NCBI GenBank assembly: GCA_951406725.2
Contig: OX597820.1
Span: 119,474,001 to 119,538,000 of the forward strand
DNA length: 64,000 bases
Direction of reading: 5' to 3'
Source: Octopus vulgaris
Lineage: Eukaryota
In this document: one piece after another, positions 1 to 64,000 of the stretch
Layout: each line of letters starts with the position of its first letter
How positions within the stretch are numbered: the stretch's first letter is position 1
The notes under the pieces: model-generated
The model's input: only the letters and a program-made list of their open reading frames with translations
The model's database searches: none
Told to the model about the DNA's origin: nothing
Made by a program: the position numbers and the translations under genes

Positions 1-349
1 CTTAGATCATCAAATAAATATAAATTATTAAGTGACGATCCATTGACAGTTATGTTTATAAGACAGTACACTATTTTAAATAATGTCTTATTAAATTATT
101 CAAAACAGACATCGTATGAAGGAATGCGTATATTTAATTACCTCAACCAATCCAAAGTGAGTGCTGATGAGTCATGAACCGCGTAAATTAGCAGCCTTCC
201 GTCAGTATATTCAATCTGACACAGTTTCTTCTCTCCCACACATCTGATCCTCTGCGTTTGAAACCCCAGGATATATCTAAAGTTTAATTGTTAATTATTG
301 GCATTCACGCAAGTATGCCGAAGCCTTTCGTGAATTATAAATGATGAAG

Positions 350-620
350 AGGGGGAAATATTTTAGGAAACGTTGTACAGTAAAAATCACCAAATTAATC
401 CGGAAAGAAGTACTTGACTCTCCGCGACTAAATCTCTCAGCGTCGTCTATGGCGTTCAACGAAGCCACATTCCTCGCGTGATATCTGCAATGACCTCTGT
501 ATGCTGGAACGAATGTTATATTCGCAGCTTGGTCGAGGGAAGGTAAACCAGGAAAAATATCTGTACATTTCTCTATAAAGTCAAGATGTTAACTGGACAT
601 CATACGTATATTTGATCAGT
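350..620 (+). pseudogene. Highly decayed RTE-clade LINE ORF C-terminal fragment
   Basis: Broken translation gives SQRRLW... and MLERMLYSQLGRGKVNQ, resembling the RTE 'QRRLRWLGH...LLYSQL..GKR..GRP' motif; stops and frameshifts present. Confidence 0.35.
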
Positions 621-1278
621 CAACATCACCCTAAATGTGAGAAAATCAGCGCAACTAACAATAGTACCGACAGCTCTTAAAAACGACAAAACACTGTATC
701 TAAAAGGAAATATGAATACATGGGTATCTCAAATATAAAGAAAAACAATCAGAATCGTTAGCTCACACACACTACCGACTATTTATCGCCCTTTAATATT
801 TAAATTTCAGATGTCTCTCTTTTGTCAAAGTTAACAAGAATTGTCATTTACGCTAAGGATTTTCTTTCTCTTTACAAGACCCTTTCGGGGGAATAAAGAT
901 TCACCTCGGTTCACTACAATAAATACATTATATGTTTTACATGTAGATGGCATCCTTAGGTAGTTTTCCCGATCTCAAAATTTTAAAATATTCTTTTCAC
1001 ACAAACTCTTACATTGGTGTCGATAGATCTTAATATCCAAGAGAAGCTAACTATTGCCACAACATGCCACTAAGTTTTGCTGTATTTGTCTACCTTTTTT
1101 AAGACATATCTGTTACATTTTTCTCTGCTTTCTCCCCAAAGTTTTTCCTTGCATTCCGTTAAACAATTTCCCTCAAACACTAAAGACAAACCATTTCCTT
1201 AAACTAAGTAGAAGTGATGTTTGATTCATACATAATGTATTTCATATAATCCTAAGCAAAGTGTAACATCTGCGCATA

Positions 1279-1472
1279 TCTATATACATACATACAAACA
1301 TACATACATACATACATACATACATAAATGCATACATACATACAAACATACATACCTACATAAATACATACATACATACATACATACATACATACACACG
1401 TACATACATACATACATACATACAAACATACATACATACACACGTACATACATACATACATACAAACATACA

Positions 1473-1504
<32 letters not shown>

Positions 1505-1730
1505 CATACATACATACATACATTCATACATACATACATACATTCATACATACATACATACATACACACGTACATACATACATACATACAAACATACATA
1601 CATACATACATACATACATACATACATACATAAATACAAACATACATACAAACATACATACATACATACATACATACATACATACAAACATACATAAATA
1701 CATACATATTTACGTACATCCATCCATACA
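1279..1730. repeat. (TACA)n tetranucleotide microsatellite
   Basis: Direct reading; source of the MYVC-repeat ORFs. Confidence 0.97.
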
Positions 1731-1743
1731 TAGAAATATTATC

Positions 1744-1930
1744 GCAGAAGTGGCTGTATGGTAAGAAGCTTCCTTCCAAACCATATGATTCCGGGTTCGG
1801 TTCTGCTTCGTGGCAACGTGGGCATGTATCTTCCAATATAGTTTCGAGCCGACCAAAGCCTTGTGAGTGGATTTGGTAGACGGAAACTAAAAGAAGCCCG
1901 TCAGATATATATGTATATCTAACTAACTAA

Positions 1931-2018
<88 letters not shown>

Positions 2019-2033
2019 TTATCTATCTATTTA

Positions 2034-2076
<43 letters not shown>

Positions 2077-2077
2077 C

Positions 2078-2113
<36 letters not shown>

Positions 2114-2360
2114 ACAATCTATTTATATAACATGTGTGTGTATGTATGTGTGTGTGCGCGCGTATGCTTCTTTGTGTTAGTTGCTTGGCAACTCGTGTTG
2201 GCGGGACTACTTCTCCGTAGCTTAGCGGTTCGAGAAATGAGGCAGATAGAATAGTGCCGTGCTTTAGAAAGCAAGCAATGGTCTCAATTCATTCGTCTAA
2301 AAATTCATCAAGGTGGTGCCCCACTACAGACGCAGTCTAGTGAGTGAAACAAGGAAAATA
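1744..2360 (+). mobile_element. SINE family A, diverged copy with expanded internal (CTAT)n/(CT)n/(TG)n
   Basis: Head GCAGAAGTGGCTGTATGGTAAG, body GACCAAAGCCTTGTGAGTGGATTTGGTAGACGGAAAC, decayed tail ..GAAACAAG. Confidence 0.85.
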
Positions 2361-2619
2361 TCAAACAATACACACACACACACATATATATATGAATACA
2401 CGCACACACACTTTTAATACTTTTGATATTTATATATAAAAATAAATAAATAAATAAATAAATTAATTAATTAATTAATTAATAAACAAAATAATATATA
2501 AATATATAAATATAAAAATATACATACATATATATATTTGTACAAATATATTTAAAATTTATAAGTTTAAATTATTTTAATAATTTTTTTAATTTTAACT
2601 TTTATATTTTAAAATTAAT

Positions 2620-2777
2620 TTTATGTATTGGCTTATGTTTTTCACTGTTTGATTTGCCTAATAGTGGTTTTATCTCTAATTTAATATAATATAATATAAT
2701 ATATTTATACTATGAAATTGGATTTAATCCTAAATCTAATTTTTCCCTGTAAGTTTGGATTTATTCCCTAATATTAT

Positions 2778-2780
<3 letters not shown>
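2620..2780. repeat. Dispersed (TA)n-associated repeat (copies at 18800-18950 and terminus at 59967-59999)
   Basis: Shared TTGCCTAATAGTGGTTTTATCTCTAATTTAA...TTTTTCCCTGTAAGTTTGGAT(T/A)TA(T/A)TCCCTAATATT. Confidence 0.85.
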
Positions 2781-2817
<37 letters not shown>

Positions 2818-3008
2818 TTAAAGATATTACTAATACAATTGAGTGGGGTACTCAACGGCTAATAACGTTCCAGGGAAACACGGAGTGGTTTAGGAACCCG
2901 AGGATGTACCTCATGAAACACGTGTTGCCAAGGAATAAAACAGTAGGTATTTAAAATAAAAATTAAAAAATCTTTTTATTTGGTGAGAAGTAGGTAATAA
3001 TATTTACC

Positions 3009-3106
3009 TCTTGTCGGAGGTAAATATTATTTAATAAAGACAGTATACATTTTTATGAACTACTAATAGTTGAATACGATGAAAACAACTCTGAGAACAT
3101 TTTCTG
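3009..3106. repeat. ~95-bp dispersed repeat, second copy at 5228-5325
   Basis: TCTTGTCGGAGGT(A/G)AATATTATTTAATAAAGACAGTATACAT...GATGAAAACAACTC in both places. Confidence 0.85.
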
Positions 3107-3191
3107 ACATCTCTAAATTAAAATATATTTCTTCATTGAGATAATTTACCTCTGTTATGCCGGAATTGTTATTCCCTAACACATAATATTT

Positions 3192-3235
<44 letters not shown>

Positions 3236-3538
3236 ATTCATAAATAAGGGCAAACGAAACAATTTCTAATGCCAAATATGCCGAAAAATTGGACATATTG
3301 TCCATTAACCAAAATAATTTTTTCACAATATGCACGCTACTCGAAAAAAGGTCGACAGAAATTTCTAAAAAATTCCATTATTACCATATCGAACCGATTT
3401 CAGGGTTAGTTCATAAGAGCCCTCCCTTCCTCGGAGTAAGAGAGTCCGGAAGTGAACGTTTAAATTTATATCTATATAAATATATATATTTATATCTATA
3501 TATATATATATATATATATATAAATATAAAGATTTATA

Positions 3539-3587
<49 letters not shown>

Positions 3588-3980
3588 AGAGAGTGTGTGT
3601 TGGCGAGGGTGAGAGAGAAAGTAGATTGTAGGCCTAAATACTGAGACAGCGAAAAAGACAGAGAGACTTGTAGAGAAAAGCAAAATGGAGGAGGAATGCT
3701 AAACTCAAATGTGAATGAGAAGGCAATGATCCGAAATGAATGTTAGACAGTAATCTAGGCAACACTCTAACAGCTCGAATAACCAGCCTTTCTGTCGTAC
3801 ATTATGCATTGCTTAAAACTGAGAAGACACTCAGAACAAATGCTCTATTTCTAAGTAATACACGTGCTCCAAAACGTGTGATATAGAAATTCAAGACGGA
3901 TTCATCAGAGTTTCGCCTTGATGAGCATATTTTTCATAGCTTCATGTATTTTAGTAATTTTTATTGTTAGTGCTTTATCG

Positions 3981-4406
3981 GGATCCTTTCGGTTTGAACG
4001 GCAGTTTTTTCTAGCGGTGTCATATGAAATTGTCACCCATAATTATGACCCTAGTATCGATCTATTGCATTTCAATCTCTTTTAGGGTTAGGGTTAGTTA
4101 GGGTTAGGGGTGGGGGAAGGGTATCTTTTTTTCTTCACAAATGTAAATAAACCCAATCTGTTTCTTAAACGAGTGACACATTCATACGGCACAGAATACT
4201 CTTTAACTCAATAGACGTCACTGATTGGTTGAAATTGCAGAAATTGAAGAAAAAAACAACAAATATCTTACAAACTTATAGAATTTTCTCAATAAAGCCA
4301 AGAGAAAAAGATGTTTTATAAACACATTCTACCAGTATACGAAGTTTAAATTTTGTTAGTTACCTAGAATTTATGTTAAAAACCGCCGTTCAAACCGAAA
4401 AGATCC
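3981..4406. mobile_element. Non-autonomous DNA transposon (Merlin-like MITE) with internal TTAGGG repeats
   Basis: TIR GGATC(C/T)TTTCGGTTTGAACGGC; 8-bp TSD CTTTATCG (3973-3980, 4407-4414); GG..CC ends with an 8-bp TSD fit Merlin. Confidence 0.85.
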
Positions 4407-4799
4407 CTTTATCGGATATATTATTGTTTTCAGCCATGTCTGTTTGTTTTTCCGTGGACAAGATATCTCAAGAACTGTTGGATAGATTCGGATGAAACGT
4501 TCAAGAATGTTTGGCCTCGTGTTGAGAGAAATGTCGGACAGTGTGGTTCCTCTGTTACCCCTAGTAGCCATCCTGTATCAGAAGGGCTACCTCTCTCTGA
4601 TCCCACACCTTTATCATAAAGCCTTTGTATGCTACGTATACGTCCCTTCTTTTTCCTTGTACACCTGTATACTTACTCCCTTATTTTAAAAATTTTATTT
4701 ATATATTCTGTCATTTCATTTCATTATATGTAAGCCCCACACTTTAGGTCTGTTTTTATTGTGTCGTTCATCCGTCACCCATGTGACAAATAAATGAAA

Positions 4800-4858
4800 C
4801 TATTATTATTAATAGTGTTAATATCAGTAGTATTAGTCGTAGTAGTAGCATTATTAGA

Positions 4859-4927
<69 letters not shown>

Positions 4928-4931
4928 GGTA

Positions 4932-5022
<91 letters not shown>

Positions 5023-5045
5023 CAGTAGTAATAGTTGTAGTAGTA
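4800..5045. repeat. Compound trinucleotide microsatellite (ACT)n-(ATT)n-(AGT)n
   Basis: Direct reading. Confidence 0.95.
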
Positions 5046-5122
5046 TCTGTGTATGTTGTATGGCATGCACTGTAGTTAAAAAGTAAAGATCCAAGCCAAT
5101 CCTCTGAGGTGTGTGTATGTGT

Positions 5123-5178
<56 letters not shown>

Positions 5179-5714
5179 ATGTAGTATACTGTTCCGTGAA
5201 GGTCATGTGAACAAAAATGTACTCCATCTTGTCGGAGGTGAATATTATTTAATAAAGACAGTATACATTTTTATGAACAACTAATAGTTTAATACGATGA
5301 AAACAACTCAGAGAGCATTTTATGAAACGTCTTGTCCCTTCGTACAATCCTCAGGCTCTGCCCACCTGGCGTTACATGCTAGAAGAGGACGATAAACTAA
5401 CAGAAAATAGGAGAATAGGCGAGAGGTAGATGTAAAGGCTGGAAGATAGAAAACACCGGGAAACGAAAGGAAAAGGAAATTAGGAAAAAGAAAATAAAGG
5501 GGCTGTTATATTTATGTCCTCGTCATGAGGCTGAATGGATACAGGCTTAGAGTCTGCCGTACGGCTGCTTAATCCGAAGTGGGTAGGATTTTCTAATTCC
5601 CCAACAGGAACATTTCTAAATGTTATTATATCCGCTGAAATTATCAGATCTGGAATTCAGCAATGAGTTCTTAGTTCTATGAGCTTTCCCCGTAGATATA
5701 TGGTGTGGACTTTT

Positions 5715-6106
5715 ACTTGTTTCAGTCATTTGACTGCGGCCATGCTGGAGCACCGCCTTTAGTCGAGCAAATCAACCCCGGGACTTATTCTTTGGAAGCT
5801 CAGTACTTATTCTATCGGTGTCTTTTGCCGGACCGCTAAGTGACGGGGATGTAAACACACCAGCATCGGTTGTCAAGCAATGCTAGGGGGACAAACACAG
5901 ACACACAGACACACACACGCATACATATATATATACATATATCCGACAGGCTTCTTTCAGTTTCCGTCTACCAAATCCACTCACAAGGCATTGGTCGGCC
6001 CAGGGCTATAGCAGAAGACACTTGCCCAAGATGTCACGCAGTGGGACTGAACCCTGAACCATGTGGTTGGTAAGCAAGCTACTTACCACACAGCCACTCC
6101 TGCGCC
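5715..6106 (-). mobile_element. SINE family A, full length (tRNA-derived head, CORE-like CTTGGGCAAGT segment)
   Basis: A-box TGGCTGTGTGG, B-box GGTTCAGTCCC; 14-bp TSD TGGTGTGGACTTTT at 5701-5714 and 6107-6120. Confidence 0.95.
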
Positions 6107-6792
6107 TGGTGTGGACTTTTTAATTATTTCCCACTTGATTGTATGTGGTGTGACTGACCAACTTATTGGCTTATTTTTGACACTGTACTGGAAGAAAGAT
6201 AAGTCGTAAACGTAGCAATTTCTGGATTCACCTTCACATAACTCGATGGAACTCTCCTTCTCAGTTATTTTATCATCTGGCATTGTGGTAACTTTTGCCT
6301 CACATATGACGGCCTTAATCATGCATCACTGGTCGAGTGGACAGTTACCTGGGTCTCAACAGTTACAATTGCGAGTAGGCTCATGATGGCGCTAAAGTGT
6401 AATTATGTTTATCATATTGTGGCAGTACTTGAGCGCTTATTGAATGTTTTCTATTCTGTGCCTTTGATTTGCAGGAAAATGTTTGTTTAAGATACACAGG
6501 AATATATTACTTATGTAGCTTTTAACATTAAGAGAAAGAAACAGGATCCGGGAAGTCTCCATACATGACACCAACTGTTAACGAACACTAAATATCCCAC
6601 AGCAGGAAAGGCATCTTCGCCCCGAAGTAACAAAGAGTTGTAGATACAGATATTTCGCCATTATTATCCTTATCAATGTCATGTACCCAGGATAACCTGG
6701 GAACGAAATTAATCGACCGTCAAGGACACATAAGCGAATAGTGTGAAGTGTATTTGTTGCGGCGTACAAATTAAAAGGATCTGTGGAAGCGT

Positions 6793-6828
<36 letters not shown>

Positions 6829-6875
6829 CGTTTATATATATATATATATACGTAAATACACCCGCGCACACACAC

Positions 6876-6957
<82 letters not shown>

Positions 6958-7069
6958 ATATATATATATACATGTTTCTATATAAGTGTTTGATTTCGTT
7001 CTTCTCTCTTTCTCTTCATATATATATTTATATAGAATTTTATATACTACATGTATATGTATTAATGTG

Positions 7070-7103
<34 letters not shown>

Positions 7104-7131
7104 GTGTATGTGTATAAGTATGCATGCATAT

Positions 7132-7181
<50 letters not shown>

Positions 7182-7896
7182 AAGCTCAGTGTCTTTATAC
7201 ATTGAGAATGGCTACTTTGAATATGAAACAAAGTATGAAATGTTACTTTTGTGAAACGCATTAATATCAGGCCGATAGATATCCAATGCAATTTTCTTTT
7301 TTACTTTGTCGCGACATTAGTGGTTTGAATCTAACACAAAGTTCATCAGAATATTGGAGATAAAAATAATCCGGTTAATATCTCTCGGTTTTATAATTTC
7401 ATCAATCAATGCAATGATCAGTGAAATATTCTTTCGTGATGCTTATCTTCATGTAAACAGAAGCGGGCATTTTCAGATAACAAAAGGCTATTTATTCGTA
7501 CGTTCGACATAACCGAATCTTTATTGTACACAGAATTGTGTCTATGGCATTGTGTAGTGAATGCTGTTATTGTTAAAAGCAGTTATTTTTATGAGCATAT
7601 CAAATTATTTTTACTGATCAAACACGTTGAATATCTTCCTGGAATGGTGAGCAGTAAAGAAAGGAAATATCGAAAGAAAGATAGTGTATACGAGAGAATA
7701 TTTTGTCCAGAGAAACATTAGTCATGGCGAAGGCAGTATCAAACAGAGTAATAAGTATATGCAGGTCGATGTGTGATTCTATGTCGGAATTATTTAAGTC
7801 GGATAATCAGATGACAAATCACAATCATACACTTCGATCTATTTTCTTGTCTCGTTCACCAAAGTAAATATACTTCCTTCTCAACAATCTCCATAT

Positions 7897-8122
<226 letters not shown>

Positions 8123-8277
8123 TCATATAAAAAAAAACACACAAATTTCCACACAGGAACACGGGGTTTTTACCCTTGGCATGTAGCTTCAACCGTGTTT
8201 TCTGACGTGAATTTGCTACCCAGGTATCGATTAACCGAATTATCCATACTAGGATTAATTCATTCACCTACTTAAAT

Positions 8278-8353
<76 letters not shown>

Positions 8354-8784
8354 TAAATATAGGTGGCGTCTTCATTGGTCAAGTATAGCAGTCAAGCAAT
8401 CAATGTGATTTCGGTTGGTATATTCTCACTATTACATAATTTATCTAAAACAAAGACTTTTAACTCCATAGAGCTTGTAACAACTCATACGAATAGATTC
8501 CACAGTATTTTTATCTGACTTCCGATTCTTGAGGTTCGCTTAGCTTGCAGTGACGTATAAAACTATTGCATAATCTTATATCGAGACTTTAGACCTAATG
8601 ACGAGTCTATTACTAAGCAACTGTAGATCTCTTGATCTTTTGAATGTATATTTTTGTGCTCAGTGGAATTGGTAGAATTAGCAGGTGTGTCTCCATTAAT
8701 TCACCCTCTGTCAGAAAAAGGATTACGAACACTTTGGATGATGTCGATTTCAGTAGTCGAGTGGTGGTTGTGGTGGTGGTGGTG

Positions 8785-9007
8785 TGCTGGCAGAAACGTT
8801 AGCACGCCCGGCGAAACGCTTAGCAGTATTTCGTCTGCCGTTACGTTCAGAGTTCAAATTCCGCCGAGGTCGACTTTGCCTTTCATCCTTTCGGGGTCGA
8901 TAAATTAAGTACCAGTTACGCACTGGGTCGATGTAATCGACTTAATCCGCTTGTCTGTCATTGTTTGTCCCCTCTGTGTTTAGCCCCTTGTGGGTAGTAA
9001 AGAAATA
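8785..9007 (+). mobile_element. SINE family B (tRNA head + Meta-like domain), monomer
   Basis: TGGCAGAAACGTTAGC A-box region, GAGTTCAAATTCC B-box, GCCTTTCATCCTTTCGGGGTCGATAAATTAAGTACCAG central domain, tail ..AAAGAAATA. Confidence 0.92.
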
Positions 9008-9021
9008 GGTGGTGGGGAGGC

Positions 9022-9217
9022 GAACATAAACACACACACATACACGTGTACATATACGGCGGACTTCTTTCAGTTTCCGTCTACCAAATACACTGACAAG
9101 GCTTTGGTTGGTTCGAGGCTACAGTAGAAGAAACTTATTCGAGGTGCCACACGGTGGGACTGAAGTCGGAACCATATTGTTCGGAAGGTAGCTTACCAAA
9201 CAGCCACGCCTGAACCT
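9022..9217 (-). mobile_element. SINE family A, 5' half, diverged
   Basis: CTTCTTTCAGTTTCCGTCTACCAAAT...CAGCCACGCCTG. Confidence 0.85.
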
Positions 9218-9249
9218 ACTGTGTAACTCTTCTATTCTCTTTTTGCAGC

Positions 9250-9403
9250 TCTTTTTTCCTTTTTACGATCCCTTTTGATCGAAAACCTACGCCACCCTAT
9301 TCTTTTGTTTTTTGTTGGGTTTTTTTTTCATCGCCCAAAAGAAAAGCTCTACCTTGTAACTTGTCCCATCAGTGTGCAGCCCTGTGTGGCCAATAAAGAA
9401 ACT
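9250..9403 (+). mobile_element. 5'-truncated non-LTR retrotransposon 3' end (probably Tx1/L1-type 3'UTR)
   Basis: 17-bp TSD TATTCTCTTTTTGCAGC (9233-9249, 9404-9420); T-rich UTR ending GCCCTGTGTGGCCAATAAAGAAAC. Confidence 0.75.
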
Positions 9404-10009
9404 TATTCTCTTTTTGCAGCGTCACCATGACTATTGGTGAAGTGAAAGAAACAATGATGAAGGACATAAGTGGTAGTTTAAAATCACTTAACTAACCGTT
9501 CTCTAGTTATTGATTTACACAATTTCCAATGATATGAGGGAGACAGAACGCTGCTAGTCACGTGGCTGAACTACATATAATTACGTAACAATCCCTAATA
9601 TCAAGAACAGATTACCTTTCAGGTCACTGTGTCATATAGTAAATACTAGTAATGTAGGGAAATAAATGAAAAATATATCACTACTTCTTTACAATGCAAT
9701 GGGATTAATATAAATGACTGACATATAATTCTACCCACCATTTTGAAAACTAGTCGCAAGCATTTGTAAGATTTCTGACGGGTTTAGCTTATTGGTAACA
9801 AAACGATCCACTGGAAAGACATTCCGGATATTCTCAACTCTGTTACATGTTCACAAAAATGAACTTGAAAGGAAGGAATCTACTCCCTCTAGATGTAAGT
9901 TTGTTTCTGTAATGTTGATGTACGTATAGCTGTAAGAGGAAATATTAATGAGAAATTGATCAGTTATTCGTTAGTTATAACTGGAAACCACATTCTGAGG
10001 AATTATATA

Positions 10010-10164
10010 CATTATTTACATTATTTACACTTGACGGATATTTATCCTCATCTTGTTTGTTGTTAACACAACGCTTCGGCTGATATATCCTCCAGCCTTC
10101 ATCAGGTGTTTTGGGGAAATTTGGAACCTGTGTTCTCATTCCTAAGGTATGTTATTATTATTTA

Positions 10165-10207
<43 letters not shown>

Positions 10208-10320
10208 ACTCGGAATCTTGGAGTTAGTAGCCCGCGTTCTTAACCACCACGCCATATGTCCGTGCGCAATTATGGAGTGAATTTTAGGGTTTATAAATCT
10301 AATATTTTCCTATCCTTTCA
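10010..10320 (-). mobile_element. Composite element: tRNA-like head + (AAT)n + minimal type I hammerhead motif + (TGTAAATAA) tail
   Basis: Minus strand: TATGGCGTGGTGGTTAAGAACGCGGGCTACTAACTCCAAGATTCCGAGT-(AAT)n-...AACAC-CTGATGA-A-GGCTG..CAGCC-GAAGC-GTT-GTGTT. Confidence 0.7.
10066..10110 (-). ncRNA. Minimal type I hammerhead ribozyme motif (GAAA box mutated to GAAG in this copy)
   Basis: Stem I AACAC/GTGTT, core CUGAUGA, stem II GGCTG/CAGCC, near-palindromic short helix III. Confidence 0.7.
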
Positions 10321-10521
10321 CTTTGTAGCCTAGGTCTATATATTCTTAATTCCAGTTCAGTCATCAGTATTACAGGTTACATGTAAGTGAATCGAGGACG
10401 GAGTCACTACCCGCTCGTTCGAAATGTCAGACATAACTTCTGATGTCAGACATAAGTCTGACATAAGTCTGATGCCTTATATAAAAAAAAAAACGAAACA
10501 GATAATATCTAAGATAAACTA

Positions 10522-10688
10522 GGCGCAGGAGTGGCTGTGTGGTAAGTAGCTTGCTAACCAACCACATGGTTCCGGGTTCAGTCCCACTGCGTGGCACCTT
10601 GGGTAAGTGTCTTCTACTATAGCCTCGGGCCGACCGAAGCCTTGTGGATTTGGTAGACGGAAACTGAAAGAAGCCCGTCGTATATATG

Positions 10689-10724
<36 letters not shown>

Positions 10725-10947
10725 CGTGTATGTTTGTGTGTCTGTGTTTGTCCCCCTAGCATTGCTTGACAACCGATGCTGGTGTGTTTACGTCCCCGTC
10801 ACTTAGCGGTTCGGCAAAAGATACCGATAGAATAAGTACTGGGCTTACAAAAAAGAATAAGTCCCGGGGTCGACTTATTCGATTAAAGGCGGTGCTCCAG
10901 CATGGCTGCAGTCAAATGACTGAAACAAGTAAAAGAGTAAAAGAGTA
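10522..10947 (+). mobile_element. SINE family A, full length
   Basis: GGCGCAGGAGTGGCTGTGTGG head through (TAAAAGAG)n tail. Confidence 0.95.
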
Positions 10948-11927
10948 TATCTGACAAAGCAGGCGCTACACATGTTTGGAACATCTTTAACTAAAAGTTT
11001 ACATGTTCCTGTCTGGTTTGGTATTCGGCTCAATAACATTTTGTTTATTGTAGGGCCATAAGGAAGAAAAAAGACATGAAGCATAACAAGACGAAGCAAC
11101 AAGGAACACATGATATGCTTAGCAACACTGCTAATGTAAGAACCCTGGAACCATAAAAACAAGAACATTTAACAAATATAACAACTAAAGAGGATATCTA
11201 GAGAGTCAGTGAGAACCATAACAGCTACGGGAAGAACAACAATGGCGCTGAATAGATGGTGCTTCTATATAGAAGAAAACTTTGCAATCGTGTTATATTG
11301 TCAAACTGAATAATGAAGTCCCTCTATCATCTTTAAAAAACAAATGTTAAAGTAGATAACTTAGTTAATCATTCATATACTACAAATGATGGGAACGTCA
11401 CTTCTGGAAGGCCGTTGAATGTGTGCAGCTTGATCGACGACTCTAGTTAAAACAACAACAGCGAATAGAAAAAAACATGTAAAAGTGAAGTGCATTGACA
11501 ACAATACCAAGAGCAACAAGAAAAAAATAAAAAAGAAGTAGAACCATGACATGTAGAATCACACACAAGAATAATCGAATCAATAACTGCATTACAAACC
11601 AGTCCAAAGAACAAGCAAAAAGGCCTCACCGCTGCCCCAGCCGCCCAACCACCCAAAAGTTCAGAGAAACAAGTGATGTTTATTTCTGACAGAATTAATA
11701 AAATAGGTGAGAAACGTAACCCCCGCACCGAATTTACAGTTAGACAACTCGGCTTTCCATTCCTTAGATTTTAGCGTTTATTTTTGATGCCTTTTTTTGA
11801 GTATAAACCATGAAACGTTTTAGCAGTATAACATCGTAATAAGAAAGATTGTGTTCTGTGGCGCCAAAGTCTATCATCTAGTCGTGAAGCATTTGCTATC
11901 TCTCTCTCTCTCTCTCTCTCTCTCGCT

Positions 11928-11975
<48 letters not shown>

Positions 11976-12191
11976 GTCTCTATCTATATAAAACAAACCG
12001 ATAATAGTGGTAGTCAACGTTATTGAGAAACAACCATTGCTGGAAAATTCTACAGACCCACATTCTGGAATGTTACAGAAAGATCCACCTCTTGGACGAA
12101 TATCTGTACAGGACCGAGTAGAGGAGGAGAGAAAGAAGGCAAGATTTGGGATGAGGGACTGCTTATGCAGTGCATTTCAGACAGATCTACA

Positions 12192-12224
<33 letters not shown>

Positions 12225-12854
12225 GCATTTATAATATAAATAGACACACACACACCATTTTGGAATATGCTTGATAGTAGCAACTTGGAGCTGAATTTCT
12301 CAATCACGGAATCCTTCACCTAATCCAGTGTACCCAAAGCCTTGGTTACATCACACACACACACCACTTTTCAATACCAACCTGCTGTTATTTCTAGCAG
12401 GCTGGTAACAGGCCGTCGATAATATTACTTTCATACGATACTTAACCCCGTGCATCCAGTTATCATCCACACTCAACCTAGAGATGTCACATCAAACCAA
12501 AGCGACAGCCGTAAAAGCTGATCAGTTAAACATTCTATAATTAAAAAGAAAGGATGTGATTTCTTTTCATACGACACCTACAAAATCAGTTTATATATTT
12601 ATCACATATTATTTCAAAGTCACCCGCTTTATTCTCACAAAGTTCGACTTAGATCCTCAAAACCTCTGCATATTGGTATCTCCATATATCACTGCCGATC
12701 GCTTCTGGTGATATCTCATCGACAATATCTAATGAAAACAGCATTGGGAAGTATTGACCTTCATTACTGCAAAATTTGCATCGTTTTTGAAACACTGCTG
12801 TTTTTTTTTTTTACAGGCGTAGGAGTGGCTGTGTGGTAAGTAGCTTACTTACCA

Positions 12855-15023
12855 GACAGACGTGTTGTTTTTTGCTCCTGCAAATGTCACGTGTTTGAAC
12901 GTGAAATGTTGAACTTTTGACTCGGCGACATGTAAGACGTTCTGTATTTTTAGAAGCATAGTGAAGTTTATTGCTTGCTTAATGTTATTTAGCAGTTAAC
13001 GTTATCTAGCATTAATATTTTTTTGCGGGTAATAGACTTCACTTTACTTCAGATATATTTCTCTGCCTGTTGTCGTGTCTAAGGTCTCACTTTTTAGTGA
13101 GAATTGTGCTTTTTGAGGAGGTGTAGCCCCTGCGCAAAAATTAATTTGTTTGCTTGTGTTTTACTACTTCGCAAGAAAATTATAAAAATAAGCCACTATT
13201 GGATTACCTTTCGGACCCATTTTTGTGGAGGTTGTGTTGCAGTTGCGGCGTTCCAGGTTCAACCCAGGCCGGGAGTACCGCAAGGCCAGAATATTTTTGT
13301 TGTGTTTTTTCTGTTTATTAACTTTCTTTTGAACTTCATTTATTGCGACTTTCCGTTAACTTCTTCCCTTCTGTTGTGCTTTCTCCTTTTTGTTTTTTCA
13401 AAAATCTATCAAATTTTATTTGGACTTTTGAACTTTTTCTTCCTGCTTTTGAGTTTAATTTGAATATATTTAAAAAAAAAAACATGGCAATGAAAAATAA
13501 CAAAATTTTGGAGTGGGAAATCATACCACCTAAAAAGTGGTTAAAAGACCGTGAAGATGGGACGGTGGTGTTGAGAACCTACTCCAAGGCACTTGACACC
13601 ATCGCCCTATTCGAAAAGACGGCAATTGAAAAGGAGTTGGAAGAGTATTTGCCAACAATTAAATTCATTTCCAGGGGTGTCAAATATGCAACGGTGTGGT
13701 TGCTATTTGACACCCCTGAAGAGGCTTGCAAATTTGCTAGCAAACCCTTGGAGGGTAAGGAAATCTTATTCCTGCCCACGTACAAAAAAAAGAAATTGAT
13801 GAAAGCTTGGATCTGCGGACTGCCACCCGACATAGAACCCGAGTGGATAGAGGAGACTATCCGCCGGGGTCTGGGTGACAGCGAAACTAAGCTCCTCAAT
13901 GTAAAAGTTCTTCCTGCGGCTGCTTGGGTTGGGTCAAAAGCAATTTTGACCCTGTGGACCCAATCAGCCAATCTGGTTCTTCCAGATTTTTTGAAAATGG
14001 CCGGGTGCAGGTACCCGGTGATGCTTGAGGGTCGCCCCCCTAAGTGTCATCGGTGCTTGGAGTCCGGCCACATAAAGAAGAACTGTCCTCGGGAACAAAA
14101 TAGGATCCCGGAACATTTAAGTAAAACCCCTCTAGAAGAGGGAACGATAACGGCCGAGAAAGCAATGGACTCCTCAAACAGAGGCCGAAAGAGGAAGGTG
14201 AGCAACAATGGGTGCTCACCAAAGGATAATAGGGATGAGGAGAGGAAGGCGAATCTTCCAGCCACGGAGGAGACGCACCCTCCCTCAGTTGAAAAGGGAA
14301 AAAAAAGAAAAAGAGGAAGAAAAACGGGACATTACCGGCTGTCAGTGTATACCGGAATGTCGCGGAACTACGTCGGTTGGGGTTGTGCCACCGACAAGAG
14401 AAGGAATACCGTTGGCGGAAACTGTGCCGCCAACGAAAGAACTGAATGTATTGGTCCTCTTCTATAGAGGAGGAGAAATTGAAAAAGTGATGGAAGAGCA
14501 CTACAAGGGAGCAACTTTAGCCTTCACACAGGACCCCGAATGGCCTCCGCAGGTAGCTGTGGAGGCCGTGGCGTTCGACGTGACGCTAGGGCTAAAGGAG
14601 CTCAATGAAGATTATAACTTGGTCCCGGGTGACGCGAACTCGGAACTTGACTACGTTCTGAGGGAGGCGTGGTTGATAGTGGAGGGCGCGGGCACAAGCT
14701 ATTTCGAGGACGATATGTATTATTAGTAATGGACTTAAGTCCAAAAATTGAAAAATTGTAAGAGGATTAATACCTCGTTTTGTATTAATAATGGACTGCT
14801 AAGTCCAAAAATTGGAAAAATTGTAAGAGGTTTAATACCTCGTTTTGTGTTTATCTTTTTAAAAAGAACAATGTTTTAGAGAAGCAAAAGTCGGCGGGCG
14901 CTTTCTGTCTTCTCCCATCCTTATCATCCTTCTTTCATTATCATTCACCTCATTAATGTCCTCGTCCAGCCCGCAAAGCTAACTTAATCTGTGTACTGCC
15001 TTTATGGCAAATGTTTTGAAATA
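12855..15023 (+). mobile_element. ORF1-only non-autonomous non-LTR retrotransposon (half-LINE/HAL1-like, Tx1-type ORF1)
   Basis: 17-bp TSD (2 mismatches); ~630-bp 5'UTR, one gag-like ORF, ~300-bp 3'UTR ending in AATAAA; no RT or EN. Confidence 0.82.
13484..14726 (+). CDS. Tx1/L1-type ORF1 RNA-binding protein: putative RRM region + CCHC zinc knuckle + acidic C-terminus; one +1 frameshift in the A-run near 14299-14306
   Basis: AAACATGG start; WICGLPPDI and EGRPPK-CHRCLESGHIKKNC (CX2CX4HX4C, 14045-14086); removing one A joins ORF 13343-14467 to ORF 14208-14726, giving 413 aa. Confidence 0.8.
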
Positions 15024-16237
15024 AAGTAGCTTGTTTACCAACTACATGGTTCCGTGTTCAGTCCTACTGCGTGGCACCTTGGCAAGTGTCTTCTGCTATA
15101 GCCGCGGGCCGACCAAAGCCTTGTGAGTGGATTTGGTAGACGGAAACTGAAAGAAGCCCGTCGTATATATGTATATATATGTGTGTGTATATGTTTGTGT
15201 CTGTGTTTGTCCCCCCCCCCAACATCGCTTGACAACCGATGCTGGTGTGTTTACGTCACCGTAACTTAGCGGTTCGGCAAAAGAGACCGATAGAATAAGT
15301 ACTAGGCTTACAAAGAATAAGTCCTGGGGTCGATTTGTTCGACTATAGTCGGTGCTCCAGCATGGCCACAGTCAAATGACCGAAAGAAGTAAAAGAGTAA
15401 AAGAATATACAACTAACATCAATGATACATTAACGATCATAAATGGCAAAAAGAGCATGGAACAAATTAGAATGCATAAAAACAATCCGATTGATTGGGA
15501 AGTTTCCATCAACTTCAAACGAAAAAATGAACTCCAATGACGTGCTTCCCATTCATTGTGCGGCTTATACTGTAATTACAGCTGTGTCTGTAATTTTGGT
15601 GCTCCTCCGTTCGTTGTCGTCTTCGAACTATTGTTTTTGTCACGCCATCATCTCTTTTCCTCTCGCAACAGTCTGTGTCTTTGATTAAGAACTTAATCAA
15701 AGGAATCACCTAGCTCAATGGATTTGGTACTATTGACTGATAAAATGATTGCTTCCCAAACAATTCAGAAGTGTTGCCCTTGGTGGGGTATGGTCTCCGG
15801 TAAAATGCCTGTGGAATTTCGAAGAGAAAGATACAGAACACCCGGACTATTAAAATGGTAAATTTTTGAGCAAAAGCAAACAATGCTTACTCGTTATTCT
15901 AGTAAGCGAATTGCAGCAATCTGTGCTTCCATTTTCGCAAGTTTCCTCCACATATACCTACTCACAAAATATCAAGTGGGACACCAAACATTTCAAAGTA
16001 CAGAGGCCTCAAAACGAAACACGAATCTTTGCTCAATCATCAATCTTTGCACATATTTAATAATATTTTTATGAATACAGGAATATGCATAAAAATACAT
16101 GGATACCTTTGTACACAGTACCTACACACACACCCACACGCACACAGGTACACACATAAGAGTATAAATCGTTGGTGAAACTATGTTGTTCTGGTTTACT
16201 GAAGAGCTACCTTCCTTTGCATTAATTCGTGGATATA

Positions 16238-16646
16238 TATTTCTTTATTGCCTACAAGGGTCTAAACATAGAGGGGACAAACAAGGACAGACAAACGGAT
16301 TAAGTAGATTACATCGACCCCAGTGCGAAACTGCTACTTTATTTATCGACCCCGAAAGGATGTAAGGCAAAGACGACCTCGGCGGAATTTGAACTCAGTA
16401 CGTAATGACAGCCGAAATACCTATTTCTTTACTACCCACAAGGGGCTAAACAAAGAGAAGACAAACAAGAACAGACAAAGGGATTAAGTCGATTACATCG
16501 ACCCCAGTGCAAAACTGCTACTTTAATTATCGACCCCGAAAGGATGAAAGGCAAAGTCGACCTCGGCGGAATTTGAACTCAGAACGTAATGACAGACGAA
16601 ATGCCACTAAGCATTTCGCCCGGCGCGCTAACGTGTCTGTCAGCTC
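16238..16646 (-). mobile_element. SINE family B dimer (one head, two bodies)
   Basis: Junction AAAGAAATA|GGTATTTCG on the minus strand at 16422/16421. Confidence 0.92.
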
Positions 16647-17014
16647 AATATAGAGTTGTACTGTATAAAGCCGAGTATGCATATTAGTGCAGATATCAGG
16701 TCATAATTTACTGAAATGATTTTTACGCGTTGAATACTGTGAAACGGCCGTAGCCCTAAGGATGACAAATGGTTAAATAAATATATCCTCCTCTCATACC
16801 TACTGACATATTAGAGTTTATATTAGATAATTCCATCGATCGGATTTCCTGGATTTCAGTTGTATGAATCTCTGCTTTGAACTTCTTATGGATTACTATG
16901 TGGTTTGCTAGCCGACTCCGCTAGAGGAGATTTCTGTGATAGCCATCCGATTCTATGATTCCATATATTTCATTACACTAAAACTTTATACACACATCTG
17001 TGTGCAGACGCACT

Positions 17015-17034
17015 CCCTCACACACACACACTCA

Positions 17035-17120
<86 letters not shown>
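17015..17120. repeat. (CA)n microsatellite
   Basis: Direct reading. Confidence 0.97.
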
Positions 17121-17124
<4 letters not shown>

Positions 17125-17198
17125 CATGTATATTTGAGAGTCGGTATGTATGTGTGAGAATTTTCATGCATATATATATATATATATATATATATACA

Positions 17199-17505
<307 letters not shown>

Positions 17506-17519
17506 TGTAAATATATATA

Positions 17520-17562
<43 letters not shown>

Positions 17563-18515
17563 ATAAGTATATATTTATATACATATATATATATATATTT
17601 ATATACATATATATATATATATATATACATACATATATATATATATATACATATATATATAGATATCACTCGTTTTTAATCAAGTTTATTCTACCATTCC
17701 TCTTCCAATATCTATATAGAAAAGGATGATAAAAAGTACGTATATAACTTTATCACATTATACAGCTCTAGCTGTTCCACCTATCTCTGATTCGCCGTTA
17801 AAAACATCTATGTCTATCCGTTTGATATCAATTTATCTAAACGTCTATCTATTTTCCCTAAAATTCTCTCATTCTGTCTATAATCCTAGAAAGGAAAATA
17901 AGTTTGTATGTGTATGTACTTCAGTATGTGTCTGTGTCTGTGTATATTTCTGGCGTCGATATTTATGCGTGTCTGAGCCTTTTTTCCCTATACCTTACTA
18001 AGCTGATAAATACCACAATATATGTGTGTGGTGTGTTTGTGTGGGAGTTTGTGTGTTTATGTATGCAATGACACACACACACACACACACACACACATTT
18101 ATATCACCCACACAGAGGAGCTTATATATAGAAAATTGTCGTTCAGAACGCAAATCAGATAAATGTAAGTGAAAATCAAGTGCTTAGACTTCATTAAAAA
18201 TAAAGACCAACAATAAATATACGGTGCAAACAATATCAACATCATAATTACAAGTTATGATTCACTTGCAATTATATTGTCATATAAATGTACAAAATGT
18301 ATATTTTCAACATTGTAATGCACGAAATATATTTGATTACAGCGATTTCTGATGCCTCAAGTTATGTAGATAGGCAGCAACTTCAAAGATACCTGTCAGC
18401 TACGAACTTTCCCCTCCTTGCGACAATCCGTCTATGACACCGAGGCTGAACACACAAAATGCTTATCCGTCATTTCACAGGACAGGAAACATATCTTTTT
18501 TTTATATAATTCAGC

Positions 18516-18591
<76 letters not shown>

Positions 18592-18592
18592 T

Positions 18593-18944
18593 ATATAAAT
18601 TAAATTAGAGATAAAACCACTCTTAGGCAACTCAAGCAGTGATAGACATAAACAATACATAAATAAAAAAATATAAATATAATATATGATATATATATAT
18701 GAAATATAGAATAAAAAAACAAATTAAACTTAAAAATTTTAATTTTAAATTTTATATTTTATATATATATTATATATTATATTAATCATATTTATGTTTT
18801 TTGTTATTTATGTATTGTTTATGTATATCACTGCTTGAGTTGCCTAATAGTGGTTTTATCTCTAATTTAATTTATATTTATACTGTGAAATTTGATTTAA
18901 TCCTAAATCTAATTTTTCCCTGTAAGTTTGGATATAATCCCTAA

Positions 18945-18950
<6 letters not shown>
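18593..18950. repeat. (TA)n-associated repeat with an ~80-bp inverted duplication
   Basis: Arm 18593-18670 is the reverse complement of 18797-18877; the direct part matches 2620-2780. Confidence 0.88.
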
Positions 18951-19009
<59 letters not shown>

Positions 19010-19757
19010 CATACTTACATACACATATGTATGTACACATGAATATGCGAGTACTCGTGTGCGTTTGTGTGTATGTATGTGTGTTATGTTTGTGTCAGTG
19101 TGTTTATCTGTTATATTTGGGAGAAGTAGAGTCACATTTGATTAAGCATATAAATACTCTGATCGTTGGTTGTTTTTCTCTATTTCATTTCGCTTTCTTT
19201 TTTGCAAACATTTGAGGTTTGTTTGTGTCACGCAAAACCCTGTTCGCGACATCAGTATGTAGCTTTCTCAATGGGTGTTTGCTTTTATTTCTTTCAAATG
19301 CCTGATTTTCAGTTGAAAACATATATTTAGTTGCCAAATAACCGTTTCTGGAGCAAATTGCGGAACAGCGTTGAAGTATTCGGGGGGACAAAATGAAGAA
19401 AGACCATCTCAAGCTACATGGAAGAATCATCTTGCAGCGAATTTGGAAGGTTTGCAGGGGCTAGGGTGGGAGTAGCAAGAAAGGGGTCAAGCATCCTCCC
19501 ATTATCATGTTATAAAGAAACACAGAGCCTAAACAAAAAGTCCCGAAAAAAATTATTTGCAGAAACTCAAGTTACGACAGATTACAGCAAGTATACAAAT
19601 ACAACAAGTTGACCACACAGTACATTTCATTTAAAAAAATGTCAATGGATTTACAACCCATCAAGCAAATGGTATAAAAATACGGATAAGAAAATAAACA
19701 ACTCTGGTCATCCAATGTGTGTTCATACAGACGAATATATATTTGCTTTTCTTGTTA

Positions 19758-19922
19758 GGCGCAGGAGTGGCCGTGGGGTAAGTAGCTTGCTTACCAACCA
19801 TATAGTTCCGGGTTCAGTCCCACTGCGTGGCACCTTGGGCAAGTGTCTTCTACTATAGCGTCGGGCCGACCAAAGCCTTGTGAGTGGATTTGGTAGACGG
19901 AAACTTAAAGAAGCCCGTCGTA

Positions 19923-19975
<53 letters not shown>

Positions 19976-20210
19976 ATGTGTGTGTGTGTGTGTGTATACG
20001 TTTGTGTCTGTGTTTGTCCGCCCAACATCGCATGACAACCGATGCTGGTGTGTTATATCCGCGTAACTTAGCGATTTGGCAAAAGAAACCGATAGAATAA
20101 GTACTAGGCTTACAAAGAGTAAGTCATGGGTCGATTTTCTCGGCTAAAGGCGGTGCTCCAGCATGGCCACAGTCAAATGACTGAAGCAAGTAAAAGAGTA
20201 AAAGAGTAAA
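19758..20210 (+). mobile_element. SINE family A, full length
   Basis: Head, body, internal (TA)n(TG)n and (TAAAAGAG)n tail. Confidence 0.95.
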
Positions 20211-20840
20211 GGTTTAAAAAACTCAAGCAAACATAAGCATCAGCAGCACCCTAAATTCGGGTAAGATTTGAACGATGACGAAATTTTACCTTTGTTTAAT
20301 GATATTCTTCTAACCCGCTTAGGAATACTCATGGTTCTATTTCGTTTGTTCGAATTTTCGTGATTTAAGATATCGTGAGATGATAACCAGAATAAACCTC
20401 ACTTGATAACAATCTATTACGCACGTCGATAAAATGAACGTGTATATAATCAGACACTCTGAAATCGATTACGTTTCCATTTGATACCAATTGTCGCTGA
20501 AATATCTACATCCTACTGACGGACGGCCACATCATGTCTACCTCAAAAGAGATGCAGTTTTCTGTGCAAATAGCTGATGACATTCAAGTTTCGTATATTG
20601 TAAAATTCTGAGAAAGTGACACCGACATACTTACGTATCGTGTAGATACACCAATAAAAAACAAACTAACGTCACTTTAATAGCAAAACCCAACACTGTC
20701 CCTCGAATTGAAAAGTCCAAGGTTAAATACTCTCATCTGGAAGACATTTGTTGTTTCCTTTAAATTCTTTCTGTAGCCACATCTGAATATGTGGACGCGC
20801 TCTAAGACCGCAAAGTGGAGCCGAGTCAAAATGTATTTAA

Positions 20841-21218
20841 TCTCTCTATATATAAAGCTGAAGTAGTCTGTGTTGGTAGCCTTCAAATAACACTATCTCC
20901 TCCGAGACCCTGCGGCGCAAGTTGACCAAAATTGAGAGTATGATAGAAGGCTTGCTCTTCCTTCCGTACAAGAAAAAATTCAAATCGGACCATGTTAACA
21001 CCAAAAATTATTTACATCACAAAGGTGCTTTTGTCTATGAAATTCTTTATTTTTTACGATTTTTTGACTCCTGTGTCGCCATTTTTCGGTGTATTTCAAC
21101 CAGAAAAATGTTCACTTAAAGAGAATAACAAGCTACATAATGCAAAATTTTTACTTTTCAAAAATTCTAATTCTAAAGGGTCGAAACAAACCCGAGCAAC
21201 GCCGAGCGATACTGCTAG
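20841..21218 (+). mobile_element. Non-autonomous Helitron
   Basis: A|TC start TCTCTCTATATATAAAG; subterminal hairpin CCCGAGCAACGCCGAG; CTAG|T end; no TSD. Confidence 0.85.
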
Positions 21219-21859
21219 TAATATATAAAACCAACTGCTGCGAGCAGGCAGAGTCATGTGTGACAAAAAAATGCTTAGCCGCATATCCTACGAATCCTTA
21301 TTTTCAGAGTTGCTTTTGCATCCATTCCCAATCGATAACATTCGGTACCAATCAAGTATTGTGGTCGATATAAACGACTTGCCGGCTTCCATCAACATTA
21401 TTGACCTTGAAGCCCACAGGGAAAGACATTGGGACTATGTCATTGGGACGTCATGGGAATCGAGTAAACAGGCTGAGGAATCCCAGGGAAGGAAAAAAAA
21501 TGACACTATGAGTTTTATTCATAGTGTTTTGAATGGACACAAAGCACTCACACACGCGCACACAAACTCACACATACGTACATATACATACACATGTACG
21601 CACTCACAGGCCCGCACTTGAATATGCATCTAATTATTTGAGAGTCAGTCTGAACCGATATTATGTAAAGGTACGTTAATAGGTTTCTACGTGTGTCGCT
21701 GCTTTCACGGCGATTTTATGCTGTGGGTTTCTATTTGTGTGAATTTGTAATCATATATTTTTTTGTATAAAAATAATCTGTACCTGAAAGATTAATGATC
21801 CTAAAAGCAAATGGAATTATCTGCAGATAAAATATATACTACAGATACTTTGCCCCCAT

Positions 21860-22074
21860 GCACACATATATACATACATATAAATATATGGAAGTATGTA
21901 TGTATATGTACACGCAAACACACACACACACATACACACACGGATATATACATACATATACATATATATAAACACACACATATATTTATATATACACACA
22001 TATAAATATATGGAAGTATGTATGTATATGTACACGCAGACACACACACACACACCGGATATATACATATATAC

Positions 22075-22128
<54 letters not shown>

Positions 22129-22160
22129 ACACATATATTTATATATACACACATATGTAT
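21860..22160. repeat. Tandem duplication (~120-bp unit) of microsatellite-rich sequence
   Basis: TAAATATATGGAAGTATGTATGTATATGTACACGCA and CGGATATATACAT each occur twice. Confidence 0.8.
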
Positions 22161-22273
22161 GGTTATATATGTAGTACAGTATGCTTAAATACATGTATCA
22201 TATAACGCACACCCACACTCACTCATTCACTCACTCACATACGCATACACATACAAGCACACACACGCATATA

Positions 22274-22332
22274 CTCTCTTACTCTCTTACTTGTTTCAGT
22301 CATTTGACTGCGGCCGTGCTGGAGCACCACCA
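22274..22332 (-). mobile_element. SINE family A 3' tail fragment
   Basis: TTACTTGTTTCAGTCATTTGACTGCGGCCGTGCTGGAGCACC. Confidence 0.85.
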
Positions 22333-22334
22333 TT

Positions 22335-22600
22335 AAAAAAGTGAAAAATTTTGATTTCCTGGCAGAGGTTTGAAACCTCGATTATGTCACTACTTCTAGC
22401 ACCTTACCTACTAGGCCACCGAAGCTTTTAATTCGTAACGTACCTCCCATTTAGTGTTTTTATTCCTATTCGGGTATTGTTATGCCCTGTTTTAGCAATG
22501 TTAGACCTAACTATCCGATAAATTTCACTAAATGAACATTCTAGCATATATTTTAAATTAGTGTGCCATTCCTTTCGTAATGGTCTCCTTCAAATTGGAA

Positions 22601-22604
<4 letters not shown>
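22335..22604 (-). mobile_element. (TA)n-associated element with internal tRNA-like box; its 180-bp upstream part recurs inverted at 23916-24096
   Basis: Minus strand GGTGGCCTAGTAGGTAAGG...GGTTTCAAACC; 22424-22604 is the reverse complement of 23916-24096. Confidence 0.7.
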
Positions 22605-22686
<82 letters not shown>

Positions 22687-22722
22687 CATATATATATACA
22701 CACACACACATATATATATATA

Positions 22723-22765
<43 letters not shown>

Positions 22766-22780
22766 TAATATATATATATA

Positions 22781-22861
<81 letters not shown>

Positions 22862-23135
22862 TATATATATATTGTATTAGGAAAATAGCACATTATGTTC
22901 CGGGTTATAAACACACCATACTTGATTTAACTTTCGATCATTAAATCCACAAAGAGGTTAATGAGTTTATTTGATTAAACAAATGTTAAGTAGTATTTAA
23001 TAATGTTTGTATACAGAAAGTATTTGTCGCCATTTGGATTTGTAAGCACACAACTCTGTCACTTCACTTCAAACACGCATGATTTAAAGATTACTCACTG
23101 ATTAGATGCATAATTAACGCAGTTACGTATATATG

Positions 23136-23170
<35 letters not shown>

Positions 23171-23262
23171 GCACGCACACACTCTCTCACTTTTTCTAAC
23201 ACAGATACACACACTCATATATGTATATGTACGTATACATATATATGTACACGCATATATAT

Positions 23263-23307
<45 letters not shown>

Positions 23308-23313
<6 letters not shown>

Positions 23314-23575
23314 TAGTTATCGCCAAACTAATATGGCAGTCCATAAATATAAGACTAAAGCTGTCGCTGATTAGCTCCAAGATATTAATAGTTATCGCCA
23401 TGTCTGAAACATGTCTGAAACATGTCTGCAGATGTCTGACCAGCAAGGTGAAGCGGCTGACCTCCCCTGTTCGAAGGTTGTAATAGACGCAGGTTCGTGT
23501 GTCATATTGCTAGCTAGAGGCGATGGCCTCTTATATTTATGGACTGCCATATTAGTTTGGCGATAACTATTAATA
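23308..23575. repeat. Foldback element in (TA)n with 47-bp inverted arms
   Basis: TATTAATAGTTATCGCCAAACTAATATGGCAGTCCATAAATATAAGA and its reverse complement at 23529-23575; partial third copy at 23381-23400. Confidence 0.9.
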
Positions 23576-23632
23576 TCCAGTAATGCTGCCGTAATCTCCT
23601 TTAGAGAGACTTAGTAATTTTAATATTTCTAT

Positions 23633-23680
<48 letters not shown>

Positions 23681-23769
23681 TATATATATATATGTATATT
23701 ATATATATTTATATGTATATATATATGTGTGTGTGTGCATATATATGTATATATGCATGTGTATATATG

Positions 23770-23919
<150 letters not shown>

Positions 23920-24407
23920 TTCCAATTTGCTGGAAACCATTACGAAAGGAATGGTAAACTAATTTAAAACATATGCTAGAATGTTCATTTAGTAAAATTT
24001 ATCGGATAATTAGGTCTAACATTGCTAAAACAGGGCATAACAATACCCGAATAGGAATAAGAACACTAAATGGGAGGTACGTTCCGAATTAAAAGAAAAA
24101 ATCTTTTTCTGTGTTTTATACGAAAAGGGACTGAAATGCTACCGTTGTCCGTGAATATATACACAGGATATATGAAACAATGTTGTGCATCTTCCGCCTT
24201 GTGTAAGTGTATATATGTATATATCCATGTACATTTTTGCCCTTGCAGCAACTATTGCAGTTAAATCGTCGTTTATCACACACAGATATGAATAAATATA
24301 TACGAGGGGTTACATACATAGATATGCGACTGTGTATGTATGTGGGTGTGTGTATGTGTATGTGTATATACAGCGATGGATTTGACGGTTTCGCTTATTT
24401 ACAAGTT

Positions 24408-24875
<468 letters not shown>

Positions 24876-26631
24876 AAATACTGGTTATGATGAATAACTT
24901 GCAACAAACAATGTTGATTTATTAAAGTTTGTCTTCGTCGCTAGAATATGTAATCTTTAGCAAACGACAAACATGATCGGCTTCTCGTGAGAAGGGGAGA
25001 TAATCACAAGATCCATGTATCCTCCAAAATTTTCATGCCATTATGGAAAGGAACGCCATTAGTGTCTGGAGACTAGAGGTCAGTCCGCTGCACTTGGTTT
25101 TCGCTCAATAAGCTTCATCAGCACGATCGCCAAAGGAAAGTGGGATTCCATTCGTTAATCACACCTCAATTTCTGAGAATTCTTGAAACGTGAGATTATC
25201 TACATTTCTAAGTGGGACACTGGTCATAATTGCCATTTTGTTAATCATTATAGAGCCCCGCTAGAAAGATTTTAGTGTATGTATATGGATGTAAGTATAT
25301 AGAATTTTATTTTCGACAATCAGTCTCTTTCTACTCTGAGTTTCGCCTGTGGCTACAGAGGGTCTTCAGGTAAGTCACGGCTTTGTGCATCTAGAGGCAA
25401 AACGTAGAGAAGGAAATAAAACTGAGTGGACCAAAGTAATGTTATTTATCTCTCATATGATATCGTGTATTCTGTCTCCCAACAGTCAACAGTAAACGGA
25501 TGTATGTACACGCGCGCGCACCCACTCAATCGCTCGCGCACCAAAACAATACTCGCACACACACACACACACACATACACACACCAACGTACACGCATAC
25601 ACGTATCTACACATAAAACCATAAGCATCTTTGCGCAGTCGTGTGGTTTCTCGTCTACTCATGCTAAATGATCTATGCATAATATTGTATGTAAATACAT
25701 TTATACAAAGATAAATATACTAGCATTCAAATAAAAGCTTACGCACACATACCCTCATACAGACTCAGCTACACTAACACACACACTCACACAGTTATAT
25801 CCTCTGAACAACATTACACACATTGTGTTTGATGTTTGCACTTTCGTATATTTAAACATTTAGCCAATATCATCTAACACGCAATGACACTTTCATGTAA
25901 AAATCAGGTAATATTTTTCTGGTAACACCTGACATACCGTACAGAAAACCAACGATGAGAATGTGCCTTCCAAGTAACTATGTAAGATTACAAAGGTTGA
26001 ATTCTATGCTATCCTATATGTGTACACATACAATCACACAAGCGTACAAAGACACTCTAATATACAGGCACTTAACAGAGAGAAAGACAAACAGATACAG
26101 TTACTTACGCATATATAGACATTCCTTTCATTTTCATGCCATTCATTTACACCTTTACGTCACCGCATTTATCTTGTTAATATAGCTTCGAGATTTTATG
26201 TTTTCGCTTTCGCTTTTCTATATTTTGTTTCACTTTCCTATTTTTGCTTGCATGTCGAAATTCTGCTCGTATTCCCTGATGTCGTCAAAGTTAATAGGTT
26301 TTGCAAAGTAAAGCAAAACAAGAGGCAGGTTTGAAAATTCGTATTATCCAACGATAATTAATATAATGGCTTCACTGCTTCAACAATCACATTCTCACTC
26401 TATCCATTCCTCCTCGTTATATATTTTTGCAGTCTCTCACTTTCTCTACACAGCTGTTCACTCGTCTCTATCTTACTATCGTCCGTCTTTTTAATTACCT
26501 GCCTATATATGTATATGTAAATATGTATGTATATATGTATATATATATATATATACATATATACATATATATGCATATATATATGTATATATGTATGTAT
26601 ATATATGTATATATATATATATACATATATA

Positions 26632-26667
<36 letters not shown>

Positions 26668-27489
26668 TATATATATGTGTGTATATATATATATATACAT
26701 ATATATATAGTATAAATTTTGTGTATGTATGTACGTGTATACATACACACACACACGAACACATACACACACATGTATATATATATATATATATGAGAGA
26801 GGTGACAGACAGACAGACAGATAGAGTGGGTGAGAGAGAAAGGAGGGGAAGAGAGAGTAAGACTGGGAGAATTGAAGAAAGAGACACACGCAAGTATGAG
26901 TGCGTAGCAAAGAAGTTCGCTTCAGAGCAGAAGAGTCCTGTTTCGATCATAAGCCAGAGCAGCTCGGTTAAATGCATCCATCATATCTAAACAAACTCAT
27001 ACAAATATTTGAGTGTGCTTCAGGGAGTGCATATGATTGAGTGCCGGGGTGAGTTGGCTTTTGTGTTTGTTTTTCATTAACAGCATTAGAAATACCCTGA
27101 GCCAGAGAATGCCACATTAGATTCCTATATTTTACGACGCTTCAGTATTTACGACAAAAATCAAAACAAATATTATTTACTTCATACAGGTGGACAGAAA
27201 AAAGAAAAGCATCCATATGTGGATGCTAATCGAGAATGTAGTGAGAATGCTATAAACTTTATAATACTAGTTTCGTTTTCAATATTGATTCCTGTAAATT
27301 TTCCAATGAATATCTCCAACGAAAAAAAAAATCTATCTTTTCGTCTTGGATAGTGTTTGTATATTTGTATGCAAAGACCTTTCACATACACACAATTATT
27401 TGTGCCTTTTTCTCTTATGCATAAATTTCCTTCGGCAGTGGGGCTCGCATTCAGGAGTTTCAGGGTTTTGAAGTGTGTGAAAACACAAC

Positions 27490-27975
27490 TTATTCACTAG
27501 GCTTCCCAGGTCTTCTCTGACCCGGAGTTGTACCATTGTCAGAATAACAGTAATGGCTTCATTAGCAGGATGTGGAAGAAACGAAACTTCTCTGCTCAGC
27601 AAAAGGAAAAAGCTAAAGGAGCCAACCTCGACCGCAACACAAGAGAGTGAAAGACTGCAGGTGGTTCGGAGCACCTCTTTAGCACCCTTGCGGTAGGTCC
27701 AGTTTAGTTGAAGATCTCCAACCGTGTAAGGCAATTCGCCTAAGAAAAGCCACTGGTGACAACCTGCTGGAAACTACATCCGTCCTAGCCTGCTGAGACA
27801 TTATGGTCCAACCTCTGAGTTTAAAGAATGAGAACATATTGTGCTGACTGACTTTCAATTTAAAACTGAGGCAAGAAAAGATCTTGGGCGTCAAGGACCG
27901 GTTTACAATGGCACTTGAGGAGGAGCCTCTCTTCGTCATGATTCTCGGACCTGAAGAAACTGCCATCATCATCAC
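27490..27975 (+). mobile_element. RTE (BovB-like) derived element: 3' end with zinc-finger remnant and (CAT)n tail, probably bipartite
   Basis: RSWASRTGLQWHLR resembles the RTE C-terminal 'R.C.SRIGL.SHLR'; ends GAAACTGC(CAT)n; upstream part is non-coding. Confidence 0.5.
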
Positions 27976-27996
27976 CTCTCTCTCTATCTCTCACAT

Positions 27997-28211
27997 GAAT
28001 GGAAGAACTCCGTCGGTTACGACGACGAGGGTTCCGGTTGATCCGATCAACGGAACAGCCTGCTCGTGAAATTAACGTGTAAGTGGCTGAGCACTCCACA
28101 GACACGTGTACCCTTAACGTAGTTCTCGGGGATATTCAGCGTGACACAGAGAGTGACAAGGCCGGCCCTTTGAAATACAGGTACAACAGGTACTCTTTCA
28201 CCACAACTTTC
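27997..28211 (-). mobile_element. SINE family C 3' part with 5' inversion
   Basis: Near-identical to 30270-30465; 22 nt (28190-28211) in opposite orientation; TSD ATCTCTCACAT (27986-27996, 28212-28222). Confidence 0.9.
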
Positions 28212-28217
28212 ATCTCT

Positions 28218-28251
<34 letters not shown>

Positions 28252-28709
28252 ACCACACACAAATACACACACATGCATGCATTCTAGCTGTTGTACGCAC
28301 TTCTTTCATGCAATCCAGAAAGGTCTCTGCAACCACCGGATGATGCAACTGCCCTTAGAAATTGCATTTATATACCATAAAACGCCCCACCCCCAACACT
28401 CTGGAAATCAGCTGATTAGCTGGAACCCCGCCAGTTTTAACTACTGCTGGTCACATGTGTGCTTCACTCTTGAAGCCTATTTGAAACAGGTCGGGCAATG
28501 ACTGAAACTATCCATCATCATTAATATAGCAAAAAATGTCCACTGCCTAAGTTCATCCATTTCGTTCAATTATGTTTTGTGGTGAGGAGGATGTCTCGGC
28601 AACGAGCAATTCATGCAAAAACTATCTAAATTCACTCCCCAACACCAACAACAGGGTAACATCCGACCAGTGAAACAACACCTACAATGTCAATATTCAA
28701 AAGCGTATA

Positions 28710-28943
28710 TAAATCTTTACTACATACAAGGGGTGAAACACAGATGGGACAAACAAGAACAGACAAACGGATTAAGTCGATTACATCGACACCAGTGCGT
28801 AACTGGTACTTAATTTATCGACACCGAAATGATGAAAGGCAAAGTCGACTTTGGCGGAATTTGAACTCGGAACGTAACGACAGACGAAATACAGCCACGC
28901 ATTTCGCCCAGCGTGCTAACGTTTCTGCCAGCTCGCCGCCCTA
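28710..28943 (-). mobile_element. SINE family B, full length
   Basis: 18-bp TSD AATATTCAAAAGCGTATA (28692-28709, 28944-28961). Confidence 0.93.
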
Positions 28944-28963
28944 AATATTCAAAAGCGTATAAG

Positions 28964-29150
28964 TGAGGCCAGCTGATAGAACCGTTTGCACGACGAACAA
29001 ATGCTTAACGGCATTTCGTCCGTCTTTGAGACTTGGAGATTTTCATCCTTTTGGGGGTCGATAAAAATAAGTGCCAGTTGAGCACAGGTTCCAATGTAGT
29101 CGAGTTGCTCCCAGCTCGGAAATTTCTGGCTTTGTGCCAAAATTTGAAAC
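28964..29150 (+). mobile_element. Older SINE-B-related element with a different tail
   Basis: TTTCATCCTTTTGGGGGTCGATAAAAATAAGTGCCAG domain; tail TTTGTGCCAAAATTTGAAAC; flanked by AATATT(C/T)AAAAGCGTATAAG. Confidence 0.8.
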
Positions 29151-29577
29151 CAATATTTAAAAGCGTATAAGATCAATTCCTGCATCTTACAACTCTCAAC
29201 CATCCTGCATTCCAAATAAGAGCCGTTACTTTTGTTGATCCTTTGCCAAAACAATTTTCCATAAATTTCCAGAAACCTCTCAGCCACTACATTACAAAAT
29301 ATGCGATTTCAGTGATGATAAACTTAGCAAGTGGGTGCCAGTGAGTACATGCTACTGACGAGGTTGAAAGAGGCCGAAATGCGTATCTAACATGGTTACT
29401 GCAGAGAATGGATAACTTTCGTCTGCTACCGATATATTTCTATTTTTAAACACAGAAAGTACATAAGAGATATTATCTCGGGATGAATGGTGCAGTTTGC
29501 TTTTCATTATTTATTCGCATTAAATATGACGCACAGATAGCTATTTTAAATTAATGCTTGCATACATACATACATAT

Positions 29578-29660
<83 letters not shown>

Positions 29661-30078
29661 GACCTTATTTTAAATGCTTTCAAGGTCTATAAAATTAGTA
29701 CCACCTAGGCACTAGGGGTCGACGTAATCCACTTAATCCGCTCCTCCGAAGTTACTGAACTTGTTCTAAATGTTGGAACCAAGACTTATGTCTAAAAATG
29801 GAATCAGTTTGCTTAAACTGTTATTTGTACTTTACGGAAAACGCTTTAACTTTCAAATTACCGTAGGTAAGTCAAATCTACTTATTTGTTGCCTTATGCG
29901 TGTGTGTATGCATAAGCACAGTTGCACATGTATAAGTGCAATTATACAAACATATATGCATACAAACACTTGCACCGCGTAAGAGTCAAGTTGTGAGTGA
30001 TTGAGGAAGATCGAACTGCGCATGCACTGTACTAGTACATATTCTGCAACTGCTGTGAGAACTATGATAATGGGAAAT

Positions 30079-30467
30079 TGTGGAGGCGCAATGGCCCAGT
30101 GGTTAGGACAGCGGACTCGCGGTCATAGGATCGCGGTTTCGATTACCAGACTGGGTGTTGTGAGTGTTTATTGAGCGAAAACACCTAAAAGCTCCACGAG
30201 GCTCCGGCAGGGGATGGTGGTGATCCCTGCTGTACTCTTTCACCACAACTTTCTCTCACTCTTACTTCCTGTTTCTGTTGTACCTGTATTTCAAAGGACC
30301 GGCCTTGTCACTCTCTGTGTCACGCTGAATATCCCCGAGAACTACGTTAAGGGTACACGTGTCTGTGGAGTGCTCAGCCACTTACACGTTAATTTCACGA
30401 GCAGGCTGTTCCGTTGATTCGGATCAACCGGAACCCTATCGTCGTAACTGATGGAGTGCTTCCATCC
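30079..30467 (+). mobile_element. SINE family C, full length, tail type 1
   Basis: tRNA head GGAGGCGCAATGGCCCAGTGGTTAGG..GGTTTCGATT; TSD AATGGGAAAT (30069-30078, 30468-30477). Confidence 0.93.
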
Positions 30468-30863
30468 AATGGGAAATAATCTACCTTACTCACGGACGCA
30501 AGGTGCCGCATCGTCCAGAAATGTAAACCAAGATGTTATGATCATGAACCATATACGTTATTCACTTGGCCAAACAATCTGAATGTCTTTGTAAAAACTT
30601 GAATTATAATTGTTAGAATCAAAATATTGGACGAATATCAGATGTAAAGTTGACATGTTCTTAATTAGTATCAAGTGCCAAAGGTTCAACGGGTGAAATG
30701 TGAAGACTTAAGAAGTAATTTAAGGATTAGGTCTATATATATATATATGAAATATTATATTGGGAAAAGTTCCCAAATCTATAAATCGATCTATCTATCT
30801 ATCTATCTATCTATAATATCTGTCATTCACTCTCTCTCATACATACATACATACATACATACA

Positions 30864-31246
<383 letters not shown>

Positions 31247-31446
31247 CACGCGCACATACATTTATAATAGTATCGACATAAAGCACATTCTAAATTTAAC
31301 ATCTTACTCCAGGCGGGTACAAAATTATATATTAGCACACACACGAAGACTCTTATACACTTATGAACGCGAACACAGCCACCCAAGCGCAGGTGATGTA
31401 ACATTGCACTGACATATAACTGCGTGTGTTAATACATATGCATATG

Positions 31447-32073
31447 AGGCAGCTAGCTGGCAGAAACATTAGCGCACCAGGCGACGTTACGTTGTGAGTT
31501 CAAATTCCGCCGATGTCAACTTTGCCTTTCATCCTTTCGGGGTCGATTAAATAAGTACCAGTTACGCACTGGGTCGATAAAATCGACTTTGCTTTTAATC
31601 CTTTCGGGGTCGATAAATTAAGTACCAATTACGAACTGGGGTCGATGTGATCGACTTAATACCTATGTTTGTCCTTGTTTGTCCCCTCAATGTTTAGCCC
31701 CTTGTGGGTAATAAAAAAGTAGGTATTTCGTCTGCCGCTACATTCTGAGTTCAAATTCCGCCCAGGTCAACTTTGCCTTTCAATATTTCGGTGTCGATTA
31801 AATAAGTACCAGTTACGCACTGGGGTCGATATATCGACTTAATCCGTTTGTCTGTCCTTGTTTGTTCCCTCTGTGTTTAGCCCCTTGTGCGTAGTAAAGA
31901 AATAGGTATTTGGTCTGTCTTTACGTTCTGGGTTCAAATTCCAGCGAGGTCGACTTTGATTCTTATCCTCACCGGGTCGATGAATTAATTGCCAGTTGCG
32001 TACTGGGGTTGATCTTATCGATTTTTTGCGTCCCCGAGAATTTTGAGCCTTGTGGCCAGAGTAGAAAAGAATA
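31447..32073 (+). mobile_element. SINE family B trimer
   Basis: Junctions tail|GGTATTT at 31721/31722 and 31904/31905; unit 1 has a duplicated central domain; unit 3 is diverged with another tail. Confidence 0.92.
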
Positions 32074-32926
32074 TATATATATATATTATGTACGTGTGCA
32101 TGTAATATATATATATGTATATATATTATTGTATCTAATATGTGGGCTGCGATCTATACATTCATACACACACACACACACACACAGATATATATGTATA
32201 AAAGCAAGCAGACACACAAATGGTTGTCTCGATCATACATATATATCCCTATACACATCTGCATACAAACGCTGTTTCCCATTCACACCGAAGAGGAAAG
32301 TAACATACCAATTCTAGCTTGACATCTTGCACTCTAGTTTGAGAAGCCACCCTGTTACAATCGAAATAAAAGGTCAACAAAGATGAATCTGAAGAAAGAT
32401 AAACATAAATAACAATGTTTAATACATCAAATCCTTTTTCTTGGCATCTTTCATATAATTTTGGCAAAGCAAAAGAGATTCGAGCGCATACGCGTTACAA
32501 GCCAGTAGTTTGATTTCCAGTTAAGTAAAACGTTAAACATATTCATAAAAAAAAACTCCTATAATAACAACGTACCTTAAGCAAATAGCAGCATATATGC
32601 ACCATGGGTATGATGATGATGATGATGATGATATTAATAATATGAAATAAATAACGAAAACTATGAATAGCCTGTGTAACAAGAAAGAAAAGATGCAAAA
32701 ATCGATTTAACAGAACTGTCATAACAAAACTGTATCTAGTATGTTGGTTGGCATCTATCTGTTACAGCAAATACAGTTTATGTTTTAAGTTTCGCATTAA
32801 AACCAGACATATTTATGACACACTAATGTCATAAATAGAGTGTTTCTAGCTTTATTTGTTTCTAACGCTTTGTTCGATTGGCTGTCTTTTCAGTTTAAGT
32901 ATGTATGTGTGTGTGTATATACATAG

Positions 32927-32965
<39 letters not shown>

Positions 32966-33114
32966 CGCTCTCTTTCAAATAGACACGCACACACATACAC
33001 ACACACACACACATACATATGCGTGTGTGCATGCAAGCACGCGTGTGAATATAAATACACACACGCACAAACACGAATGTATTTACATATATTTATACGT
33101 AGAGAGCAACATAC

Positions 33115-33630
<516 letters not shown>

Positions 33631-33906
33631 ATGTTTTACGAGGTAATGGTTGAATTGAACAATATAATTCTCCATATGTTTAGATATGTATCATTAAGTC
33701 CTAATCCATCTAAAATTGATTACAATTCAGGAGAGGGTTAATTAACGAAATCAATAACATTGAATATAAATACAAAAGTTTAAGATTTTTTTTTAATGTT
33801 ATTGATGACACAACATATATTACAGTTACGAAAATTAACTGTTAATCTCTACAGATCCAAGTCAGTAGCAGGAGGATGTACATACATACATGCATGCATA
33901 CATACA

Positions 33907-33986
<80 letters not shown>

Positions 33987-34138
33987 CATATATATATGTA
34001 TATATATGTATGTATATATATATATATACACACATATATACATATATATACATATATATATAGATATACATATACATATACATATATATATAATTTATAT
34101 ATATACAATTTATATATATATATATATATATATATACA

Positions 34139-34300
34139 AAATGGGACAAGAACGCAAAACATTCAAATAGACGATGCAAAAAACGGACAGGTCATTTGAA
34201 GCCTCTAATCTTCAGTCAAGAACCGGATCATCCTCGCAATTTCGGCTGATTAATCTTGAGATTACTCCGATCAGGCCATCCCCAAGGAAAAACTAAGCTT
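34139..34300. repeat. Dispersed repeat of unknown class (second copy ~38950-39070)
   Basis: Shared AATCTTCAGTCA..AACCGGATCATC..AATTTCGGCTGATTAAT..CCCAAGGAAAAACTAAGC. Confidence 0.8.
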
Positions 34301-34309
34301 AGTACACTA

Positions 34310-34685
34310 CAAATAACAATAGATGGATAGTAGTTCATTCACTGAAGCTGTTTCAGAGATTTTTTTTTTTATTTAAGAATATAATTATTACATCGTAGGT
34401 AAAAATCCGTTTTCATCAGGTGAATATATGCTGGAATTAAATATTAAGCAACAATGTTTAAACCCAAGTATATGGCATTTCATGAGTCTCTGGCGAACTT
34501 CATTCAGAGTCATGAAATGTCGCACAAATGGATTTTTGAAATGTTTATTTTGAAATGTTTAATTCATGAATATATCCACCTAATGAAACGCTTCTTTCTC
34601 TCATGATGTAATAGTTCTATTCATCAATGAAAACACGTCTGAAACAGCTGTAGTGTGTGAACCACTTTCCAGCTGTAGTTATTCG
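34310..34685. repeat. Old ~370-bp imperfect foldback (MITE-like)
   Basis: AGCTGTTTCAGA/TCTGAAACAGCT, TTTCATCAGGTGAATATAT/ATATATCCACCTAATGAAA and CATTTCATGA/TCATGAAATG pair symmetrically. Confidence 0.75.
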
Positions 34686-35007
34686 GTTATTATTTATGTT
34701 ACTTGGAACCAGCAATTAACGTAGATGTTGAGTCTATTGACTACAGCACATTTACAGCCATGCAATGAGGCTGAGACCAGAAACGCGTGTTTGGGAGGCA
34801 AACTTCTTACACCACAGTCACGCTGCCTTGAGACTCGTCGAATATTTAATTGGCAATATATGATTGTATGTACAACTAGAATATATATCCTTATTTACTT
34901 CGGTACGTACGTATATGTTCCACTAACATTGTTTTGTAAGCGATAGCGACTTCTCTAACCCGACCTTTGTGCTTCAATATTTAAGGACCTGATTCACTTG
35001 AATTCTA

Positions 35008-35420
35008 AGGAGTGGCTGTGTGGTAAGTAGCTTACTTACCAACCACATGGTTCCAGATTCAGTCCCATTGCGTGGCACCTTGGGTAAGTGTCTTCTACTA
35101 TAGTCTCGGGCCGACCAAAGCCTTGTGAGTGGATTTGGTTGACGGAAACTGAAAGAAGCCCGTCGTATATATGTATATATATATATGTGTGTGTGTGTGT
35201 GTTTGTGTGTCTATGTTTGTCCCCCCAACATCACTTGACAACCGATGATGATGTGTTTACGTCCACGTAACTTAGCGGTTCGGCAAAAAGAGACCGATAG
35301 AATAAGTACTAGGCTTACAAAGAATAAGTCCCGGGGTCGATTAGCTCGACTAAAGGCGGTGCTCCAGCATGGCCACAGTCACATGACTGAAACAAGTTAA
35401 AGAGTGAAGAGTAAAGAGTA
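35008..35420 (+). mobile_element. SINE family A
   Basis: Head, body and tail as in other copies. Confidence 0.95.
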
Positions 35421-35548
35421 TGTAGATACAGTAATCTTTCGACTATCACGGGTCTTACGTTCCAATACCCCACGCAATTGGTGTAAATCCGCGAAGTAGA
35501 AACAATACTGTACTGCATTTATATTATTATTTTTATAATTTATATATA

Positions 35549-35944
35549 TCTTTATATATAAAAGTGAGGTTGTGTGCTGCCTGTCTCCTACGATTTAGAT
35601 TCCTAACTACTCCCACATTTTGCGGTGCAGTTTAATCAAAACCGGGTATCTTATAGTCGTGATTCATATCGAGCCCTTCTGGGTATTAGCGCGCGTCTAC
35701 GATGAGTCTACGATTAAAAAAAAAATTACCATCAATTTTTCCCATTTTTAATGAAATTTTGGCATATATAAGGGAAGTAACTCTCTAAAAATTTATTATT
35801 AAATCTCAGAACGTAAAAAGCTACAGTAACACCCAGCCCTATGTGGTTAGACATATTGAGATGGCTATTATACTTTACATCTCTAAAAATGCTTATATAG
35901 TTATTTCCCTTACAAACCCGAGCAACACCGGGCGATACTGCTAG
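35549..35944 (+). mobile_element. Non-autonomous Helitron
   Basis: A|TCTTTATATATAAAAG start; ACAAACCCGAGCAACACCGGGCGATACTGCTAG|T end. Confidence 0.85.
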
Positions 35945-36135
35945 TTTTATTATAAATTCAAAACAACACCACAGAGAAATCGACGTAAGCTTAAATGATA
36001 ATCGTTGATAGGTGAACCGCTATATGGCGTGGGATTACTGTATATATTAATGTGTGTGTGTATGGATTTATGTATGAAGTGATAATTATCAGCGACTATG
36101 AAATGATTTGTTAATTGTTATATTACGCTGGAAAG

Positions 36136-36453
36136 TGGAGGCACATGGCCTAGTGGTTAGAGCAGCGAACTCGCGATCGAGGGATTGCGCGCCCGAATCT
36201 CAGACAGGGTGATGTGTGTGTTTATGAGCGAAACACCTATGATCCACGCGGCTCCGGCAGAAGGTAATGGCGAAACTTCTGCTGAATCTTTCGCCACACC
36301 TTTCTCTCACTCTTTCCTCCTGCATCTTGCTGCTCATCTGCAACGGACCGGCGTCCCGTCCAGGTGGGGAACCTATACGCCAAGGAAACCGGGAAACCGG
36401 CCCTTATGAGCCAGGCATGGCTCGAGAAGGAACAAACAAACAGCAAAACAAAA
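36136..36453 (+). mobile_element. SINE family C variant, tail type 2 (V-domain-like segment)
   Basis: tRNA head; GGACCGGCGTCCCGTCCAGG segment; TSD ATATTAC(G/A)CTGGAAAG (36120-36135, 36454-36469). Confidence 0.88.
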
Positions 36454-36924
36454 ATATTACACTGGAAAGGGAATTCCCTGCTTAGTTTAAAAGAATTTAT
36501 CTCCAAAGCGGCTTGTTGCTGCTGAGTGTTGTTGCAGCTTCCGTGATAAAAGCGGTAACCATTTTACGTTCAAGTGAAAGAACCTAAGCTCCGGAGCGAG
36601 TCTGAGGATTTCATGCGATGTCGGTCACCATCTGTTCCGAGTCAGTTCTCAGTAGAAGATTAGGATAATAATGAAGTAAAAAAAAAATAAGACGGTTTTT
36701 TAAGGTAATGGTTAGAAACGTCATGCAAAACCAGGTTTTGTGTCTGCATCATTGAGGAAGTTGTTAAGCATGAGATCAATGAAAAACTTATCGAGATTCA
36801 TTATAGGAGAAGCTTGAGTTTTGCAGAAGGCAACTGTGTGAGGTCCATCGTTATACACGCGCATACAAGATACGCACGTTCATTAATATGCGCGTGTGTG
36901 ATCCCTGTTTTTATATATACATTG

Positions 36925-37131
36925 CTTTCTACACAGAGGGGACAAACAAGGACAGACAAAGGGATTAAGTCGATTATATCGACCCCAGTGCGTAACTGGT
37001 ACTTGTTTCATCGACCCCGAAAGGATGAAAGGCAAAGTCGACCTCGGCGTAATTTGAACTCAGAACGTAGCGGCGGATGAATTACTGCTAAGCATTTCGC
37101 CCGGCGTACTAGCGTTTCTGCCAGCTCGCCA
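36925..37131 (-). mobile_element. SINE family B
   Basis: Central domain and head ..CTGCCAGCTCGCC. Confidence 0.9.
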
Positions 37132-37340
37132 TATTATGTGGGAAATTGACAGAAAGAATATCATGAAATTGTCCTGTAGATTAGCGTATCTAAGTATCTA
37201 ACCGCCAGAATCTTTTCAACAAACAAGAAAGAAGGCAGAGTTCTGTTAACAAATCTGGCTAATGTTAAAGCCAAGACAACAATGAGTTTCGTACCTAGAC
37301 AAGTAATACGAGAATCTGTGTGTGAAGGGGTGACGGGAAG

Positions 37341-37378
<38 letters not shown>

Positions 37379-37479
37379 GAGAGAAGTGGATGAGGGTAAG
37401 GTTGGGACAAAAATAAAGGGAAAAGGGAGATGAAGGCTAAGATTATGATTACTGAACTAAAAGCAGGATTAGGATAAGA

Positions 37480-38047
37480 AGGGGGAAAGTTCAGTTCAGC
37501 CCGTTTGTGACATTGTCCAAAATTTGTTTATGAAACATTGATCTTTCCATTTCCATGGTGAGCAGAGATGCCACACTCTGATGAATGGTTAATGGAATGG
37601 CTATTTGTGTTGAAGTGCACAGTGACAGGTTTACTGTCATACGTAATAGTATGGTTCAAATGGACTCTCGACAGCGTTTGGCATGGCGTCGGTTTGTATT
37701 CCACAATAAAATGTGTGCCGCAAAGTTTGCAGAAGATGCAAGAATTAGTGCTGGAATGTGTTCAGCAGACCATTTAGGTAACGTGATGCTGTGACTAAGA
37801 CCTTGTAATGTCTGTGGGGAGTTCACTGGTGGGTTCCGTGTAGCGTCGTTGACGAGCGCACTTCAAAATGTCTGGGGGTGTATAGGGCTGGCGGTAATGG
37901 GACGTTTAAATAGGAGACTGCCTGAGTTTCTATATGTTTTGATGGTGAGGAGAGGTGGTGAGGGAAAATAGTAGCAGTTGGGAGGTACGGGGTATAGGAT
38001 TCGGACGTTGCAGTTGAGTTTAATGGCAGGACTGACGTGTGAATGGT

Positions 38048-38120
<73 letters not shown>

Positions 38121-38215
38121 GAATTTCGTCTGTAGGTGTGTGTAAAAAAGGTAGAAGGTGTGGTCACCGACCTACCACCGTCGCAGCAAGAAGTCCACAA
38201 CTGGAGGGGAGGGTG
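37480..38215 (-). pseudogene. Decayed Penelope-like element ORF (linker + GIY-YIG endonuclease), interrupted by (GA)n
   Basis: Minus-strand translation CIFCKLCGTHFI..(T)NRRHAKRCRE..SKPVTVHFNTNSHS..NGLN fits the PLE EN pattern C..C...YIGET.R.L..RF.EH...PVA.HF....H...GLN. Confidence 0.7.
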
Positions 38216-39698
38216 CGGTCAGTTCAAGTAAAAACTACGTTGCCTGTCCTTTTTTTTTTTACACTTTTGGTTCGTTATTTCATTATCATGTCAGGTTCGA
38301 TTTTATTCGGTTTGGACTATTAATTTTTTTTTGTTTAATTCAATAAACTAAAAGAATTTATTAGCAAACAAATTAGGTTTTCCAACTTTGGAAGCACAAA
38401 ACTATTCATTCTTATTTTAGTTATTTATTTATTTATTTTGAGGAAGTGGGGAGAGAGATTCTACATAGATGTAAAGATGATATAAAAAGTGTCATGCATG
38501 TGAATGGTAACATTCTATCAATCCCCTGAAGAAGGATGAAAGGCAAAAAAAAAAACAACCTCAAAGAGATTCAGTCTTTGAAAGCTGAGACATTAAACAC
38601 TTTATACAAAAATGAGCAAATAAATCTGAAACTGGACAGTGACAGGTTTTTGAACGACAAACACAGGTATATCAAATACCATACAACAAATTTCTTGATT
38701 CGTTAAAATTTGTCAATTTCTAAAAGAATCTATTATAATTACGAAACAGTAATTGAGATCAGCCCCACTTGTAAAGGGGCAAATGTTGTAAAAGACAGGC
38801 TTATTGTCTGGAGATAAGAGAACAGTTGTGGACATGTGTGTTTCGATTTCATTATTGATATAAAGTTTGACACGATTGTTTTTTTCTGTGGATATACATA
38901 TTAACAAGGAATAAAAATATATATAAAGAAACGAGAACGTGAGATACACAAAGGGACGAACACAGCCTTTAATCTTCAGTCAGAAACCGGATCATCATAG
39001 CAAATTTCGGCTGATTAATTCTGATATTTGCTCCAACGCAGCCAGCCCCAAGGAAAAACTAAGCTGTGAGCATTAGATTTCCTGGAAAAAGGAACGAATG
39101 TAAACGCAACAGGGACGAATATAAATACAAAAAACGAAAGCAAAAATAAAAATAAAAACAAGAATGGTTAATAACGGGGTAACAGCAGGTGTCTTACAAC
39201 TTTAGACAAATAGAGACAAATATAACTTATCTAGCAGGCGTGTTTGGAAAAAATTGCCTTTTCGGCAGAGGGGGAACGATGTTGAGTGGGCTGCGGTCAC
39301 CAACATGGAACTTATCTGTATAAACTCTATAAGGGTTTCTCCCTACTATCATCAAATGCTGTTTGTTCATGTGTTATTAGTGTTTGGGATGCCTAAAAAT
39401 CATTTATAAAATCTTTCTCATTTCAACATATAATTTCCTAAGCCTTCTAATTTATAGTGGCTCCAAGATTTATGCCAGATTCCATTACATTTCCGGTGAT
39501 TTTATGCTATTGTACATTTAACTGCTTTAGAATTTCCACCAGATTTTAAGACTGGGTTCAAGCGTTTCTCTGGAACACTTATTTACACATTTCTTCTCTA
39601 AATTAAGCACATTTTTATATCAAGTCATCACGCATGCAAAGACATTGATTAGAATAAATATTTTCTGTTATCTACTGTTATCTATCTATCTATCTATC

Positions 39699-40730
39699 TC
39701 CCGACCCTACCATCACCAAACTAGAAAGCATTATCTTCCGCTTCTTGTGGAAAGGATGCGTCCCGATGGTCAGGCGATCCATTTGCTGTCAACACCCGTT
39801 AAAAGGAGGGCTGGGTATGCCATGGTTGATGATGCGCAGACATGCGCTGAGACTGCGACATCTCCGGCGACATCTATGTAGACGACGGTGAACAGGTGTG
39901 GTCGTCGTTTGTGAGGCACGCGTTCCCGCAGCTCGTCTCCATGACCGAACTGCAGTCGTGGATCAAAAAGAGGCCGAGGAAGGGCGAATGGCACCGCAAG
40001 TGTCGCGTTGCTCTCAAGCAACTCTGCTGTCCCGGGTCGACCTGGAGTGACTTCAACACAACCAAAGCATTCTATAAGGGATTAGTGGAGGGGAGGTACG
40101 ACGACGATCTTGGGGCAAACCTGGGCGTCGACGAAGAATACCTGACCCGCCTGTTTGAAACGACTTTCGAGCCGGGAACTATGGACAACTTCCAGAGATC
40201 CCTGGCCTGGCGGTGCTACCGAGAAGCGCTACCCGTTCGGGATAAGCTCTATAGGCATGGCTCGAGAAACACGGGGCCGACCTGCCCGAGATGCGGGCAG
40301 AGCGACGAAACCGCTCTGCATGCAATCGTGCAGTGTCCAACAATTTCCGACCTGTGGGCTTATGTCGAACAACTGCTGTCACGTGTGGGACGAGTCGGTT
40401 TATTAGCCGAGTCTATCGTCAATATTGTCACGCCTCCTTCCTTCAAACCGGAAGGAAGAGCTATTTTCATCATCCTTGTGGCTATGGCGAAAGAATGTAT
40501 CTGGTGGACGCGTCTGAAAGGTTTGGAGACAAACACTTTCCTCTCTGGTCAACCTCTCATCAACTTCCTCAAGTATCACTTGAAAAAGGAAAGTGAGAGT
40601 AGAGAGGCAAGTTTTGTATAGTGAATGTTTTAAAAAAAGATGGGTGAATTTAGCAAGGATGGCACGCATGAATTTCGAAGCGACCTTGAACATAATCCTA
40701 TGAACCCGGAAATTGAAAACAGCGGGTTAC
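39699..40730 (+). mobile_element. 5'-truncated Tx1-clade LINE ORF2 C-terminal region (post-RT + zf-RVT), frameshifted
   Basis: IIFRFLWKG..VRRSICCQHPLKGGLGMP; FQRSLAWRCYREALPVRDKL..CPRCGQSDETALHAIVQC (ORF 39896-40621). Confidence 0.9.
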
Positions 40731-41351
40731 CCACTTGGAAACAAATGTGGTAACATGTAACAATATTGACCGAGGTTTAGAAAACTGTGGTAAATCTTAG
40801 GTTCGATTCCTTCGACAAAAATCCTTGAAGACATTGCCCTAGCGTGGATCTAGTCTATAATATATCTGGATCCTCATTCAAATGTGAAGTAAATATACGT
40901 TTCTCCATCACTCATGCCTGTATTGACTTACAGAAACAACAAGGCTGGCGCTATGATTTCTTATTCGACAGAAAAATGGCGTCATTTTTGTTTTAAATAA
41001 GGCTTTTGTATAACGTGATCGGACTGCGATGTAAAATCAAGTACGATATATCTATATCACAAAACTGATGGTAATATGCTGTGGTTTCGAAATCAAACAA
41101 TAAAAATTAATTTCAGACGAGGAAATTAGAAATTTTTCTCTTTCGTTGAGCCCTATTTTATTGCAGAATTCTTTTAAGAAATATCGTTACATCTAAGAAT
41201 TATGCATTCCATAAATGAACTCACACACACAACAAACACAAACGCATATTTAAACATATACATACATACATACATACATACACATACATATACATACATA
41301 TATATACACGTATACACATATATACATATGAATATATATATATGTCTCTGA

Positions 41352-41430
<79 letters not shown>

Positions 41431-41528
41431 CAGAGGGAGAGATAAATAGATACATAGGTAGATATAGACATATATTTTTATATATATATATGAATGTATA
41501 TATATATATATGCATATATATATATATA

Positions 41529-41569
<41 letters not shown>

Positions 41570-41576
41570 ATATATA

Positions 41577-41628
<52 letters not shown>

Positions 41629-42897
41629 TATATATATTCTACTCTTATGAAAACATTGTTGTTTGAAGCGTTATATGCTTGGAATCATTGATCGTAAAAC
41701 ACTTTGTTCTTTGAAGAAAGAACAACAGGTTTTATATTAGAAATTCCTTTTCTTGTTTATTTTTCATTTGTGTTGTCAAAGTAGAGTAACGTAATTCTTT
41801 ATAGTTTTCCGCCGAGAGAATTTTTAAAGAATAGATCTAACATCAAAGTGTTAAAAATGTGAGCTAATTGTGAGTGTGTGTGTGTGTGTGTTTGTGTTTG
41901 TGTGTGTGTTTATTTATGACTATTTGCATCGTACCGTACTTGCGAATAAACATACATAAGCGAATGTATATTGGTATGTATGCGTGCAAATGTTAACACA
42001 CCCACGTCCATAGCAATACAGCCATCCGTCTCTCTCATTCTCTAATGTTATGTCTATTTCTCTATCGATCTATGTATCTGTGTGTGTAGTTGAGTGTGTG
42101 CGCGCGTGTGTATATTTATGTATATATGCACAAGAGAGCTCTGCCACCTCCCACTATCAGAGCAGTGTTGCAGGAGCACAAAGAACACGCGAACTCCTTA
42201 CCTCTACTCCTAACAGATCACCAGTACCTGACCGAAAGCAAAGCACTACCGAGCGCACACCGGACTGATTTGTCAGAACCGGACACACCACGCCCCGTCT
42301 TCTCTCAGGTAAAGTCCTTGGTCATCGTCGACAGAGACGGACGAGCTAATTTATAAATTCATGCATACATATACAAAATCTTATTTATGTATATATTAAT
42401 ACACACACGCATGCGTATTATTCATGTGTGTGCTCATTTACTTAATTGTACATATGTTAATTGCTCCTTCTTCACCGATGATGCCGTGTATTGCATTTCT
42501 GACATTCTATCCATGACATCTTAGGTAACAAAAGGAAGTTGTAACATATTGTGTGTTTCCAGCTGCTTTGGCTTGCGCATGCCACCTTCTTTTATCGCCA
42601 TAGAACTTTCAGTCGATGAGATGTAAATTGAGATCCCCATAATGAGAAAACTGTACGCCAGTGGAATATATTGTATTACACGACTGCCACTCTCTGAGAC
42701 ACAGTATTTAGTACTGAGCAACGAAGGCCGAAGAGACATGACTAGGAATCCCTTGAATCTACAGTTTTTCCTTAGAGTGTCCCTCTGTTATACGAATGTT
42801 GCGTCCACAGTTAGTGTTCCCTCATTCCTGGTGATTTTACTACGCAACCTGACACGGACCAAGGGTATTTCTGCCTCCACGCATTCAAATCTAATAC

Positions 42898-43131
42898 TTA
42901 TTTCTTTACTACCCACAAGGGGCTAAACACAGAGAGGACAAACAAGGACAGACAAACGGATTAAGTCGATTATATCGACTCCAGTGCGTAACTGGTACTT
43001 ATTTAATCGACCCCGAAAGGATGAAACGTAAGGTCGACCTCGGCGGAATTTGAACTCAGAACGTAGTGGCAGACGAAATACCGCTTAGCCTTTCGCCCGG
43101 CGTGCTAACGTCTCTGCCAGCTCGCGGCCTT
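42898..43131 (-). mobile_element. SINE family B, full length
   Basis: 19-bp TSD ACGC(AT/GC)TCAAATCTAATAC (42879-42897, 43132-43150). Confidence 0.93.
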
Positions 43132-43559
43132 ACGCGCTCAAATCTAATACCATCACAAATGCGAGTTAAGTTATAGCTGAGACCTTGACAGGGGCCACGA
43201 TGGATGTGAGGCGTTTCCGTTAAACCCTGTAAAGCCCCAATATGATGCATTTTATTGTTGCATTGATTGTACATACACCACTGTGTATACATGCATATAT
43301 ATACATATACTGATCCGCATGGACATATGCAGTATTATGAATACTCGCACACACATACGGACACATACACACGCATATATATATATATAGGTGTATGTGT
43401 GTGCATGTATGTGTGTGTGTGTGTATAAACCTATGTGGTAGCGATACAACCATGCCAAATTTAGCGACTTACAAATATGATGTAAAAGATGTCTTAAAAA
43501 ACTTAGCTCAGAGTTTCGAAGAAATCAGGTGCGACTTCGCAGGGCATAACCACTCCTGA

Positions 43560-44600
43560 AAATGCAGAAAGGGAGAGAGGCAAAGAGAAAGAACTGTCTA
43601 ATTTAACATCATTTTTCAGGTCATAGCTATTTTCAGGTGACACCAGACGAAATATTCCGTTGGAAGATTGTTACTTCCTTCCAACAACACTGAAACTCTC
43701 CACCCCTTTTAATAAAGCTAATTTTATTTTCGATGGAATGAGGGAAGTTGTGGGAAAATCCCGGCCAGGATCTGTTCGAGGGCCATGTGACTTCGTTAAT
43801 GAGATTTTCAAAAACTGTCCCCTACTGCTGAAGAAATTGGCACCACTTGTAATTTATACCTGGAAGAATCAAGAATCTTGTCTGAGGACACTTGCAGACG
43901 GATGTGTGTACCAAATGAAGAAAACTCAGCAGTTTCGTGAGAAAGATATTTTGGTCCACCATAGCGAAAAGATTAACAACAATACTTCTCACAAACGAGT
44001 GCATCGTGACTGGTGTCCCAAAAGCCGGAATCCTCTTTTAAGCAGGGTTCCTGGGTCATTCATCAACAAATAACCACATCATTAAGGAGGCAAAGAAGAA
44101 GAACAATGTACTCTAAGTGGCATGGTTGGATCTTGCTGAAGATTACCAAACTGTGCCCCAATCTGTTAATTCTAAGTCCCCTGGAGTAATACTACCAAGT
44201 ACCAACAGCAGTAGTCAAATTTGTAACGTCGCACAGGATTTCTCTGAAACCGAGTTTCAATGTAGAAAATTTGATCATCAACTGGTAGAGACGAGAAAAG
44301 GGCATTACGGCATGGTGCATAATTTCCGTGCCCCAATTCGTGGCCGCCAAAACTCTTCTATTAGAAGTGGGATTGAGGCAGTCTTGTGACATGAAATTGA
44401 TACCGACAAGAGGTTTCCAGTCTACTGGGAATTCAGGGGTGATCTAATGGTCATGTTCGTCTGTCCCAGAGACAGGGTAGCCACTGATCTTGCTGGAAAG
44501 CATGGCCTCAGGATCACGTATAAGTTTTAATCTAGAAAAATCTCGGAGTTTGTGTCTCCTCAAAAGAAGGCTCACAAATAACATCTTCAGCATCCAAAGA
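43560..44600 (+). pseudogene. Decayed reverse transcriptase of an RLE-type LINE (Hero/NeSL/R2 group)
   Basis: VVGKSRPGSVRGP..IFKNCPLLLKKL, VAWLDLAEDYQTVP (cf. WLDLANAYGSVPH), EKGITAWCIISV (cf. EKGI..GCTISV), SFNLEKSRSL. Confidence 0.8.
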
Positions 44601-45304
44601 TGGGAATAGGAAAACAAATAGCTGATCAGCTTGGCTGTAAAGATGGCTTTTAAGCTATCATGCAATGTTTTGTGTCTGTCGACGCATGTGAATACGTACG
44701 TGTGAGTAAGCACGTATACTTGGCGATATTCTAAGATTACAAAATATATATTTCATTTACGCAGAATCATAAAATTTTATAACTTTATCGAAAAATCGAT
44801 AAGTAAAATTTTATTTCCTCTTTACTTTCACAACCAGCTCTTTAGATCCTAATGCATTATATTCAATACCATCAACAGGAATTTTATATTTAAGAAATTT
44901 CTTATTGTTTTATTATTTTGGTTAGCTCAAACGAATTTGTCAAGGCTTTGTGTTGTAATATTTTACGTAATCTGTAGTGGATTATAGAAAATGCAGATAA
45001 TTATTGCATACAAACCTAAAAGCAATAACTATACATAACCACATAACGCAGACAGCCACTGTCATACACACACATACACACACACACATGCACATACATA
45101 TATATGTATATAAACATATGTATATATCTATATAGATGCTTAAATGTGTGTATATGTGAATGCATGCATGTACAACCGATTTGAATAATTAATATTGCTG
45201 ACAGTATGAGTTCTAATTAAATACCCTAATAATTACTGGTATTCATTGTTGTCATCGATGCAGAAAGGGCACAAAAATATTCTTAGTTAGGGTTGGACAT
45301 TATT

Positions 45305-45510
45305 AAGGGGAGAGTTCACGAAAAAAAAAAGGCAAAAGACGAAGACAGGTGGTGTACAAAACAAACAGATGTATTAGTATAACGTTCAGGAATAGAAAAA
45401 GTCGTTTACATTTCGAGCCTACGCTCTTCTACAAAAAGGGACACAGAAAAAAAAAAAACTAGAGAAACAAGGAGAGAAAAAATGTGTGTAGTGGCTACCG
45501 ATCTATCATT
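45305..45510 (-). mobile_element. Penelope-like pLTR fragment, relative of 17199-17401
   Basis: Minus strand TGTAGA-A-GAGC-GTAG-GCTC-GAAAT..TTCCTGAACG..TAATAC. Confidence 0.55.
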
Positions 45511-46591
45511 GGACATTAGTAATATTGTTATCTGACAGAACCTACTGAAATGATATTGGTGTAGCAGATATACATGTTTTATTAATTTTCCCACATTCTC
45601 AACGTTGTCTGAGAAGAACAAGACATTGTTAAGATTGAAGGATTTTGGATTACGTTAAAGAACAAGGAATATTGGTAAAGATCTGTCAAAACCTAGACAA
45701 AAACGCAGGCTACGAGTATTAACTACATCATATTTAGATTATTCTGGAGAAACAAGCAATCGTTTGTTTTTTTTTTTAGCAGCTAATTCTTAATCTCAAG
45801 TGGAGTTTCCAAGCTTTAGAATTTAAGTGGGGTTTATGAAATACACAAAGAAAAAGTTATTACAATTATACAACACAAAGAACTAGTTGAAATAAGGTGA
45901 ACAGTGTGTAGGACGTGTCGATTGATAGATCAGTGGGATTAAAATCATCATTCACGTATTATTCAGAGGGTAAATATCGGGGAGGAATCTAATTCTAGAG
46001 GGCAATATTTCTTTAAAAACTGGAAAGAACTACCCAGAATTAACGATAGTCAGAATATGCAGATAAAACCGACAAAACTCCAGTAGGTACTAAGTACCTA
46101 GAAAATAGAAAAAAAAAATCGATGCACACAAATACGTAACTAAAATACTGGGACTGACAGGTAAAAATACAAAATATATCACTTCCCATTGCACCTATAG
46201 AACATCGAACAGTCTCAATATAGGATTAAAAAAAAACAAGCGAAACAAATATAAAGGTTTAGCGTTTCCAAAACACTCATCTGTCTGCAGTGTAGTGAAG
46301 CACGCAATAAACACCAAACTATTGAAATGATAACAATAATGTTACATGGAATGGTAAAAATGTTTAAACGTGAAAATGAAACATAAATTCTTGTTACTCG
46401 GACAGATGTTCCATAATGTCAAAGAGTGAGAATAACACGAGCGCTGGATTTTGTAGCATTCAAACATTTGAAAAGGCGTAACTAACATTCTGTGAGTGTG
46501 TGTGTGTGTTTGTGTGAGAAGGATAAATATATATTTGACAGAAGTAAAAGCAGTCTAAGCAAAGAAGAGTTATGTAATTTAAATAGAAAAT

Positions 46592-47013
46592 GGATCTTTT
46601 CGGTTTGAACGGCAGTTTTTTCTAGCGGTGTCATATGAAGTTGTCACCCATAATTATGACCCTAGTATCGATCTATTGCATTTCAATCTATTTTGGGGTT
46701 AGGGTTAGGGGTGGGAGAAGGGTATCTTTTTTCTTTTTTTTTCACAAATGTAAATAAACCCAATCTGTTTCTTAAACGAGAGACATATTCATACGGCACA
46801 GAATGTTTATAACCTCAATATACGTCATTGATTGGTTGAAATTGCAGAAATTGAAGGAAAAATACAACAAATATCTCACAAACTACGGAATTTTCTCAAT
46901 AAAGCCAAGAGAAAAAGATGTTTTATAAACACATTCTACCAGTATACGAAGTTTAAAATTTTTTAGTTACCTAGAAATTGTGTTAAAAACTGCCGTTCAA
47001 ACCGAAAAGAACC
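46592..47013. mobile_element. Merlin-like MITE, copy 2
   Basis: Same TIR and interior as 3981-4406; TSD TAGAAAAT (46584-46591, 47014-47021). Confidence 0.88.
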
Positions 47014-47800
47014 TAGAAAATTCCCAATACCACAGATAAAATTTAAGTTAGCTTCTTTACAAACGTTGAGTGTATAGCGCTTGGGATTAGAATATGTGAA
47101 AAAGATTACCTAAACTATAACTAAACTAATGATACTATTAGAGTACTGCGCGCCACCTGGCTGTTGAAAAGGTTTGTTATTGATGTTGCCTACCGTCCGC
47201 CAGAATGGAAAGCTTGCGACCATTCTGGAATATGATTGCACAAAAGGTAGGAGATAAAATTTATAAATCGATTCTTTATGGTTGAATTTTTCAGTACTTG
47301 TATTTGTGAATTAAACCAATAGTAAAATGACCAAAAGCAAGGAAACCTTTATAATTATAAAGGAATTTCTTTCCAAGTTCAATATTTCTCTGGAATGAAT
47401 TATCCCCATACGAATAGAGAAGGTAAAAATAATAATAATGAATATATAAAACACATTTCTGATAGATTCTTGAAGAAAAGCGGCTGATAAAGTAATATTA
47501 TTACTTATATATATTTGACCACCAAGACAAGCCTTTTATGACGAATAACAATAATTCCTTTATCATAGAAGATAAATGTGATGGACAGGAGGGCATTCCT
47601 TACTACGCAGAGGTTTTTGTGAGCAAAACAATATTATGACAAGTAAAGGCAGTCTAGCCGGCCGCTAAATGCATGAAAGCTAACGATATAGACGCCTACC
47701 GAACAAGAAATGTTTTACGAAAATGCCTCTCTTACTCTACTATATACATACTTTTGCTATTATGTCTGCTAGCAGCTGAATTTCTATACATATGATGTAA

Positions 47801-47853
<53 letters not shown>

Positions 47854-47975
47854 CACACACGCATACACACATGCACACACATACATACATACACAAACAC
47901 TCATATATATATATATATAAACTCACATATATGCATATGCTTGTGATGCGAGCACGCAGACAGACAAACACACAC

Positions 47976-48049
<74 letters not shown>

Positions 48050-48063
48050 TTATATATATATAC

Positions 48064-48161
<98 letters not shown>

Positions 48162-51091
48162 TCATTGGTACATATTTCGGAAAGAAACGTAATAAAATAT
48201 TGTTATGCACTGTCAATAAAAGGAATATGTTTGAAGTTTTAGACATATCATTACGTACATGGAGCATTATTAGAATGGAGAATAGTATTTATTACAATTT
48301 CAAACTGAGAAACCTACCCCGTACAACTTCGATTCTTTTTCCAGTGGAGAAGCTATAAATTTCTTCACACTCAGAGTGAAATATTGGAATGTTTGAAATT
48401 ATTATTTCGCCTTCAACAGCTGTTTCTTGCAAACTTCAGAGTTAGACAGAATCAATATAATTCTTCTTCTTAGTATCTGACAAGTATAAACAATATGATT
48501 CCTTTGTTTCTCAATCCGATACGATTTTTTTGTTCAGTGTTTTACAACCTGAAACTCAACCGTGTATTTTCAATTCGCTGCAGCAATGCAATAAATTTTC
48601 TTACAATATATTCTTTTTACTGTTCTTGTAATTCTAGTGTCACTTCCTGTGTTCTTGGTGAAACATAATAAAAACTGACTTTGACGGTATCCATATGGAA
48701 AGGAATTCTGTGATATATGATTTTAAGGAAATCGTTTCTAATCATCGCTTCATGGAAAATTCTACAGCAGAACATGACTCTGTCGAAAAAGCTTATCTCC
48801 AACTCTAATTAATTTATCATTTTCTGAATATAGATAGATAAAAAAATATTTGTATTTAAAACGAGATGGATTACCAAAAAATATTAAGTACTTCTATATT
48901 CGAATCAGATCCCCTATTGCAATTCGTGGATTGAACGCCTGGTTATTATTGCAAATGCAATAAAAAAAAACCTTAGCCTAAATATTTGCATTCAATTTTA
49001 GTTTAAAGTATAATTTTATCTCTAGAGGTAAACATATTAGGACAACATATATCATATATATTTTTTGAGAAGTTCTGGTTCTGCAATTTAATAATTCTTT
49101 CAGACAGCATTTTGCAGTTTTGGAACATTATTTTAAAAAGCAAACCACTTATGCTATTTTTTTTACGAAATTTTATTTTCTCCTTGTGTGACGTACCGCC
49201 ACTTTTACAGGTGAGTTTGTATGTGTGTGTGTGCACCTATACGAAGACAGTTTTGGATGGGTTCCTGCAGACTCCGTTGACGAAATTACTATGACAAGTT
49301 ACTGCACAATACGTGTCTCCTTGTATTATTTATCTGTAACGATCCAAAGTAGTATGGAATAGTTTCATATTGATTACATAATCTTTTATAAACAAGAGAT
49401 ATTTCCTCACTACTCAACTCAATTTATTTTTTCTTCAATGATGAAAATATCTTACCGTGATTTTAAATGACGTAATTTGTAACATTTGCAAACATTAAAA
49501 AAATATCTTCAAAAAATTGCATCGTGTACAGTGAGATGCAGAACGCTTAGTTGCATATCTATTTTTGCATATCTCTTCTTAAAATGTCCAGGTATGTTCA
49601 GCCGCAAAATATGCTGGCTGATGTAAAGTGATAGGAGAATAACTTCTCCCTTTTACGACGACAAAAGTGTTGCCTATATTGTCTGAAGGGATAGAAGTTA
49701 TTCTCCATTGACCTATACTGCAGCGATTAACAAATTTTGCGACTGGAAATACTTTTAGCTTCTAGTTATATTTCTGAGATCAAATCTCAGTGCTGGTCAA
49801 ATTCACATGACGTTTCCTTTTTGTCTCTCCTTTTACGACGTTAAACGCTTGTCCTTTCAACGTTGTTAGGTTTCAAACATTTCTGATACGTTTCGAGACT
49901 CAGCAGCATTTAAACCCATGGCAGGACCGAAGAAAATGGCGGAAAACAAAACAATACTACACTGCAAAGATGCCTTCTTTTCACCGCCTTGAAATCCGCA
50001 GAGAAATCTTTTCCGATTTCTTTTCATCTCCTGTTACCTATCTTACAGTAATGGAACTGCTATGTTCTCTCACTCGTTGAACTTAATTGTTTTCTAAAAT
50101 ATATTTTCTTGCGGTAATGATGGCTAAAATTTTGATAATAATGATTGATTTCTATGCCAGCCCATAGCTATTGCAGACGTGACTTTACTCTCTTATTTCA
50201 CAGTGTGTCTAGGAAGGCAGACTTATTTTTCGATTTAATCCATTTGTTTGTTGTTGACATTTTATATTTCCTTCGTTTAGTTCTCATCATTTCTCTAACT
50301 CTTTTCTTTTATGGACAGAAATTTGCCACAATGTTTCATTCTTTACTCAAATGATTTATCGTATCCGGTTAAAGTCATTCGCTAATTTAGTCATGTTACA
50401 CGGTGCTGATCACATCTAAGCTCTTTTTCCATTTCATATAGTAATTTATACGCCATGTTTGATTATTATTTCTTTCAGACTTGGCTAATTTTATATATTT
50501 TCCCTTCTTGAATTGCTTTATTAATTCTTGAGCTTTTATTTGTAATAATTTCAATGCTAGAGTCATCAGTTATCATTAAAGCTATTGCGTAAAATTTTTG
50601 ATATTTTATACTTATATATGAATTAGCTTTCGCTTTCATTTATTTTTGCATATCTCAATTATCAATAATTTAACGGTTACTTTTTTTCATTAACATTTTA
50701 ACGTTACCTGCAATGATATTTTATCAGTCCGCTGCTTAAGCTAAATTAATTACAACTATCCTTTCTTTAACTCTTTAAAGAAAAGTATAACGAAATCATT
50801 TGTATAAATTGTTTCCATAATTGCTACGACATTTTATTGCCTTTAATACGCCTTGGAAGAATTTTCATTGTTTGTTTCATAATTTCTTTTACTGGTTTTC
50901 AAAACTCTGCTAAACTAGATCATGTTGATGATGTTATTATTGTAAAATATTGAATATCTTTGCACTATACTTCCTATTTGCATATAACATTTTCCCAATT
51001 TCTTCTCTTTCAAATATGTTTCTTCGTTATATTTGACTAAACTTAGATCAGTCTATTCCATGTATGGTTAGTTAATTTATTATTTCATTCT

Positions 51092-51396
51092 GTGGTGACT
51101 CAATGGCCCAGTGGCTTAGGCAGCGGACTCGCGGTCGGAGGATCGCGGTTTCGATTCCAAGACTGGGCGTTGTGTGTGTTTATTGAGCGAAAACACCTAA
51201 AAGCTCCACGAGGCTACGGCAGGGGATGGTGGCCTTCCCTGCTGTACTCTTTCGCCACAACTTTCTCTCACTCTTTGGCCTGCTCGCTTAGCCAGGGGGT
51301 TGGCGTCATTTCAAGGCTAAAACGATACGAAGTGCATTGTAACCAGTGATGTGTAGCAACGTCTGATAGTCTGGTCGGTAACGGTGATTACGGTGA
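51092..51396 (+). mobile_element. SINE family C variant, tail type 3 (RTE-derived)
   Basis: Same head and body as 30079; TSD TATT(T/G)CATTCT; tail CTGGTCGGTAACGGTGATTACGGTGA. Confidence 0.88.
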
Positions 51397-51740
51397 TATT
51401 GCATTCTAGGATTAAATATTTATTCACTCTTTAATAACATATATTACTCATGGTAGGAGACAATCAAAGTCGTACCTGCTTTTACTTCTAACACTTCCCA
51501 GCAACAATATTTTTTACGACATTAAAGCTTAAAATCGTTTTTACAATTTACAAGCAGCCTATTTTTAAATTCTTAAATAGTTAGGGAATAACCATCGACG
51601 TAGAAGAATGAAATTAAAATTTTCCACATATCAAATATTAATTGAGGTAAATTTTAGCGACTATAACTATTGTGGGTATTGATTAAAATGTAAATGATAC
51701 GGATTTGAATGGAAGACAATTCTTTTAAAGAAGAATAATG

Positions 51741-52073
51741 GGATCTTTTCGGTTTGAACGGCAGATTTTAATATAATTTCTAGGTAACTAAAAAATTTTA
51801 AACTTCGTATATTGGTAGAATGTGTTTATAAAACATCTTTTTCTCTTGGCTTTTTTGAGAAAATTCTATAGGTTGTAAGATATTTGTTGCTTTTTTCTTC
51901 AATTTCTGCAATTTCAACCAATCAAATACGTCTATTAAGGTAAAAAACATTCTGTGCCGTATGAATATGTCCCTCGTTTAAGAAACAGATTGGGTTTATT
52001 TACATTTGTGAAGAAAGAAAGATTCCATTCCGCCCACCCCTAACCCTAACTGCCGTTCAAACCGAAAAGATCC
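51741..52073. mobile_element. Merlin-like MITE, copy 3 (opposite orientation, internally deleted)
   Basis: TIRs; TSD GAATAATG (51733-51740, 52074-52081). Confidence 0.88.
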
Positions 52074-52096
52074 GAATAATGTATTTAAAGTATTTA

Positions 52097-52152
<56 letters not shown>

Positions 52153-52556
52153 TGAGAGAGTGTTTGTGTGTGTGTGTGTTATGGTTGTTTAGAGAAGGGG
52201 AGAAAATGTACGGTGGTATTAAATTATTTCCCTTTGCTTTCTGACTTTGCTGATGAGGTTGAATTTCAATAACTGCTTCCAGGATCGCTGAAGTGATTAT
52301 CAGAAAAATAATGGAGTGTTGGAGTTATAAGGAATAATTGCGACTTCCTTTTATAATTCATCACGTGATTTTCATGAAATTGTTAGAGAGTCGGGCAAAA
52401 TGCCATGGGTTCTTTTAACGCTTTTTTTTTTTTTTACTTTGCTGCTCTTAACATACTGGATTCAATTTTCACCGAGATGAAATTTACATGTTATTCTGGT
52501 ATCGACACAATATATGACCTTTCCAGTACCAGGAGGCATGGAAGAAGCAGAAGTTC

Positions 52557-52860
52557 TTACTGTGGTTTGCCGTAAATCAGTTTTCGGTCGTGGTTCAATT
52601 GGTACGAAGTCCGGATGACATAAAAAAGAGAAGTCGATTTATGGTTTAGCATTGGGTTAAATTTTACAGTTGCTTTAATAGGGATGAAAGGAAGAAAAGA
52701 CACTGTTGTTGTGGTTTCGACTTTGCTGTGTATTCTTCCTTTCTTCAGATGCTCCACATTAGGGATGAGGCCCGTCAGAGTGTCTGATGTGGTTTTCCTT
52801 AGGTTGCTGTTCTTTGCTTCAGGTGAAACAGTGCAGAAAAGGAATGAAGGGAATTGGTCG
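52557..52860 (-). pseudogene. Possible decayed LINE ORF1 N-terminus (I/Nimb-like)
   Basis: FPSFLFCTVS..TLTGLIPNVEHLKKGR..VE..IPIK...NPMLN loosely follows the I-clade ORF1 pattern. Confidence 0.3.
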
Positions 52861-53011
52861 TCAGTTGGTCATTGGTCAGTCTGTGTTGGTTCACATGCTG
52901 CGTAGTGTTCATGATTGGAGGATGAGAGATTGATGTGGTTTGGCCGCTGGTCAGTTTTGTGTTATTTAACCGTTGGCCTTCCTTGTTTGCTCATCATAAA
53001 ACACACACACA

Positions 53012-53084
<73 letters not shown>

Positions 53085-53086
<2 letters not shown>

Positions 53087-53242
53087 TCTTTTATTTGTTT
53101 CAGTTACTTAAATGCGGCCATACTGGAGCACCGCAGTACTTATTCTATTCACCTCTTTTGCCGAACCTCTAGGCTACGGGGACGTAAACACACCAGCTTC
53201 GGCGATGATGGGGGAACAAGCACAGACACACAAAAACACACG

Positions 53243-53315
<73 letters not shown>

Positions 53316-53472
53316 GACGGGAATCGTTTTGTTCCTGTCTACTAAGTCCGCTCACAAAGTTTTGGTCGGCTCGAGATTATATGAGAAGACACTTACCCAA
53401 GGTACCACGAAGTGGAACTGAACCCAGAACTGTGTGGTTGATAAACAAGCTGCTTACCAGACAGCCACTCCT
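53085..53472 (-). mobile_element. SINE family A, diverged
   Basis: TGTTTCAGT..TGGAGCACCGC tail to ACAGCCACTCCT head. Confidence 0.88.
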
Positions 53473-53686
53473 AGCCATAGTTAGTCGTTATTAGTTCAGC
53501 TGATGTGCAGTGTGGATACTGTCTGAAAGAGAAATTGTTATGATTTAGTCCTTTTATGCCTGCCGTCACGTGGTATCCACGCCATGGTTTTTTCCTAATG
53601 CCATTGATTGGATAGAAAGAAAATGTGACCTACCAAGTGAAATTGCTAACATACAGTTCCTCGATAGGTGATTCGTTATTCCTTAA

Positions 53687-54256
53687 AGGCGAGGGGTGGG
53701 GAGCTGGCAGAAACGCTGGCACGCCGGGCGAAATGCTTAGCGGCATTTCGTCTGCCGTTACGTTGTGAGTTCAAATTCCACCGAGGTCGACTTTGCCTTT
53801 CATCCTTTCAGGGTCGATAAATTAAGTACCAGTTACGCACTGGGGTCGATGTAATCGACTTAATACCTATGTCTGTCCTTGTTTGTCCCCTCTGTGTTTG
53901 GCCCCTTGTGGGTAATAAAGAAATAGGTATTTCGTCTGCCGTTACGTTCTGAGTTCAAATTCCGCCGAGGTCGACTTTGCCTTTCATCCTTTCGGGGTCG
54001 ATAAATTAAGTACCAGCTACGCACTGGGGTCGATGTAATTGACTTAATCCGTTTGTCTGTCCTTGTTTGTCCCCTCTGTGTTTAGCCCTTTGTGGGTAGC
54101 AAAGAAATAGGTATTCGTCTGTCCTTACCTTCTGAGTTCAAATTCCGCCGAGGCTGACTTTCATTTTCATCCTTTGGAGGCCAGCAAATTAAGTACCAGT
54201 TGCGTACTAGGGTCGATCTAATCGACTGCCCCCTCCTCATAAGTTTCGGGTCTTCT
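53687..54256 (+). mobile_element. SINE family B trimer
   Basis: Junctions AAAGAAATA|GGTATT at 53925/53926 and 54109/54110; unit 3 is diverged with another tail. Confidence 0.93.
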
Positions 54257-54944
54257 TTATTCCTTGTTAGCATTAACAGTTCTTAATTACGAAACGATAT
54301 TAAAGAGCTTATCAGTAGATTAAAGAGATCACAGTATTCTATTATTGTGTCTGTATTATCGATGAATATATGAAAGCTACGACCTATGCAGGAATTGAAC
54401 TCGTAACCTATTGCTTCAAACCGAACTCACTTCAGCATGATTTAGATGTAGATGCAAATAGATGTCTATGTATTTATGTGTCTTCTGTTCGTACAAATTG
54501 AACCACACTCACGAACATACATAATCACATACACACACACATACATACATGGAAGCCTACATACATACATACATACATACATGCATACATACATAATATT
54601 TGCGTGTCTATATCAGTGTATTTTCATTTACGAATATATGAATATGTGAACAGCATTCATCCCCTCGGCGTTTGAATAAATACATACACACACACACAAA
54701 CACACATACACACACACAGAGTGTACGTGCACAGACACACAGAGACACACAGCACATACACATCCACAAAACGCACAGCTTCTACAACCAGGAAACACAC
54801 GCACATACACACACATCAATATGGACGTGACTACATCAACTTTTAACTCCTATATCACTTTTACTCTCTCTCTCTCTCTCTTTTGTTCTGTCCCTCTCTC
54901 TCTCTTTCTCTCTCTCTCTGTCTCTCTCAGCTTCTCTTTCCGTT

Positions 54945-54975
<31 letters not shown>

Positions 54976-55205
54976 ATATCTCCTATGTTTCTTTTTCTGT
55001 CTATTTGCCATACACTGACAACTAATTCCCTTATTTGCATATTCCCCTTATACAAATATCAACTTAGACTTTTGAATCTCTAATATTTGCTAAAATTTCG
55101 CGGTGTGATGCCAATTAAATAATTTATTCAGCTCCAACCCGACCAAATAAAGAATTATTGTAATGAGGTAGAAAGTTTCGCAAGAAAATCGTCAAAACAG
55201 CATCG

Positions 55206-55207
<2 letters not shown>

Positions 55208-55237
<30 letters not shown>

Positions 55238-55365
55238 CTTCTTCTTCTTCTTCTTCTTCTTCTTCTTCTTCTTCTTCTTCTTCTTCTTCTTCTTCTTCTT
55301 CATTTTCATCTTCTTCTTCTTCTTCATTTTCATCTTCTTCTTCTTCTTCTTCTCCTCCTCCTCAC
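55208..55365. repeat. (CTT)n microsatellite
   Basis: Direct reading; source of the poly-Lys ORF. Confidence 0.97.
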
Positions 55366-55939
55366 CACCGCCATTATTATCTTCAACCTCAGTAAAAACC
55401 ACAACAATTATCATACGTTCACACAAACGATTTCGTCCAACTTACCACCCTACAACCAGAAATCTAAGCTGGTGTTTGTATAACTATTTTTGTTGTAACT
55501 TCCAGAAATTTCTGTACACTTCAACTAAACTCAACAGTTTTCAGAAACATATCACGAGGAACTGTTTCAAACTTATTAATATTGCTAATATTCTTATAGA
55601 CAAATACATTTACTAATTTCGTTGGCACTGCATTAATTTTAGTGGCATCATTGTCATCTACAAGTGCGATGATGGAAATAGCTTGTAATTCTAGACATAT
55701 AGCTAGAAAGGCTTGTTTGTCATTAACTTGTGTCATACGGTTCACTTGTAAATTTTAAGCATTTTGCCAGAAGTCAACAAACAGTGCAGTTTGTAGACAC
55801 TGACGGAACAGATATTGCAATATCAAGGTTGGAATTTAAACTATAAATAGATAATTATTTACTGGTGATGTATCAGTCCGCATAGAATAAAACCCCTGCC
55901 TACATTACAATACTGAAAAATATTTACTGCGGTGCAGCA

Positions 55940-56880
55940 TCAACCCCCGGGCTCCACAAAGACATTGGTAAGATGAAGCTGGAGAGAGGAGCAATGCGCG
56001 ACGACCTCTTATCGAAGTTGTTTAAATGGTGACTGCAAGACGCTGTCATCAACAAAAGGCATCAACATTGACGGAGAACAACTATGCCACCTGTACTTCG
56101 CAGATGTTATCATCTTTGCAGCACATATTCTTAATTAACGGGAGGAAGTGCTCACCTATATCTACACTAGAAGCCTCAACAGGGACCTTTGAAAGATCAA
56201 ATTCATGTTCGACAGGCAACCTACGCCAGCTTTCGCCACCGTTAACGGCAAGACCATAGAAGAGGTAGACAGCTACGTCTCATCGAGAAAGATAGGGATG
56301 AAAGACGAAAATCTCCTTTCAAAAATGAAGAGAAAGATAGCACGTCGTTGAGCGGCCTTTGAGAAGGTGGAAAATCTCACGAGAACTTCAAGGGTTTCCA
56401 TGAAAATTTTGAAAAGATTACGTTTCTAATTTCGTTTTGCCAACGAATACATCGCACCAATGATAATTTGCGGCAGTGGAGCTTTGGGTCTCAATGCCTC
56501 ATCAGGAACGTCCTCATTGTAATCAACAGAAAACAGAACAAAACATGATCGGCATCACTGCGAGACGCAAAAAATCGACGCCTGCATTCGACAGCACACA
56601 AGAGACAGCAACATCATAAGAACCACCAAGGAAAGAAAACATGGATGGTCTGGCAGCATCAGATGACTGAAGGACAACAGATAGAAAACCAGGGTGATGG
56701 AATGAATATGGACAATATAAAGAGGCAGATCAAAGACGAAATAGTGAGGTGATATCATCCTCCACCAGAGGCAAACATGGCAACACCTGACAAGAAACAT
56801 ACAGACATACAGTGGTGGAAAGATTCCAAGGAAGAGGTTCTTCCTTCAGGGGTGATGAAGCCCTGGTTGGGATTGAATAA
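55940..56880 (+). pseudogene. Decayed RTE-clade LINE RT and C-terminus
   Basis: GINIDGEQLCHLYFADVII (cf. HLRFADD), GKTIEEVDSYV, WSGSIR*LKDNR*KTRVME, RGRSKTK. Confidence 0.8.
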
Positions 56881-57979
56881 GACAGATTGTGAAGGACAGG
56901 ATGAGAGAGAGAGAAAGAAAGAGAGGGAAAAAAGAGAGAGAGAGATAGAGCAATACTGAAAACCTGTAGTTAGTAAAATGTGATGACTGAGTGGAGTAGA
57001 GATTTGAATTGTATACGAAAAATGCGTAAAAGAGAAGCAGAGTACGGAAGAATTGAAAACTAAGTGCAATTAAAAGTCAATAGACTCGAAAGAAAATTGC
57101 AAACATTTTATCATTTTCATTAATTGCAAAAATATAAAATGGGTAAATGTAACCAAGATAGGATCTAACAAAAGCACAGTGTGAGAAATGTTGACATGAA
57201 ATAGTCATTTACAGCCACCACTGTAATCGAATGGTACATATTTTATCGATCCAAGAATGATGGATGGCAAATCAATGCTGGAAGTATCTGAACTTCAGAC
57301 AAGCAAATATTATCGGGAGATTTCCAGGCAGATGCTTTGACAAACTATAAACTCTATTGACGAACTTTTCACAATATTCAGTATGAAAATTTTCAAATAT
57401 TTTATGGAACGCACTTAAAATGCTAAACCTAAAATTCTGTTGAAGATTATTTAGAAAGTAATGAAATCAATACTGAACCAATCACATCACAACGCACATA
57501 CAATGTAAACGCCCAAACATATACACACACATACACACACGTTCACGCGAGCGTACTCACTCACACACACATACAATTACATACCCTTACATATATAAAC
57601 TCATGGACAGAAATTCAGACATATTCATTGTAAGCTTGTTATGCAACAATTGCTGTTGGCCATTTGCGGAATCATCAGTAGACTATGAAGAGCCTGATTC
57701 TTCCAAACTTCCGAAACTGAGAACTTGGTTCACATAAGACATCTTGCTATGATATCAAATTGCCTCTAGCACTTACAAGCCCGACTGGATCTAAAATTAC
57801 GTATATGCATTGTTTCTGAAGTACCCCAAGCTATTTTGGTGGTTCTGAACTTGCTATGACGTTAAAGTACAATTTTACAGGCATATATATGTACGTATGT
57901 GTATGTGTGTATGTGTGTGCGTGTATGTGTGTGCGTGCGTGTGTTTGTGTGTGTGTGTATACACACAAACACACGCACG

Positions 57980-58076
<97 letters not shown>

Positions 58077-58077
58077 G

Positions 58078-58461
58078 TAGTGGCTGTGCGGTAAGTAGCT
58101 TGCAGGAGTGGCTGTGTGGTAAGTAGCTGCGTGGCTCCTGGGGCAAGTGTCTTCTACTATAGCCTCAGGCCGACCAAAGCCTTGTGAGTGGATTTGGTAG
58201 ACAGAAATTGAAAGAAGCCTGTCGTATATATTTGTATATATATGTATATGTGTGTATATGTTTGTGTGTCTATGTTTGTCACCCTAGCATCGTTTGACAA
58301 CCGATGCTGGTATGTTTACGTCCCCGTAACTTAGCGGTTCAGCAAAAGAGACCGATAGAATAAGTACTAAGCTTACAAACAATAAGTCCTGGGGTCGATT
58401 TGCTCGACTAAAGACGGTGCTCCAGCAAAACCGCAGTCGAATGGCTGAAACAAGTAAAAGA

Positions 58462-58463
<2 letters not shown>
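58078..58463 (+). mobile_element. SINE family A with duplicated and deleted head
   Basis: AGTGGCTGTG(C/T)GGTAAGTAGC twice, then loss of the B-box segment. Confidence 0.9.
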
Positions 58464-58532
<69 letters not shown>

Positions 58533-58624
58533 AATAATAAGGGTAAAATTAATTAATTAGTAATTAATAATTTTACCAAGCAGTGTTCAGTATGTAAAAA
58601 GACCATTTACGATATATTTAAAAC

Positions 58625-59052
58625 ATTACTTTATATAATTAGGGTTCAGCAAAAAAAATTACTTTACCACACACCGAACTTTTAGAAATAGCAGCCAAAG
58701 AATTTAGCTATTTCTTCTACTATAAGAAGAGTCTCCCAGACGATGTATACTCAAAAACAATTCACGTAGGCATAGAGGGAAAAATAACGAAAGATCACTC
58801 CTACATCGATTACTTGAGAACGCCGTTTCTGGGTTAGTTAGATATAGAGATGCTAGAAATACATACCTATATCGATGTACGAGTGATCTTTCGTTATTTT
58901 TCCCTCTATGCCTACGTGAATTGTTTTTGAGTATACATTGTCTGGGAGAAACTTCTCATAGTAGAGGAAATAGCTAAATTCTTTGGCTGCTATTTCTAAA
59001 AGTTCGGTGTGTGGTAAAGTAATTTTTTTTGCTGAACCCTAATTATATAAAG

Positions 59053-59056
<4 letters not shown>
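58625..59056. repeat. Long inverted repeat (186-bp arms, 60-bp spacer) within (TA)n
   Basis: 58625-58810 is the reverse complement of 58871-59056 with few mismatches. Confidence 0.95.
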
Positions 59057-59103
<47 letters not shown>

Positions 59104-59810
59104 CACGATATATACGCGCTATAAAATTTAATCTCTGCTTAGAAAAACTAGCAGAAATTCAGTTAGTATTTATATATTCATAGATATGAAATATCCACAA
59201 CGTGTCTTACAAGATCTGAAAGTAATTAATCAGAAAATGCAGCCACATAGTGACCGAAAATGATATCTAAAGTCAATATAGTGTTCAGCAATTGATTCAT
59301 TGATAAATAATTTACTTACACTTCTTAATACTACACTGGGCATTGCAATTAAGTTTGCACCAAAGTCAACTTCATATTTCGTCCGTTGACTTCTGTAATT
59401 GGCTGCATTTGCGTGTAAACAAATATATATATATATATATATGTATGTCTATATATATGTATGTCTATATATATGTATGTCTATAGCGCTTGTGTGTTAA
59501 CGTGCAAATCGATCCCAAGCGTTTTCTCAGTGTGGTGTTTGGGAATCTTCCAATGATAGAAAGACATCAAAACAAAGAGGTCATTCGCTATTTGTCTTCG
59601 AACACCATCGAGTGATTTACTTTCTATAAATCTCCAGAGTATATAAAGCAATGATAGCGAACATATCTTCTGAGTATTTATTCGTTTGTGAGAAGAACGT
59701 GTACTCAATAACCCACCAGAGATCAATATTAATGTTGGGTCGTGTCATAAGTTGCGCCTAACAGATATTTATACCTACACACAGGCACACAGACACACAG
59801 ACACACACAC

Positions 59811-59857
<47 letters not shown>

Positions 59858-59994
59858 TGCATATATATACGCGAATGTACATATGTATATATACATGTAT
59901 TTATATATATGTGTGGGTGTGTGTAAGTGCGTGTATATATGTTTGTCTGTATATATATATATAATTAGTTTGGATTTATTCCCTAATATTTTAT

Positions 59995-60038
<44 letters not shown>

Positions 60039-61740
60039 GTATCTAATACAGAACAATCATGAATATTGCTTAGCTGCTGCCATTACATGATATTCAACAT
60101 TACACTTGGTCATACCAGGAATCAACTCTAGAATGCAACGTTAGGAACCCTGGTACTTGCCTACTCGACCTATACGCAACTGAGATCACTTCGTTTCTGC
60201 CAAATTACGATATATTGAACTAAGCAAAACTGACTTGAAAGCAATATACATCAACCAGGAATTTATTTAGCCTGATCGAGAAAAAAAAAAGGTCCTAAAC
60301 ACCTCCTTACCATCTTAAAAAGATACATCGTGGTGCATGCTTTGTGGAACTGAAAAACACAGAAATTTTAATGTATATAAACTTGAGATTGTAAATTTTC
60401 ACAAGATATAAAACTTTCGACAAGTTTCTGTTATCAAACTGGAGAATATCATCCTTTCCGAATAGCAAAATTTACCTTTGCCCCATCCAATTCACCCCAA
60501 AACTGTGAATTTATATATAACCTTTTACTAGTATTGTCCCTAGGGATCAAAGGAACACAAATATTATCTCCTTCTCCTCCAAATTCTCCACTTTTCTCGT
60601 TATTTTTCGTCTACTTTTTCGATGTTTTCCCCAAATTCATATTAACCGTTTTATTGCTGATTTCGCAATTTCGTCTGTGCTCCAGCTTGATCCTTTATCA
60701 ACTATATGTAATATTGCACTTGATTAGTCTGCAATTTATTTAACGACCTCAAAAAGGTGAAAAGCAAATTGACCTCAGTGACCTTTTATAAACTTTAAAT
60801 AATTTTTCGTAGCTCGTATAGAATTCTGTCAATCATTTACAACTGAAAGCAAAAACAAAGCCGATAAATCCTCGAAAAATATTTTACCAATATGATAACT
60901 TTCCTCTCATGAAGATGTAGCTCTAAGATAGCATTATCATTTATTACTTGGATGTTTTGTGGGCCAGAATATTTTATTGCGACACAAAAATTTGAAAAGG
61001 ATGATGTCATCTTTTGGTAGTACTTGAAATAAAATTGCTTGAAACAAATAAAAAAAGTAAAACATATGAAAAAGTGAACTAGCTAAAAAGTTATTTGCTT
61101 TTGTGTTTCGCACCATGACAATTAATGTTGAAATGTGGGAGATATTAAAAAATGAAAAAAAGGAAAAAAATGTTCGAAATTTTGAAGCGTTTGTTAGGGT
61201 TTTTATTTTTAGATTCAAGGGGTATTTATATTTGTTATATTTTAGGTCTTACATATATATTTTAAAAACGTTCTCCCCATATCTTGTTGTTAATTGGTGG
61301 TCTGAAACGCATGTTTTAACATTCACGTGGTTAATTTCACCTCTAATTAAATAACTTCCTGGTTTGCTGAACTGATTTAAAATTCTTTACTAAACTTAAA
61401 ATATTATCGGAAAGCAGAAACAAATTTTTAATATAAATAGAAAATACCGAAAAAAAAAAAAACTGAAAACAAAAATCAAAACAATTACAAAAACAAAATA
61501 TCCATAGAAAGAAAATAATGAAAAATCCAGGTAAATAATTATAGCAAAAGGTAAAGAAATCTTGCACCATTCCGCGACCACCACAATGAAGAGGAAATGC
61601 ATTCACAAAAACAAACAAACAACAGATATATGGAAAATTCCAAAACATAAATATTAAGCAGGGCATGCAACACGTGATCTAATATGGAATGGAATAAGAA
61701 TTCTCAGCTCATATTTTAATTAACTCTTTATTTATTTAGC

Positions 61741-61834
61741 TTTATTTCATAGCATTCTTTTAGCAAATATTCAAATGCACACACACACACACACACACAC
61801 ACAAACAAACATATGCATGCGTAAACGTGCATAT

Positions 61835-61895
<61 letters not shown>

Positions 61896-62080
61896 TATAT
61901 ATATATATGATTATATATAGATACGTGTATATATATATATATATATATATGTATACATATGTGAGTGAGTGTGTGTTTATTTCATAGCATTCTTTTAGCA
62001 AATACTCAAATACACACACACATACACAAACATATGCATGTGTAAACATGCATATATACATACATATATATATATATATA
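61741..62080. repeat. Tandem duplication, ~235-bp period
   Basis: TTTATTTCATAGCATTCTTTTAGCAAATA and ACAAACATATGCATG(C/T)GTAAAC recur at ~61741 and ~61976. Confidence 0.85.
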
Positions 62081-62670
62081 TATGTGGGTGTGTGTGTGTA
62101 TGTATATATGTATGTATATATATATAATATATATATATATATGTATATATATATATGTATATAAATATATATGTATATATGTATATATATGTGTATATAT
62201 ATATATATGTATATATATATGTGTATATATATATGTATATATATATATGTGTGTGTGTGTGCGTGTGTATAAAAGGTGTGTGTGTGTGTGTGTATTTATA
62301 AACACTATAAAACAAGAGGCAAGCTAAAACACTTACCTCGTAATATTGAAATATGTAATAGATAAAATAAACATGCAACTCAGGCAGACTCGAATAATTT
62401 GCATTTATTTTTCTCTTGAGAGAGCAAATGTTTGAATGCTATGCAAATATTTAAACTGGTGCATATGTTGCACATCTCTTTATTCATTATTCACCCTCCC
62501 CATCCCTTCCACCTCCTCTTTCTCTCCCTCTCTCCCTCTTTCTCCATATGTATGCGCGCGCCTATATGTATGTGCATTTGTGTGCGTGTGTATGTGTGTG
62601 AGTCTCTGTGTAGATATTTTAAGTACTTAAATGCGTATATATATATATTTCAATATGCAAATACGCATGT

Positions 62671-62722
<52 letters not shown>

Positions 62723-62727
62723 CGATT

Positions 62728-62953
62728 AAGGCGGCAAGGTGGCAGAAACGTTAGCATGCCGGACGAAATACATAGCCGTATTTCGCCTGCCGCTACGTTC
62801 TGAGTTCAAATTCCGTCGACTTTGCCTTTCGTTCTTTCGGAGTCGATAAATAAAGTACCAGTTTCGCACTGGAGTCGATGTAATCGACTTAATCCGTTTG
62901 TCTGTCCTTGTTTGTCCCCTCTATGTTTAGCCCCTTGTGGACAGTAAAGAAAT
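62728..62953 (+). mobile_element. SINE family B
   Basis: AAGGCGGC..TGGCAGAAACGTTAGC head to GTAAAGAAATA tail. Confidence 0.92.
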
Positions 62954-63067
62954 ATATATATATTTCAATATGCTAATATGCATGTCTACACACACACACA
63001 CACAAACACATATATATGTACAACGACTTATATACACTCACAGACACATACACACACATATATATAT

Positions 63068-63107
<40 letters not shown>

Positions 63108-63111
<4 letters not shown>

Positions 63112-63518
63112 TGGCTGTGTGGTAAGTAGCTTGCTTACCAACCACATGGTTCCGGGTTCAGTCCCACTGCGTGGCATCTTGGGCAAGTGTCTTCTGCTAT
63201 AGCCCCGGGCCGACCAATGCCTTGTGAGTGGATTTGGTAGACGGAAACTGAAAGAAGCCTGTCGTATATATGTATATATATGTATATATGTGTATGTGTG
63301 TGTGTTTGTTTGTGTGTGTGTTTGTCCCCCTAGCATTGCTTGACAACCGATGGTGGTGTGTTTACGTCCCCGTCACTTAGCGGATCGGCAAAAGATACCG
63401 ATAGAATAAGTACTGGGCTTATAAAGAATAAGTCCCGATTTGCTCGACTAAAGGCAGTGCTCCAGCATGGCCGCAGTCAAATGACTGAAACAGGTAAAAG
63501 AGTAAAGAGTAAAGAGTA
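63108..63518 (+). mobile_element. SINE family A
   Basis: Head, body and (TAAAGAG)n tail. Confidence 0.95.
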
Positions 63519-63846
63519 ATACATAAACACATACATACATATATATAAATATATATATATAAATATACACACACTCACACACACACATACGCAAATATAT
63601 ATACGTATGTGTGTGTGTGTGTGCGTGTGTGTATGCTTACACACATATGGACCTTGTGTAATTCCAGTTGCTCATGGGGTAGTAAACCCTAACTGAAGAT
63701 TTTGTGTTTCATCGCATGTGTCCCCTTGTGAATATAAGTTCAATGATAGCAATGTATTTTTGTTTTTTTGAGGATTCACAATATCGAAGACAATGGTGTT
63801 GGACAGAATATGAGTTTCCGATTGGTCAGTAGACGTGAATGCGATT

Positions 63847-63964
63847 GCTTACGGCCATATCACGTTGAAAGCACCGGTTCTCGTCCGATCACCGAAGTGA
63901 AGTAACGCCAAGCCTAGCCAGTACTTAGGCGGGTGACCGGTTGGGAGACCTAAGCGCACTAAGC
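63847..63964 (+). pseudogene. 5S rRNA pseudogene / orphon
   Basis: GCTTACGGCCATATCACGTTGAAAGCACCGGTTCTCGTCCGATCACCGAAGT..AGTACTT..GGGTGACC..TGGGA..TAAGC; 118 nt; 3' half diverged; no oligo-T terminator. Confidence 0.88.
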
Positions 63965-63977
63965 GTAACACATTGCT

Positions 63978-64000
63978 GGAGGCACATGGCCTAGTGGTTA
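63978..64000 (+). mobile_element. Start of a SINE family C head (runs off window)
   Basis: GGAGGCACATGGCCTAGTGGTTA identical to 36137-36159. Confidence 0.85.

Follow-up and report, generated by a model that had tools for sequence, protein, structure and literature searches.

Penelope-like elements (PLEs) are described with pseudo-LTRs (pLTRs) in inverted or partial-tandem arrangement and with a one-sided tail, and an additional zinc finger in the linker between reverse transcriptase (RT) and endonuclease is found in Neptune and Nematis, according to the accessible text of PMC8557442. Reverse transcription of PAc, the Poseidon_Ac element of the green anole (Frangieh et al. 2024, PMC11167929), starts at two internal sites within the first codons of the ORF, and the tail is situated between them. 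The PAc hammerhead overlaps the ORF start; according to the available part of that report it requires the protein for cutting, and insertion in vitro does not depend on it. Minimal hammerheads of PLEs occur mostly as dispersed single motifs, with opposite-strand pairs 100-700 bp apart, and the accessible text of PMC4209133 expects them to act as dimers with low activity. As to promoters, the available text of PMC10886601 regards coding retroelements as beyond the reach of Pol III.

We examined a 64,000-nt stretch of the Octopus vulgaris genome (the window), in which an original prediction, made from the letters alone, had proposed a separate Pol III-driven and self-cleaving repeat. The parts that it named, a tRNA-like head with a truncated B box, an (AAT)n tract and a minimal type I hammerhead, were all found on the minus strand (Table 1). 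The insertion itself is almost certainly a 5'-truncated pLTR copy of an ORF-bearing retroelement of Penelope/Poseidon type and not a separate ribozyme element. What had been taken for an upstream flank (10319-10268) proved to be the end of the element's ORF and a spacer, and the supposed repeat tail of TGTAAATAA units is coding sequence of an element that extends to 9996. The proposed link to Penelope held; the cassette is the pLTR of the coding PLE itself. In the window copy, 48 codons from the ATG remain open. Inspection of the insertion flanks showed neither an adjacent inverted arm nor a target-site duplication.

Table 1. Parts of the element copy in the window (positions are those of the window).
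Feature	Position	Strand	Basis or remark
Whole insertion, ORF end and one pLTR	9996..10319	-	Aligned to coding copy L042, and family structure
Last codons of RT/endonuclease ORF and TAA stop	10291..10319	-	Identical ORF end in L006, L010 and L031-L060
Spacer, stop codon to pLTR start	10268..10290	-	Exact 20-mer present 843 times genome-wide
pLTR 5' boundary, small palindrome	10258..10267	-	GCCCACGGGC in most copies, two changes in the window copy
tRNA-like head	10207..10261	-	Aligned with host tRNA genes; strict A+B pattern fails in the window copy
A box TGGCGTGGTGG	10254-10244	-	Within the tRNA-like head
B box, broken after GAGTT	10211-10207	-	About 20 nt lost in the window copy; intact GAGTTCGATTCC in many others
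(AAT)n/(AAC)n tract	10151..10206	-	5' of the start codon; length varies among copies
First 48 codons of ORF, ATG at 10139	9996..10139	-	Holds the hammerhead and the 9-nt TGTAAATAA repeats
Minimal type I hammerhead fold	10065..10110	-	Stem I of 5 bp, extra A before stem II, loopless helix III
Stem I	AACAC 10110-10106 / GTGTT 10069-10065	-	Hammerhead in the window copy
GAAGC-GTT	10077-10070	-	GAAGC in place of GAAAC in the window copy
TGTAAATAA repeats, 9 nt	10029-10003	-	Coding sequence of the ORF start
3' end region	9996..10029	-	Beyond the short end, stopping inside the optional PLE tail of about 35 nt

Other repeats lie in the same window. At 10520-10945 on the plus strand, 200 nt from the element, there is another repeat, with a tRNA head of its own and a (TG)/(TA) tract in its middle, which we take to resemble an octopus SINE family, and between the two a short imperfect palindrome with TCAGAC/GTCTGA repeats occupies positions 10440-10467. 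Tandem arrays of a 183-184-nt unit, apparently SINE-like and with 2.0-2.6 copies each, were seen at 16238-16602, 31586-32021 and 53745-54227. Two open frames on the plus strand are presumably LINE-like: one of 381 codons (13322-14467) has a CCHC knuckle, and one of 256 codons (39851-40621) is similar to the end of a LINE ORF2. A 5S rRNA copy at 63847-63965 on the plus strand scored 78 bits and had several pairs broken.

The coding element was characterized from copies elsewhere in the genome. In an alignment made with MAFFT, the majority of 38 copies was open for 835 codons, with the ATG just 5' of the hammerhead; the first 150 nt of this majority had low coverage and included two minority letters. 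None of the single copies fetched had a fully intact ORF, the longest open stretch being 569 codons. The unit reads head, (AAT)n, ATG, hammerhead, tail, rest of the 835-codon ORF, stop, 23-nt spacer and next head. Among 30 loci chosen by their ORF end, BLAST placed the head after that end in 26 and fragments of it in 2 more, the remaining 2 being interrupted by unrelated DNA. In L006, a decayed frame with RT and endonuclease ends about 40 nt 5' of the tRNA-like head. At the other side of the unit, an uninterrupted reading frame links hammerhead and TGTAAATAA repeats to the beginning of the RT ORF in two copies (L183 and L195), and in L195 the head start is flanked by unrelated sequence in 5' and by the ORF in 3'. 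Three further copies (L202, L211 and L216) carry a pLTR on both sides of the ORF.

The ORF encodes an RT of PLE type, with YVDD and GLAMG motifs and an RVT_1 match at E 4e-9. Its C-terminus (YSIPC-SC..YKGET..R..EH..H..H..EA in alignment A1) was assigned by motif to the GIY-YIG endonucleases with a CCHH motif; the Pfam GIY-YIG model gave no score on a family copy and E 0.23 on the homolog P0001. This homolog, of 847 aa and 54% identical to the family ORF, retains the residues encoded by the hammerhead core and has an N-terminus similar to the first codons of the ORF. A first metagenome scan with P0001 returned no matches, and a search of solved structures found none that matched. The extra zinc finger between RT and endonuclease is not present in alignment A1 and is present in control family C. 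By its motifs, its domain layout and the missing linker zinc finger, the element appears to fall with the Penelope/Poseidon PLEs.

Two more PLE families were noticed in passing. One (L271-L276, e.g. G000:C8:57974500-57980800) is young: its copies are nearly identical, have open frames of 760-1214 codons and carry pLTRs on both sides. It has a zinc finger in the linker, which makes its layout Neptune-like, and a hammerhead-like motif of its own that ends in GAAACGTT. The other (L221-L240) is older and A-rich, with 75-80% identity among copies, a majority frame open for 631 codons and ends in (TA)n tracts. Both families served as controls for runs of four T (T4).

The family is abundant in the 2.8-Gb host genome. 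At least 4,703 genomic candidates were counted for the hammerhead part, and the best 40 of them are 93-100% identical. Exact CpG-free 20-mers were counted 11,849 times for the 3' side of the hammerhead, 5,148 times for the head, 843 times for a site 59 nt 5' of the head site and 575 times for a site a further 361 nt into the ORF, and 20-mer controls with reversed pattern had 0 matches. Scaled by the exact-match rates seen in retrieved copies, these counts correspond, in the same order, to about 32,000, 18,000, 1,800 and 1,000 arms, figures that are rough and probably low. Copy number drops about tenfold immediately 5' of the A box, from which it follows that about nine tenths of the copies end at the 5' edge of the head.

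The arrangement of these arms was analysed in two sets of loci. The head-anchored set consisted of 89 loci, taken in genome order from 986 exact matches to a head 31-mer, one duplicate having been removed; the hammerhead-anchored set consisted of 24 loci, obtained from 30 matches by merging six pairs. Head and hammerhead did go together, as had been predicted: the hammerhead part was found within 800 nt downstream of the head in 69 of the 89 head-anchored loci, and a head in 19 of the 24 hammerhead-anchored ones. An inverted arm was also frequent (upstream in 59/89 and present in 19/24), and ORF or spacer lay upstream of the head in 11/89 and ORF in 0/24. The tandem copies that the original prediction suggested looking for were rare, mostly giving way to inverted pairs: a direct tandem core was present at 1/89 head-anchored loci, and one partial direct duplication was seen among the 24 others. 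Circular RNA is unsupported because direct tandems are this rare. Among 46 two-arm loci, 6 of which were uninformative, the PLE tail of about 35 nt was carried by exactly one arm in 38 of 40 pairs, and copies have two 3' ends, at reference positions of about 140-159 and 180-190. Inverted pairs with a one-sided tail agree with what PMC8557442 describes for PLEs. Snap-back synthesis as the sole source of the inverted pairs was rejected, since 33 of 52 adjacent inverted arms stop before the 5' end of the head. Foreign repeats sit inside the (AAT)n tract of the pLTR in L008, L017, L034, L049 and L051, the same repeat being found in the last three. In L008 and L017 the insert is a LINE-like 3' end, possibly from a microsatellite-targeting R4/Dong element as we would guess.

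Do the short copies form a lineage of their own? We compared 161 short with 92 long arms at all non-CpG variants reaching a frequency of at least 10%. Every such variant was silent, a D/E or similar change, or contained within a 3- or 9-nt deletion. Each of them occurred in short and long arms alike, and frame-breaking lineage variants particular to short copies were absent among them. Divergence was 4.4% in short and 4.9% in long arms, indicating the same age. An independent tRNA-derived SINE was rejected as the source of the short copies, variants and age being common to both classes; a small hidden lineage is possible. The short copies are best explained as the output of coding masters, by way of RNAs that begin at the head and are primed within the first pLTR.

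The same observations weigh on the proposal that the cassette is an independent, non-autonomous retrozyme or SM-alpha-like SINE, driven by Pol III, self-cleaving to circular RNA and borrowing the Penelope machinery. Such an element would account for the co-occurrence of head and hammerhead, and most copies are indeed short and non-coding, through truncation; SM-alpha offers a precedent for Pol III together with a hammerhead in the accessible text of PMC6765202. It is contradicted by the identical cassette fixed in coding copies, by a hammerhead that is ORF sequence, by the scarcity of direct tandems and by the lack of shared frame-breaking variants. The position of the hammerhead in the ORF and the variant comparison also speak against a separate retrozyme that would be merely Penelope-dependent. 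Structure has largely refuted this reading, and we regard it as very improbable.

The hammerhead of the window copy has a CTGATGA core with one extra A and a stem II, GGCTGG/TCAGCC, of 6 bp including one G-U; the cut site is predicted from the sequence between 10070 and 10069. A hammerhead descriptor tolerating GAAG matched at this site only in the window. With relaxed stems the descriptor gave 0.05 matches per shuffled window (3 in 60 windows), and at the observed stem lengths 0/60 shuffled windows matched. The motif is not due to chance, because it is this rare in shuffles and has thousands of genomic copies at 93-96% identity. Rfam models reported neither a hammerhead nor a tRNA in the window copy or in four other family loci, and the minimum free energy fold of the 66-nt motif was unremarkable (z -1.58). 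In 129 sampled arms the family majority reads CTGA(T/A)GA-A-stem II-GAAACGTT-GTGTT, and the core was fully intact in 36 of them. Both GAAACGTT and an intact B box, which the original prediction expected of a genomic consensus, are present in the family majority. A GAAG core occurred in 0/129 sampled arms, so that the change seen in the window copy, silent in the frame of the ORF, is a rare one. Judging from hammerhead mutagenesis, GAAG would be expected to cripple cleavage. Having lost the B box and one core adenosine, the window copy is probably inert, as had been anticipated.

The hammerhead lies 3' of the ATG, inside the ORF, and cleavage would therefore take the start codon off the message. 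We consider the chances about even that it cleaves as a dimer or with the help of the protein. A 3-nt deletion at the cleavage triplet recurs in about 12 of 135 short and 12 of 73 long arms; it preserves the frame and would abolish the cut site, through slippage or as the mark of a ribozyme-less sub-lineage. As a foreign control we used metagenomic PLE relatives, 80 loci giving 48 usable ORF stretches. The descriptor matched 4 of the 80 loci on the sense strand and 4 on the antisense strand, from which no covariation support was drawn. In the window, a loose pattern also picked out hammerhead-core-like strings at 17281 (+), 29354 (+) and reverse-strand offset 38879 (-), none of which satisfies the stem I/II descriptor; the string at 17281 is like the motif of the young second PLE family.

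In the majority head, both boxes, A and B, are intact and spaced as in a tRNA. The strict A+B pattern was passed by 32 of the 89 head-anchored loci and failed by the window copy. Aligned with 13 host tRNA genes sampled for 7 amino acids, the head showed 51-65% aligned identity and z values of 2.3-7.0 against shuffles, the two top-scoring matches being Arg tRNA genes (z 7.0 and 6.6). ARAGORN reported no tRNA in the window or in 9 loci with heads; it found none either in the 50 of 80 foreign loci scanned, a result to be read knowing that the program misses this family's own head too. No A/B-box head was seen within 500 nt past the ORF stretch in the 48 foreign PLE loci, many of whose stretches stop before the ORF end, so that both scans tell little about how widespread the head is.

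The 5' boundary of the pLTR lay 0-28 nt before the anchor in 78 of the 89 loci, with a mode at -20/-21, 6 bases 5' of the tRNA-like sequence. The ends scatter over about 25 nt and do not fall on one base, and the boundary persists in 59 loci without a head-to-head palindrome. The small boundary palindrome sits at the same distance, 6 nt 5' of the tRNA-like sequence. This coincidence would be expected if the head were a passenger, that is, a tRNA pseudogene or the head of a SINE captured by an element that is transcribed by Pol II or by host read-through, with the small hairpin setting the 5' boundary by self-priming or RT stalling. Rotifer Penelope pLTRs are reported to have palindromic 5' junctions and putative Pol II motifs, and since palindromes and TATA/Inr-like promoters belong to ordinary PLEs, a sharp boundary need not imply Pol III (accessible text of PMC3846280). 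A passenger does not sit well, however, with a majority that keeps its A and B boxes intact at tRNA spacing, nor with a boundary that holds 6 nt from the tRNA-like end also where the head-to-head palindrome is lacking. Overall, we judge a passenger head rather unlikely. That RNA starts at the head seems to us probable. From its boxes and spacing, a tRNA-type (type 2) Pol III promoter appears to open the pLTR, and we somewhat favour Pol III as the transcribing enzyme.

Pol III terminates at runs of four or more T and normally makes short non-coding RNAs only. Not a single T4 run was present in the 2.8-kb sense strand of the family majority. The expected numbers were 4.9 by base shuffle (P 0.006), 2.9 by synonymous shuffle (P 0.02-0.025), 4.8-4.9 by a third-position null (P 0.003) and 2.9 by a first-order Markov model (P 0.057). 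Two other PLE families of the same genome had 6 T4 runs per ORF, for 6.9-7.5 and 7.1-11.8 expected; control family C was slightly under one null (P 0.03). The 48 foreign PLE ORFs contained 186 T4 runs against 162-164 expected, that is no depletion, and none of the 25 with an expectation of at least 2.5 was free of T4, while 7 of the 48 stretches, short or T-poor, were also T4-free. Natural single copies of the family (37 segments, not independent of each other, 29.5 kb) had 10 T4 runs versus 44-76 expected. G4 runs are likewise missing from the 2.8-kb majority (P 0.03-0.29). A passenger head does not predict T4 depletion. The absence of T4 is suggestive of Pol III and not decisive, the family being one evolutionary sample.

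Pol III might also give short head RNAs alone, the solo pLTR acting as a built-in SINE, with the protein made from a Pol II read-through RNA. About ten short copies per ORF-linked copy would be in keeping with this, and Pol III products are usually short in the accessible text of PMC10886601. The 11 of 89 copies that extend 5' of the head, and the window copy with them, point to templates begun upstream or in the previous tandem unit, but they fit equally well with priming in the second pLTR on one long RNA. The short copies, moreover, have no lineage of their own, and the ORF holds nothing to stop Pol III. We think such a division of labour unlikely. The opposite possibility, that Pol III also makes ORF-length RNA, we consider less likely than not; a coding RNA of this kind would have to be translated uncapped, which counts against it.

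RNA-seq reads were available from three unstranded runs of a related organism, all of one study, about 6% of the reads being used. They cover all parts of the element. As for copies within host transcripts, 66-71% of the aligned reads continue into unlike sequence, which a passenger head would also lead one to expect. Loose ends of the reads coincide with both 3' ends of the copies and with the inverted junction at -21. On L042, no position with many read starts or ends was listed, the predicted start and cut site included, for these unstranded reads of a multi-copy family in another organism; on L279, the few pile-ups of read ends were all at its own deletions or at low depth. Among the joints listed from the three unstranded runs, whose libraries are poorly suited to circles, go-back joints lay at the tail and none at the cut site; this gives circles no support and speaks only weakly against an independent retrozyme. 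The runs yielded no signal as to strand, start or cleavage.

The explanation that we retain, with a probability of about 0.75, is a coding PLE whose pLTR carries a Pol III start and whose reverse transcription starts internally. Transcription would start about 13 nt 5' of the A box. The element protein would nick AT-rich DNA, and the RT would prime internally at two positions of the ORF, about 130 and 165 nt from its start, as in PAc (PMC11167929); by this analogy we consider internal priming very probable. The two priming sites would give rise to the two 3' ends and to the one-armed tail. Priming of the head-started RNA in the first pLTR would produce a head-to-tail copy of about 300 nt, the SINE-like majority of about 90%, and priming in the second pLTR the ORF-linked copies, such as that of the window. 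The hammerhead would cut solely as a dimer or with protein help. A more ambitious version is possible, though we would not put it at even odds: an autonomous coding retrotransposon transcribed end to end by Pol III, with a tRNA promoter captured in its pLTR, a 2.5-kb ORF purged of oligo-T, self-made SINE-like copies of 300 nt and a hammerhead that would switch the RNA between message and template.

The transcription and translation of PLEs are largely open questions, and a tRNA promoter joined to a terminator-free ORF makes the role of Pol III testable with a short natural fragment. The family also illustrates how SINE-like repeats can arise where no separate SINE lineage exists. It calls for caution in genomes of this kind, where apparent matches to tRNA-SINEs or hammerheads, some tens of thousands in number, are the ends of one coding element.

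A PLE with a tRNA-type promoter was not found in the open-access literature, in the parts available to us; the family may already have an entry in Repbase, Dfam or SINEBase. The accessible texts of PMC6962438, PMC13282606, PMC8967140, PMC11481361, PMC7229834 and PMC7761336 mention no such promoter on a PLE. The closest described elements are PAc and Pen2a of Adineta, which, in the available texts (PMC11167929, PMC3846280), likewise have a single ORF with RT and C-terminal GIY-YIG-type endonuclease and no linker zinc finger. They share with the octopus family the overlap of the pLTR with the ORF start and of the hammerhead with the first codons, an optional one-arm tail of 30-40 nt, an inverted 5'-truncated partner and solo pLTRs. 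Neither tRNA-like A/B boxes nor Pol III transcription are described for them in those texts, the promoter being unnamed or TATA/Inr-like. Unlike PAc and Pen2a, the octopus family has its ATG 5' of the hammerhead core, and its solo copies begin at a fixed tRNA-like head.

The hammerhead itself is the one described in animal PLEs by Cervera and De la Pena (2014, PMC4209133), with the same short helix I, unpaired nucleotide before stem II and loopless palindromic helix III; the word tRNA is absent from the accessible text of that report. Metazoan non-LTR retrozymes likewise carry a type I hammerhead in short animal repeats, which are tandem, non-coding and circle-accumulating as described in the available texts (PMC7229834, PMC7761336), three features none of which was found in the present family, as far as, for circles, the RNA-seq joints listed go. 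The repeats SM-alpha and Sj-alpha of Schistosoma combine the same two parts, a tRNA-related Pol III promoter and a hammerhead, in high copy number. As far as the accessible texts go (PMC6765202, PMC2770079), these repeats do not code for protein, are often arranged in tandem, carry canonical hammerheads and have no known coding master, whereas here the cassette is the repeat of a coding element and copies are inverted, not tandem. The TRIMp3 elements Cassandra, Helenus and Ajax (Kojima 2024, PMC10886601) also have a Pol III promoter derived from a small RNA in their terminal repeat; they are non-autonomous LTR elements whose coding partners are argued to need Pol II in the available text, while in the octopus family the promoter lies in the repeat of the coding element and in another class of retroelements. 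Hammerhead, tail and inverted pairs are already known for PLEs, and the unusual part of this family is the putative tRNA-type promoter in the repeat of a coding PLE.
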